64,000 nt of DNA, taken from contig CAVWLP010000003.1 of the NCBI GenBank assembly GCA_963755915.1, positions 928,001 through 992,000 of the forward strand, written 5' to 3'. Source of the stretch: an uncultured Phycisphaerales bacterium. GTDB taxonomy: Bacteria; Planctomycetota; Phycisphaerae; Tepidisphaerales; Tepidisphaeraceae. A program made the translations under genes and the position numbers. The notes beneath the pieces are model-generated. The model made no database searches. It worked only from the letters and a program-made list of their open reading frames with translations, and was not told the origin of the DNA. Below are positions 1-64,000 of the stretch, one piece after another (position 1 is the stretch's first letter; every line of letters begins with the position of its first letter).

Positions 1-720
1 GACATCCGCGGCGATTTGCATTGCCACACCACCGCATCCGATGGCCGGAACACCATCGAGCAAATGGCCGAGGCGGCGAAGGCGCGGGGGTATGAATTCC
101 TGGGAATCACCGATCATTCCAAAACTTCCGTCCTGGCCAACGGCCTGACCGCCGAGCGGCTGATGAAGCACGCGGCGGAAATCCGGCGCATTTCGGCCAA
201 AATGAGGGGAATTAGCCTCCTGGCCGGGTGCGAGGTGGACATCCTCGCCGACGGCCATCTGGATTTCGAGGATTCCGTGCTGAAGGAACTGGATTTCGTC
301 GTCGCCAGCCCGCACGTGGCGCTGAAGCAGGATGCGGAGAAGGGGACCGATCGGATTTTGCGGGCGATCGAAAATCGATATGTGAACATCATCGGGCATC
401 CAACCGGGCGATTGATTTTTGACCGCGAGGGGTTGCCGCTGAATTTCGGCAAGATCTTCAAGGCGGCGGCGGAGACGGGGACGGCGCTGGAAATCAACTC
501 GGCTTATCCGCGGCTCGATCTGAACGATGTGGCCGCTTATGGGGCGCTGAAGGCGGGGGTGAAATTGTCGATCGACACCGATGCCCACGGCATCGAGCAG
601 CTTGCCAACATGCGCTTCGGCATCTTCGTGGCGCAGCGGGCGTGGGCGACGGCCGCCGATGTGATCAACTGCATGACGCTGAAGAAGCTGACGGAATTCA
701 TCGCCAAAAAGCGCGGGTAG
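1..720 (+). CDS. polX: C-terminal PHP domain of DNA polymerase X/PHP protein (5' truncated by window edge)
   Basis: Frame open from base 1; PHP motifs GDLHCHT..SDG, ITDHS, GCEVDI, IIGHPTGR, LEINS, IDTDAH. Confidence 0.85.
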   Translation, partial: DIRGDLHCHTTASDGRNTIEQMAEAAKARGYEFLGITDHSKTSVLANGLTAERLMKHAAEIRRISAKMRGISLLAGCEVDILADGHLDFEDSVLKELDFVVASPHVALKQDAEKGTDRILRAIENRYVNIIGHPTGRLIFDREGLPLNFGKIFKAAAETGTALEINSAYPRLDLNDVAAYGALKAGVKLSIDTDAHGIEQLANMRFGIFVAQRAWATAADVINCMTLKKLTEFIAKKRG

Positions 721-732
721 AAATCTCAGGAT

Positions 733-777
733 AAGAAAAAGAAACGGACCGAAGGGGAGCCACCGCCCTCGGTCCGT
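733..777 (-). terminator. Intrinsic terminator
   Basis: Stem ACGGACCGA (744-752)/TCGGTCCGT (769-777) followed on the minus strand by TTCTTTTTCTT. Confidence 0.7.
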
Positions 778-798
778 GTGACAATCTCAGGTTTGTTA
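733..798 (-). ncRNA. Candidate small RNA (~65 nt)
   Basis: Lies between a minus-strand TTGACG-16-TATCTT promoter and an intrinsic terminator; no obvious ORF of its own. Confidence 0.4.
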
Positions 799-804
799 AG
801 CGCA

Positions 805-832
805 AAGATAACGCGCCGTTGCGATGCGTCAA
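805..832 (-). promoter_or_regulatory. Sigma70-like promoter
   Basis: -35 TTGACG (832-827), 16-nt spacer, -10 TATCTT (810-805). Confidence 0.5.
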
Positions 833-850
833 TATCCCCGGGCCAGAATT

Positions 851-1058
851 TCACGTTGGCGATGGCGGGGAAGAGCCGGAAGAAAAAATCGCGGGATCGA
901 CAATTTCGCGGCGCGGGACTCCGGTGCGTGCATCGGCGGCGAAGAATTCGAGCGGCTTTCGCGCGCCATCGGACTTGCGCGAGATATTTGATCGTCTCGT
1001 CATCGACCCGAAGAGCGAAGCGATCGCGAAGCAGTTGGTTCAATTCCCTTTCGTTCAT
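851..1058 (-). CDS. Small hypothetical protein (frameshift near 970)
   Basis: MNERELNQLLRDRFALRVDDETIKYLAQ joins another frame ..KPLEFFAADARTGVPRREIVDP.., ending at TGA 851-853. Confidence 0.5.
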
Positions 1059-1133
1059 GAAGGTTCGTTTTCACACCGGGCGCTTTCACGCCGAGCGATG
1101 TTCTTCTGCGCGAGTATAACGCGCCGGGGGATA

Positions 1134-1318
1134 AGAGCGATTTGCATCTGACCGTAGCGTCCGCGCCGCCTTCGGCGGCCCTTCGGGTTGCGTTCCAAGG
1201 GGTCGTCTGCGGCGTCATCGCTCCTCAGAGGGTCTATTCAAACCCGCTTCGTCGCTCTTCCTTGCATCCGACCCCTTGGAACGCAACGCAGACGCTACGG
1301 TCAGATGCAAAACGCTCT
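1134..1318. mobile_element. MITE-like palindromic element (185 bp)
   Basis: 28-bp terminal inverted repeats (1134-1161/1291-1318, 1 mismatch) plus a perfect inner 19-bp inverted pair (1187-1205/1269-1287); no transposase. Confidence 0.6.
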
Positions 1319-1322
1319 AAAA

Positions 1323-1350
1323 TTGACTGGGCGGAGGGGGCGGTTAGAAT
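1323..1350 (+). promoter_or_regulatory. Sigma70-like promoter of tRNA-Gly
   Basis: TTGACT-16 nt-TAGAAT, about 30 nt upstream of the tRNA. Confidence 0.65.
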
Positions 1351-1379
1351 TCGCGGAGTTGGAAATCGTATGAGGACGC

Positions 1380-1452
<73 letters not shown>

Positions 1453-1557
1453 TTTTCAATTATCGTTACAGGGGTTCATTTCGGCCTCATCTTCAGCTTG
1501 ATTTCTCGGGTGCCTGTAGTATTTGTTTGACATCCGGCCCCTGAAGCGATAAAGGCG

Positions 1558-1998
1558 GTGCTAATGAAGAAGGCAACTTCCCTCGCGAAATCCTTAAACG
1601 CGATCAACGCCCAATTGGAATTGCTGAGGAAGAAGAAAATCCAGGCCATCTTGCGCCCATTGCATCGGGAGCGCAAAAAGCTTTTATCGAGGCTCGATAA
1701 AATAGACCGGACGATCGGTAGCGCCCTGGGGGAAAGGAACGGAGCCAGTCAGCTTGCGATGAAGACGATCGCCAGGGGCCGCAAGCGAATTCGCCGCAGC
1801 GGAAATGAGCTGAAAAAAATCGCCGGTGGCGTCGTCGAGTTTATCAGGTCAAAAGGAACGGCCGGCGTCACTCCCGCCGAAATCAAGGCGGCCTTTGGCA
1901 AACTGCTTCCAAGCCCCCCGCAATTCGTGAAAAAGCACGCCGGTGTGCAACTGAAACGAAAAGGCCCCGCGAAGCGGCCGAGGTATTACCACGGCTAA
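1558..1998 (+). CDS. Highly basic hypothetical protein, possible nucleoid-associated protein
   Basis: 146 aa, K/R-rich; N-terminal coiled coil, basic linker, compact C-terminal domain. Confidence 0.6.
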   Translation: MLMKKATSLAKSLNAINAQLELLRKKKIQAILRPLHRERKKLLSRLDKIDRTIGSALGERNGASQLAMKTIARGRKRIRRSGNELKKIAGGVVEFIRSKGTAGVTPAEIKAAFGKLLPSPPQFVKKHAGVQLKRKGPAKRPRYYHG

Positions 1999-2052
1999 GG
2001 ATCCCATCAACCAATTGTTGCCAAACGCAACGCGAACAGTGGAGATGACCGA

Positions 2053-2295
2053 ATGAACGAGAACAAAAAGACAATCATCCGCCTGGCCCTTGGGCCCAAG
2101 GAGATGCGCAAGCTGGACGACGTCTGCGAAAAGCGCGGCATGACGCAAATCTCAGCCGTCTCGCGGATGGTGATGTGGCTGGCGCGCCAGGACCACGATA
2201 TCCAGACGGACATCCTCTCCCTCGGCTCGGACGATTCCTCCGACACCAAGCGCCTCAAGCTGCTTAAGCGGATTGCCGGTCAGTCGGCAAAGTAA
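2053..2295 (+). CDS. Ribbon-helix-helix-like small protein
   Basis: TIIRLAL strand followed by two helices (MRKLDDVCEKRGMTQISAVSRMV). Confidence 0.6.
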   Translation: MNENKKTIIRLALGPKEMRKLDDVCEKRGMTQISAVSRMVMWLARQDHDIQTDILSLGSDDSSDTKRLKLLKRIAGQSAK

Positions 2296-3232
2296 GCCGC
2301 GGCAAGGCGCTCTGGATCTGCTCGCGATACTTCTCGAGCCACGACGGAAGCATCAGCTTCGCGCCCATGCTTCGGCCGGTTGGTCGGCGGTGAAACCCGG
2401 ATTGTCCGTGGCGATCTCGAACAGCACGCCGCCCGGTTCACGATAATAGATCGAGTGGAAGTAGCAGCGGTCCATGACCGGCGAGACGTTGCGCCCGGCC
2501 ACTGCGATCGCATTGCGCCAATCCGCCTGGGCGGCGTCATCCGGCGCGGAAGGCGACGTGATGCACCACTCCCGCCCCCATCTCGCCCGGCTTGGCCGCC
2601 GGCGTGCAGAGGACATCGACGACCGATGCCAATCCCTCGCCCGCCCCCGTGCGGTATCGAAAGCGGTTCTGGTCGGCCCCTGCGTGGCGGAACTGCATCA
2701 GATTCGTCAGCAGCGACGCGGTTTTTTCGTACCCCTCCTCGACGAGAGTTACGCTGTGAAATCCCCGGATGGCGCGCTCCGGGGCGATTGAATCGATCCG
2801 CCACGGCTGCACTCCCGGCGTTGCCGCCGATTCGGCGAGTTCGAGCTGAAGCCCATCGGGATCGGAGAATTGGATGACGCGCTGCCCGAACCGATCCGGC
2901 GCCGGTTTGCTTTCGATGCCGCGCTCTTTCAGGCGGTCAGCCCAGAAATCGAGCGATTTCTCCGGAACGGCAAATGCCGTGGCCGCCACCTGCGGCGGGC
3001 CGATCTCCCCGCGATAAGCGCCGGGCCAAGCGAAGAACGTCAGGATCGTGCCGGGGTGACCCAGCTCGTCGCCGTAGTAGAGGTGATAGCTGCCGGGGTC
3101 GTCGAAATTCACGGTGAGCTTCACGAGCCGCAGGCCGAGCGTGCGGCAATAGAAGTCGATGTTCTTCTGCGGGTCGGAGCAGATGGCGGTGACGTGATGA
3201 ATTCCGGAAATGGGTTTGGGGGTGTTGGGCAT
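2264..3232 (-). CDS. Ring-cleaving dioxygenase, MhqO/MhqA-like VOC family (frameshifted)
   Basis: GIHHVTAI, TVNFDDPGSYHLYYG, VHHVAFR; continues in other frames as DRCYFHSIYYREPGGVLFEIATD and LMLPSWLE. Confidence 0.88.
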
Positions 3233-3282
3233 GGGGGCTCCGATATAAGACGCGGGACGCCGCGTAAACGCGGCCTAAACGG

Positions 3283-3939
3283 TTAGGATGCGAGTGCGAT
3301 AAGTAGTTGTTTGCAGGCATCCAGCTCGTCGTGGTTGATTGTATGCCCCATGCCAGGATATCGGCGCAATTCGACCGCGGTGCCCATGCCGGCCAGGACA
3401 TCCCGCGTATGTTGCACGCGCACGAAGGGGACGTGCGGATCGGGATCGCTGGCGCCCAGAAAAACCGGCGTGCCGTCGAGCGAGCCGGGATAATTTCGCG
3501 GCGTGCCCGGAGGCCCGATCAAACCGCCGGTGAGCGCCATCACTGCGGCGTACCGCCGGGGATTTCGGGCGACGAATTCGCAGCTCAGGCACGCCCCCTG
3601 CGAAAACCCCAGCAGGGCAAGCTTCTCCGCCGCAATTCCGCGGGAAATCACCTCGGAAACCATCGATTCGATCTGGGCCAGGGACCGGTCCAGAAACGGC
3701 TGATTGGCCGCCAGCGGGGCGAGAAACGAATTGGGATACCAGGTATTGCCCGGCGCCTGCGCCGCGACGGCGGCGAGGTGCGGCACGTCGAGCTCGCCAA
3801 AGAGTCCCATCATGTCTTCCGCGGATGCGCCGCGTCCGTGGATTAACACGATGGCCGCGCGAGCCTCTTCGATCGGCGTCCCTCCGAATACCGGCGGTGG
3901 ATAGTTCACTTTTTCGTTCCGCGCCCCCAAAGTTCTCAA
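3283..3939 (-). CDS. Phospholipase/carboxylesterase (alpha/beta hydrolase)
   Basis: HGRG, GFSQG nucleophile motif, DPHVP, GMGH. Confidence 0.88.
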   Translation of the reverse strand: MRTLGARNEKVNYPPPVFGGTPIEEARAAIVLIHGRGASAEDMMGLFGELDVPHLAAVAAQAPGNTWYPNSFLAPLAANQPFLDRSLAQIESMVSEVISRGIAAEKLALLGFSQGACLSCEFVARNPRRYAAVMALTGGLIGPPGTPRNYPGSLDGTPVFLGASDPDPHVPFVRVQHTRDVLAGMGTAVELRRYPGMGHTINHDELDACKQLLIALAS

Positions 3940-3967
3940 TATGAGTTCTCAATATGGGTTCTCAATA
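3931..3967. repeat. 13-bp tandem repeat, ~3 copies
   Basis: AGTTCTCAATATG-AGTTCTCAATATG-GGTTCTCAATA. Confidence 0.8.
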
Positions 3968-4447
3968 CCTGCGGGTGATTTCGGCAAGGAACCAAGTTCG
4001 CCGCTCGGTCTGGTCGATCCAGACCTCAAGCATGCTGGTCGTCGCGACATCGTTGTAGCGGTCGCAGGTTTCGTGGGCCACGCGCATCGATTGCGTCAGT
4101 TGCTGGTTGTCCCGGCAAAGCTCGGCAAGCATGTCGAGGGGGCCGACGTTTTCGGTGTCATTGTCCTTGAGGCGCTGGTGGCGGGCGATGTCGCCAATGG
4201 AACGGAGCGTGGTGCCGCCGATCTTTCGCGCCCGCTCGGCAACGTCATCGGTCATGGCAAATATCTGGTCGGAGTGCTCGTCGAGGAGCAGGTGATAATC
4301 GCGGAAATGGGGGCCGGTCATGTGCCAGTGAAAGTTCTTGGTTTTGACATATAGCGCGAAGACATCGGCGAGGAGTTCGCGCAGGGTTTTGGAGATTTCG
4401 ACGACGGCCTCTTTGCCGAGACCGGATTGGGGGTCGCTGATGCTCAT
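3962..4447 (-). CDS. dps: DNA starvation/stationary phase protection protein Dps
   Basis: KTKNFHWHMTGPHFRDYHLLLDE, DDVAERARKIG, ERRTWFL; RBS GAAGGAG upstream. Confidence 0.93.
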   Translation of the reverse strand: MSISDPQSGLGKEAVVEISKTLRELLADVFALYVKTKNFHWHMTGPHFRDYHLLLDEHSDQIFAMTDDVAERARKIGGTTLRSIGDIARHQRLKDNDTENVGPLDMLAELCRDNQQLTQSMRVAHETCDRYNDVATTSMLEVWIDQTERRTWFLAEITRRY

Positions 4448-4723
4448 GGTGCTCTCCTTCAAAATGGGTTTGGTCGGCCACTTTACCGCCAACCGTAGGA
4501 TGGGAAAACTGGAAAAGCGAGGGGGACGGAAATTTGTGCCACGGGTCATCGCGCGGTCGGCGGGCCGTTACCTCAATTACCTAAACAACCCAACAGTGCG
4601 CCGAACATCCGCTGTTCATCGAATCGATCTTTTTGCGCCGAAAGAAGTTTGCGCTGGGCGAGACTGTCGTGAACTCCGGCAGATTTCGGAGATTTTCTTG
4701 CGGGCTTCTACGATGCGGGCCGC

Positions 4724-5695
4724 ATGTTTATTGAAGCACTGGAATCCCGCACGTTTCTCTCCGTCGTCACGCTCACCGCGAACACGACCAAAATCCTCAC
4801 CCTCCAATCCGGCGAAACGCTCAACGGAAACGGGCACACCGTCGGAGGTGTGAGCGGATATGACGTCAGCAACGTCACTGTCGAAAATCTCAAAGTCAAC
4901 GGGAGCAAGGGGGATGGAATCGACATCGAATCCGACAAGGCCGGCGTCTCCGGCCTCACCATGAACAACGTCACCATTTGGGGTTTCAAATCCGGTTACG
5001 GGCTGTTCATCTATACCGTCGGCAAGGGAACATTTTCCAAGATCAGCCTCACCGACATCAACGCCTACAGCAACGGCCAGGCGGGAATCTCCACCTGGGG
5101 CCCGACCGAATCGATCACGCAGTTCTCGCTCACCGGCAGCGCCGCGTACAACAACGCCGGGCTTTCCAACGGCCAGGGACCGTCGGGCAGCGGAATCATG
5201 CTCGCGGGCGTCAACGGCGGGACCGTGCTGCAGTGCATCGCGTACGGGAATGGGGCGAACAACGATTCGTCGAGCGGACCGGTGGGAATCTGGGCCTACA
5301 ACTGCAACGCCATTACAATCACCCAGTGCTATAGCTACAACAACAAGACCGAGATGAACGATGGGGGCGGGTTTGATCTCGATGGCGGGGTCACGAATTC
5401 GACTGTGATCGAGTGCCAATCGTGGGGCAACGTGGGGTACGGTTTTGCGGACTTTGCCTATGCGGGCGGTGCCGCGAATTCGGGCAATTCATTTATCGAT
5501 AATACTTCGACGGCAGACGCCGAAGGATTCCTCTACTGGTCCGGCGGGCCGACGATCAGCAACCTTACCGTCAGCGGAAATCAGTTCATCGCCCCGACAT
5601 CCGGATATGCGATTGTGGAATATTCGGGGTCGCCGTATGTAAATATCAATTTCACATCGAATACCTACACCGCCCCGGTGCTGGTTTTAACGTAG
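4724..5695 (+). CDS. Secreted right-handed parallel beta-helix protein with planctomycete extracellular N-terminal motif
   Basis: MFIEALESRTFLS leader; N/G/S-rich beta-helix repeats; GPVGIWAY, DGGGFDLDGG. Confidence 0.8.
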   Translation: MFIEALESRTFLSVVTLTANTTKILTLQSGETLNGNGHTVGGVSGYDVSNVTVENLKVNGSKGDGIDIESDKAGVSGLTMNNVTIWGFKSGYGLFIYTVGKGTFSKISLTDINAYSNGQAGISTWGPTESITQFSLTGSAAYNNAGLSNGQGPSGSGIMLAGVNGGTVLQCIAYGNGANNDSSSGPVGIWAYNCNAITITQCYSYNNKTEMNDGGGFDLDGGVTNSTVIECQSWGNVGYGFADFAYAGGAANSGNSFIDNTSTADAEGFLYWSGGPTISNLTVSGNQFIAPTSGYAIVEYSGSPYVNINFTSNTYTAPVLVLT

Positions 5696-5837
5696 AGTTA
5701 ACAATACCCTCGCCAGAGGGGAAAAACCTGGGCGGAAAAAGACTTTGTAGTGCATCGCAGCCTTAGTTATACTTTGGGTGCGGTCATGGCCTTCTCGGTT
5801 GGCCGCGTCAGATCTAAAAGGGCTATTGGACAATTGG

Positions 5838-7335
5838 ATGCAACAGGTCTTGGAGCCCAGGTTCTCTTGCGGTGCGTGCGGCAAGACATTTAAGTGGAAG
5901 CCGGAAATTGCCGGCAAAAAGGGGAAGTGCGCCTGCGGGGCGTCGATCATGGTGCCGATGACGGCGCCGCAGCTTGCCGGGGCAAAGCCGCGGGTAATCG
6001 TAACGACGACGCCGGTCGTAAAGCGCGGTCCCGGTTACGGCGGTGGGGAAGAAATCCGCCGGACCGACCGCCGCACGCGCGCCGGTGGTTGCCGTGCCGG
6101 TGCTTAAATCACCGATATTAAAGCCCGCGATTCCCGCTCCCCCGCCGCCTGTTAAACCGCCGCCGCCTCCCCCGCCACCGCAGGAAGAAGAGGAGCAGAA
6201 CGAATATGACCTGGCGGATGGCATGTCGCACCTCGACTCGCTGCTGCCAACGCCGGAGGCCATCGCCGCCGCCGAGAGGGAAGCACCGCCGGCATTGCCC
6301 GCGGAGCCCGTCGCGGCCGAGCCGATCGAATATCAACGCCAGCGGAAAAAACCGAAAAAGCCGCGCGCCGAGCAATACGATCCCGAGACCGGCGAGCTTT
6401 CCGATCCGGTGAGGGATTACATCGTCCCCGCCGTATTGCTGGCCGCGTCGCTCTTCGGAATCGGCTTGTTCGTGACGCAACGCCTGGGAGCCGGTCCGCT
6501 GGCACAGCTTGCGATCTCGGTAATGTTTGCGTTCCTGCTCGGGCTCACGCTGGTCAGGACTTTGATTCTGACGTGCATTGCCATCCCACTGGCGACGTAT
6601 TGCGATATCGGGCTGGGACTTCTTCGATCGGCAATCCTCAAGATCGCCGCGACACTCCTCTTTAGCGGCGTGGCCATCATGCTCATGGACGCCGCCCTGC
6701 GCATGGCCGGAGTCACCGGCAGATACGGCGGTGGCCCCATCGAATGGCTCGCCAACATCTTCGGGCAAGTCGTCCTCTTCTATCTCTGCTTCTGGTATAT
6801 GTTCAGACTTTCCGGCGGTGGAATCGGATTTGCGATCCTGATGGCGATCGCTTCCTGGATCACGGACTTCCTGCTTGCGATCGCATTTGTGGCGTTGATC
6901 CTCTCGCTGGTCGTCACGCATATCCAACCCACCATGGCGAGCATTCCCGCCAGTCAGGCGCCGGTTTTCTTCGCCCCTGCCACGCCGGTGACGGCTCAGC
7001 CGGGCCAGAATTCGGCGACGATGATGGACGCCGTCATCTCCCAGCAGATTCACCTCAACCGCATGACCGAGGGTTACGCCTGGTGCCGCAACGGCAGGGC
7101 CGACGACGCGGACAAGAAACTGATCAGCGACATGTACAACTCGGGGGCGGACAAGGTTTATGTCGGCGGGCTCGCGACGATGTACGCCCAGTTGCCCACC
7201 GACCCCGCGAAGCGTCAGGCGTGCCTCGATGTCGCCCATGCGTTCCGCAAGAAATATGGCTTGCCGGACGATCCGTCCGTAAACAGCTTGAACTATCAAT
7301 ACATAGTGATCGATCTGATGGGCTCGCACAAATGA
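5838..7335 (+). CDS. Membrane protein with N-terminal zinc finger and Pro-rich linker (frameshift ~6040)
   Basis: CGACGK..KCACG; poly-Pro linker; about 6-7 hydrophobic helices; soluble C-terminal domain. Confidence 0.65.
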
Positions 7336-7455
7336 TCTCGCCCGGGGCAAGCGCCTGCTTATAGCTCCCCTCACCGCCCATTTTTCTCATTTGACTTCGT
7401 TTCTTCCCCGTCAATATAAACCGACTCATCGATCGATTTTTCACAGAAGGAGACC

Positions 7456-8492
7456 TTGATGCGATATCGTCTGCTTGGTTACAGCGGGCTTCGGGTTTCG
7501 GAAATCTGCCTGGGCACGATGACCTTCGGCGAAGACTGGGGATGGGGTGCCTCCAGGGACGACTCCCGCAAAATGTATGACGCCTACCGCGAGGCGGGGG
7601 GAAACTTTCTCGACACCGCCAACCTGTACACCATGGGCACCAGCGAAAAGTTCGTCGGTGAATTCATCCGCCCCCATCGGCAGGAAATCGTCCTGGCGAC
7701 GAAATACACCAACGCGGCCCCGTGCAAAGATGCCAATGCCGGAGGAAACCACCGCAAAAACATGGTGCAGGCGATCGAGGCAAGCCTCAAACGACTTGGC
7801 ACCGACTACATCGATCTCTACTGGCTGCACATCTGGGACCAGCTCACCCCGGTCGAGGAGGTCATGCGCGGATTTGATGATTTGGTCCGCGCCGGAAAAT
7901 CCTCTACGCGGGCGTCTCCGATTGTCCCGCCTGGTGGATCGCGCGGGGGAATACCATAGCCGAGCTGCGCGGCTGGACGCGGTTCGTCGCCCTGCAGATC
8001 GAATACAGCCTGATCGAGCGCACCGTCGAGCGCGAGCTTACCCCGATGGCGGAGGCACTTGGCCTGACGGTCACCGCCTGGTCGCCCCTCGCCGGTGGCG
8101 TTCTCTCGGGCAAATACCATTCCCCCGGCGAGGCGAAAGACGCTCGCTTCAGCAGCGACATGATGAAGCCGATGCAATCCTCCGGCCAGCGCACGGAAAA
8201 GATCGTTGCGGCCGTGAAACAGATCGCCCAGCAGCTCGGCCGCAGCCCGGCGCAGATCGCCATCGCCTGGCTGCTGCACCGCGATCAGCCGATCATCCCC
8301 ATCATCGGCACGCGAAAGATCAGCCAGCTTCACGACAATCTCGCGGCACTGGAAGTGAAGCTCAGCTCCGATCAACTTCGCCTGCTCAACGAAGTAAGCG
8401 CTGTGCCGCTGGGATTTCCGCACGAGTTTTACGCTTCGGAGCTGGTTCGCACGTTTGTCTATGGGGGAATGCGCGACAAGATCATCGCCTGA
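7456..8492 (+). CDS. Aldo/keto reductase (frameshift ~7900)
   Basis: GLRVSEICLGTMTFG, DTANLY, LATKY, DYIDLYWLH, WSPLAGGVLSGKY, PIIGTR. Confidence 0.92.
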
Positions 8493-8503
8493 CCTGGCGT
8501 GTT

Positions 8504-9815
8504 CTATAGTGATTCGAGCAGCAGCCGGGCCGCGCGCGCCGCTGGCGAGCGCCCCTGCCACGGTGCTGGCCTGGCCGGACGTGTCGATCGCTTCACCGGC
8601 GAAAAAGAGGGTGTTGTCGATCGGCTTCGCCAGCTTATTTCGCGCCGGCATCCCCCCCACCGCCACGTAGCTGTACGCCCCCCGTGAAAACGGATCGGTG
8701 CTCCAGTCGTGGCTGTAGAATGCTTCGGTCATCGATGCCAGTTGCCGCCGCGGAATCTTGAGTAAATCTGACAATGAACTTAACGCCGTCTCCTGAAGCC
8801 GCCGCTTGGAAATCCCGGCAAGTGCGATCGCCTTGGGCCCGCCAACCCAGGCGGTCAGCACGGGAACACGCAGGGGGCGCAACGTCCACCACGTTGGAAT
8901 CGGGGCGTCGGTATCGTGTATGAAAGCGGCGTCGCGAAGTTTCTTGTCCCTTGAATTTTCCCAAAACGCCTCCCGAAATCGGAAGATGCCTTTGACAACA
9001 GATCCGAAGGCAAGGCCCATTGACGTCTCCCTCCACTGCGCAATATCCGGTGCAAACCGGATCGAGCCTTTGGCCTCCGGGGGAAGCTGAAGGATTCCGA
9101 GGGGCAGAGTTATGAGCACGCGTCTGCCTCGGACCACGTTTCGGGAATTCGCCAGCCGTACCTCGACTTTGGATTTGCCCCAGCGGATTTCCGAAACCGC
9201 CGCTCCCAGCCGAAACTTAATGCGCCTCGGATCACAACACCGCCGCAGAAAATCGACCAGCGAAACGTACCCGTCCTTCAAACGAAATTGCGTTTCATCC
9301 CCCACGTCGCCGATTCCCGCCTGTTCCTCGGCCAGCGATTTGGCGCTGATCCGCTCGGGATCGGCCGCATCAAACCCCTCGACGAAGCTGACGGCAAATC
9401 GCCGCGCTTCCGGACGCGCGTGCCGCGATTCATGTTCCCGCAGATAATCCGCGAAGCTTTTATCCTCCCTGCCCAGGTGGACCAGCCCGCCCATGATCTT
9501 GCCAAGCTCAGCATCGATGTTCGCAAGCTCGACGAGTCTCCCGCGCCGGCGCTGCTGATGATCGAACGGCAAATCCATCGCGACCAGCCCTGCTTCACGA
9601 ATCAGCTTCCACGTCGCGTCCGGCCGGCCGTGAATGAATTCCGCTCCAAGCTCGATGGGAATTTGCAGCTTGGGATCGCGGAGCGTATGGATTCGCCCCC
9701 CGATCCGATTCCGCGCTTCCAGGACAATCGCGCGATGCCCCGCATCCGACAATGTCTTCGCCGCCACGAGCCCTGCCGCCCCGGCGCCGACGATAATCAC
9801 CGCTGCATTCTTCAC
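8504..9815 (-). CDS. Flavin monoamine oxidase family FAD-dependent oxidoreductase
   Basis: GAGAAGL, EARNRIGGRI, ELGAEFIHG, RGAYSY, FFAGEA, TVAGALASG; true stop probably 8504 after a late frameshift. Confidence 0.88.
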
Positions 9816-9842
9816 CAGCCCCGCAGATTACCCGCCATCCGC

Positions 9843-10400
9843 TTATCTCCGCCACCACAATTCCGCCAGCGGAATGTCCAGATCGAGAAACGGCGGTAAG
9901 CGCACGATATCGTCTTTCTTTCCATGCCCCGTCGCGCGGTATTTGCTCCCAGAGAGTTTAAATCCTTCGATCGTTTCCGCATCGGGATCGACAATCCAGT
10001 AGTGGGCGACCTTCCCTTTTTCATACTGTTTGAATTTCTGCTTGCGATCCACCGCCACGCTGGATGGGCTGACGATTTCAACGCATAAATCTGGCGGGCC
10101 TTCCATTGCCTTGCGGCCGACGAGATGCAATCGGCCTTTTGCAAAATAAATCAGGTCGGGACGGCGAACGTCGTGCTCGCCGAATATCGTGTCGACGTCG
10201 CCAAACAAAGCGCCCAAATCGCGGTCTCGAATGTGCAGTCTAAGAATTCCAGTTAAACTACGATCGGCAAATGAATGCATTGGTTCCGGGCTTGGGCTCA
10301 CCTTCACCTCCCCATCGACGAGTTCAAGGCGCACACCCGGCGGGTCCTGGCCGAGCTGGAGGAATTGCCGCGCCGACATCTTGATCGTTCCCAGCGTCAC
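9843..10400 (-). CDS. Uma2 family endonuclease
   Basis: ELVDGEV..SPSP..H, RPDL, GPPDLCVEIVSPS, YWIVDP; start uncertain. Confidence 0.88.
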   Translation of the reverse strand: MTLGTIKMSARQFLQLGQDPPGVRLELVDGEVKVSPSPEPMHSFADRSLTGILRLHIRDRDLGALFGDVDTIFGEHDVRRPDLIYFAKGRLHLVGRKAMEGPPDLCVEIVSPSSVAVDRKQKFKQYEKGKVAHYWIVDPDAETIEGFKLSGSKYRATGHGKKDDIVRLPPFLDLDIPLAELWWRR

Positions 10401-10711
10401 AACGGATATTGTACCGGTAGTTCCACCTAATCCGAGCGCTGGTGCAGATAACACTCGCGCTTCCCCCATTTGCCACTTATAAACAGGCAAAATCGCTCAA
10501 TTTCCCCACGTTTCCCACAATCGGCCATTTTCAGCGCATCTCCTGCCCCGGCCCCCCACGGCGCAGCGGCCGCATGCGAATAACGCGGTGCGTGCGCCGG
10601 ATAAACGGCCCCTTGCCTCCGCCCCCTTAAGCTTTTCGACCGGGGATTGCTTCAAGGAATTAAGACGATAGACCGATTCTTCGCACGTTCAAGCGAAGGG
10701 AAGACCAAACT

Positions 10712-10933
10712 ATGGCATTGAAGCAAACGCACATCTATCGGGGCCACGCAATCGTGCACCAGGTCTTTTCCACGGATGCAACCGAGGAAAAAATCGAGCG
10801 GTTCGTCGTGAGTTGTCCGGGGAAAGCCAATCACCTTTGCACCAAGCACTCGCTCGAAGAGGCCAAGGCGTCGGTCAACGCGCTATTGCAGCCCGCCGCC
10901 GCGCCGGGAAGGTATGCGCTGAACTCCGCGTAA
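10712..10933 (+). CDS. Hypothetical protein
   Basis: 73-aa ORF filling an intergenic gap, purine-rich upstream. Confidence 0.5.
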   Translation: MALKQTHIYRGHAIVHQVFSTDATEEKIERFVVSCPGKANHLCTKHSLEEAKASVNALLQPAAAPGRYALNSA

Positions 10934-10953
10934 GCCCACGGAGTCTGATCCAT

Positions 10954-11937
10954 CTACGAGAACGCCCCTGATGGGCGAAGCGCCAGCTTGCCCAGGAAAT
11001 GCTTCTGAAGCGCCTTGTGCGCTTCGTTCACCTGATCGAGCGTAAACGTGCGATCCACGTGTACCTCAAATGGGGCCTGCTCGATCATTTGATTCAGCTT
11101 TTCGATGGTCCCCGGCTTGGGCATCCCGTCGTAGTTCTGCAATTTAATTCCATCTCGCCCTTTTGGCTCGGGCTCCACGCCATTGGGATACGCGGCCCGA
11201 CCCCCATTGCGCAGCGCCTCCAGCGCCTGCTCGGCGCCGGCCCCTCCGGCGGTCAGAAGAACGCAGTCCAAACCGCCCGGCGCAAATTTCCGCGCCGCGG
11301 CCCGCAGATCGTCTCTATGTCCTTCAATCACCATATCCGCACCCACCTGCGTCGCCAGCGCCACCCCGTCTATCCCCGACGCCACCGCCAAAACCCGCGC
11401 TCCCATTCGTTTGGCAAGCTGCACCGCCAGGTGCCCGATCCCTCCGCTGGCGCCGAAGATGAGGATCGATTCGCCCGATTTCAATCCCAGCCCTTCTTCC
11501 AATCCGATCAATCCGGTAATCGCATCCACCGGCATCGACCCCGCCTGGTCGACATTCAAACCCCCGGGAATTTTTGAAACATGGTCGGCCCCCACGGCCA
11601 CATACTCGGCGTAAAATCCGCCCTTGGGATTGGCCAGCGCTATTGCATAGACGCGATCCCCTTTCCTGAGGTGGCCGAACTCGCCGATGCCGGTTTCCAC
11701 CACGGTGCCCGCTCCCTCCGAGCCCAGGACGTAGGGAAACTTCGGTTTCACCCCCATCATTTCCGCGAAGCCCCCCTCCTGCTCGAACGGATCCCACACG
11801 CCGATGCCGGCTGATTCCACTCGAATCAAAACCTCCCCCGGCCCCGGCTTGGGAACCGGCAACTCATGCATCGAAATCGGACCACCGAACTCGTCAATCG
11901 CGGCGGCTTGCATGGTCTGGGGCGTTGACTGCGTCAT
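10954..11937 (-). CDS. NADP-dependent oxidoreductase (MDR/quinone oxidoreductase family)
   Basis: PKPGPGEVLIRV, GSEGAGTV, GFYAEYV, GASGGIGHLAVQLAK. Confidence 0.9.
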   Translation of the reverse strand: MTQSTPQTMQAAAIDEFGGPISMHELPVPKPGPGEVLIRVESAGIGVWDPFEQEGGFAEMMGVKPKFPYVLGSEGAGTVVETGIGEFGHLRKGDRVYAIALANPKGGFYAEYVAVGADHVSKIPGGLNVDQAGSMPVDAITGLIGLEEGLGLKSGESILIFGASGGIGHLAVQLAKRMGARVLAVASGIDGVALATQVGADMVIEGHRDDLRAAARKFAPGGLDCVLLTAGGAGAEQALEALRNGGRAAYPNGVEPEPKGRDGIKLQNYDGMPKPGTIEKLNQMIEQAPFEVHVDRTFTLDQVNEAHKALQKHFLGKLALRPSGAFS

Positions 11938-12156
11938 GGAGACCTCCCGGTCAATGAAAAAAGTGGCCTGCCCATCTGGGTAGTGCTGCACGTCAAAATC
12001 TTATGCCGACCCACCTGGGTCCGAATACCTGAAAAATCGCGATCCTTCGATATTTCCGCTCGTAATTATTGGGGTGTGCCGGTTCATGAGCCTATTCACG
12101 TTTGCGACATTCCTCAATCCGGCCGCTCGCACCGCCGATGGACCTTCGGGAGAATC

Positions 12157-12588
12157 ATGAATCGCGACAAAATATTAACCTGGGCCATCGGCATTTTATT
12201 GGCCATGGGGGTCTATCGCGTCTTCAACCCCCTGACGAAATTTGCGCCGGATCCTGCGGACGGGGAGTGGACGGCGGCGGTGGAGCGCAGCCGGGATTCG
12301 GGGAAGCCTGCTCTCGTGCTCTTCTCGGCGAACTGGTGTCCGACGTGCCAGTCGCTCAGCCAAAATGTGCTGACGCGCGACGACGTCATGCAGGAGCTTG
12401 ACGATCACTATGTGTTTTACGTCGTGGATCTGACCGATCCGAGCCCGGCGGTGGCGGCACGTTCTAAGAAATTCGGGGTGCACTACATTCCGCAACTCAT
12501 CCGTTATGACAAGGATGGGAACGAAACGGCGCGGGCGAATTTCATGGATGCGGATCAGTTGATCGCCTGGCTGAAGGCTGGGGAATAA
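12157..12588 (+). CDS. Membrane-anchored thioredoxin-fold protein
   Basis: N-terminal TM helix; FSANWCPTC. Confidence 0.85.
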   Translation: MNRDKILTWAIGILLAMGVYRVFNPLTKFAPDPADGEWTAAVERSRDSGKPALVLFSANWCPTCQSLSQNVLTRDDVMQELDDHYVFYVVDLTDPSPAVAARSKKFGVHYIPQLIRYDKDGNETARANFMDADQLIAWLKAGE

Positions 12589-12641
12589 CTGTCTTGCACC
12601 CTATCCCTTAAATCCCAGCACCAATCGCAATGAGATAAACC

Positions 12642-12941
12642 TTAAAGCTTTCGCGAACGCCGCCAACTGCCCGGCTCCCGCCGAAGATCAAACACCGCGA
12701 TAATATCCAACAGATTCACCGCCGTAACGCGATAGATCAGCGCGTAAGGAAACCTTTCAAGCCGATAGCGCCGGATTCCAGGCTCGATCTCCGGCCAGCG
12801 TTGCGGCGCATCAAGGACGCGCGTCAATGCAATTCCAATGTCCACGGCAAACTCAGTTCCCAACCCAGGGCGCCGAGTTTCGTAGAATTCCGCCGCCGCC
12901 ATCAGATCAAGCCTCGCCTCAGGCGCAAAGCGATAGTTCAT
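12642..12941 (-). CDS. RelE/ParE family toxin
   Basis: FAPEARLDL..AAEFYE..GLGTEF..RRYRLERFPYALIY. Confidence 0.88.
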   Translation of the reverse strand: MNYRFAPEARLDLMAAAEFYETRRPGLGTEFAVDIGIALTRVLDAPQRWPEIEPGIRRYRLERFPYALIYRVTAVNLLDIIAVFDLRREPGSWRRSRKL

Positions 12942-12944
12942 CCC

Positions 12945-13181
12945 TCACCGTTGGAAGCGTTGTCTAAATTCCCGCATGACTTCCTCGCCAGGTATCGGGA
13001 CTGCCTCTCCGCTGTCAATGGAGGCAATTCGGCGGCGGATTTCCGCGAGTTGGTCCGAACTCAATTCCCCACCGAGTTCCACTGCCGAAGCGAACTGCCA
13101 AAGCGTCTCCGCGACCTCATCCCGCTCCTTTGGATCCAAGGCCATCGCTTCGTTAATGATCTGATCTTTCGTCATGGGCAT
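12945..13181 (-). CDS. Addiction module antitoxin component
   Basis: AMALDPKER..LW..AEIRRRIASIDSGEAVPIPGEEV; directly upstream of the toxin. Confidence 0.85.
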   Translation of the reverse strand: MPMTKDQIINEAMALDPKERDEVAETLWQFASAVELGGELSSDQLAEIRRRIASIDSGEAVPIPGEEVMREFRQRFQR

Positions 13182-13230
13182 GACACTCAGTATACCATGC
13201 CGTCGCGCCCCAATCGCGACCCTCTTTTCT

Positions 13231-13815
13231 CTACCCCTTCAACCCCCGCAAAATAAACTCAATCGCGTGCTCCACCGAAAAATGATTGAACTGCTTCAAG
13301 TTCAGCGCAATCATCGCATACCCAATCCCGGTATTGATGAGCTGCCACGCCGGCACGCGCGAGTCTGAGTCCTTGCGGAATTCGCCGGCCTTCTGGCCAT
13401 CCTCGATGATTTTGCGGAAAAACCGCTCGATCTCGCTGTAATGCTCCTTCAGGACTGAAAGCACCTTCCGGTCCCGGGTTGTCGCCAGGGCGCCGTGGAT
13501 CACGTGATAGGCGTTCTCATTGGACTTAATGTGCTGCGGAAACCCGCGGGCGATGGTGCGGATCTTCTCGGTTGAGGTCGGCGCCTTTTCAATCAGTTGC
13601 CGCCAGTGCTTAAGTGTCTGGACGCTAACCGCCCGGGTGATGGCCACGAACATCTCCTGCTTGGTGGAGAAATGGCGGTAGAGGATCGGCTCGGTGACGC
13701 CCGCGGCGTCGGCGATCGCCGCCGTGGTTGCCGCGTCGAAACCGTGTTCCGCAAAGACCTTCGTTGCCACCTGGATCAATTGCTCGCGTCGCTGGGGAGC
13801 CTTCAATCTGGACAT
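13231..13815 (-). CDS. TetR/AcrR family transcriptional regulator
   Basis: RREQLIQVA..FAEHGF..IADAAGVTEPILYRHFSTK. Confidence 0.92.
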   Translation of the reverse strand: MSRLKAPQRREQLIQVATKVFAEHGFDAATTAAIADAAGVTEPILYRHFSTKQEMFVAITRAVSVQTLKHWRQLIEKAPTSTEKIRTIARGFPQHIKSNENAYHVIHGALATTRDRKVLSVLKEHYSEIERFFRKIIEDGQKAGEFRKDSDSRVPAWQLINTGIGYAMIALNLKQFNHFSVEHAIEFILRGLKG

Positions 13816-14016
13816 GTCATGTTTAATACAGATTAGCGGACGATGTGACAAGCAACTCGTGCGTTAACGCCAAAGGCTCATCGAAGTCCGAATAAAGTGC
13901 CCCGCTTCTCATTGCCAGTTCGCCAATCGGCAATCGGCAATTGCCCGACGCCAGTTTCCGCTTGTCCTACCCGCCGCATTCTAGATAATACCCCCATCGC
14001 CATTTGGAGGCTTTTG

Positions 14017-15363
14017 ATGTTTGGGCGCTCGTATCGAGCTATAGAGATACCGCTTTTATTGGCGGCCTTCATTGTATTTTGCACGGCCCCGCTTGGCGCC
14101 CAGTCCGTCTTCCTTAACGCCGCAACTTCCGCGGAAGAGTCCGCCTCCCAGCCCACCGCCACCCAACCGTCTGCCAAAACTGCGCATACCCAGCTCAATG
14201 CAGTACTTCGCACCGGCGGCGTCGATCTCGACTGGGCCTGCGACCTGGCCGATACCGAGAAATTCCGCATCGAGCGCTCCGAACACGATGCTAACAATTG
14301 GCAGGCACTCCAAACCTTCCCCGCCACCATCAGCAGCTATCGCGACGGCAACATTCACACCACCGATTACGACTATCGCATCATCGCCCTTGATAAAGCC
14401 GGGGTACAGCTCGACGTCTCCAACCCCGTCAGCCCCCTGAAAAAGAACATCCTCAACGTCTTCAGCGGCGGCGTCGTCACCCTCCCCGATCTGCTCGATT
14501 TCCAGTTCTGGCAATCTTCCGTCAACTCCATGGTCATGGGGACGCTCGCCTTCATCCCCAAGCTCCTGGCGGCCCTGATCCTCTTCGGAATCTTCTGGAT
14601 CATCTACCGCATTGTCCGACGCATTATCTTGGGCTCCATGGCCCGCGCCCACGTCGATTCCAGCATCCGCGACATGCTCGGCGCCCTACTCCGCTGGTCG
14701 ATCATGGGCTTCGCCCTGGTCATCGCCTGCGATCAGATCGGCGTCCAGATCGCCGCCCTGCTCACCGGTGTTTCGATCATCGGCCTGGCCATCGGCTTCG
14801 CCGCCCAGGAAACGCTCGCCAACTTCATCGCCGGCGTCGTCATCTTTTGGGACCGGCCCTTCAAGGTCGGTGACTGGATCATCATCGACGACATGTTCGG
14901 CAAGGTCCTGCGCGTCAGTTTCCGCTCCACCCGCATGCTGAACCTCAACGGCGAAACCATCGTGCTGCCAAACACCTACATGCTTTCCAACCGGGTCGCC
15001 AACCACAGCACCCACCCGGTCATCCGCGTCGATATCCCGATCGGAATCGCCTACAAGGAATCGATCGACAAGGCCCGCACCGCCCTCCTGGCCGTCGTCG
15101 AAGGCGACCCCCGCATCTGCAAAGACCCCCCGCCCAGCGTCGTGGTCAGCGCCTGTGCTGATAGCAGCGTCAACCTCCTCCTCTGGCTCTGGATTCACGA
15201 CGAATCGGTCGAAAGGGCGGTCTTTTACGAATACCTTGAAAAAGCCAAAAAAGCCCTCGATGCCGCCCATATCGAGATCCCCTTCCCGCATATGCAGCTT
15301 ATGCTGGAAAACACCCCCGCCCTGATGTCCCTACGGCCTGACGCCCTTCAGCCTACGCCATAA
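14017..15363 (+). CDS. MscS-family mechanosensitive channel with N-terminal FN3-like domain
   Basis: GLAIGFAAQETLANFIAG, RPFKVGDWI, IEIPFPH; N-terminal VDLDW..FRIERS..W..Y.YRIIA. Confidence 0.88.
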   Translation: MFGRSYRAIEIPLLLAAFIVFCTAPLGAQSVFLNAATSAEESASQPTATQPSAKTAHTQLNAVLRTGGVDLDWACDLADTEKFRIERSEHDANNWQALQTFPATISSYRDGNIHTTDYDYRIIALDKAGVQLDVSNPVSPLKKNILNVFSGGVVTLPDLLDFQFWQSSVNSMVMGTLAFIPKLLAALILFGIFWIIYRIVRRIILGSMARAHVDSSIRDMLGALLRWSIMGFALVIACDQIGVQIAALLTGVSIIGLAIGFAAQETLANFIAGVVIFWDRPFKVGDWIIIDDMFGKVLRVSFRSTRMLNLNGETIVLPNTYMLSNRVANHSTHPVIRVDIPIGIAYKESIDKARTALLAVVEGDPRICKDPPPSVVVSACADSSVNLLLWLWIHDESVERAVFYEYLEKAKKALDAAHIEIPFPHMQLMLENTPALMSLRPDALQPTP

Positions 15364-15598
15364 CCGATCCCCGTGGCCCGGACCGAAAACACGGGCGATT
15401 TTTCAGCCAAAAAATTATCTTGCTCTTGGGCCGGTCGGAGTTTAGAAGATAGGCCGATTATAGAGATTTTGTACCGCACCGCCGTATAATCTGGTGTATC
15501 ATAAGTGACGGCTGTGAAAATGGGTTAGCAAACCGACTTCTCGAAAGACCCCCGGATTGAACCCGCCCCCGAAACCCTGATCCAGCCATCCGAAGGAT

Positions 15599-17388
15599 GT
15601 GCCCCCAATGGCCAAGCAACAGAAAAAACTAGGCGAGATTCTCGTTGAATGGGGAATCATTTCCACCCGCGAGGTCGCCAAGGCGCTGGAACACGCCAAG
15701 GCCAAGAACCTCCGCATCGGCGAAGCGCTGATGGACCTGAAGCTTTGCAACGACGTCAATATTTACAAAGCCCTCGCCCAGCAGCACAACATGGAATACA
15801 TCGACCTCGACAAGAGCTCGGTACCCCCCAACGCCGTCAACCTGATCCCCGACGACCTGATGCGCAAATATCTGATCCTCCCGCTGGGAATGGAGAGCGG
15901 GCGGTTGCGGGTCGCCATCCACGACCCCCTCGATTTCGAGATGCTCGAAGTCCTGCGCTTCCGGCTCAACAAGGATATCCGCACGGTTCTGGCCCCCACG
16001 CTCGCGAATTAAAACCATCCTCGACGAACTCTTTAACACCAGCGCCACCAACACCATCGACAAAACGATGGACCGCACCATCGACCGTCTGCGCGATTCG
16101 CTCGACAAGTCGATGGACCGTTCGCTGGACAAATCGCTCGACCGTTCGATCGACAAATCCCTCGACGACAGACGTCAACGAGGAAGGATCGAAGTCCGAC
16201 CCCACGCAGGCCCCGATCATCAAGCTGGTGCAGGCGATGATCGGCGAAGCCGTCCGCAACCGCGCCAGCGATATTCACATCGAGCCGATGAAGGACCGCG
16301 TGCGCGTCCGCTACCGCATCGACGGCGAATGCGTCGAGCGCGACCGCATCCCCCTGCGCATGAAAGGCCCCCTCATCAGCCGGTTGAAAATCATGGCCGG
16401 CATCGACATCGCCGAAAAGCGTCTCCCCCAGGACGGCCGCATCAAGCTCACCGTCGACAAGTCCAACGTCGACTTCCGCGTCAGCACGCTGCCCGCCTAT
16501 CACGGTGAATCCGTCGTCCTTCGTATTCTGCGCCCCGACAGCGTGCGCATCGGCATCCAGAGCCTGGGGTTCGAGGAAGAAGACTACAAGATCTTCCAGC
16601 AAATCATCAAGCGACCGAACGGAATCTTCCTCGTCACCGGCCCCACCGGCTCCGGCAAAACCACCACGCTTTACGCGGCGCTGAACGAACTGAATCGCCC
16701 CGACCGCAAGATCATCACCGCCGAAGACCCGGTCGAATACAACTTCGTCGGCATCAACCAGTGCCAGGTGCGCGAAAACATCGGCCTGAGCTTCGCCAAG
16801 ATTCTCCGCTCCATGCTGCGCCAGGCCCCCAACATCATTCTGGTCGGCGAAATTCGCGACAAGGAAGTCGCCGAAGTCGCCGTCCAGGCCGCCCTTACCG
16901 GTCACCTGGTCTTCAGCACCCTCCACACCAACGACGCCCCCGGCGCCATCACCCGCCTGATCGACATGGGCGTCAAGCCGTTCCTCGTCGCCAGCTCCAT
17001 CCAGGCCGTCATGGGCCAGCGGCTCATCCGCGCCCTCTGTCCCAAGTGCAAGCAGCCCGACAAGGAACCCGATCAGATGTGGCTCAAGCTCGCCGGCATC
17101 AAACCCGACGACCTCAAGGACAAAATCATCTACAAGCCGCGCGGCTGCGATTACTGCACCGGCACCGGCTTCCGCGGGCGCGTCGGGATCTTCGAGCTCA
17201 TGCACATGAACAACGAAATCCGCACCCTCGCCTTCGAACGCGCGCCTACCAACAAGATCCGCAAGGCCGCCCTCGCCGGCGGAATGAAGTCCCTGCTCGC
17301 CGACGGCCGAGTCAAAGTCCTCTCCGGCATCACCACCGCCGAGGAAATCGTGAAAGTCGCCCAGATGGAAGGCATCGTACAGATGTAA
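15599..17388 (+). CDS. pilB: PilB/GspE-family secretion ATPase (frameshifts ~16000 and ~16170)
   Basis: MshEN-like KLGEILVEWG/RIGEAL; ASDIHIEP, RLPQDGRI, GPTGSGKTTT, LRQAP, STLHTND, Cys4 motif. Confidence 0.88.
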
Positions 17389-17405
17389 CCAACCCATAAA
17401 ACACC

Positions 17406-18662
17406 ATGGCATCAACCCTCCAAATCGACCGTCTCCTGGAAACCTGCGTCCGCCGCAACGCCTCCGACCTTCACCTGGCCGTCGGCAAGCCCCCGACGCT
17501 CCGCCTGCACGGCCACCTCCGCGAGCTCCAGACCAAGGTCCTCGAACCCGAAGACACCATGGCGCTGATGAAAAGCGTCACGCCCGAGCGAATCCAGCAG
17601 GAATTCGAGGAAACCGGCTCGGGCGACTTCGGTTTCGCCTTCGGAACGGAAGCCCGCTTCCGCGTCTCCGTCTTTAAACAGAAGGGCGTCGCCAGCCTCG
17701 TCATGCGCCGAATCCCCAACAAGCTCATGACCTTCGAGCAGATCGGCCTGCCCGACATGGCCGAGCAGATCTGCCGCCGTCCGCGCGGAATCTTCCTCGT
17801 CACCGGCCCCACCGGCTCCGGGAAAACCACCACGCTGGCGTGCATGATCAATCACATCAACGAGAACTTCGATCGCCACATCATCACGATGGAAGACCCC
17901 ATCGAGTATTACCACCAACACAAAAAATCCATCGTGGTGCAGCGCGAGATCGGCGTCGACGTTCCCAGCTTCTCCGAAGCCCTCCGCCGCGCCCTCCGTC
18001 AAGATCCCGACGTCATGCTCGTCGGTGAAATGCGCGACCTGGCCACCATCGGCTCCGCCATCACCGCCGCCGAAACCGGCCACCTGGTCTTCGGAACCCT
18101 CCACACCAGCGGCGCCGCCAGCACCATCAACCGCATCATCGACGCCTTCCCCACCGATCAGCAGGAACAGGTCCGCGTGCAGCTCGCCAACAATCTCATC
18201 GCCGTGCTCTCCCAGGCGCTTTGTCCACGCGTCGACACCGACGGCATGGTCGCCGCCTACGAATTCATGTACGTCACGCCCGGCATTCAAAACCTCATCC
18301 GCGAAAACAAGGTCTTCCGCATCGACTCCGAAATCCAGACCGGCAAACGCTTCGGCATGCAGCTGCTCGACGACACCCTCATCACCCTCTTCCAGGCCGG
18401 GAAAATCACCATGGAAGAGGCCGTCGACAAGAGCAAAGTCCCGGGCCTGATGATGGACCGCCTCAAGCAACGCGGCCTGGTTATCGATGAGGAAGGGGAC
18501 GAATCCCCCGACGACGGTGGCGACGCCAGCGGCGCTCCCGCACGCCCCAAGCCCGCGGCCGGTGGCGGGGGCGGTTCCGCACAATCCTCCGACGCCGAGC
18601 GAAAAGCCCAGATCGAAGCCAACCGGCTACGCATGCAGGCCATGGCCAAAAAAAATAGCTGA
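17406..18662 (+). CDS. pilT: Type IV pilus retraction ATPase PilT
   Basis: ASDLHL, GPTGSGKTTT, ALRQDPD, AETGHLVFGTLHT, GIQNLIRE. Confidence 0.93.
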   Translation: MASTLQIDRLLETCVRRNASDLHLAVGKPPTLRLHGHLRELQTKVLEPEDTMALMKSVTPERIQQEFEETGSGDFGFAFGTEARFRVSVFKQKGVASLVMRRIPNKLMTFEQIGLPDMAEQICRRPRGIFLVTGPTGSGKTTTLACMINHINENFDRHIITMEDPIEYYHQHKKSIVVQREIGVDVPSFSEALRRALRQDPDVMLVGEMRDLATIGSAITAAETGHLVFGTLHTSGAASTINRIIDAFPTDQQEQVRVQLANNLIAVLSQALCPRVDTDGMVAAYEFMYVTPGIQNLIRENKVFRIDSEIQTGKRFGMQLLDDTLITLFQAGKITMEEAVDKSKVPGLMMDRLKQRGLVIDEEGDESPDDGGDASGAPARPKPAAGGGGGSAQSSDAERKAQIEANRLRMQAMAKKNS

Positions 18663-18722
18663 TGAATTTCCAAAAACCTCCGTCCGCAAGCTTTCGCAGT
18701 ATGTAGAATAAGGAAGCGACAA

Positions 18723-20735
18723 ATGTCAGACCCCCTACCCAAACCCTCGAACCCCTCCGGTTTCCCCCGTCCCGCCGGCAGCGGACGACCGATACCCATC
18801 ACCGCCGTCCCCGTCACGCGCATCCCGCCCCCCGGCTCCGCGCAGCCGCCCAAGCCTCACGCCAGCGGCAACGGCAAACCCCCCATCGCCCCCCCCATTA
18901 CGCCCCCCGCAGGTGGCAACCCACCGCCGGGCGGAAATCCTCCCGGCGCGAATCCTCCCGGCCCAACTCCCGGCGGCGCCCAACCAGCCCCCGGAATGCC
19001 ACCCATTTCCGAGCTAAAAGGCCGCCCCCTCGGCCGCATCCTCCAGAAAATGGGCAAGGTCACGCGCGAGCAATACACCGAAGCCCTCAACTTCCAGAAG
19101 ACCAAGCCCGGCGTCCAGCTCGGCAGAATCCTTATCGACATGGCCGCCATCAAGGAAGGCGACCTCACCATCGCTCTCGCCGCTCAGCAGGGATTTGAAG
19201 TCATCAACCTTGAAGGCATCAACATCGACCCCGCCGCCATCACCGCGGTTCCGGCACAGCTTGCCACCACCAGCAAGGTCCTCCCCATTTCCTTCGATCC
19301 GGCGACCAAGTCCCTCTCCGTCGCCATGGCCTCCCACGAAAATTTCCGCGCCCTCGACGACCTCCGCTCCCTGATGGGCTACCAGGTCACCGCCAAAATC
19401 GCCTCCGACCCCGAAGTCCTCGACCGGCTCATTGCCAAGTTTTACCAGGCCGCCGCGGAAGGGATCGGCGAAATCCTCGGCGAGCTCCAGGACGACGACG
19501 CCCTCAAAGACCTCAAAAACCGCGGCGAATCGATCGACATCGACAGCCTTGAAGAAGCCGCCAATTCCAACCCCGTCCGCAAGCTCATCAACCTGGTTCT
19601 GCTCCAGGCGATCAAAGACAAGGCTTCCGACATTCACTTCGAGCCTTTCGAAGGCGAATTCAAGATGCGCTACCGCATCGACGGCGTGCTGTATGAAATG
19701 ATGCCGCCCCCGGCTCACATCGCCCCCGCGATCAGCAGCCGAATCAAGGTCATGTCCAACCTCGACATCGCCGAACGCCGCATGCCGCAGGACGGCCGCA
19801 TCGAGCTTAACGTCAACAACCAGCCCATCGACCTCCGCGTCAGCGTCCTGCCCACCATGTTCGGCGAAAGCGTCGTCATGCGCGTGCTCGACCGCGCCAA
19901 CGTCAGCCTCGACCTCGACAAGCTTGGCATGCGCGACGAAGACCTCACCGTCACCCGCCAGCTCATTCACAAGCCCAACGGAATCGTCATCGTCACCGGC
20001 CCGACCGGCTCCGGTAAAACGACCACGCTCTATTCCGCACTTCGCGAGCTCAACGACCCCAGCAGCAAGCTCATCACCGCCGAAGACCCCGTCGAATACG
20101 ACATCGACGGCGTCATCCAGTGCCAGATCAAGCCCGACATCGAACTCACCTTCGGACGCATCCTCCGCGCCATGTTGCGCCAGGACCCCGACATCATCCT
20201 CGTCGGCGAAATCCGCGATAAGGAAACCGCCGAGATCGCCGTGCAGGCCTCCCTCACCGGCCACCTGGTTTTCAGCACCCTCCACACCAACGACGCCCCC
20301 AGCGCCATCGCCCGACTCCTCGACCTTGGCCTTGAGCCGTTCCTCGTCACCGCCACCATCGAAGGCATCGTCGCCCAGCGCCTGGTCAGAAAAATCTGCC
20401 TCAACTGCAAAACCGAATACCAGCCGACCCTCGAACAGCTCATGGAACTCGAGCTTCGCGCCGACGACGTCGTCGGCAAAAGATTCTACTACGGCAAAGG
20501 CTGCAACAACTGCAACAACACCGGCTACAAGGGCCGCTTCGGACTCTACGAAATCATGCTCCTCGACGACGACATGCGCGACCTCATCATCCAGCACGCC
20601 AGCACGCAGGTGCTGAGAATGGAAGCCAAAAAACGCGGCATGAGGACCCTCCGCAGCGCCGGGCTGCTGGCGATCTATGATGGGATTACGTCGATTGAGG
20701 AAGTCGTCCGCGAGACGATTGTGGAAGATCAGTAG
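18723..20735 (+). CDS. pilB: PilB/GspE-family ATPase with Pro-rich N-terminus
   Basis: RPLGRIL/QLGRIL, ASDIHFEP, GPTGSGKTTT, LRQDPD, CLNC..CNNC. Confidence 0.9.
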   Translation: MSDPLPKPSNPSGFPRPAGSGRPIPITAVPVTRIPPPGSAQPPKPHASGNGKPPIAPPITPPAGGNPPPGGNPPGANPPGPTPGGAQPAPGMPPISELKGRPLGRILQKMGKVTREQYTEALNFQKTKPGVQLGRILIDMAAIKEGDLTIALAAQQGFEVINLEGINIDPAAITAVPAQLATTSKVLPISFDPATKSLSVAMASHENFRALDDLRSLMGYQVTAKIASDPEVLDRLIAKFYQAAAEGIGEILGELQDDDALKDLKNRGESIDIDSLEEAANSNPVRKLINLVLLQAIKDKASDIHFEPFEGEFKMRYRIDGVLYEMMPPPAHIAPAISSRIKVMSNLDIAERRMPQDGRIELNVNNQPIDLRVSVLPTMFGESVVMRVLDRANVSLDLDKLGMRDEDLTVTRQLIHKPNGIVIVTGPTGSGKTTTLYSALRELNDPSSKLITAEDPVEYDIDGVIQCQIKPDIELTFGRILRAMLRQDPDIILVGEIRDKETAEIAVQASLTGHLVFSTLHTNDAPSAIARLLDLGLEPFLVTATIEGIVAQRLVRKICLNCKTEYQPTLEQLMELELRADDVVGKRFYYGKGCNNCNNTGYKGRFGLYEIMLLDDDMRDLIIQHASTQVLRMEAKKRGMRTLRSAGLLAIYDGITSIEEVVRETIVEDQ

Positions 20736-20768
20736 AAACTCGAATTCCTGCGCAACCTTGCTAACATC

Positions 20769-21052
20769 ATGCCTATGACGCTAACCGTCGAACTTCCCAG
20801 CGACCTCGAAGCGGTGATTCGCCAAAGCGTAAAAGGCGATCTTAATGCCTATGGCGCGAGGCCCTGGCGGTTCAGCTATATCGCGACCGAAAGCTCTCCC
20901 ACGCTCAGTTGCAGCAGTTTTTCGGCCTTTCAAGCTTTGAAGTCGACGCGATCCTGAAAAATCATGGCGGTGTCGATGACATCACCGCCGACGAACTCGC
21001 CGCCCAGGTGTCCGCTTCGCGCTCGGCCCGGCAAAAATCCCAGCCGAAATGA
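20769..21052 (+). CDS. UPF0175-family antitoxin (frameshift ~20850)
   Basis: TLTVELPSD then ALAVQLYRDRKLSHAQLQQFFGLSSFEVDAILKNHG; stop overlaps the next start (ATGA). Confidence 0.7.
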
Positions 21053-21552
21053 TCGTTGTCTCCGACAACTCCCCCCTTCAGTACCTCGTCCTCATCCAGT
21101 GCATCGAATGTCTTCCCCCACTGTACGGAGAAGTGCTCACGACGCCGCACATCATCCAGGAGCTTCGCCACCCCAAAACCCCCGCCCCAATCCATGCCTG
21201 GCTGGATTCAAGTCCTCCCTGGCTCAGAATCGAATCAACCGCAGCCGTCGAGGCGTTCAATGACCTCGACGCCGGCGAAGCATCCGCGATTTCTCTGGCG
21301 CGGCAGCGAAGGGCCGATCTATTGCTCATTGACGAGCGCGCCGGCGCCCAGGCAGCTCGCGCAATGGGCATCAGCGTAATCGGAACGCTGGGCGTACTGA
21401 TCGAAGCCGGACTTGAAAACCTGATCGACTTCGAATCTTCCCTGAACCGCCTCACGCTTCAAACCCCCTTTTACGCCTCCAGGACCCTCATCGATGCCGC
21501 CCGCCACATCTATCGCCAAAAATCCGGACAATCGCCCGACGCCAGGAAATAG
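21049..21552 (+). CDS. DUF3368-type PIN-domain protein
   Basis: IVVSDNSPL, LDAGEASAISLA, LLLIDE, GTLGVL. Confidence 0.88.
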   Translation: MIVVSDNSPLQYLVLIQCIECLPPLYGEVLTTPHIIQELRHPKTPAPIHAWLDSSPPWLRIESTAAVEAFNDLDAGEASAISLARQRRADLLLIDERAGAQAARAMGISVIGTLGVLIEAGLENLIDFESSLNRLTLQTPFYASRTLIDAARHIYRQKSGQSPDARK

Positions 21553-21750
21553 CAAACCTTTTCGTCCTTCGAATTTCGAATTTCGAATTTGTCCCGGCGC
21601 GCCGGGATTCGAGTTTCCCCGATTCGCATTTCCCCCAATAATTAACCTTTTTCTCCCCCTCCGTCCGATAAGTCCCTTACCCGCACGATGTCCGCGCGGG
21701 ACCGTGACAAATTCCCGAAAGGCCACGTGCCTTCGTTAAGGAGAACCCCC

Positions 21751-22152
21751 ATGCTGAAGTCTTCCCTCATGAAATGGGCCGTCGCCGCCGCCCTCGCCGT
21801 CCCGGCAATTCCCGCTTTTGCAACCGTCCGCCATCACCACAAGGTCGTGATGAGTTCCCGCGCGCACCATAACGTCTCGCTCCTGGCCGCTTCCAGCCGC
21901 CATCACGCGAAGACCACTACCACCCGTCACCACACCACCAAGCTCACCCACGGCAAAAAGACTCCAGTCAAGTTCAGCAGCGAATTCAGCAGCAAGCACA
22001 GCAGCAAGCTGACCGCGCATCACCGCGGGCACCTCAAGACCACCGCCCGCACCAGCCATGTGCGCCACACATCGCTCAGCGCCGGCACGCGTTCGCACTT
22101 CAAGGTACACGTCACCAAGATGCCCCCGACAATCGACGGCATCCCCGCTTAA
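21751..22152 (+). CDS. Secreted His/Lys/Arg-rich low-complexity protein
   Basis: RBS AAGGAG; signal peptide ending PAFA; 18 His in the mature part. Confidence 0.75.
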   Translation: MLKSSLMKWAVAAALAVPAIPAFATVRHHHKVVMSSRAHHNVSLLAASSRHHAKTTTTRHHTTKLTHGKKTPVKFSSEFSSKHSSKLTAHHRGHLKTTARTSHVRHTSLSAGTRSHFKVHVTKMPPTIDGIPA

Positions 22153-22184
22153 GCAAGGAACCAACCGTTTTTGAAGTCCAGCGC

Positions 22185-22217
22185 CGGGCGGCACAGGATG
22201 TGCCGCCCGTTTTTTTT
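22185..22217 (+). terminator. Intrinsic terminator
   Basis: CGGGCGGCACA-GGA-TGTGCCGCCCG followed by T8. Confidence 0.85.
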
Positions 22218-22249
22218 GCCTTCTCAGCGAGCCCGCCGGCCTCCGCTGA

Positions 22250-22552
22250 TCAGCCGGGCAGCTTTTCCGCCAGAACGTCGATCTTCCTGATCTCCGGCGG
22301 CTTGGCAAAAAGATCCGGCGCTTTTTGCATCAGCGCGGCGGCGACTTTCCCCGTCAGATGCGCCTGCCTGCCGCTCTCATCCGCAAACGCGTCAAAAATC
22401 CCGAACAAATTCGGCGCCATCCGCACGGCAAACCACGCCACCGTCTTGGGTTCCTCCCGCACGAGGGCCGCTCCCTGCTTCAAAAACGCCTCAACGTCCG
22501 CCTCTTTGCCGGGCTTGGCCTCCAGTTGAACGAAAAGTGCAACGCGATTCAT
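22250..22552 (-). CDS. Antibiotic biosynthesis monooxygenase (ABM) domain protein
   Basis: LEAKPGKE..FGIFDAFADESGRQAHL. Confidence 0.85.
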   Translation of the reverse strand: MNRVALFVQLEAKPGKEADVEAFLKQGAALVREEPKTVAWFAVRMAPNLFGIFDAFADESGRQAHLTGKVAAALMQKAPDLFAKPPEIRKIDVLAEKLPG

Positions 22553-22638
22553 GATCGTTCCTTTCAATTACGTGCGCCTCCAACGATAGGCCGCGCGAAA
22601 CGACAATCTCAATCGGCGGCGCTGAATTTCTCACCCCT

Positions 22639-23904
22639 TTAATCCCGCGCAGTGCGGGCCTCCTCCAGATGCTCGGGCCGAAATCCCATCCGGACCATCC
22701 GTCCCATCAGCCGGCGCACCATTGGAAACTTTTCCGTAATATTCATAAGCATCGGCGGATCGATCGCCTCCGGCGATTCAAATATCCGCTTCAGCAGGTG
22801 CTCATGCATAAAAATCTGCATTCGCTGTGTCAGCCGCGCCGGCCGCTCCCGCCTTGCCTGTACTGCCTTCAAATCCCCCTCCTTCGCCGTCCGCGTGCGC
22901 AGTTTCTCCGTCAGCAGGTTGGCCGTCGCCACTGCGTCCTGGATCGCGAGGTTGATCCCCACCCCGCCCACCGGCGACATCGCATGGGCGCTGTCTCCGA
23001 TGCACAGAAGCCCCTCGCGATACCACTTCCGCAGATGGTCGACCTTCACGCTCAGCAGTTTGATATCCTCCCACGATTTCAGCTCCCCGGTCCGATCCGA
23101 CAGAAACCGCGCGCACCGCGCGATGTCCGATTGGAACGCCTCCAGCCCGCGCTTCTGGATTTCCTCAAAGGCATCCTTATGGATGATGTACGCGCACTGC
23201 CAGTAGTCGCCCCGGTTGATCAGCACCATGAACTGCTGCCGCTCGACATACCCGAACGCCGCCGCTGCATCCTCCGGCCGCCGCGGCAGGCGGAACCAGA
23301 GCACGTCAATCGGCGACCCCGAATCGATCACCTCAAGCCCCGCGCATTTCCGCACCGTCGACGACCTCCCATCCGCCCCCACCACTAAATCCGCCGTCAC
23401 CTCGAGCCTTGCCCCCGGCGTCTTCGCCGCCACCCCCACGATCTTCTCCCCCTCCCTGAGCAAATCCGTCACCTCCGCTTCCATTCGCAGCCGAAACCCT
23501 GGCAGTTTTTTTGCGTGCCCCGCTATAAAATTCAAAAAATCCCACTGCGGCATAAACGCAACGAACCGGCAATGCGTCGGCAGATGCGTCACGTCCGCGA
23601 TATGCACCACCCGGTCCCCGAACCTCGCCGTGAACTCCCGCATCTCCTGGTGCGGCTGCTTCAACAACTCCTCCAAAATCCCCAGCTCCCGCATCAGCTC
23701 CAGCGTCGAAGGATGAATCGTATCCCCGCGAAAATCGCGGAAAAAATCCTTGTGCTTCTCCAGCACCAGAACGTCCACGCCTTTCCGCGCCAGCAAAAAC
23801 CCCAGCATCACGCCGGCAGGGCCGCCGCCGGCAATGCAGCAGGTCGTTCGCTCCCGCTCAACCGGACCCGGTGAGGATTCGTGCGGCAAGGATTCGGTGG
23901 TCAT
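22639..23904 (-). CDS. FAD-dependent oxidoreductase (UbiH-like monooxygenase family)
   Basis: GGGPAG, RDFRGDTIHP, VGADGR, IGDSAHAMSPVGGVGINLAIQDA. Confidence 0.9.
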   Translation of the reverse strand: MTTESLPHESSPGPVERERTTCCIAGGGPAGVMLGFLLARKGVDVLVLEKHKDFFRDFRGDTIHPSTLELMRELGILEELLKQPHQEMREFTARFGDRVVHIADVTHLPTHCRFVAFMPQWDFLNFIAGHAKKLPGFRLRMEAEVTDLLREGEKIVGVAAKTPGARLEVTADLVVGADGRSSTVRKCAGLEVIDSGSPIDVLWFRLPRRPEDAAAAFGYVERQQFMVLINRGDYWQCAYIIHKDAFEEIQKRGLEAFQSDIARCARFLSDRTGELKSWEDIKLLSVKVDHLRKWYREGLLCIGDSAHAMSPVGGVGINLAIQDAVATANLLTEKLRTRTAKEGDLKAVQARRERPARLTQRMQIFMHEHLLKRIFESPEAIDPPMLMNITEKFPMVRRLMGRMVRMGFRPEHLEEARTARD

Positions 23905-23967
23905 CCGTTTACCTTAATTCAACCCTCTAAAATTCGCAGCGTTGAAACCCGAAAGGTTTCTTGCCGC

Positions 23968-24465
23968 TCAATCAAAACCCGCGCCCAATTCATGCAGCCG
24001 CTGAACAATCTTCTCCGCGGTGCGCCGAGCGGGCTCATTCGAGTTATCCAGAATCGTCCCAAACGACGGACAGTGAATCCCCTGCGCATAATGAAATCGA
24101 ATCCTCGACCGCTCCCACTCCGTCAGCTCGCGAGTTCCGCGATTTGAAAGGGCAATTTCCAGCTTCGGAGCCAGCGTAAAGCTGTGCACCACCGCCCCCA
24201 CGGCCGAAAGCCTGCCGACGAATTCCGCGTGGTCCTGCTCCGAAATCGGCCAAACCACGATCGGACAAAACCCGCGCCGATGCCACTGGGCCGACAGCAT
24301 CGCCGCATCGCTCAGCAGCGGTTTGACCGATTCCTCCAGCGACATCCCGGATGGCGCGGGCAGATCATCGATCTCAATCAGCACAGAGCGCGGCATCATC
24401 TCCATCAGCAGTTTCCCGACCGTCGATTTTCCCGCGTTGATCGAGCCGTTGAGATAGATAACCAC
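23968..24465 (-). CDS. Small P-loop kinase (AAA/shikimate-kinase-like)
   Basis: IYLNGSINAGKST. Confidence 0.75.
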   Translation of the reverse strand: MVIYLNGSINAGKSTVGKLLMEMMPRSVLIEIDDLPAPSGMSLEESVKPLLSDAAMLSAQWHRRGFCPIVVWPISEQDHAEFVGRLSAVGAVVHSFTLAPKLEIALSNRGTRELTEWERSRIRFHYAQGIHCPSFGTILDNSNEPARRTAEKIVQRLHELGAGFD

Positions 24466-24530
24466 GGTTGAAGCTTAAGCCCCGCCGCGTCTAACTGAAA
24501 GCGAACCTCCCCCAAGCTATAATCCCCTCC

Positions 24531-24953
24531 ATGCGCCCCTTTGAAACCCAGGAATCCCAAGTCGAAAACACCATCCCCGTTCTTCCAGTTTCGGACGTCC
24601 CCACCTCCATCCGATTCTACTGCGAAATCCTCGGCTTCAAATTGGATTGGGGCGGCAAAAACGAAACCGCCCACATCGCCTCCGTCTCCCGCAACGGCCA
24701 GCACATCATGCTCCAGCGCGGCGAAAGCCCCGGCACCGGCTGCGTCTGGATCGGCGGCTCTATCCTCGTCTGGATCTGGGACAAAATCCGCACCAGCGGC
24801 CAAATCAAGATCTTAAAGCGTCCAACAAACGAGTACTGGGCCCTGGACATGAAAATCGCCGACCCCGACGGCAACGTCCTCTGGTTCGGAACCGAAAGCC
24901 TGAAAGATGTCCCCTTCGGCACCGAGCCTGCTGACAAACAGCTCCCGCGATAA
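24531..24953 (+). CDS. VOC/glyoxalase/bleomycin-resistance family protein
   Basis: PVLPVSDV..SIRFY..LGF; DPDGNVLWF. Confidence 0.85.
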   Translation: MRPFETQESQVENTIPVLPVSDVPTSIRFYCEILGFKLDWGGKNETAHIASVSRNGQHIMLQRGESPGTGCVWIGGSILVWIWDKIRTSGQIKILKRPTNEYWALDMKIADPDGNVLWFGTESLKDVPFGTEPADKQLPR

Positions 24954-24982
24954 CGCTGACCTGGCTGCGTCCTCCGAGATTT

Positions 24983-25056
24983 AACCACGGATTACACGGA
25001 TTTCACGGATAAAAAAGGAAACTTCTTATCCGTGCCCATCCGCGAAATCCGCGGTT
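24983..25056. repeat. REP-like imperfect palindrome between convergent genes
   Basis: (CACGGAT)x3 opposed by (ATCCG[T/C]G)x3. Confidence 0.7.
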
Positions 25057-25063
25057 CAATTCT

Positions 25064-26206
25064 TCATTCCTGCGGCCCAGGCAACTCCCCAATGAACTCC
25101 GCCAACTGCAACCCCGTCGGGCTCTCCGCCGTCCGCACATAATATCCACTGGTCGCCACCCCGCTGCACAAGCTCTCCTCAAGCCCCAGCCCGATGATTC
25201 TCCCCAGACAAAACCCCGCATTAAAATGATCCCCCGCGCCAGTCGAAATCTTCGGCTGCTGCACAAACGGCCCCGCAAAACTCGCCGACTCTTTTTCCGT
25301 CGCCGCCGCCGCTCCCTTGCGCGGATGAATCACCACGCACGAAAGCTTCAGCTTCGCGCGTATCCCCGCCGCCGTCTGCTCGATCGCGCTCTCCGGGTCC
25401 TTCGGCACCGCAATCCCCAGCACCTCCGCGATCCCCGTCGATTCCTTCAGATTCAATCCCAGGATCACGTTGCACACCGGCTGAAACCCCGACAAAATCT
25501 CCAGCGCCGCCGCGATATCCCCCCGCGTCCGCTTCTCCGGATCGGCCAGGTCGATAAACAGCGTCCGCTGCCCCTTGGCACACTTCGGCAGAATCTCGCT
25601 CCGCAATTTCCCCAATATCTCCGACATGAACGGCAGCATCGTCCAGTTCACCATCCCGATCAGCGTCGACTCGCTCACCAGCGTAACCAACTGCTCTTTC
25701 CCCACGCGCTCTACGAGATTCTCCCAGTTCACATCCCCCAGGCTCTGGTGCTTGCCGAGCATCAGCTTCCCATCTTCAAACTCCAGCGCATCCGTATGCC
25801 CCGGCTCGGCGATGCTGATCGCCTTGGAATTCTTCGCCAGCTCCGTGAACACCGGATGCAGCGCGGGATAGCCCAAACTGCCGATGTAAGTGACGCCCAG
25901 CCCCGCCGCCCCCAGCGCATTGGCCATGATCGGCCCATTGCCGCCCAATTTTGTCTGCTTGACGTAAAGCTCGTAATTGCTCGATTGCCCCGCCGCGCGC
26001 AGGATCTTTTCCCCAAAGACGCTGATCGTCTTCATCGGCTCATAGCGGCTGCGGTCGATCCGCTTATCCACCACGGCGATGATCTCATCGACAAACCCAT
26101 CCAGCCCGATTAGCGCCAACTGCCTGGGCAGCCCCGGCAGCGCAGCCGTTAGCTTCCGCGATGCCGACTCACAAACGCTAGCGCGACTCGCTCCCATGCG
26201 GTTCAA
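25064..26206 (-). CDS. PfkB-family carbohydrate kinase-like protein
   Basis: GLDGFVD, KLGGNG, C-terminal STGAGDHFNAGF. Confidence 0.82.
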   Translation of the reverse strand: MNRMGASRASVCESASRKLTAALPGLPRQLALIGLDGFVDEIIAVVDKRIDRSRYEPMKTISVFGEKILRAAGQSSNYELYVKQTKLGGNGPIMANALGAAGLGVTYIGSLGYPALHPVFTELAKNSKAISIAEPGHTDALEFEDGKLMLGKHQSLGDVNWENLVERVGKEQLVTLVSESTLIGMVNWTMLPFMSEILGKLRSEILPKCAKGQRTLFIDLADPEKRTRGDIAAALEILSGFQPVCNVILGLNLKESTGIAEVLGIAVPKDPESAIEQTAAGIRAKLKLSCVVIHPRKGAAAATEKESASFAGPFVQQPKISTGAGDHFNAGFCLGRIIGLGLEESLCSGVATSGYYVRTAESPTGLQLAEFIGELPGPQE

Positions 26207-26682
26207 TGTGGAATTGGCTCAGGCCCCGCGGGTAGCGGCGGCATGCACGTATACGACGGCGGCGGCGAAAGAGACTTGTACACCTGAAGCTGCCAGGGAA
26301 TTTCCAGAAATACTCCCGGCGCGATGTAAAGCAAATTCCCCAGGAACAAAAACGGCTCGGTGAGCATATTCAAATCATACGGCAGCACTGCCGGCTGAAG
26401 CGGCGTGTAGTCCGGCCACGACCAGACCGCGTCATTCACGTAATATGCCGGCGTCGGGTCCCACGCCCGCATCGCCATCGCCCCGTCCGTCTGAATCGGC
26501 GCGTCGTTAAACTGCTCCGTCGGTGGAATCTTCTCTTGAAGATGCACCACCGGCCGGACAGCCGCTGTCACGTTGCTGGTGACGGTGCTCATCGAGCTGT
26601 TGAATGAGCTGCTCGAGCTGCACCCACCAGCCAGCGCCGCCGCAAACGCAAAAATCGCCAATCGCTCAGGGATTAAGGACAT
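26203..26682 (-). CDS. Hypothetical lipoprotein
   Basis: Lipobox-like LAGGC; overlaps neighbours as in an operon. Confidence 0.6.
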   Translation of the reverse strand: MSLIPERLAIFAFAAALAGGCSSSSSFNSSMSTVTSNVTAAVRPVVHLQEKIPPTEQFNDAPIQTDGAMAMRAWDPTPAYYVNDAVWSWPDYTPLQPAVLPYDLNMLTEPFLFLGNLLYIAPGVFLEIPWQLQVYKSLSPPPSYTCMPPLPAGPEPIPH

Positions 26683-26908
26683 GATCCATATCCTTCTTGA
26701 AAGCATCGCTGTCGAAATTCGTCAGGCTTCCACCGGAAATATCCTGGTCGTTTTGATTCGGCATATATCCCATCGGGTCCGAAAGCGCCCGCGTGGTGGG
26801 ATCGCCCGAATCCGTCGAGGCGCTGTCCGTACATCCGACGGCCAGCCACCCCAAAGCCGCCACACATCCGATCGTCAGGCACAACGTCAATCGGCTCCGG
26901 TTCCACAT
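26666..26908 (-). CDS. Small hypothetical lipoprotein
   Basis: Lipobox-like LAVGC; GAGG RBS. Confidence 0.6.
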   Translation of the reverse strand: MWNRSRLTLCLTIGCVAALGWLAVGCTDSASTDSGDPTTRALSDPMGYMPNQNDQDISGGSLTNFDSDAFKKDMDHVLNP

Positions 26909-26943
26909 AGGACACCTCGTACAACTATATCGGCATAACTATT

Positions 26944-28488
<1,545 letters not shown>

Positions 28489-28520
28489 TTACGTTCGGAA
28501 GGGGGAAGTGTCAAGGGAGA

Positions 28521-28586
28521 CGAGTTGCGAGTTACGAGTTGCGAGTTGCGACTAAAAACGGGGTTTTCACTCGCAACTCGCAACTT
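28521..28586. repeat. Opposed heptamer arrays
   Basis: (GAGTTGC/GAGTTAC)x4 facing (CTCGCAA)x2, between divergent guaB and moeB. Confidence 0.75.
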
Positions 28587-28628
28587 CCACCCCTTGATTC
28601 CCCGCCCCCGGCTAACTAGGGTTTCACT

Positions 28629-29919
28629 ATGCCAGTTACGCAATTAAATAACGAGCAGGTGAACCGTTACAAGCGCCACCTGATTCTTCCCGAAATCGGC
28701 ATGGAGGGGCAGCTTAAGCTCCTGAATTCAAAGGTGCTATGCATCGGAGCGGGAGGGTTGGGATGCCCCATCAGCCTCTACCTGGCCGCCGCCGGCGTCG
28801 GCACCATCGGCCTGGCCGATATCGATGTCGTCAGCCCAAGCAATCTCCAGCGGCAGATTCTCTTTGGCGTCTCCAACATCGGCGAAGACAAGGTGAAGGC
28901 AGCCGCCAAGCGGCTCAAGGACCTGAACCCCGACGCGAAAATCATCGAACACAAAACCATCGTCGACAGCTCCAATGTTTTGGAGCTGGTGAAAGATTAC
29001 GACGTCATCATCGACGGCACCGACAATTTCCCCACCCGCTACTGCGTGAACGACGCCTGCGTAATCCTCAAGAAGCCCAACGTCTACGGCTCGATCTTCC
29101 GCTTCGAAGGAATGATCACCGTCTTCGCGCCCCATCTGCCCAACCCGGATCGACCCGGCGAGCATGGCCCGTGCTACCGCTGCATGTATCCTGAGCCGCC
29201 TGACCCCGGCTCCGTGCCAAGCTGCGCCGAGGGCGGCGTCGTGGGCGTTCTGCCGGGCATCATCGGAACCCTCCAGGCCAATGAGGTCATCAAGCTGATT
29301 CTCGGCGTCGGACGGCCGGCCATCGGCCGCCTCACCACCTTCAGCTCCATGGACCTGGAATTTAAAACCTTCAAGCTGCGGCGCGACCCCAACCTGTCCC
29401 GTTTGCGGCGACCACCCCACGATCACCAAGCCGATCGACTACGAGCAATTCTGCGGCGTCCCCGCGCTCGACCCCAAAAGCCTCGCCGAAACCGAGGCGG
29501 AAGTTCATCACGCCAAGTCCGGCGGCAACGGCCAGCCAAAGCCCGATCCATCCCTCGACCCCCGCGGCCTGCCCCCAAACTATCCCTTCAAACCCGATTG
29601 GGAAATCACCCCGCGCGAAGTGAAATCCCTGCTCGACACCAGCAAGGATTTCATCTTCATCGATTGCCGCCTCCCCAGCGAGCAGGCCATCACCGCGATT
29701 CCGCAGGCCAAGCTGATCCCCCTTCAGCAGCTTGCCCAGCGCATCGGCGAGCTGAAAGGCCACGAGCAGGAAAAAATCGTAGTCCACTGCAAAAGCGGCG
29801 GGCGCTCGATGCAGTTCACGCAGATCCTCCGCCAGCAGGGCTTCAAAGACGTAAAAAGCATGGCCGGCGGAATTCTCCTCTGGAATAAAGATGTGAACGC
29901 AGGCGGCCCGCAGTATTAA
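28629..29919 (+). CDS. moeB: MoeB/ThiF adenylyltransferase with C-terminal rhodanese domain (frameshift ~29390)
   Basis: GAGGLG, SNLQRQ, DGTDNF, PCYRC, SCAEGGV; VHCKSGGRS. Confidence 0.9.
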
Positions 29920-29964
29920 GCGTTCGCCGCTTATCCCAGCGCGATTGCATCTGCCCTCTCATTT

Positions 29965-30018
29965 CCTCTTACCCCCTCTTACCCCCTCTTACCCCCTCTT
30001 ACCCCCTCTTACCCCCTC
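29965..30018. repeat. 10-bp tandem repeat, 5 copies
   Basis: (CCTCTTACCC)x5 running into a CCCCTCGCCC..GGGAGAGGGTTGGGGTGAGGG REP-like element. Confidence 0.85.
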
Positions 30019-30688
30019 GCCCGGTACTCCGGGAGAGGGTTGGGGTGAGGGCCTCCTCTACTGCTCTACTCTCTACTGCTCCACTCACTCGCGCAGCGCG
30101 GGGGTCTTCTCTACTGCTCTACTTTCCACTGCTCTACTCTCTCGCGCAGCGCCCCCTATCCACTTTTTGCGAACTTCAACAATTTCACCCCAAAAATCGC
30201 CACTTTTTCCAAAAATAGGTACAAAACGTACACCCTTTGGACCTGTATATAGATGCACCGAATTTTTTCAGGACATGTCGGTAATGGGCTAGGGCCAGTC
30301 TCCTCGTTGATCGCCAACGGACCCGCCGTGGAGGATCGAGAATTCGCGACGGCCCTGGGAGAAGAAAAAACCGCGCAAAATCCCGGACAAATTCGGACAT
30401 TTTCGGACATTTACCCCAACACCCAAACCTCCGCTCCCTCCACACCCCTCGTCCGCCCTGAAACGATTCTCAAAAAGTGAGATAAAGTGTGATATTGTGG
30501 GATATGCGCCGCAGGATGTGAGGGTCACACGCGTCCTCTTTGCCGCGCAAGCATCACAAATGGTCAGTCTGATCCCAAAAAGCCCACGGACTTCGGTGAG
30601 CCCAGTCGAACCCCGCCGCCGTGGGGAATTGAAAACTCGCTACCGCGCCTCATATTCACCCACTCCCAAAATGACTCTCTTCTAAACC

Positions 30689-30726
30689 GTATCTAAAAAT
30701 GGTACGATTGTATTAGAAATGGATAC
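30689..30726 (+). promoter_or_regulatory. Paired operator-like boxes overlapping the MNT start
   Basis: GTATCTAAAAATGGTAC and GTATTAGAAATGGATAC, 21 bp apart. Confidence 0.5.
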
Positions 30727-31414
30727 TAACCACCCCCACACCCTCGGTACTTTCCTTCTCGGCAAAACCCGGGGGGCGGTACTTGCGCTCCTGCTCACCC
30801 ACCCCGATGAGCAGTTCTATGTCCGCCAGATCGCCCGCCTCTCCGGCGCGACCCTCGGCCCCGTCCAGAAGGAGCTGAAACTGCTCGAACGATACGGGGT
30901 CCTGAAATCCAATCGGATCGGCCATCAACTCATGTACGGCGTAAATCCCGCCTCGCCGGTGCATGACGAACTGCGCTCCCTCGTCATCAAAACGGTCGGC
31001 TTGGTGGACATTTTAAAGGCGTCCCTGGCCCCGCTCAAACAGCGCATCAAGCTCGCGTTTGTATTCGGCTCATTCGCCAGGGGCGAAGAAAATTTGAACA
31101 GCGATCTCGATCTCATGATAATCGGCGAAGTTTCGGTGGCTCAAATTGCCGGCGTCCTGGCGGATGCGCAGCGCCGCCTGAATCGGGAACTGAACCCGAC
31201 CATCTACCGGCCCGCCGAGTTCAAGGCGAAACTGCGCGAGGGACATCATTTCCTCAGCGCCGTAATGAGCGAGCCAAAGCTATTCGTCATCGGAGACGAG
31301 CATGAGCTTTCAGCAATGGCAGGCCAACGGCTGGATCCGGCCTCACGCGACGAGTCGCAAGGAAATCGGCTCGCTGCTGGCCGTCGTCGAGCGGGACCTC
31401 GCCACCAGCGCTGA
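30719..31414 (+). CDS. wHTH plus minimal nucleotidyltransferase (MNT) antitoxin
   Basis: YVRQIARLSG..VQKELKLL HTH; FVFGSFARG..SDLDLMIIG. Confidence 0.88.
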   Translation: MDTNHPHTLGTFLLGKTRGAVLALLLTHPDEQFYVRQIARLSGATLGPVQKELKLLERYGVLKSNRIGHQLMYGVNPASPVHDELRSLVIKTVGLVDILKASLAPLKQRIKLAFVFGSFARGEENLNSDLDLMIIGEVSVAQIAGVLADAQRRLNRELNPTIYRPAEFKAKLREGHHFLSAVMSEPKLFVIGDEHELSAMAGQRLDPASRDESQGNRLAAGRRRAGPRHQR

Positions 31415-31788
31415 TCCCAACCTGGACGGCGATTGGCGATTTACCATCGCGTACAACGCCGCGCTCCAATGCGCGTCACTTGCCCTCAAGGCGGCGGGAT
31501 TTGAGGTTGCCAAGGGCGGCGGCGCCCGACCTGCGCACCATTGAATCCCTGCGTCTTACCATCGGTGACGATGGGAAGATTGCCGATCCATTACAGGTAT
31601 TTCGCGCCAAACGTGGCGGTGTGGTTTACGAGGCCACTGGCATCGCCAGCGATTCTGAAATCACTGAGCTTCGCGCCTTGGCCATAAACCTGCGAAATCG
31701 AGTCCTGGCGTGGCTGAGAACTTCGCATTCAGAGCTTTTGGAGCCGCCGCGAAAGGGGCCGGAGAGGGGAACCAGCCGTGACAAATAA
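31302..31788 (+). CDS. HEPN-like partner protein (frameshift ~31525)
   Basis: RDLATS..WRFTIAYNAAL..G; FRAKRGGVVYE; overlaps the MNT gene. Confidence 0.7.
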
Positions 31789-31939
31789 TCCCCGCCGTCG
31801 CGAGCCTTCCCAGCAACGCTATTCACTTCGATTCTTCTAAAATCAACTTAATCCGTTCCACCCACGCGCGAATCTGCTCCTGTGGACATTTCCCCCGAAA
31901 TCATCACAATGTCCCCCCTTCACCTAAACAGGAGAAACT

Positions 31940-32263
31940 ATGGCCGAGGAATCATCAATGGAATCATCACCCTCATCCCCCAACGTCCAGGTTCTTCTGG
32001 ATGAACGGGAATTGAGGCAGATTTACAGCAATTCTTATCGGATTCACGCCACCAATGACGAGGTCATCATTGACCTGGGCTTCAACATGCCCAACCCCAA
32101 TCCGCAAACCGGCCAGCAGCAGCTTCTTCTGAAGATCACCGACCGGGTCGTCATGTCCTACATGAACGCCAAGCGGCTCTCCCAGTCGCTCATGCAGCTC
32201 ATCAAGCGATACGAACAGCAGTTCGGTGAACTCGTGCCGCCAGGGCAGAAGAATCGGCTGTAA
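31940..32263 (+). CDS. DUF3467 domain protein
   Basis: YSN.YRIHATNDEVIIDLG..RVVMSYMNAKRL..YEQQFGEL; AGGAG RBS. Confidence 0.85.
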   Translation: MAEESSMESSPSSPNVQVLLDERELRQIYSNSYRIHATNDEVIIDLGFNMPNPNPQTGQQQLLLKITDRVVMSYMNAKRLSQSLMQLIKRYEQQFGELVPPGQKNRL

Positions 32264-32281
32264 TCCGAAGAATATCTCACG

Positions 32282-34254
32282 GTAGAGTAGAGAACTGAAC
32301 GACCCGATTGCCGCTCAGCTCTCCCTCTTCGAACCGGACGAGCGGGTTTCCCGCATCCGGCTCTCACGGTATTGTTCTTCTCAAGCATTCACGGTCGGAA
32401 CAGGTCGCAGGCTGATGAGGCCCAGACGCTGCAACTGTTCGTACCAGCTCCTCGCTCCGCGCACACGGAACGGACGCTGGCTGCGACGTTTAAGGTGTCG
32501 TTCCAGTCGCTCCTGCACAAATCGGTTGATCTGACGGAACGCCTTGCGCGGATAGCCTTTGCCGAAGTAGTTGGCCCATCCTCTCAGGTGCTCGTTGATC
32601 TGTACGATCAACGCCGGGATGGGCACAAAGCCTGCTTCGGGTCCGGTCATCTCCCGCAATTTGTCCCGCTCACGCTGCATCGACTTGCTCGAAGGACAGA
32701 GGTTCAGATAACGCCCCGGCCCGCCTTGCAGGCTCCGGTCGTACCGGAACCTGTACCCGAGAAAGTTCAGACTTTCGCCCGGCTCTTTCAACTTCACCGT
32801 GCGGGTCTTGTCGGTGTTGATCGTCAGATCAAACCGGCCTTGCAGCGTGCGTTCCACGAACTGCTTGATCTGAGGGCCTATATACCTTGCCATGATGACA
32901 AAGTCGTCGGCGTACCGGATCAGCCGGGCGTTCGCCCAGCGATGCGGGCCATCGGATCGGTGGAACAATTTATCAAACCAGTGCAGATATAGGTTGGCCA
33001 GCAGCGGCGAGATCACTCCGCCCTGCGGCGTTCCCTGTTTGCTCCGGGTGACTTTCGGTGGATCGCCGGGCTTCTCGCCTTCTTCGACGATCACCGCCTT
33101 CAGCCACATCCGGATCAGCTTCAGCACGCTTCCGTCCGTGATCCGCTTCTGGACACACGCCATCAGTTTCTCATGGGGAATCGTGTCGAAGTACGACTGC
33201 AAATCCGCGTCATACACTTCCCTTCGGCCCTGCTGGAGGTTTTGCTTGATCGCCTCCAGCGCATCGTGAGCCGAGCGACCGGGACGGAATCCATACGAAC
33301 AGTCCAGGAAATCCGCCTCGAAGATCGGCTCGATGAGCAGCAGCACCGCCATCTGCACCACGCGATCTCGGATCGTGGGGATGCCCAATGGACGCCGCTT
33401 GCCGTTGGCTTTGGGAATGTACACGCGCTTCACCGGCTGCGGGCGGTAGGTGCGGGTCTTGAGCGATTCTTCGATCTCGCTCAGGAATCCACTGACGCCG
33501 TGCTCGGAGTTTTGCACCTTCTCGATGCTCACCCCGTCCAAGCCGGGCGCCCCGCCGTTGGCGGACACCCGGTCCCACGCCGCTTCCAGAACATCGCGCC
33601 GGCAGATCCGGTCGTACAAGGTGTAAAACCGAAACCCCGGTTCCCGCTTGGCTTTGAGGTATAGCTTCTGTCTCAGAAGAAAGACTTTCCCCGGCAGACC
33701 CCTGGAGTTCACCCTCAGGTGCTCCGGCAAGTCTGTCGGATCATCCGTACTGTCAGGTTGTCCCTGCAAGCGGGCCTCTCTTCTTCTTACTTCCGCTCGA
33801 TACCGTCAGGGCTCCTTGGCTCGCGGCAGGCTTCGCCTCCGCTCACGGGCATTACCCCGCTTCTCAGCTACTATGAGCCCATCCGACTCCCCACGCTTCC
33901 CGTCCCTTGGTTATGTCTTTCCAACGAGCCGCACAACGATGCGTGGGGTCTCTCAGTTCCCGATCTTGTCTGTCGGCACGCGCCGTCCCCATCGACCCCG
34001 AGGAGCCGGACGATTGCTCGCACCCGCTGCTTCATCGTCCGCGCCGGCTTGGCCCTCTCTGACGGGTTGGCCACTCCCATTGGCGTAACGAGGCTGGTTT
34101 GGGTTCGCTTAACGCTACGGCTCGCGCCTTCGCCTTCCGGGGCTTCGCGCGACCGATTGCTCCGTCGTCACGCCCGGGCGGCTACACGGCTAACGGGTCA
34201 TTCCATGGTGAACTCCTTTCAGTTCACAAGACAAAACCGGTTTCACTGACGCAC
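32282..34254 (-). mobile_element. Complete group II intron (ribozyme plus RT/maturase ORF)
   Basis: 5' GTGCG at 34254; domain V GAGAGCCGGATGCGGGAAACCCGCTCGTCCGGTTCG with AGC triad; domain VI ending CTACTCTAC at 32282; flanks rejoin into a palindrome. Confidence 0.92.
32381..33769 (-). CDS. ltrA: Group II intron reverse transcriptase/maturase without endonuclease domain
   Basis: [62 protein letters not shown]. Confidence 0.96.
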
Positions 34255-34318
34255 CAGAGGCGCGAAGGCGCAGAGAGGTCAGTCCATCTTCTCTGCGCCT
34301 TCCGCCTCTGCGTGAGAT
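34255..34318. repeat. REP-like palindrome (intron target); its left end is displaced to 32274-32281
   Basis: ATCTCACG|CAGAGGCGCGAAGGCGCAGAGA versus TCTCTGCGCCTTCCGCCTCTGCGTGAGAT. Confidence 0.85.
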
Positions 34319-34329
34319 CCATTTTTCGT

Positions 34330-35931
34330 TTACGAAGCCAGCCGCGCGGCGGCCGATTCGCGATAGTTAACCGCATCGGCCAGTGCGTCGGCGGTCAGTG
34401 GGTGATTCCCGATATGCCGGATTTCCATCGCCGCGGCCAGTGAGCCGAGGTAGGCCGCTGCATGGAGGGAGCCGCCGCAGGCAAGCGTCAGGCTCGCCGC
34501 CGCCAATAGCGCATCCCCGCAGCCGAGCGGATCGACAACCCGCGTCGACAGCGCCGGCAGATATTCGCTGGAAAGCCGTCCCAGCATCTCTCCGGCCGAT
34601 TGCGGCGGCGGGCTAAACGTCACCAAACCTTGTTTTCCCAGCGTAATGATCGCCTGCCGCGCCTTGGTTTCGCTCAGAAGCTGCCATACGACGTTTCCCA
34701 ATCCGCTGGAAAAATCGTGCAGGGTTTCGCGGACTTCCCGCTCCGTCGGGCACAGCAGATCGACCGACTTGAATTTCAGCAAACTGCTCTGCCGGCCGCT
34801 GACGTCCGCGGTGATGATCGGCACGGTTTTTCGCAGCTGCGGCATGATTCGCTCCAGCAGCGATTCGGTAATCAGCCCATACCCAAAATCCGCGAAAATA
34901 ACGGCCGAAGCCCCCTGCGCCGCCGAGAGAATCTTCCCGGCGACCATCTGTTCGCATTGCGAATCGATGGGATCGACCGTCCCCTGGTCGACCTTGAACA
35001 GTTTTGTCTCATCGGCCAGATACCGGCTCTTTACGACAAGCTGCCGCCGGTGCGCGGTGGAATCAACCGAGATCCCCTGGCTCTGCAATCGCATGACCGT
35101 TTCATTTGAATCGCCGCACGGGCCCAGGGCCGTAATAAGCGACGGCTGAGCCCCCAGCCCGGCGAGGTGAAGCGCAATCACCGCCGCCCCACCGTCATAA
35201 TCGCGACTTTGAATCTGCCGAAGAGCGATCATTGGCCCTTCGCCGGCAACCCCCGTGGCATCGCACAGGTGATACCGGTCCAGGATAAAGTCCCCCACGA
35301 CCACAACTTTCTGCCCGCGGAATTTTTCGATTATCCGGTGCAACGACACCGCGTCGAGATCGAATTTCCGCTGAAAGCGGAAAACTTTTTCATCGGTCAT
35401 CGCGTCGCGGTCTTCCAGGGCGGAAATGAGGGCTGTCGAGGAATAAATCACGTCGCCGCTGGAAAAAATCACCCGTCCACCGTGCCGGGTAACGGCATCC
35501 CGTTCGGCAAGAAATCGCGGATCGTGATTCCGCTCATATTCTTTCCCCTTCACATAAACGTCCGGCTGAAGCTGCTCCAGCAATTCCGTCGCGGTTGGGT
35601 TGGGGTTCACGTAGACCCAGTCCACGCATTCCAGCGCCGCAAGGCTCGACGCCCGAAGGTCATCCGGAATCAGCGGCCGACCCACCCCCTTCTGCACCTG
35701 CGAATCGGCACTGACGGTTACCACCAATTCATCACCCAATGATTTGGCGTATTGGAGGTGCTGAATATGCCCGGGATGGACGATATCAAAACAGCCGTGG
35801 CAGTGGACGATCACCCGTCCCGCGGCCCGGGCCTCCCGGCGAACGCCCAGGAGCCGGTCGAGATTGCAGATTTTGCGGTGCGAGGCTTTGTCCAGAGAAG
35901 CCATTCTTCTATTTATCGGACGAATGGCCAT
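34330..35931 (-). CDS. Bifunctional cytidylyl/adenylyltransferase plus PfkB kinase (RfaE/HldE-like, reversed domain order)
   Basis: HGCFDIVHPGH, KGVGRP, YSST; VGDFILDRY, GGAAVIA, DPLGCGD. Confidence 0.85.
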   Translation of the reverse strand: MAIRPINRRMASLDKASHRKICNLDRLLGVRREARAAGRVIVHCHGCFDIVHPGHIQHLQYAKSLGDELVVTVSADSQVQKGVGRPLIPDDLRASSLAALECVDWVYVNPNPTATELLEQLQPDVYVKGKEYERNHDPRFLAERDAVTRHGGRVIFSSGDVIYSSTALISALEDRDAMTDEKVFRFQRKFDLDAVSLHRIIEKFRGQKVVVVGDFILDRYHLCDATGVAGEGPMIALRQIQSRDYDGGAAVIALHLAGLGAQPSLITALGPCGDSNETVMRLQSQGISVDSTAHRRQLVVKSRYLADETKLFKVDQGTVDPIDSQCEQMVAGKILSAAQGASAVIFADFGYGLITESLLERIMPQLRKTVPIITADVSGRQSSLLKFKSVDLLCPTEREVRETLHDFSSGLGNVVWQLLSETKARQAIITLGKQGLVTFSPPPQSAGEMLGRLSSEYLPALSTRVVDPLGCGDALLAAASLTLACGGSLHAAAYLGSLAAAMEIRHIGNHPLTADALADAVNYRESAAARLAS

Positions 35932-35973
35932 TTGAACTGGATTTTGTCGCCCCGAATAACCGTTAAAACCATT

Positions 35974-37119
35974 ATGGGCTTGAGATTAAGTTATTATCTC
36001 ACGGCGGACATGGGGATCGAAGCGGCAGCCGGCGCCTGCGCCTGGCTCACCAGCATCACCCCGATGAAGCCCGAGCAGTGGGAGATCCGCCTGGCGAAGA
36101 AGCCAACCGGCGACCCCGCCGCCTGGGACGTTCTCTCCGAATTCCCCAACCTGAAAATCCCCCAGGAAACGCAAAGCGTTGCCGCGTGCGAGGGGAGATA
36201 CGTCATCCCCCTGCAAAAAGATTCCCGCCCCAGCGGAGATGCCGCGATCAAGGGGATGCTCATCCAGCTCGAGAAGGACAGTTCGCTGGCGGCGGTGGTG
36301 GCGAAACTCGTCACCTCTGAAGGCGCGGCCCGTTCGCCGGCGCTTCCTTCGCTGGCCCACATGGGCGCGACGTGTTTTCGAAAATCGGTGCTGGACAAAA
36401 TCGACGGCCTGCCCGCGTTCGGCGGCCCAGCTGCCGATTACGACGTCACCTTCCGCATTCTCAGCACCCGCGCCTCCATTGCCCGGCGCGAAGACATCAT
36501 CTACTTCACCGATGCCGGCGAAACCGACGCCGCCCCCAGCGCCAACGACATCGCCAACCAGCTCGCGGTCGCACATTGGTATCTCCCGCCCAAGCTGGCA
36601 CGAATTTACTGGGACGACTGGGCGATGCGCCTCAAGGCCCTAGGCAAACGCGCCGGACAATGGGCGGTCATTCGGGCACGCATGAACGGCATCAAGCAAA
36701 TGCTCGCGGCGCCCGACCCGGTCTCCGACGAGGTGACCGAATCGGTCTTCGGCTTCCGAGCCCAGGCGGCCGCCATCGGTGAGTGGGCGCGACGCGGAAG
36801 CGTCTGGCGCGTTGTCCTTGCCGATTTTGGGGACAACCTCTGGGCCAGCTTTAACGCCTGCCGATCCAGCGGCCTGCAGATGCGCTGCGTCGCCGACAAC
36901 AACTCCGCGTTTGAGAAATTGACCTACCGCGAGCTCCCCATCGTTCACGCCAACCGCGCTTTCGAAGGGGGCGGCATCGACGGCGTCATCGTCACCGACG
37001 CCGAGCCGGGACGCATCGACGCCACCTATAAATCCATCCGCAACCACTTCCACGGCCCCATCTTGAGGCTCTGGCAAACACCCCGCGCGGCAACCCATGC
37101 CGAAGCACAGGCGGCGTAG
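35974..37119 (+). CDS. Divergent glycosyltransferase-2-like protein with C-terminal Rossmann-like domain
   Basis: CFRKSVLDKIDG..ADYDVTFRI; C-terminal VVLADFG..CVADNN..DGVIV. Confidence 0.5.
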   Translation: MGLRLSYYLTADMGIEAAAGACAWLTSITPMKPEQWEIRLAKKPTGDPAAWDVLSEFPNLKIPQETQSVAACEGRYVIPLQKDSRPSGDAAIKGMLIQLEKDSSLAAVVAKLVTSEGAARSPALPSLAHMGATCFRKSVLDKIDGLPAFGGPAADYDVTFRILSTRASIARREDIIYFTDAGETDAAPSANDIANQLAVAHWYLPPKLARIYWDDWAMRLKALGKRAGQWAVIRARMNGIKQMLAAPDPVSDEVTESVFGFRAQAAAIGEWARRGSVWRVVLADFGDNLWASFNACRSSGLQMRCVADNNSAFEKLTYRELPIVHANRAFEGGGIDGVIVTDAEPGRIDATYKSIRNHFHGPILRLWQTPRAATHAEAQAA

Positions 37120-37164
37120 GACTAGATACCAGAGCCGGGAAACTGGAAACTAGTCTCCAGTCCC

Positions 37165-39316
37165 ATGTCCCTCGACGCTGCTCTTGCTCAACATCGCGCC
37201 GGCAATCTTGCGGAAGCGGAGCGGCTCTATCGCCAGCTTCTTCAGCGCGAGCCGCGGCATGCTCGGGCCATGCAATTGCTCGGGGTGCTCTATCTTCAGC
37301 GGCGACAGACGGACGAGGCGATTGAAATGATTCGCCGGGCCATCGCCATCGACCCGGCCCCCGCGGATTTTCACAGCAATCTTGGCAACGCCCTTATGGA
37401 AAAGGGGCTGGTCGAGGAAGCCATCGAGGCCTATCGCAAAGCGGTCGCTCTTCGACCCGATTATGCCGAGGCTCACAGCAATCTCGCCAACGCCTTGTGC
37501 ATGCGGAAACAATTCGACGAGGCGATTTCTCATTGCCGAATCGCACTGAAACTGAAGCCGGACTACGTGGAAGCCCACAACAATCTTGGCAATGCGCTTT
37601 GGGGTAAGGGGTTGATTGACGAAGCCATTGCCCAGTTCCGGCAGGCGATTCTTGTTGCGCCGGGATACGTCAGCGCCCATCACAATCTCAGCGGTGCGTT
37701 ACGCACTCGCGGAATGATGGACGAGGCGATGATCGAATGCCGGGAGTCACTGCGGCTTTGGCCGGAATTTCCGGATGCGCATTGCCAACACGGCGTCCTG
37801 CTGCTGGAAAGCAATCGCCTGGATGATGCCATCGCCGAATTTCGTGAGGCGATCCGCCTCAAGCCCGATTGCGGCGAGGCGTGGAACAATCTCGCCAGGC
37901 GCTGCACATCCGGGGCGACATCGACGATGCACTGGCGGCGTGCGAACAGGCCCTGCGCTTCGAGCCCAACCTCGCCGAGGCACCTATGTGCCAGGCCGCA
38001 CTCATGGCGGAGATGGGCCGGCTGGACGAAGCTTCCGTCGCCTGCCGCCGCGCCATTGAGCTGATGCCCGACCAGCCGGAAATCCACAGCAACCTGATTT
38101 TCTTCCTGAACTACTGGGACCAGGCCGATGCGAAGATGGTCAAAGAAGAATGCCGCCAGTGGGCCCGGCGGTATACCGCAAACGCAAAGCGCATGGACCG
38201 CCCAACTGATCGCGATTGGTCGGCCGGCCGCAGATTGAAAATCGGCTACGTCTCACCCGATTTTCGCGATCATCCAGCGGGCAGATATTTTCTCTCCCTC
38301 CTCGAAGCCCACGATCCGGCACAGGTTGAAGTCTTCTGCTACTACAGCCACGCCACGGTCGACGATTTCACCCGGCGGATTCAAAAGGGCGCCCACCACT
38401 GGCGAAACATTCTGGGGCACACCGACGACGAAGCCGCCGCGCAAGTCCGCGCCGACCAGATCGACATCCTGGTAGACCTCGCCGTCCACACCGCCTCCAA
38501 CCGCCTGCCGATTTTCGCCCGCAAGCCCGCACCCGTGCAGGCCACCTGGCTCGGTTATCCCGGAACGACGGGGCTGGACGAGATGGATTTCCGCCTGACC
38601 GATCCCTATCTCGATCCGCCGGGACAATCGCACGAGATATACGTCGAAAATCGCTGCGCCTCCCCCGCACGTTCTGGTGCATCGACGCGAGTTTTCTGAA
38701 TCCCGTCGAACCCAATCCTCTTCCCGCGCTTTCGGTCGGTCACATCACGTTCGGATGCCTCAACCGCTTCTCAAAAGTTTCCCGCGGAACGCTGGAATTA
38801 TGGACGAGGATTTGGCGGGCTGCCCCCAATGCCCATCTCATCATCTATGCACGAGCCGGAAAATATCTGGACGACACCCGAGAATTCTTCCGCAGCGCCG
38901 GCATCGATCCCCAGCGAATCCGCTTCGTCGGCCGCACGTCGCAGGCGCCGGAATATTTCCGCCGATACCACGAATTCGACATCGGCCTCGATCCCTTCCC
39001 CTACAGCGGCGGGATCACGTCGATCGATTCGCTCTGGATGGGCGTGCCGATGGTTACGCTGCGCGGCAAAACCGCCGTCGGCCGGGGCGGCGTGTCCGTT
39101 CTCAGCAATGCAGGGTTGGAAGATTGGATCGCGGACGATGCCGAGCAATACGTAGAGATTGCCGTTCAAAAATCGCAGGAATTGGAGCGATTGAGCGAAC
39201 TGAGAGCAGCGCTGCGGCAGAAAATCAGGAATTCACCGCTGATGGATACTCTAGCTTTCGCTCGCGACATCGAAAGCGCTTTCCGCGAGATGTGGCGATC
39301 TGCCACCCCGCGCTGA
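37165..39316 (+). CDS. TPR-repeat O-GlcNAc transferase/SPINDLY-like GT41 (several frameshifts)
   Basis: [16 protein letters not shown] TPRs; [52 protein letters not shown]. Confidence 0.88.
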
Positions 39317-40563
39317 CGAGCCGTTGCTCTTCCCGGCTTTCTTCATCGAAAGCCCCGCGGCTTTCGCCAGAATCTCCGCCTTGTCGGTCTTCTCCCAACT
39401 GAAGCCCCCATCCCGCCCCGGGGTCCGGCCGAAGTGGCCGTGCCGGGCGGTCTGCTTGTAGATCGGACGGAGCAGATCGAGGTGCTTGATGATGCCGCGC
39501 GGCGTCAGGGGGAAATGTTCCTTGATCAGCTCGGCAATCTGGTCCTCGGGAATGACGGCCGTGCTCTTCCGTGCTGACCGTCACCGAAACGGGATGGGCC
39601 ACGCCGATGGCGTAGGCAAGCTGCACTTCCGCGCAGCGGGCCAAGCCGGCGGCGACGATGTTCTTGGCGATGTATCGGCCCATGTAGCAGGCGCTGCGAT
39701 CGACCTTTGAAGGGTCCTTTCCGCTGAACGCCCCGCCGCCGTGGGCGCCGCGGCCGCCGTAGCTGTCGACGATGATTTTCCGGCCGGTCAGGCCGGTATC
39801 GCCGTGCGGGCCGCCTACGACGAATTTTCCCGTCGGGTTGATGTGGAAAACGATGTCGTCGTTCCAGAAGTTTCTTGGGGATGACGGGCTTGATGACGTG
39901 CTCGATGATCTGCTTCTTGGCCTTCTCGGTGATGCTTGTCGGTTTTCTTATCCAGGACCGATTCATCGTGCTGAGTGGAGACGACCACGGTGTGAACGCG
40001 CACCGGCCGTTCGTTTTCGTATTCGATGGTGACCTGGCTTTTGCCATCGGGCCGAAGCCAGGGGAGCTTTCCCTTGAAGCGCAATTCCGCGAGGCGCTCG
40101 ACGATGCGATGGGCCAGGTGGATCGGCAGCGGCATCAGCTCGGGGGTTTCGTCGCAGGCGTAGCCGAACATCAGGCCCTGGTCGCCGGCGCCCTGTTCCT
40201 TGGTGTCGTCCTCGGCGCGGTCTACGCCGCGGGCGATGTCGGGGGACTGGGAATGGATCGCGGTTAAGAACGCCGCAGCTCTGGTAATCGAACCCGATCT
40301 CCGGATGGGTGTATCCGATTTCCGGATGGTGTCGCGCGCGACCTGGGCGGCGTCGATGTAAGCCGTCGGTCGTCACTTCCCCGGCCAGCGACCACCTGCC
40401 CGGTCGTCACCAGCGTTTCGCACGCAACCCGGCTGCGCGGATCCTGGGCTAGAATCGCATCGAGCACGGCATCGCTGATCTGGTCGGCCACCTTATCGGG
40501 ATGGCCCATGGTGACGGATTCGCTGGTAAACAGGTGCTTGCTGCGGCGGAAATTCGGGGACAT
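39251..40563 (-). CDS. metK: S-adenosylmethionine synthetase (several frameshifts)
   Basis: [48 protein letters not shown] spread over frames. Confidence 0.93.
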
Positions 40564-40691
40564 CGGTTCGGCTCCAATTCGTTAAAAAGGCCCTGAAAAA
40601 TAGAGCGGAAAATGTACAGGGTCCGGGGGCGGCGGGCAAGGATGGACCCAAAGGCGGACCCGGAATTCCAAACGCCACCGGCCCCAACCCC

Positions 40692-40727
40692 TTGACAACA
40701 CTCGATCCCTATACTATGTAATACATA
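40692..40727 (+). promoter_or_regulatory. Promoter with palindromic operator upstream of padR
   Basis: TTGACA at 40692; TATGTA-A-TACATA (40715-40727) immediately before the ATG. Confidence 0.6.
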
Positions 40728-40729
40728 CT

Positions 40730-41071
40730 ATGGAATCCAAGGCTCAGTTCCTGAAAGGCTGCGCCAGGACGCTGGTCCTGCAACTTCTGGCCGAGCGGCC
40801 GATGTATGGGTATGAGCTGGCGTCGCAGCTCAGCCAGCGCAGCGATGGGATTTTCGCCCTCGGGCAGGGAACGCTCTATCCACTGCTTTATTCACTTGAG
40901 AGCAAAGGGCAAATCCGGGTGACGCGCGAAGAACCGTCCGAAGATGGGGCGCGAATCAGGCGATATTATGCCCTCACCCACAAGGGCCGCGCTGAATTGG
41001 AAGCCAGTGTCGACACCTGGAACCAGATCGTCCGGGGAATGCGACTCGTGCTGGAGACAAGCCATGCCTGA
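40730..41071 (+). CDS. PadR family transcriptional regulator
   Basis: MYGYEL, GTLYPLLYSLE..G, RRYYALTHKG. Confidence 0.93.
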   Translation: MESKAQFLKGCARTLVLQLLAERPMYGYELASQLSQRSDGIFALGQGTLYPLLYSLESKGQIRVTREEPSEDGARIRRYYALTHKGRAELEASVDTWNQIVRGMRLVLETSHA

Positions 41072-41639
41072 TGGGATTCAGAGGTACGTCGAAGACGTCG
41101 TTTGCTACGCCGACCTTGTCGCGTCCGATGAGCGGATCGTGCGTGCGGAACTGGTTGAACATCTGCAAACCCTAACGACGCTGTCGCACCTGTCCGATCC
41201 AAAGGAGATTTATGCCATGCTGAAAGATCAATTTGGGAATCCGAAAACAGTTGGGCGAGCCATCGCCACGGCCAAGGGAAGAGTGCGAACGTATTTCAAA
41301 AAGCTTCGCCGGAAACTTCCGTGGCAGATCGGCATCGCGCTGGTTCTGGCATTTGCCGTGCGATTTTCGATTGCCCAGGCGTTTATAATTCCGGGGGATA
41401 GCGTCTCCCCGATGGTTCCGCGCGGCAGCCGGGTGCTGGTCTACAAGCTTGCCCGATCGTTCAATCCCGGCGACGTGATGGTCTATCGCATAGGTCCCGG
41501 CGAATTTCGGGTGGGAATCGTGGTTTGTCAGCGCAGCGACGGGGAGTGGGTGGTGCAAAAAAATCATGGCGCCGGCAAGGAAATCACCAATGTGCCGCAG
41601 GAGCAGATTGTGGGCAGAGTGTTCCTGAACACGAGGTGA
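41064..41639 (+). CDS. PadR-partner membrane protein: HAAS-like N-terminus, TM helix, S26 peptidase-like domain
   Basis: RAELVEHL..FGNP; hydrophobic helix; AFIIPGDSVSP..VLVYK..GDVMVY..IVGRV. Confidence 0.65.
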   Translation: MPDGIQRYVEDVVCYADLVASDERIVRAELVEHLQTLTTLSHLSDPKEIYAMLKDQFGNPKTVGRAIATAKGRVRTYFKKLRRKLPWQIGIALVLAFAVRFSIAQAFIIPGDSVSPMVPRGSRVLVYKLARSFNPGDVMVYRIGPGEFRVGIVVCQRSDGEWVVQKNHGAGKEITNVPQEQIVGRVFLNTR

Positions 41640-41642
41640 GGT

Positions 41643-45755
<4,113 letters not shown>

Positions 45756-45822
45756 AACTCGTTTTTAACCGCATATTGACGGGGGAACAAGAAACGCCTC
45801 CCGGCACCCCGCGACGGCAGAC

Positions 45823-46736
45823 CTACTGCGAAACCGCCGCTTCCTCGGATGCCGCCTCGATTCGCGTAAGCTGCACGATCCGCTCCAGCTTGAAGTTCCG
45901 CCGGTCCTTGCGCAGGTGGCAGTGGGCGATCAGCACCAGCTCATCCCCATGCCGGGAAATCTGGATCGGATCGACGATCCTTCGCGTCCGCTGCTGGCCG
46001 GCATCGAGATATTCCATCAAAACCGGGCGGCGCTGATCCAGCGCTTCCTGAAGCTCCAGCGGAAGCACATTTTCGCGCGGCGCCGGGGGCTGGAGGAATG
46101 CCGGGCCGCCCTGCTCGCGAAGGGCGTCGCACAGGCAGATATTCCATCCGCCTACTGAGCCGAGCAAAAGCTCAAAAACCGCCATCGTGGTTAATGCATC
46201 TCCCAGGGCGCGGTGCGCCACTGTCGGTTGATATCCCAATCGATTTGCCAGCGAGGAGAGCCCGTTCCCGCCGCGCCGAACCTGCGCCGCGCGATCCGCA
46301 CGGTGTCCAGGACCGGCGGACTTTCGAGAGTCGCGCACAGATCGTGCCCGGCAAGAACGCATTCGTGCAGCAGAAACGAAAGATCAAACCCCACGTTATG
46401 CCCCAGGACTGCCGCCCCGCTCAGCAGTGGCAACATCGCCGGAAGCTGCTCGGCAAACGTCGGCTGACCCTCGCACATCGCCTGCGAGATTCCCGTCAGC
46501 GCCGTGATCCCCGCCCCGATTCGCCGCCGCGGATTGATGAGCTGGGAATACTCGGCGGATTTCTGCCCATTGTCATAGCGCACGATCCCGATTTCGATAA
46601 CCCGATCCCCATACGCCGTGCTGGCGCCCGTCGTTTCCACATCAATGCACGCGATCGGAACCGAAAAGAGTGGCTGAATGAGGGAAAACCGCATGACCGA
46701 CATCGCCTCCATGCTCGTCGCCCCACGCCCTTTCAC
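45823..46736 (-). CDS. DEDDh 3'-5' exonuclease fused to a WYL domain (frameshift ~46275)
   Basis: IDVETTG, GHNVGFDLSFL, AHRALGD; C-terminal MEY..RIVDP..AHCHLRKDRRNFKLERI. Confidence 0.82.
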
Positions 46737-46748
46737 AACTGCCCCAAT

Positions 46749-47222
46749 CTACATCTGCACGCCCAGGATCTTCGTCTCAAAGACAATATTGCCGTTGTTT
46801 ACTCCTTGCATGTGGCAGAAGATCCTTCCATGCCGCCGCCAGATTTGTTCGCCAACAACGTATAAGCGCATGGGAGGGACAACTTCCTGCCTGAACCGGC
46901 AATCTTCGACGCCCCCAAACCCGATAAACGTGCTCCACCCCACGAATTTCTTGGCGTATAACGATGCCAGTTGGGCGGCGAGTTCAAGCATCAAAACCCC
47001 CGGTAACAGCGGACGCCCGGGAATATGCCCTGGAACCCAGAACTCATCTATTCTAACGTCCTTGAATCCGATGAGTCGATGCTTTTCGGGATCGGCATAA
47101 ACGACCCCATCCAGCATTTCCATGTCCCCGCGCTGGGGATTGTGCTGCCGGATTGTGTCCGGGCCATAGATCACCTGGTCCAGATCTATGCCTGAGATGT
47201 CAAATAGCAGTTGAGGCGGCAT
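46749..47222 (-). CDS. 3-hydroxyacyl-ACP dehydratase, FabZ/FabA family
   Basis: GHIPGRPLLPGVLMLELAAQ; CRFR..V.P. Confidence 0.88.
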   Translation of the reverse strand: MPPQLLFDISGIDLDQVIYGPDTIRQHNPQRGDMEMLDGVVYADPEKHRLIGFKDVRIDEFWVPGHIPGRPLLPGVLMLELAAQLASLYAKKFVGWSTFIGFGGVEDCRFRQEVVPPMRLYVVGEQIWRRHGRIFCHMQGVNNGNIVFETKILGVQM

Positions 47223-47325
47223 GGCTATCGTTTGGGCCCTAATGGCTGCCCAGACAAATAACGCAATCTTTAATTAACCGTCAACTCACAAAATAGGGGC
47301 GCCCATTCCAAGTAACGGCTTAAGA

Positions 47326-47511
47326 TTAAGCCGCGCCCGGTTCGGTATTGCGGCTTTCGAGAATCTTCTTGCGAATGTCCGTCGCCGCTGCCTTGATCTC
47401 CTGCATCTTCTTGCGAACACGCGTTCCCGCTGCCTTATTTCCTCCAATGGCCTTGTTGACATCTTCCTCGGCCTCGGCAACGAGGCGCTTGAGGTTCTCA
47501 TATTCCTGCAT
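47326..47511 (-). CDS. Histone H1-like Hc1-family small protein
   Basis: GNKAAGTRVRKKMQEIK..R; GGAGG RBS. Confidence 0.8.
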   Translation of the reverse strand: MQEYENLKRLVAEAEEDVNKAIGGNKAAGTRVRKKMQEIKAAATDIRKKILESRNTEPGAA

Positions 47512-47661
47512 CAAAGCCTCCAATTGGGTTTACCTTGAGACGCGAAAAACTCTAATGGCACCGCCTTTGGGTGTCAAATGGGGGGGGAAACTTTTGGGCA
47601 ATGTTTGGGAATTTTTAACAGGTCGTGTGGAAACCCGCCGCAATTTGCAGAAAAAGGGGGA

Positions 47662-48519
47662 CTAGCCCCGCACGTGCTTGGCAAACGCTTCCACCAGCCG
47701 GCGTGTAAGCTGACCGGGCGTCCCCGTTCCAATCGGCCGCCCGTCGATCCGCGTCACCGGCACCACTTCCGCTGCCGTCCCCGTCAGGAAGCATTCATCC
47801 GCAATATAAAGATCGTGCCGCTGAAGCGATTTCTCCACGCATGGAATTGATAGCCGCTTGCAAAGCTCCATGATCACTTTCCGCGTCACGCCCTCCAGAA
47901 TCCCATCCGACGTTCCCGGCGTCTGAACCTGACCCTCGCGAACGATGAAAATATTGTCACCCGTACACTCCGCCACATTCCCCTCAAGATTCAGCATGAC
48001 CGCTTCCGGAACATTGGCATCCGCCGCCTCGATCTTCGCCAGGATGTTGTTCAGGTAGTTCAAGCTCTTGATCCGCGGGGAGAGCGAGTTGGCATGCGTC
48101 CGCACCACCGACGAGGTGATGATCGACATCCCTTTCTGATACGTCTCCGGTGGATAAAGCTCGATGGTATCGGCAATAATGAACGCCGAGGCAGTGGGAC
48201 ACTTGTTTGGATTCAGTCCCAGATATCCCACCCCCCGCGTCACCACCAGCCGGATGTAGCAATCCGAAAAGTTGTTGATGGCCACCGTCTCCAGCATGGC
48301 CGCCTTAAGCTGCTCCGGCGTCCGCGGCAGATTCAGCCGGATCGCCCGCGCCGAATCCATCAGCCGCTTGAGATGCGCCTCGCACTCAAAAATCTGCCCC
48401 GAATAAACCCGAATCCCCTCAAAAACCCCATCGCCATAGAGCAGACCATGATCGTAAACGCTCAGTTTCGCGTTATCGCGATCATAGAACTTTCCGTCGA
48501 TCCAAATCTTGAGGGACAT
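47662..48519 (-). CDS. ilvE: Branched-chain amino acid aminotransferase
   Basis: DHGLLYGDGVFEGIR, YIRLVVTRG, KSLNYLNN, LEGVTR, FLTGTAAEV. Confidence 0.95.
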   Translation of the reverse strand: MSLKIWIDGKFYDRDNAKLSVYDHGLLYGDGVFEGIRVYSGQIFECEAHLKRLMDSARAIRLNLPRTPEQLKAAMLETVAINNFSDCYIRLVVTRGVGYLGLNPNKCPTASAFIIADTIELYPPETYQKGMSIITSSVVRTHANSLSPRIKSLNYLNNILAKIEAADANVPEAVMLNLEGNVAECTGDNIFIVREGQVQTPGTSDGILEGVTRKVIMELCKRLSIPCVEKSLQRHDLYIADECFLTGTAAEVVPVTRIDGRPIGTGTPGQLTRRLVEAFAKHVRG

Positions 48520-48564
48520 GCCAAAATAATAGCCGGATTTGGTAACAGTTGCGAGAGACAAGTT

Positions 48565-48617
48565 GAAGCGGCGTCCCGCCGCTTGCCCATCTTAAAGCGG
48601 CGGGACGCCGCTTCTAC
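48565..48617. repeat. GTAG-type REP doublet
   Basis: Perfect 20-bp inverted pair GAAGCGGCGTCCCGCCGCTT/AAGCGGCGGGACGCCGCTTC followed by TAC. Confidence 0.8.
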
Positions 48618-49327
48618 AATCCACATTTTCCAACTCCCCGCTTTCAAGCACCAAAACCCGATCCGCCCGCCGGGCCAGCGTTCGGTCGTGCGTCACCAAG
48701 ATGATCGTCTGGTTATTCTGCTGATGGAGCCGCTCCAAAACCCCCATGATCTGCCTCCCTGTCTCCACATCCAGATTTCCCGTCGGCTCATCCGCAAACA
48801 GCACCCGGGGATTATTCATCAGCGCCCGCGCGATCGCGACCCGCTGCCTTTCCCCGCCGCTGAGATGCTGCGGCCGATGCCGCAGGCGGTGCTCCAATCC
48901 CATCTCCGCCAGCAACCGCCGCGCCTTGGTCTTTGAGCGCTGCGGATTTCGACCCATACGCCGGCAGCGAATGCTCAATCATCGACGCCAGCATCGTGTT
49001 CTCCAGGACGTTCAACTCCGGCAGCAGATGATAAAACTGAAACACGAACCCAAACTGCGCGCACCGCAAAAGCGCCCGCTGCGCCGCCGGCAGCCGCGCA
49101 ATCTCTTTCCCCTCAAACATCACCGTCCCCCCGCTCGGCTCGTCCAGCGCCCCCAGGATATGCAGCAGCGTGCTCTTCCCCGATCCGCTGCGTCCTTCAA
49201 TGGCAATAAATTCCCCTGCCGACACGCTTAGATTCACATTCTTCAGCACCTGAATCTGGCTGTCCCCCATGCGGAACGTCTTCCGCAAGCCGCTGGAGGT
49301 GAGAATGTTCTTGGCGCCCTGGGTCAT
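48592..49327 (-). CDS. lolD: LolD-like ABC ATPase (frameshift ~48930)
   Basis: GRSGSGKST, FVFQFYHLLPE, LSGGERQR, ADEPTGNLD. Confidence 0.85.
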
Positions 49328-49328
49328 C

Positions 49329-51002
49329 TCATTCCCACCGCAGCGCATCCACCGGATTCATTCGCGCCGCCCGGATCGCCGGCACCAGCGCCCCCAGCAC
49401 CGAAGACAAAATCGCCACCGAAACGATAATCACCACATCCCGCTGCTCCATGGTGTTGGGAATTGTGTCAAACAGATAGGTCTTGGCGTTCCAGATTTCG
49501 ATCCCCAGATGCCGCCCCATCCAGGCGTGCAGCTCATTAATGTTGTGCACCACCAGATAAGCCAGCAGCAATCCCATCCCGCCCCCCACGATGCCAATGC
49601 TCAGGCCATACCCCAGGAAAATCGCCGCCACATTCGCCCCCGTTGCCCCCACGCTTTTGATAATGCCGATATCCCGCGTCTTCTCCATCACGATCATGAA
49701 GAAGATGCAGAAGATCAGAAAAATCGCCACGATGCTGATGATCGCGAAGAGAATCACCAGCAGCGATTCCTCATGCTCCACCGCGTTCAGGAAATCCTGC
49801 TGGTGCTCATACCACGTCTCCACCTTAAGCTCCCCGGCATCTGTGTACGCCAGGTTGTTCTTCTGAAGCACATCGCCCACGACATCCGAAACCTTCGATT
49901 TCACCGCCTCCAGATCGCTCCCCGGCTTCACGCTGATCAGCAGCTCCGTGCAGCGGGCCGGAATCGTGATCGGCTTGCCCGTCGTCGCGTCCGTGGCCGG
50001 CTGCTGGTTCATCTCCAACTGCGTCTGCAATTCGTCAAACGGAAGATAAACCCGGTTCGTATCCACCTGGAAAACATTCGTATGGCTGTCGTCGATCAGC
50101 CAATAGTTATTGGTGACGGTCTTGGCCTGCAACGGATCTGAAACGTCCACATCGCTGGCCTTCAGCGCTGTCAGCTTCACCCGGGCCCGGTAAATAAAAT
50201 CCTCTCGGGCATCGTTCCCCCGCAACCCAATCACCCCGCTGCCAACAATAATCCCCCCCCACCTCGTCGGCGTCCCCTTAAACCCCTGATCCGCATACAC
50301 CGCGCTCGGCAGCGGCTTATCCCACGACGGAAACGACGCCGCCTTCGCCCGCAGCGACTGGGCCATCGCCTGCTCGTCCTGCGCATCGGCTTCCATCCCT
50401 GACGCCTCCGCCTGCTGCAAAAAATCGTTCGAAGACGCCCGCGTCGCCGCCCGCGCCTTTGCGCTGGCGGCGTTGTCCTCCAGTTGCTTCGCCCAGGTCA
50501 GCAGCACATCCGGCTGAAGATGCAAGCTCTTCACGAACCCGTTCACCTCCCCAATCTGCTTCAGATCAACCCCCACGACTTCCACCGGCACCCGAATCTG
50601 GCTCGAATCCCACGAACCCCCGATCTCCGCAAAGCCCCAGGTATGAATCGTCGGTGTGACCGCCTTGATCTCCGGAATCTCGCGAATTCCCGCCATCATC
50701 TGCTCATACCCCGAAAACCCGTCCAGCGACTGCCGATAGACGATCAGATCCCCGATGAGATCGTGGTTCGTCTCCCGAAACATCCGCAGCCAGCCTCCCA
50801 TGACGCTGATCACGATCAGAACCATGGCCGTGCAAAGCATCACCGCAATCAGCGAAACCCAGGCGATCCGGCGCTTCATCAGATAGCGGAGCATGAGCTT
50901 GGAAACCAGACGGGGGCCGGTGAGGACCTGCCAGAGAGCCAGTAGCGCAGCAATGGGGCCGAGGGCGATCAGGACGTAGATGATGATTTGGGAGGTGGAC
51001 AT
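49329..51002 (-). CDS. LolC/LolE-like ABC permease
   Basis: LIVISVMGG, EKTRDIGIIKSVGA, PAIRAARMNPVDALRWE. Confidence 0.85.
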   Translation of the reverse strand: MSTSQIIIYVLIALGPIAALLALWQVLTGPRLVSKLMLRYLMKRRIAWVSLIAVMLCTAMVLIVISVMGGWLRMFRETNHDLIGDLIVYRQSLDGFSGYEQMMAGIREIPEIKAVTPTIHTWGFAEIGGSWDSSQIRVPVEVVGVDLKQIGEVNGFVKSLHLQPDVLLTWAKQLEDNAASAKARAATRASSNDFLQQAEASGMEADAQDEQAMAQSLRAKAASFPSWDKPLPSAVYADQGFKGTPTRWGGIIVGSGVIGLRGNDAREDFIYRARVKLTALKASDVDVSDPLQAKTVTNNYWLIDDSHTNVFQVDTNRVYLPFDELQTQLEMNQQPATDATTGKPITIPARCTELLISVKPGSDLEAVKSKVSDVVGDVLQKNNLAYTDAGELKVETWYEHQQDFLNAVEHEESLLVILFAIISIVAIFLIFCIFFMIVMEKTRDIGIIKSVGATGANVAAIFLGYGLSIGIVGGGMGLLLAYLVVHNINELHAWMGRHLGIEIWNAKTYLFDTIPNTMEQRDVVIIVSVAILSSVLGALVPAIRAARMNPVDALRWE

Positions 51003-51011
51003 CAGATTGCC

Positions 51012-51150
51012 AAACCAGAAATCCGAAACCAGAATTCCGAATCAATGCCCGAAATCCGAATGACGAATGATGAGCGGACCAATTGCAATTTCATTCGGAT
51101 TTCGGTCATTCGGATTTGATTCGTCATCCTGGTTTCTGGTTTCGGATTTC
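51012..51150. repeat. Palindromic heptamer array
   Basis: AAACCAG/AAATCCG/AATGACG units opposed by TTCGGAT/TTCGTCA/CTGGTTT units. Confidence 0.75.
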
Positions 51151-52630
51151 AATCCTGCGGTTTCATCAGCGGAAACAAAATCACGTCCCTGATGCTCTCC
51201 GCTCCCGTCAGCATCATCACCAGCCGATCGATCCCCAGCCCCAGCCCCCCCGCCGGGGGCATCCCAACCCGCAGCGCGTTCAAAAAATCCTCATCCATTT
51301 TCTGCTGCTCCTCCTTGTCACCCACCTGGTGCGCAGAGTTCTGCGCCTGCATGTCCGGGTCATTCAATTCGGTATACCCCGGCGAAATCTCGACGCCGTT
51401 GATCGCCAGCTCGTAAACATCCGCAAAAAACGGATCGGCCTGATTCTTCCTCGCCAGCGGGATGATTACCGATGGAATATGCGTCACAAAACAGGGATCG
51501 GTCAGCGTATGCTCGATCATCTTCTCATACACCTGGAAAAGCTGCTCGGCCGGCGAAATCTGCCCAAGCCGCCCCCGCACGCTCGCAAGCTCCGGGTTTG
51601 ACATCAGCTCCGGGTTCGCCTCTTCCAGCGGCCGCTTGTCAAACTTCCACCCCGTGCGCTCTTCCACAAGCTGGTCGATCCGCACGCGTCGCCACGGCCT
51701 GTTCAAATTGATCTTACGCCCGCTGGCATGCGTGATTTCAAGCGTTCCCAGCACCTTTTGCGCCACGGTGACGATCAGCTCCTCCACCAGGTCCGCCATT
51801 GTCTCCCAGCTTCCGTATGCCTCATAGACCTCCAGCATGGTGAACTCAGGATTATGCCGCGGGCTGATGCCTTCGTTTCGAAAATTCCGATTCAGCTCAA
51901 AAACTTTGGTGAATCCGCCCACGAGCAGCCGCTTGAGATATAGCTCCGGCGCGATCCGCATATAGAGCGGAATATCCAGCGCATTGTGATGTGTGACAAA
52001 CGGCTTGGCCGCCGCCCCTCCCGCCAAGATCTGCATCATCGGCGTTTCCACCTCGACAAAGCCCTTTGACGCCAAAAATTGCCGGACTTCTTTTACGATC
52101 TCAATGCGCAATTTCAGCACGCGCATCACGTCCGGATTCGCCCACAGATCGATATACCGCTGCCGATAGCGCAGCTCCACGTCGCTCAGCCCTTCCCACT
52201 TCGCGGGCGGCGGCAGCAGCGCCTTCGACGAAATCGAAACCCCCGCCGCCCACACCGTTGTCTCTCCCTTGTTTGTCTGCCCGAGTTTGCCTGACACGAC
52301 GAGCAAATCCCCAAGATCGATCAAATCCCGCACCTGCCAGTCGCGCTCGGAGAGCCGCTTCTTATCCAGGGCCACCTGCAAATCGCCCGATTCATCGCGC
52401 AGGGTCAGAAAGCTCAGCTTGCCCATATCGCGCTTGAGCATTACCCGGCCGGCAACCGTGACCTCCGGCCCTCCATCGTGCCCCATCTCCGGCTTATATT
52501 GCGATTTGACTGCCCCCAATGGCTGAATCCCGGCCGTGCGGCCGCCGTACGGATCAACGCCGATTTCCCGCAGCCGGGCCAGTTTCTGGCGCCGCTCCTG
52601 CTCATAATGGCTTGGCGATTCGTTGGACAT
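51149..52630 (-). CDS. lysS: Lysine--tRNA ligase (class II)
   Basis: RYRQRYIDL, FVEVETP, RIAPELYLKRL, FRNEG, HNPEFT, GMPPAGGLGLGIDRL. Confidence 0.97.
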   Translation of the reverse strand: MSNESPSHYEQERRQKLARLREIGVDPYGGRTAGIQPLGAVKSQYKPEMGHDGGPEVTVAGRVMLKRDMGKLSFLTLRDESGDLQVALDKKRLSERDWQVRDLIDLGDLLVVSGKLGQTNKGETTVWAAGVSISSKALLPPPAKWEGLSDVELRYRQRYIDLWANPDVMRVLKLRIEIVKEVRQFLASKGFVEVETPMMQILAGGAAAKPFVTHHNALDIPLYMRIAPELYLKRLLVGGFTKVFELNRNFRNEGISPRHNPEFTMLEVYEAYGSWETMADLVEELIVTVAQKVLGTLEITHASGRKINLNRPWRRVRIDQLVEERTGWKFDKRPLEEANPELMSNPELASVRGRLGQISPAEQLFQVYEKMIEHTLTDPCFVTHIPSVIIPLARKNQADPFFADVYELAINGVEISPGYTELNDPDMQAQNSAHQVGDKEEQQKMDEDFLNALRVGMPPAGGLGLGIDRLVMMLTGAESIRDVILFPLMKPQD

Positions 52631-52656
52631 CCGATTCCCTGATCTTACGGATGCCG

Positions 52657-53154
52657 CTACAAAATGAAACCAAGCACGATCAGCAGGACAACAAACAGCA
52701 GCAGCCCCCACAGCAGCCAGATGACCGCGTTAAATTGCTTCTGTTGGTCCGGCGTTAACTCCTCCGACTCAACCGGCAGCCCGCTCATCGCATTCCACCG
52801 CGGCGGTCTGCTCTGCTGCGCACTGTTCATCCCGCCCCTCGGCGGATCCGGATCGATTGGAAACCCATGCGTCATCGGCTCAAACGACTGCGACTCCCCT
52901 GCCGACGCCAGCAGTTCCCGCGCCCACTCCACCTCTGTCTCCAGCACCAAGAGGTCATACCCCCCATCCGGGTCATCCGTGCTCCGCATCTGCCCGGCGA
53001 TCCCGTGCTTGGCAAGAATCCCCTTGGCCGCATGCCACTGCCCTACCGTCGCAAACGTCTCCATCACCGCCCACGAAAGGGCGGGGCCCGCCCCGCGATA
53101 GTCGATTCCGTCCGAATATTGATCCCCGCCATATTCCATGCCCGAATTCTCCAC
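52657..53154 (-). CDS. Hypothetical protein, DUF2007-like domain plus C-terminal TM helix
   Basis: AKGILAKHGI..GGYDLLV..EWARELL; hydrophobic C-terminus. Confidence 0.55.
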   Translation of the reverse strand: MENSGMEYGGDQYSDGIDYRGAGPALSWAVMETFATVGQWHAAKGILAKHGIAGQMRSTDDPDGGYDLLVLETEVEWARELLASAGESQSFEPMTHGFPIDPDPPRGGMNSAQQSRPPRWNAMSGLPVESEELTPDQQKQFNAVIWLLWGLLLFVVLLIVLGFIL

Positions 53155-53272
53155 CCTTCACATCTTCTCACTCGCAACTCGCAACTCGCAACTTCATTCT
53201 ACTCCCACCTTGACTCCGCCCCCCTCACATCCGACGATTCCTTAAGATACTTTTCTTCAAGGAGTACCCGCC

Positions 53273-54106
53273 GTGATGAAGCTTTGTGGTTTTGCCGATG
53301 AGATTTCCCCCGAACTCGACGAACAGATCAAATGCTGCAAGGAAAACGGGGTCTCCCACTTCGAACTTCGCGGCGTGTGGGGAAAAAATGTCCTCGATTT
53401 CGACAAATCCGTCCGCATCGAAATCAAATCCAAACTGAAATCCAACGGCCTCGCCGTCGCTTCCATCGGTTCCCCCATCGGCAAAGTAAAAATCAACGAG
53501 CCCTGGGAAAAGCATTTCGAGCGATTCAAGATTGCCGTCGATTCCGCTGAGTTTTTTGACGCACCCATGATCCGCGTCTTCAGCTACTACCCCCCCACCG
53601 AAGGTGAGGACATTCACAAGCATCGCGATGAAGTCATCCGCCGGATGAAGGCCAAGGCCGATTTTGTCAAAAATCGCAACGTCACCCTCGTCCACGAAAA
53701 CGAAAAGGGAATCTACGGCGATAAGGGGAAGGACTGCCTCGACATCCTGAAATCCGTCGAATCGCCCAAACTGCGAGCCGCGTTCGATTTCGGCAACTTC
53801 GTACAGGTCGGTGAAAACCCCCTCGACGCGTGGCCCCTTCTCAAACCTTACACCATCCACATCCACATCAAGGACGTGATCGCGAAGGAAGACCGCGCCG
53901 TCCCCGCCGGCCACGGCGACGGACACGTCGAGGAAATCCTCCTCGACCTCAAAAACAGCGGCTACTCCGGTTTCCTCAGCCTCGAACCCCATTTGAAAGC
54001 CGCCGGCCAGTTCAGCGGATTCAGCGGCCCGGCCCTCTTCAAAATGGCCGTCGATGCCCTTAAGGCGATCTGTAAGAAAAATGGAATCGAATTGGCGAGA
54101 GCCTAA
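53273..54106 (+). CDS. Sugar phosphate isomerase/epimerase (TIM barrel)
   Basis: GFADE, GSPIGK, HENE, FDFGN, HIKD, SLEPH. Confidence 0.88.
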   Translation: MMKLCGFADEISPELDEQIKCCKENGVSHFELRGVWGKNVLDFDKSVRIEIKSKLKSNGLAVASIGSPIGKVKINEPWEKHFERFKIAVDSAEFFDAPMIRVFSYYPPTEGEDIHKHRDEVIRRMKAKADFVKNRNVTLVHENEKGIYGDKGKDCLDILKSVESPKLRAAFDFGNFVQVGENPLDAWPLLKPYTIHIHIKDVIAKEDRAVPAGHGDGHVEEILLDLKNSGYSGFLSLEPHLKAAGQFSGFSGPALFKMAVDALKAICKKNGIELARA

Positions 54107-54116
54107 AGAATGCCGA

Positions 54117-55400
54117 ATGCCGATTCAAGAAGCAGTGAAATCTGATCCCCCCCCGCCAACTGCTGAGCATTTCCTGCCCGAAATCATCCCAATAGAAATG
54201 CCCACTCGCCTCTGGATTCCCCTCGGCACGGGCAGCGGCGATGCTAAGCCCAAGCCGCCCGGCACCACAGTCCGCCGCGGCGAGTCCGTCATCGAAAAAG
54301 CCGCCGAATCCTCCCACATCCCCCTCGCCCCCGCCTCCGGAACCCTGGGCAATGACCGCCCCATCCGCCTCACCAGCGGGCGGCCCGCCTCCGCCGTCGA
54401 ACTCATCGTCGGCCCCGATACCGCCCCCCATCAACCCAACCCCGCCGATTTCTGGGAAGAATCCTTCTCCCTCGTTCACTGGCTGGAGCGCATCCGCGCC
54501 GCCGGCGTCTGGGCCGATCGTCACGCCAGCCCCAATCTGATCGGCCAACTCAACCAGATCGTCGCCCGTCCCATCGACACGCTCATCTGCACCATCCTCG
54601 ACACCGACGCCACGCTGCGCCTCAACGCCGCCATGGCCGCCCAAAACGCCGACGCCGTCGCCCTCGGTGTCTCGGTCCTGGCCCAAATCACCGGCGCCCG
54701 CCGGTCCATCATCGCCGTTGAAATGCTCGGCGACCCGCGCTGGATCACCCCCATCCGCCGCGCCGCCCGCGCGGCAAATCTCGAAATCGTCGAAGTCCCC
54801 AATCAATATCCGCAGTCTGACCCGACGCTGATGATCTACACGCTCACCAGCCGCCGGCTACGGCCCGGCAATCTCCCCACGACCGTGGCCGTCATGCTCC
54901 TCGACGCCGCCGCGGCACTCGCCGTCGGCAAGTGCGCCCTGGGATACCACATGCTCACCGTACCCATCGCCGTCCACGACCACTCCCGCCGAATCTCCCG
55001 CATCTGCGAAGCGCCCGTCGGCGCAACCGTTCTCCACGTCCTGGAAAACCTCGGCATCCCCGCCGAGGAAATCAACGTTCGCGGCGGCGACCTGCTGCGC
55101 GACCTCCGCCTGCGCCCCGACGCGGTCATCGCCGGGGGCGAGCTCGTCCTTCACATCACCGGCCCCGAAGCCCCCGTCGTTCCCGAGCACTGCATTCGCA
55201 GCGCCTGGTGCCTCGAAGCCTGCCCCACCCAGGTCCAACCCGGTTTCATCCTCGACGCCATCCAGCGCGATGACCCGAAAATGGCCCAGCGCGCCGGCAT
55301 CGGCGCCTGCATCGAGTGCGGCCTCTGCTCCCACGTCTGCCCCTCACGACTCCCCCTCCTGCAAGCCATCAGAGAATTCCGCGGCAAGCAATACGATTAA
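54117..55400 (+). CDS. Divergent RnfC/RsxC-like Fe-S protein
   Basis: RnfC domain order: IPL..G..V..G..AP.SG; IRAAGV; YPQ; PVG; CIRSAWCLEACP and CIECGLCSHVCPS. Confidence 0.75.
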   Translation: MPIQEAVKSDPPPPTAEHFLPEIIPIEMPTRLWIPLGTGSGDAKPKPPGTTVRRGESVIEKAAESSHIPLAPASGTLGNDRPIRLTSGRPASAVELIVGPDTAPHQPNPADFWEESFSLVHWLERIRAAGVWADRHASPNLIGQLNQIVARPIDTLICTILDTDATLRLNAAMAAQNADAVALGVSVLAQITGARRSIIAVEMLGDPRWITPIRRAARAANLEIVEVPNQYPQSDPTLMIYTLTSRRLRPGNLPTTVAVMLLDAAAALAVGKCALGYHMLTVPIAVHDHSRRISRICEAPVGATVLHVLENLGIPAEEINVRGGDLLRDLRLRPDAVIAGGELVLHITGPEAPVVPEHCIRSAWCLEACPTQVQPGFILDAIQRDDPKMAQRAGIGACIECGLCSHVCPSRLPLLQAIREFRGKQYD

Positions 55401-55520
55401 CCGAATTCGCCCCTCTCTCGCAGATTTTTCTTCCATTCGGCAATTGGCAATCGGCAATCGGCAATCGGCAATCTCCCCCTCCCTTGCATTCCCCTCACCC
55501 CCAGCCGTACGTTTACGTCA

Positions 55521-56700
55521 ATGCCCGACGCTGCCGCCCCCGCGCCTCGCCCCCTCCCCCCTCCACAGCGGCATCTGCGTCCCCACCTTCATCTCCATTC
55601 AGATCATCGCCACCATGTTCCCGCTCCTCGCCGGTGTTGCAGTCTACGGCTGGCGCGCCGCGGGCACCGTCTGCGTCGTCCTCGTCAGCGCCCTCGGAAC
55701 CACCGTCGCCCTCAGCCGAGTAGGTTGGCGCGGAAGGCAAATCAAACTCTGGCACTGCATCTGGCTCGCCATCCTCGTCTCCCTCATGCTCCCCGCCCAT
55801 CTTCTCACCCGCCAAACCGTCAACGGCCAGCTCGTCTGGCCCATCCTCCCCGCCGCGGGTGTCACCGTCGCAATCCTCGTCTGGCTCCTCGGAGGCCTTG
55901 GCACCCAGCGCATCCCACCCTCCGTCGTCACCATCCTGCTCCTCTTCGTTCTCTTCCACGAATTCCTCACCCCTCAATTTGTTCTGAGAATCGATCGGCT
56001 CTTCGTCGGCGATCTGCTCGACGCCGATCCCACCCAGCAACTCGTCCCCTCGCAACAGCCCTGGTTTCAGCGCACGCCCGCGACCGGCTTCGATTCACTT
56101 GCACGCCCACCCGTCGCCAGCCAGTTACTGACGTATACCTCTTCGCAACAACGCCCCGACCGTACCAGCGTCACCATGCAGATGATGCTGCGCGACCAAT
56201 TGCCCCCGCTGGAAAACCTCATCATCGGCGGCGAAAGCAACTCCATCGGCAACGCCAGCGCCGCCGCCATCATCCTCGGCGGGCTCTTCCTCCTCTACGA
56301 AGGCATCATCGACTTCCGCATCCCCCTCCTCGGCACGCTCTCCGCCATGGCCACCCTCCTCACTCTCCCCACTCCCATCTTCATCACCGAAGCCGGCGCC
56401 CAGTGGCGATGGTTTGCCTTCCGCTGGCACTACCTCGGCTGGCCCACCGCCATGACCTTCGTCAACTACGAAATCTTCGCCTCCCCCCTTCTCTTCACGC
56501 TCTTCTATCTGGCCACCGCCCCCGGCTTGCGCCCCATCACCCGCCGCGGCCGCGCCATCTTCGCCATCCTCGTCGGCTTCCTCTCCGCCGTCTTCCAAAT
56601 GTACGCCTCCGTCGCTATCGGGCCGTACGTCGCGCTGCTGATTACGGCGCTGCTGACCCCGACCCTCGACCGGGCGATCCGGCCGCGAACGCTTGTCTAA
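55521..56700 (+). CDS. Divergent RnfD/NqrB-like membrane protein (frameshift near start)
   Basis: SPLHSG..PLLAGVAVYGWRA; SIGNASAAAIILGGLFLL; LATAPGLRPITRRG; PTLDR. Confidence 0.75.
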
Positions 56701-56705
56701 GAGGC

Positions 56706-57973
56706 ATGACCATGAACACCCGGCGCAATTTCCTCAAATCCCTCGGCGCCGCGGGCATTGCCACTGCCGCTGGCATCGCGTCCAATGCCCGGGCCGCACC
56801 GGCCACCCAAAGCATCCCCGATCAAATGGATGATCGAACTTTCTGGCTGCAAACCCTGCAACGCCTCGCCGCCCCCGTCCTGACCCATCTTTCCCGCCAC
56901 GAACTGAAGCAGGCGATGCCCGTCGAAGCGGCCAATCCCCAGGATCGCCGCCAGTACACCCACCTCGAAGCCTTCGGCCGAACTATGTGCGGCCTCGCAC
57001 CCTGGCTCGCCTCGACCAATCTCCCGGACGCCGAGGAATCCCAACGCCGCCAATTCACCGACCTCGCCCACGCCTCCCTCGACGCCGCGACCGATCCCCA
57101 ATCTCCCGATTTTCTGAACTTCACCCGCGGCGGCCAACCCCTCGTCGACACCGCATTCCTGGCTCAGGCAATTCTGCGCGCCCCAGCGCCCTCTGGCAGA
57201 ATCTAGACTCTCGCGTCCAGGGTCAGGTCGTACAAGCCTTCAAATCTTCCCGCTCCATCCCCACGCCCACTCGAAACAACTGGGTTTTATTCGCCGCCAT
57301 GGTCGAGGCAGCCCTGCATCGCATGGGCGAGCCGACCATCAAGCAGCGACTCGACGATTGCGTAACCCGAATGCTCGCCTGGTACAAAGGTGACGGCATC
57401 TACGGCGACGGGGAGCCGTTTCACTTCGACTACTACAACAGCTTCGTCATCCACCCCATGCTTCTCGACGTCCTGGCCGTCCTGAAGGAGAAAGACAAAT
57501 CCTACGAGCCGGCTTACGCGACCGCCCTCAAGCGCGCACGGCGTTACGCGGTAATCCAGGAGCGCCTGATCGCCCCCGACGGCACCTTCCCCTCCGTCGG
57601 CCGATCGACAACCTATCGTTTCGGCGCCTTCCACGCCCTCGCCCAAATCTCCTTGATGGGCCAATTGCCCGACTCGCTGAAACCCGCCCAGGTCCGCGCC
57701 GCCCTGACCGCCGTCATGCGCAAAACGCTCGCCCCCCCCGAAACCTTCGACGCGCAAGGCTGGCTGCGCATCGGCTTCTGCGGCCATCAACCCGCCCTGG
57801 CCGAGCAATACATCTCCACCGGCAGCCTCTATCTCTGCACCGCCGCCCTCCTCCCCCTCGGCCTCCCCCCGGCCGACCCTTTCTGGTCCTTACCTTCCGC
57901 CCCCTGGACCTCCCAACAACTCTGGTCGGGCGAAAACCTCCCCACCGACCACGCCCTTCCCGATTCTTTATAA
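56706..57973 (+). CDS. Tat-exported DUF2264 protein (frameshift ~57185)
   Basis: TRRNFLK; HLEAFGR..GLAPWL, QPLVDTAFLA, NNW.LF, GDG.YGDG, DYYNS, GRS..YRFG, YISTGSLY. Confidence 0.85.
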
Positions 57974-58065
57974 ATTGACGCGATTTCCGCGCTTCCGCAC
58001 CGTCCTATCTAAATACCGATCCCCCTATCCAGTTAGATACCGGATCGGCGAAAATACCCGGTTCA

Positions 58066-59556
58066 ATGAAACGCCGCTGGCTCATCCTCGGCCTCTCTGC
58101 CGTCAGCATCGTCGCCGCCGGCGCCGCCTACGTCGGCCTGCGCAAGCCCGCCGTTGCCACCACCCTCCCCGACGACACTTACGTCGCCACCGTCGCCCGC
58201 GGCGACCTCACGCAGGGTGTCAGCGCCGCCGGCTCCGTCTCCTCCAATCTCGACGTCGACATCCGCTGCCGCGCCAGCGGCGAAGTCATCGAGCTCCCCT
58301 ACGACATCGGCGACTTCGTCAAAAAAGGCGCCGTTCTGATGAAGCTTGACCCCGCGGATGAAATCGTCGCCCTTCGCGAGGCGCAGGTGACGATGGATCA
58401 GGACACCTCCAAGCTCGAAGTCGCCCGCAAAACCGTCGAGGAGGCCGAGCTTGATCTCGACACCGCTACTTACAAAGCCGCCGCCGACGTCCAATCGGAG
58501 AAAGTCAAAACCATCAACGCCCGCAAAAAGTCCGATCGGCAGCTCGATCTGCTCAATCGCGCCCTCAGCTCCCAGGAGCAATATGAGACCGCCGAATCCG
58601 ACGCCGCCGAGGCTGAGGACGAATACCAGGCCGCCGTGGTCGCCCAGCGCCAGCTTAAAAGCCAGGCCGTCGATCTCGAAGTGAAAAAAGAGCAGATCAA
58701 ACAGGCCCAGCAGCAGGTCGAGCTCGACCAGGTCGCCCTCGACAACGCCAACCTCCAGCTTCAGTACACCACCGTCTTCTGCCCCCTCGACGGCGTCCTT
58801 TCCGACCTGGAAACCCAGAAGGGCTCCCTGATCGCCTCTTCCCTCAGCACGGTAGGCGGCACCACCGTCATGACCGTCTCCGACCTCTCACGCATCTTCG
58901 TCCTCGCTTCCGTCGACGAAGCCGACATCGGCGGCGTCCAGCTCGGCCAGCACTGCCTCATCACCGCCGACGCATATCCCCGCCGCCAGTTTTCCGGCAC
59001 GGTGGTGCGCATCGCCCCGCAGGGTGAAAGCACCCGCAACGTCGTCACTTTCGAAGTCAAAATCGAAGTCACCGATGAAGACAAGCAGCTTCTGCGCCCG
59101 GAAATGACCGCCGACGTGCAGATCATCGCCGCCACCCGGCATGATGTCGTCCTCGCCCCCATGCTCGCGCTCTTCGACAAGGACGACAACAATTTCATCA
59201 CCATCGTTAAGGACATCGACAAGACCGAAGACCGCCAGGTCCAACTCGGCATCGACGATGGCGAAAACGCCGAAATCCTTTCCGGACTTTCCGCCGGTGA
59301 AAAAATCCTCGTCCATCACAACGATGCCGACAGCAAATGGATGGGCACCCATGGCAAAAGCACCGGCACCGTCAAAAAGAAAAACGCCGACAAAAAGAAA
59401 TCCAACAAAAACAGCGGCAGCGACGCAAACGCCAACGACGATTCCTCCACCAATTCAAAAGACAAAAAGAACAAGGACGCCTCGAAGACCGACAAGAAGA
59501 ATTCAAAAAAGAAAAACCAAAACTCCGACGACACGGACGACGACGACAACTCCTAA
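58066..59556 (+). CDS. MacA-like efflux periplasmic adaptor subunit
   Basis: N-terminal TM, SGEV..GDFVKKG, coiled coil, PLDGV, VDEADIG, LRPEMTA; K/D/N-rich tail. Confidence 0.88.
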   Translation: MKRRWLILGLSAVSIVAAGAAYVGLRKPAVATTLPDDTYVATVARGDLTQGVSAAGSVSSNLDVDIRCRASGEVIELPYDIGDFVKKGAVLMKLDPADEIVALREAQVTMDQDTSKLEVARKTVEEAELDLDTATYKAAADVQSEKVKTINARKKSDRQLDLLNRALSSQEQYETAESDAAEAEDEYQAAVVAQRQLKSQAVDLEVKKEQIKQAQQQVELDQVALDNANLQLQYTTVFCPLDGVLSDLETQKGSLIASSLSTVGGTTVMTVSDLSRIFVLASVDEADIGGVQLGQHCLITADAYPRRQFSGTVVRIAPQGESTRNVVTFEVKIEVTDEDKQLLRPEMTADVQIIAATRHDVVLAPMLALFDKDDNNFITIVKDIDKTEDRQVQLGIDDGENAEILSGLSAGEKILVHHNDADSKWMGTHGKSTGTVKKKNADKKKSNKNSGSDANANDDSSTNSKDKKNKDASKTDKKNSKKKNQNSDDTDDDDNS

Positions 59557-59662
59557 ACCGGCGGACGCAATGAAAACAAATCCCCCTCCCCGTTTAGCCG
59601 CAACCCCGCAGGGGTGCGCGTTCCCCCCGTCCCAGATCCGTGGTCCTCTATTTAAAGCCACA

Positions 59663-60866
59663 ATGTTCTTCTGGATGATCATCAAGGTCGCCTTCAAAAG
59701 CCTGTTTGCCAACAAGCTTCGTTCGGTCCTTTCGATCCTTGGCGTCATCGTCGGCGTCGCCGCGGTTATCGCAATGCTCGCCATCGTCAGCGGCTTCCAC
59801 ACCTGGGCCATGAACCGAATCAAATCCTTCGGCGCCAACCAGCTCGTCGTCGAGCCCGGCGGACGCGGCAGCGGTGGCGTCATCAGCGGAACCCAGCAAA
59901 ACCTCACCGTCGATGACGCCCTCGCACTCTGCCAGATTCCCCACGTCCAGGCTGTCTCACCCCTCGTCGAGGGCGGCGCCCAGGCCAAGTACCGCAACCA
60001 CAACACCTCCACCGACGTCCTCGGCTGCGCCACCCACCTTCCTCATGATCGGCAATTACCAACTCGACCACGGCGTCATGTTCTCGGATGATGACGACGA
60101 CCGCGCCGCCCATGTCGCCGTCCTGACCAAAACCGTCGCCACGGAACTCTTCGCAAAATCCGACCCCGTCGGTAAAACCATCAAAATCTACGGCATCAAC
60201 TTCCGCGTCGTCGGCGAAGTCGAAAATCGCGGCGGTGGCGAGGGATATTCCGAATCCGAAATCTTCATCCCCCACACCACCGCTATGCACACGCTCCTCG
60301 GCATACCCTACCTCGGCGAAATCTTCATCGAAGCCGAAGACGGCAGCGACCTCATGGCCGTCGAACGCGACCTCGTCGAAACACTCCGCAACCGCCACAA
60401 GATTCTCCCCGGCGCCCCCGACGACGTGCGCGTCTATAATCAGGCCCGCTTCATCGAAACCGTCGACCAGTGGAGCAAAACCGCCGCCATTCTCCTGGGC
60501 TCGGTCGCCACCATCTCCCTGCTCGTCGGCGGCGTGGGGATCATGAACATCATGCTCGCCAGCGTCACCGAGCGGACGCGCGAGATCGGCGTGCGAAAAG
60601 CCGTCGGCGCCCGCGAGTTCGACATCCTGTGCCAGTTCCTGATCGAAGCCATCATCATCAGCATCACCGGCGGATTCACCGGCGTCGCACTGGGCATCGG
60701 CGTCGCCTGGCTCGTGCAAAACCTCACCGTCTTCACCACCCAGGTGGAACCCTCCAGCATCCTCCTCGCCCTCGGCTTCTCCGCGGCCGTGGGAATATTC
60801 TTCGGGTTCTACCCCGCACGCCGGGCATCGCGCCTCGATCCGATTGAGGCGCTGAGGTATGAGTGA
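59663..60866 (+). CDS. MacB-like ABC permease (frameshift ~60035)
   Basis: NKLRSVLSILGVIVG, GGVGIMNIML.SVTERTREIG, YPARRASRLDPIEALRYE. Confidence 0.9.
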
Positions 60867-61154
60867 AGGGCGTGGGAAGATTGTTTCTGCCAATGGACTG
60901 ATGATTTGCCGGCGGAGGCTCAAATACAAAACTTTACACTCCGCAACAAAATGGGTGGGTTGGGGGGATTTGGGCAAGGCGTTTTGCGGCCGTTGGACAC
61001 TGTTTTATCACTTGTGGATATTTTTGTGGAATTCGCCGGGGAGCGGGCTCGCAGGATTCGTAAACCTCACGGATCGCCCGGAGCGTCCGCGCGGACCCGA
61101 AATACATTACTGCGTCGTATCACTGACTGGCTAATCCGTGATGTCCCCCTACCG

Positions 61155-61334
61155 CTATCCCCCCACCACTATGTTTTTTCGCCGGCGTAAAACGAATAGT
61201 GAGCCGCAGTATTGGCACCGAACCAGCGGCTCATGATCGACGAGGCGGGGGCTTGCACCGCAATCGGGGCACTGAGCGCGGCCGGTGTGGAAGAGGGACA
61301 GCGGGACGGAGCCGGGCGGGTTCACTTCGGCCAT
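61155..61334 (-). CDS. 59-aa zinc-ribbon protein (not in the ORF track)
   Basis: Manual translation MAEVNPPGSVPLSLFHTGRAQCPDCGASPRLVDHEPLVRCQYCGSLFVLRRRKNIVVGG*. Confidence 0.6.
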   Translation of the reverse strand: MAEVNPPGSVPLSLFHTGRAQCPDCGASPRLVDHEPLVRCQYCGSLFVLRRRKNIVVGG

Positions 61335-61367
61335 GGTAGTGAGGTGGGATGGGGTTGCGAAATGTAG

Positions 61368-61456
61368 GATGAACCGGGACGGGATGAAGCGAGACGAGTG
61401 GCTTCCGAAAACCGCTCACGTCCGGGTTTCATTCTCCACGTCCCGGTTTCATTCTC
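61368..61456. repeat. Imperfect hairpin containing a 20-bp tandem duplication
   Basis: CACGTCC(G/C)GGTTTCATTCTC x2 (61417-61456) complementary to GATGAACCGGGACG. Confidence 0.65.
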
Positions 61457-61540
61457 TAAGCGCAACTGGCCTGATGTATTGTCCTCGCCCGTGGGCCACG
61501 CTTGCCAGCCGCACCCCGCGCGTCACAATGGAGCAAGCGT

Positions 61541-61894
61541 ATGCCTGCATACCTCATCTCAATCTGTAAAGGCGTTTCGAACCGCGCAGCGCTAGAGGAC
61601 TATTGGGCCAATGCCCGCCCTACGTTTGAGGGTACAAACGCGACTCCTCTTGTCGCCTACAAGCCATTTGAAATGCTCGAGGGAACGGGCCCTGTCGAGG
61701 GTATCGTATTGTTCGAGTTTCCCTCGATGGAGGTCGCAAGACACTGGTATCACAGCAAAGCATACCAAGACGTGAAACGAAAGAGGGAAGGAGCGGCGGA
61801 GTTTCAGTTGATCCTCGTGGAGGGCGGGTGGGTTGCCGCGGACGAGAGGATGCCTGCAACAAAGGGGAATACTAAACGGAACAGCTCTGAATAA
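61541..61894 (+). CDS. DUF1330 domain protein
   Basis: MPAYLI..LEG..LFEFPSMEVARHWYHS.AYQ..R. Confidence 0.88.
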   Translation: MPAYLISICKGVSNRAALEDYWANARPTFEGTNATPLVAYKPFEMLEGTGPVEGIVLFEFPSMEVARHWYHSKAYQDVKRKREGAAEFQLILVEGGWVAADERMPATKGNTKRNSSE

Positions 61895-61985
61895 CGCGGC
61901 AGTCAACTGCGAACAGCAAAGCGATCGAGTTTCTCTTCCATTCCAGCCGAATATTTTCTACGTTCCTTTGTCACGGACCATCCAG

Positions 61986-62261
61986 ATGAATTACCAAGAC
62001 GATGACAACGACGAGGACTTCGACGACCCGCAAACCCCGGAATTGGCGGACGTTGACGAGGATTCAGTCGATACCGAACGGTGCCCCGGCTGCGGCAAGG
62101 CCGTTTACGAAGAGGCGGAAATCTGTCCCCATTGTCGCAACTATATTTCGCGTGAGGATTCCCTTCCTCCCCGCAAGCCAATCTGGATCATTATCGTTGC
62201 GGTCGCCGCCCTGGTTGCCGTAATCGTGGTGTGGGTGATTCTCGGACTATCCAGGAACTGA
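61986..62261 (+). CDS. Zinc-ribbon membrane protein
   Basis: Acidic N-terminus, CPGCG..CPHC, C-terminal TM helix. Confidence 0.75.
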   Translation: MNYQDDDNDEDFDDPQTPELADVDEDSVDTERCPGCGKAVYEEAEICPHCRNYISREDSLPPRKPIWIIIVAVAALVAVIVVWVILGLSRN

Positions 62262-62351
62262 ATACCTCATCGAGGGCTCGAGCGGGGACGCGAGCCCTTC
62301 GGAAAGGGCTCACGTATCGGTTCCATTTTCTCCTTCGTCGGACCACCCGTC

Positions 62352-62738
62352 TCACTTCCTCATCTCCTCCCTCATCTCCGCAATATGCACTTCCAGCTCC
62401 TTCAGCCGCATTTCCAAATGAAGGCGTGCGCTGGTGAGGTAATACCAGAGCTTGATAAAAACCAGCCCGGCCAGCGCAGCGGTCGCGATGAACAGACCGG
62501 CGGGCATTTCATCCGATTTCGGGTCGAAGACAATAATCCACGCCCCAAGCAGCAGCGGCACTGCATAAAAAAGGTGCCAGGCCAACGTCCAGTGCCACGT
62601 TCTGCGGACTGCTTTTTCGTTCTGCTGTTTAACCAGTTCCATAATCTTTTTAACCTCCGCGCCGCCGGCAGCCTGCCCGGGAGCTGGCTCGCCCGACTGC
62701 GCAAATTCAGATTTGATCTTCTGATCCACTTCATCCAT
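62352..62738 (-). CDS. Two-TM protein, putative anti-sigma factor (DUF6768-like)
   Basis: Start overlaps the ECF sigma stop; two TM helices; KLWYY..RLKELE tail. Confidence 0.6.
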   Translation of the reverse strand: MDEVDQKIKSEFAQSGEPAPGQAAGGAEVKKIMELVKQQNEKAVRRTWHWTLAWHLFYAVPLLLGAWIIVFDPKSDEMPAGLFIATAALAGLVFIKLWYYLTSARLHLEMRLKELEVHIAEMREEMRK

Positions 62739-63288
62739 GGCTCTGACATCCCATCTCCCGCCGCACATGCTCCCGGGCATAATGCAGGCGGGATTTGACC
62801 GTTCCGATTTTCACCTCCAGCGCCGCCGCAATCTGCTCCACGTCCCACCCTTCCATATAGTGCAGCGTCAAAACCTCGCGATGCTCAACGGATAAAACCC
62901 GCATCATTCGCTCAAGGTCGCCCGGCGATTGCGAAAGATCAGGCTCGCTCTTCGCGTCCGCCAGCCCGGCGTCGTCTCCATCGCGGCGGGATCGCCGGCG
63001 GCGATTGACCCAATTCACACATTCGCGCCCGACGATTTTGTAGACCCAGAAATCGAACATCGATGCGCTCTTCAATTTCGTGATCCCCTTCACGACACCC
63101 ACCCACGCCTCCTGCACGGCTTCTTCAGCTCCGTGCTGGTCTCCGGTCAGCCGCCGGGCATGGGCAAGCAGCCGGCCATGCCAACGCTGCACCAAATCAC
63201 TCAGAGCCTCGCCATCGCGCGCCTGGGCTCTCAGGACGAGCAACTCCTGATGAAGGTCCTCACTCGCTTTGCCCATGCCGTACCTCAA
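62731..63288 (-). CDS. ECF RNA polymerase sigma factor
   Basis: AEEAVQEAW, F..WVYKI, REVLTLHY..QIA..GTVKSRLHYAR. Confidence 0.92.
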   Translation of the reverse strand: MRYGMGKASEDLHQELLVLRAQARDGEALSDLVQRWHGRLLAHARRLTGDQHGAEEAVQEAWVGVVKGITKLKSASMFDFWVYKIVGRECVNWVNRRRRSRRDGDDAGLADAKSEPDLSQSPGDLERMMRVLSVEHREVLTLHYMEGWDVEQIAAALEVKIGTVKSRLHYAREHVRREMGCQSHG

Positions 63289-63602
63289 TAGTCCCGGCAG
63301 ATCGTCGCCAGGTTCAACCCAAACACCATAAACGCGTCAAATTTCGTTCTCCATCTTCACCATCCTTCCCAGCTTGTTGCCGACTGTTACCTTTTGTACC
63401 GCATGCTCCCCACGCAGAATGTATTAGGCGTCCCGCCAAATCTTTTGCCCGTCGCGCAAGATTCGCTTTCCACCCCGGTAACCCCCACGTGAAACAAAAG
63501 CGGACAACGACGGCGGCAAACACCTTTCGGAACTGTTTCCGATCACCGCCCGGCAAAACCGCAACGCAACAACCATTTGCCCTTTCGGGCAGGAGCTTGA
63601 AC

Positions 63603-63977
63603 ATGAAACGGATCACCTGGGTTCTGGCCGCGGCGATGACTTCCGGCCTCGCAAGCCTTCTCCCCACTGCCGCACACGCCCGCGCCATTGACGGCCCCCG
63701 CGCTGATATCGCCAACGTCGACGCCAACGGCGCAAATCGCTATTACATCGAATTTTACGGCGGTGAAACCGGCGTCGTCCGCGTCGTCGGCGACGGCGAT
63801 ACCAACCTGGAAGTCAAGGTCTACGATGCCAACGGAAACCTCATCACTACCGACTCCGACAATGATGGCAGCGGCTACTGTGAAGTCCACTTCCTCCCCT
63901 ACTACACCCAAAACTTCACCATCCGCGTCATCAATCATGGAGACGTCTACAACCACTACACCCTGAAGACGAACTAA
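63603..63977 (+). CDS. Secreted protein with PPC-like beta domain
   Basis: AGGAG RBS; signal peptide ending AHA; GDGDTNLEVKVYDANGNLI..D. Confidence 0.75.
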   Translation: MKRITWVLAAAMTSGLASLLPTAAHARAIDGPRADIANVDANGANRYYIEFYGGETGVVRVVGDGDTNLEVKVYDANGNLITTDSDNDGSGYCEVHFLPYYTQNFTIRVINHGDVYNHYTLKTN

Positions 63978-64000
63978 CTTCGCCTTCACCAGCAGCCTTA

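Follow-up and report, generated by a model that had tools for sequence, protein, structure and literature searches.

An endonuclease (En) domain is absent from bacterial group II introns of the classes C, D, E and F alike, and a 2015 review distinguishes three target specificities of bacterial group II introns, namely long homing sites, terminator hairpins and attC sites (PMC4424553). Class C (IIC) introns insert after a stem-loop, recognize an IBS1 of 3-4 bp and have no EBS2 (PMC7923331, PMC3522654), and their boundaries follow the consensus GUNYGCCNRGCAUGG...CCUACYCGAU (PMC4028801). According to a 2021 paper, upstream secondary structure has no reported role in IIB introns (PMC7923331). RmInt1 and other IS-targeting introns (class D; E.c.I4) encode an En-less RT/maturase, retrohome via EBS1, EBS2 and EBS3 into a multicopy, non-essential repeat and occur as bursts of near-identical copies (PMC3522654, PMC5894124). 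Class F and g1-g4 introns such as Ni.ha.I1/I2, So.us.I2 and c-Ku.st.I1 encode only an RT/X protein, possess a IIB-like RNA and are found in Acidobacteria, Planctomycetes and Deltaproteobacteria; the main text describing them does not mention a preference for palindromic repeats (Toro and Martinez-Abarca 2013, PMC3552965). Extragenic palindromes serve as a safe multicopy target for the insertion sequences ISPpu9, ISPpu10, ISPa11 and IS1397, and the same study places a group II intron of P. putida KT2440 in REPs in two of nine copies (Tobes and Pareja 2006, PMC1525189). By our own reading, the latter intron may be P.p.I2, which is listed among the CL1A representatives (PMC3552965).

The locus described here lies in a window of 64,000 nucleotides (G000:C3:928001-992000) from the genome of an uncultured Phycisphaerales bacterium of the family Tepidisphaeraceae, which is available as a 6.63-Mb, three-contig assembly with a completeness of 81%. 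With class C introns, including the IIC-attC group, it shares the absence of an En domain, multicopy intergenic targets at DNA inverted repeats, short exon pairings, an EBS3 far away from EBS1 and the type of 3' end; it differs from them in that its insertion site is located inside the 3' arm of a palindrome, IBS1 comprises 5-6 bp, a short EBS2 is probable and one of its sites has no hairpin. Its manner of occupying a repeat resembles that of the IS-targeting introns, whose target lies inside transposase genes, whereas the target in the window is a non-coding palindromic repeat. The RT/X-only protein, a IIB-like RNA and the phyla of the hosts are shared with the class F introns, and the use of extragenic palindromes with the REP-targeting insertion sequences, which are, however, DNA transposons.

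The intron has a length of 1973 nt and is located on the minus strand (Table 1). Its ends read GTGCG...CTAC and thus fit the conserved 5' GUGYG and 3' AY ends of group II introns. Domains V and VI are matched by the Rfam model Intron_gpII (RF00029) at 32282-32365(-) with 53.6 bits (gathering threshold 40), and the domain I-IV model group-II-D1D4-6 is matched at 33986-34216(-) with 51.2 bits (gathering threshold 49). The ribozyme part of the intron comprises about 585 nt. The open reading frame contains a reverse transcriptase domain (RVT_1, E 1.4e-33) and a maturase domain (GIIM, E 8.6e-14). A nuclease, DNA-binding or endonuclease domain was not found among its domain matches, in agreement with the claim that an endonuclease domain is absent; the real start of the protein could be further in than the TTG codon. 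The element therefore shows the features of a group II intron, namely a domain V/VI core, an RT and maturase reading frame in domain IV and EBS-IBS pairing with the exons. The original prediction, which was made from the letters of the window, had given the position and sequence of the intron correctly, and each element observed there was borne out; domain V has the AGC triad that was described, but it is not strictly full-length, since it consists of 33 instead of 34 nt, and its upper helix is one nucleotide shorter than the Rfam consensus.

Table 1. Features of the intron and its insertion site. Positions refer to the 64,000-nt window; IBS, intron-binding site; EBS, exon-binding site.
Feature	Position	Strand	Evidence
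Group II intron, 5' GTGCG ... CTCTACTCTAC 3'	32282..34254	-	12 full-length genomic copies 99.95-100% identical
Domain V, 33 nt, AGC triad	32331..32363	-	
Domain VI and 3' end CUACUCUAC, kept in relatives	32282..32330	-	
RT/maturase ORF, 462 aa from TTG, YADD, without D/En	32381..33769	-	RVT_1 residues 118-341, GIIM residues 365-434
EBS1 CAGAGA, intron nt 194-199, displayed by hairpin 34053-34066 in its loop; partner, CTCTG of the 5' exon	34056..34061	-	covariation, 28 introns
CGC (intron nt 170-172), probably a short EBS2 of the internal loop UUACGCCAAU (34079-34088); partner, GCG at exon -9..-7	34083..34085	-	
EBS3 G, intron nt 262; partner, C at 3' exon position +1	33993..33993	-	Watson-Crick 23/23
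5' exon target GCGCCTCTG (IBS2 GCG, one C, IBS1 CTCTG)	34255..34263	-	same in 14/14 copies with 5' end
3' exon start CGTGAGAT with C at 32281 as IBS3; equals the outermost 8 nt of the left arm of the palindrome on the + strand	32274..32281	-	
Remainder of palindrome: inner left arm 34255-34276, loop 34277-34289, right arm 34290-34318	34255..34318	.	
DUF3467 gene, flanking, convergent with the other flank	31940..32263	+	
Cytidylyltransferase/PfkB-kinase gene, flanking, same orientation as the intron, end 75 nt before the intron 5' end	34330..35931	-	

The intron interrupts a palindrome that is positioned between the stop codons of two convergent genes, which encode a DUF3467 protein and a cytidylyltransferase/PfkB-type kinase. 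Removal of the intron joins ATCTCACG (32274-32281) to CAGAGGCGCGAAGGCGCAGAGA (34255-34276) and restores an arm of 30 nt, which is the reverse complement of the 29-nt arm at 34290-34318 except for one added C; the arms of 29 and 30 nt that had been read from the window are thus confirmed. The insertion site is located 8 nt inside the 3' arm of this palindrome.

A blastn search of the genome identified 12 full-length copies of the intron, nine of which are 100% and three 99.95% identical, and three partial copies, namely one with an internal deletion, a 3' fragment of 273 nt and a 5' fragment of 118 nt. An alignment of the exon flanks revealed that GCGCCTCTG precedes all 14 copies that retain the 5' end and that CG follows all 14 copies that retain the 3' end (CGTGA in seven, CGCGA in five and CGCCT in two cases), so that the insertion site reads GCGCCTCTG^CG. 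Junctions shared by 14 of 14 copies on either side exclude chance, and the flanks are unlike between the copies, which indicates that they stem from independent insertions. The longest open reading frame just upstream is co-oriented with the intron in 10 of 13 copies, as judged by an ORF heuristic. In public sequencing run X1, the intron contig has a depth of 52 compared to 3.6 for the flank, which fits the presence of many copies and is not a copy number. No contig of the public sequencing runs bridges the empty site, and neither an empty-site allele nor a ligated-exon sequence was found among these contigs. The GC skew flips its sign often along each contig and rises monotonically on the third contig (C3); replichores, and hence a bias for one replication strand, are not assignable.

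The empty form of the motif, GCGCCTCTGCG, occurs 51 times in the genome, compared to 9.4 occurrences expected from base composition. After in-silico deletion of the introns, a strict scan (arms within 90 nt, an 8-nt core with no more than one mismatch, and complementarity at 13 or more of 16 positions) detected 31 palindromic elements, 10 of which are occupied by the intron and 21 of which are empty; no palindrome in the genome carries two introns. A permissive scan with two mismatches per arm returned 608 elements, which were mainly spurious, and was dropped in favour of the strict scan. A landing pad built from a multicopy CGCAGAGG/CCTCTGCG palindrome, as proposed originally, is therefore in line with 12 full-length and two partial copies at one motif and with 10 occupied elements among 31, and the possibility of a single-copy palindrome is ruled out. 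Three junctions are located outside of the strict palindrome definition: one belongs to a palindrome that is degenerate, one reads as part of the 5' member of an inverted pair, and one lies at a site without a partner.

The exon-binding sites were analyzed by comparison with relatives of the intron. For this, 80 of 315 confirmed loci were fetched, their 5' and 3' ends were located and domains I-III were aligned; the set used for the covariation of EBS1 consisted of 28 introns, that is, the intron of the window and 27 relatives, with identical pairs removed. A stem-loop CCC-GTCAGAGA-GGG at 34053-34066(-), corresponding to intron nt 189-202, had been proposed to display EBS1 in its loop GUCAGAGA (nt 192-199). 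This candidate turned out to be correct, as nt 194-199 covary with exon positions -1 to -6. Nucleotides 194-197 pair with exon positions -1 to -4 in 96-100% of the 28 introns, using up to four types of base pairs, and the excess of pairing over the composition-based expectation extends to positions -5 (+0.44) and -6 (+0.28). EBS1 is the best run of four columns with a score of 1.26, while the next-best run reaches 0.54, and the sequences that pair differ widely between introns (EBS1/IBS1 CCAAG/CTTGG, CGAAUG/CATTCG, CAACGA/TCGTTG, CAUGAG/CTCATG). The fold of domain I that had been suggested as a check was carried out as a minimum free energy fold of nt 1-485, which was uninformative (z -1.9) and was dropped as a guide to the exon-binding sites; comparative analysis replaced it, and it is this analysis that bears EBS1 out. 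At EBS3, nt 262 forms a Watson-Crick pair with exon position +1 in 23 of 23 introns, with the three pair types G:C, A:T and T:A, and its location far from EBS1 is the same as in IIB and IIC introns.

A column-wise covariation scan gave no EBS2. On the 5' side of the EBS1 hairpin, an internal loop (CGUUAC(G/A)C...) shows complementarity to exon positions of approximately -7 to -12, a stretch that contains GYG, and the spacing of the two is variable; when the spacing was left free, the complementarity of the loop to its own exon (mean 4.34) exceeded that to swapped exons (mean 3.78; permutation p 0.002). Examples found by eye are CGC:GCG, CAC:GTG, AACCC:GGGTT, GACUG:CAGTC, CACGG:CCGTG and AACAAC:GTTGTT. 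With this modest support, the internal loop probably holds a short EBS2, which would comprise 3 bp in the intron of the window. Given the pairing CGC:GCG, the target of this intron would read GCG-C-CTCTG^C, which is exactly the block that is invariant across all copies. Another candidate for EBS2, GGCGCGA (nt ~125-131, complementary to exon positions -12 to -6), was rejected, since it is a strand of a conserved helix that covaries with its partner within the intron and not with the exons. For a homing site of the IIB type, 9 bp of pairing in total are few, and an additional determinant, for instance DNA structure or contacts made by the protein, could be involved.

The original prediction assigned the intron to a non-IIC lineage. 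Based on testable features of IIC introns and on the alignment of domains I-III, rather than on a tree with a labelled IIC reference, the lineage looks class-F-like rather than IIC. An intron on Nitrobacter hamburgensis X14 plasmid 1 and an intron of Mesorhizobium match the domain I-III profile of the clade with 87 and 123 bits, respectively, over approximately 420 profile positions, and both have the same EBS1 hairpin. The RTs of the best plasmid relatives are 40-46% identical to that of the window, with 42% for the N. hamburgensis intron and 42-43% for the N. hamburgensis and Mesorhizobium introns taken together. Judged by the name of the organism, the fetched N. hamburgensis intron would be Ni.ha.I1/I2, which is filed under class F/g3 (PMC3552965). 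The Rfam D1-D4 subfamily was rejected as a class label, because the window intron and its relative L023 fall into D1D4-6, but L041 and L088 into D1D4-4; an intron of a Klebsiella plasmid scores 184 bits on D1D4-6, compared to 51-61 bits in the clade of the window. When ten plasmid introns were compared with the published IIC boundary consensus, none of them matched.

Alternatively, the intron could be a divergent member of class C that inserts at inverted repeats as IIC introns are known to do. Besides the lack of an En domain, such an origin would account for the closest solved RTs, which are of the IIC type (223 bits for GsI-IIC, with approximately 37% identity counted by eye, and 186 bits, versus 152 bits for IIB and 148 bits for IIA), for the early position of EBS1 at nt 194 in a compact domain I and for the CGC triad found in four relatives (L010, L021, L055 and L064). 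However, IBS1 comprises 5 bp in the window intron and its covariation extends over 5-6 instead of 3-4 positions, a short EBS2 receives modest statistical support, and the size of the ribozyme and the insertion within a palindrome arm speak against class C. The site is not located downstream of a stem-loop, and one copy lacks the arm, whereas a hairpin is found 10 nt upstream of the site in five relatives (L041-L044 and L046). By eye, the first 15 nt of the window intron agree with only 7 of the 13 specified positions of the 5' consensus and its 3' end with 7 of 10 (PMC4028801), whereas relatives fit the first 11 nt better. The alignment with the N. hamburgensis and Mesorhizobium introns and their shared EBS1 hairpin, together with an RT identity that is higher to these than to GsI-IIC, further argue against this assignment, which we consider improbable. 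The claim of a non-IIC lineage is thus supported by the length of IBS1, the site inside the hairpin, the probable short EBS2 and the domain I-III alignment, but it is weakened by the IIC-type closest RT, the IIC-like 3' end and the relatives with a CGC triad.

The insertion had also been thought to be directed by the hairpin, and this part of the prediction was not upheld. The in-silico intron-less genome contains 64 exact motif sites, 13 of which are occupied. An upstream partner arm with at least 11 of 14 complementary positions is present at 12 of the 13 occupied and at 38 of the 51 empty sites (Fisher p 0.27), although this test has little power. The full-length copy at C2:4622880-4624852 has no partner arm on either side, and at C2:3780871-3782843, where upstream and downstream partners both exceed the threshold, the site reads as the 5' member of an inverted pair. 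Since occupied and empty sites do not differ significantly in the presence of an arm and one occupied site is armless, the sequence of the motif suffices as an explanation, and retrohoming directed by ordinary base pairing, with a multicopy repeat as its target, is the most plausible mechanism. Of the exact motif sites, 51 stay empty. A post hoc comparison revealed that CTCT at positions -13 to -10 is present at none of the 13 occupied sites and at 22 of the 51 empty sites; the motif alone is not fully predictive of use.

It has nevertheless to be considered that targeting is assisted by structure in the manner in which IIC introns use terminators and attC sites, with the ribonucleoprotein reading the upper stem of the palindrome, extruded as a hairpin on single-stranded DNA just upstream of the short IBS2, IBS1 and IBS3 pairings, so that the palindrome itself would be needed. 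The partner arm at 12 of 13 occupied sites, the total pairing of about 9 bp, GsI-IIC as the closest solved RT and a 3' end of the type CUACUC(U/G)AC, which is like the published IIC consensus (PMC4028801), can be brought forward for it. Further hints come from the sites of the relatives, 43 of which were distinct after four rows with miscalled boundaries (L028, L057, L064 and L078) had been dropped. In nine of them, the last 12 exon nucleotides are at least 9/12 complementary to a stretch within approximately 54 nt upstream, compared to 4.1% of 1720 control positions, and in five of them at least 10/12, compared to 0.6% of the controls. In the clear cases (L019, L029, L053/54/58 and L055), which belong to other phyla, the insertion is located 2-4 nt from the base of the 3' arm, and the sites 10 nt downstream of a hairpin mentioned above point in the same direction. 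On the other hand, 34 of the 43 sites have no such arm, the armless copy and the copy in an inverted pair do not fit, the arms do not distinguish significantly between occupied and empty sites, and IBS1 and IBS2 would be base-paired within the full hairpin, which would hinder their pairing with the intron. Structure-assisted targeting is therefore rather unlikely, and pairing with the sequence motif remains the preferred reading.

Relatives in several phyla are also found in short repeats, which are often palindromic. L023 and L024 are inserted where two units of tandem ATCTGCGGA repeats meet, a non-palindromic motif, ATTGGGTTYGRATTT^CC, is common to the 13 copies of one planctomycete MAG, and L009, from a MAG labelled Desulfomonile and with an RT identity of 65%, has the same junction CTCTG^CGTGAGAT as the window. 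In a quick RT tree, which contains at least 11 rows with wrong ORFs and has long branches, palindrome-targeting members are scattered over several supported subclades. It could be speculated that a class-F-like clade, which covers at least five phyla, is specialized on palindromes made of tandem units of approximately 8 nt ending in YG, and that it retargets via EBS1 while keeping a short EBS2 (C-R-C) and a YG^YG junction; such a clade may even have evolved an IIC-like reliance on hairpins independently. This extension is unlikely, though not far-fetched, and if it were true, the specialization would represent a fourth target strategy beside homing sites, terminators and attC sites.

The distribution of the repeat in other genomes separates it from the intron. 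The motif GCGCCTCTGCGYGA was found in all 12 other genomes of the same genus that were searched, with 1-85 matches each, in none of six genomes that represent other genera of the family and with a single match in each of three among 12 genomes of the class; a reversed control pattern gave 0-1 match per genome. An RT with at least 80% identity is present only in the genome of the window and in G002 among the same-genus genomes searched. G001, G006 and G011, which are assemblies of 5-9 contigs, have 35-64 motif matches and no RT match to the query, and G010 has 85 motif matches and a best RT relative of 38% identity; the absence of an RT from fragmented MAGs is, however, weak evidence. G014, with no motif match and one RT match at 37%, is counted in these tallies. 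The orthologous spacer of six same-genus genomes is devoid of the palindrome found in the window: G001 carries a different palindrome made of other units, G011 another, unrelated sequence, and G003, G009, G010 and G012 no palindrome, which indicates that the palindromes are themselves insertion-polymorphic. The repeat is thus a feature of the host, the intron is an invader, and both are independent of each other. The palindromes have a size of approximately 60-90 bp, are non-coding, extragenic and multicopy and, as short imperfect palindromes, correspond to the description of REP/REPIN elements. The designation as REP-like is justified by this description and by the 31 strict elements, but a link to a RAYT transposase is not supported, as the two Y1_Tnp genes of the genome are each flanked by palindromes other than that of the intron.

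The opposite relation, in which the palindromes depend on the intron or arise as its by-products, its machinery having spread or made them, would explain why relatives in several phyla are flanked by repeats of a similar architecture, in which the tandem units end in YG, and why L009 shares its junction with the window. It is hardly compatible with the occurrence of the motif in every other genome of the genus, including three without an RT match and one with a distant relative only, or with the 21 of 31 strict palindromes that are empty, and we regard it as largely refuted and scarcely tenable.

Taken together, the data are best explained by an En-less, class-F-like (IIB-type) intron that recently invaded this genome and multiplied by retrohoming into a target of approximately 11 nt, GCG-C-CTCTG^C(G); we assign this reading a probability of roughly 0.78. 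The target would be read by three RNA-DNA pairings, in which EBS1 pairs with CTCTG, the CGC of EBS2 with GCG and G262 of EBS3 with the first exon base, C. This target is abundant because the palindromes, an extragenic family found throughout the genus, carry it as the conserved outer portion of their 3' arm. They consist of tandem 8-nt units (CGCCTCTG) and are presumably older than the intron, and since a palindrome is the same on both strands, each element offers a site on either strand. New copies would arise by reverse splicing, with priming from the replication fork, a source that is suggested by the absence of an En domain. As the sites are intergenic and mostly downstream of a co-oriented gene, insertion would be nearly neutral, and the intron would be transcribed by read-through and could be spliced out.

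The use of harmless repeated targets is not a new principle, as it is established for IS-targeting and IIC introns. In the literature searched, no bacterial group II intron lineage that homes into REP-like palindromes was found, and it is within this literature that the system appears to be unreported. The locus therefore represents a known strategy, the use of a safe multicopy target, in a new combination of a class-F-like intron and a palindromic repeat family, which is apparently undescribed for such introns: in a single genome, an En-less IIB-type intron fills approximately one third of a family of palindromic repeats. It provides short, defined targeting rules for a compact En-less intron and a natural system in which it can be asked whether sequence alone leads to a safe multicopy niche or DNA structure contributes as well, and how fast EBS1 is retargeted between repeat families.

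Genome-wide, the exact target motif GCGCCTCTG^CG differed between occupied and empty sites in the sequence that precedes it: CTCT at -13 to -10, which corresponds to a perfect repeat unit preceding the motif, was found in none of the 13 occupied sites, whereas it was present in 22 of the 51 empty ones, a comparison made post hoc in the genome under study (G000).

A same-genus genome (G002:C445; loci L001 / L097) carries an intron that is 82% identical to that of the window and whose EBS1 is CCAAGA. Its insertion point, GGCGTCTTGG^CGTCTTGGCGG, falls among tandemly repeated CGTCTTGG units and lies 5' of the DUF3467 orthologue; the two introns share a neighbourhood, but site and repeat are different. 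In another locus (L028, ~808-950), two related introns are arranged in tandem with 8 nt between them (TGTCGTTG, equal to one repeat unit), and the second is located at the next repeat-unit boundary.

Coordinates of the features discussed, including further ORFs
Feature	Location	Strand	Remark
Y1_Tnp (RAYT-like) gene, L081	G000:C3:1125127-1125471		
Y1_Tnp (RAYT-like) gene, L082	G000:C3:576500-576694		
Positions -13 to -10, window copy	window 34264-34267		
Orthologous convergent spacer with other palindrome, L103	G001:C5:126682-130143		coordinates are those of the L103 locus; spacer at about its positions 1960-2060
Distant RT-like ORFs, two more, elsewhere in G000	C2:2087128-2088057; C2:3585047-3585628		25-31% identity to intron RT
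ORF with nucleotidyltransferase (Polbeta/NTP_transf_2) domain	window 30719-31414	+	upstream of DUF3467 gene

Each Y1_Tnp gene of G000 has its own palindromes on its flanks (GGGGACGCAGCTAG...CTAGCTGCGTCCCC, and TTTAGCCGCGACCCGCAGGG), which are further REP-like families with no relation to the intron target. The orthologous spacer was inspected in six same-genus genomes, and four of these have no palindrome there; in G011, the spacer holds an unrelated sequence. The G001 spacer contains a palindrome that differs from that of the window, being made up of short units with another sequence (GGTGAGAAGGTAAGAAAGTGTGAAAG..., together with the complement). The palindromic repeats thus comprise several families and are insertion-polymorphic.
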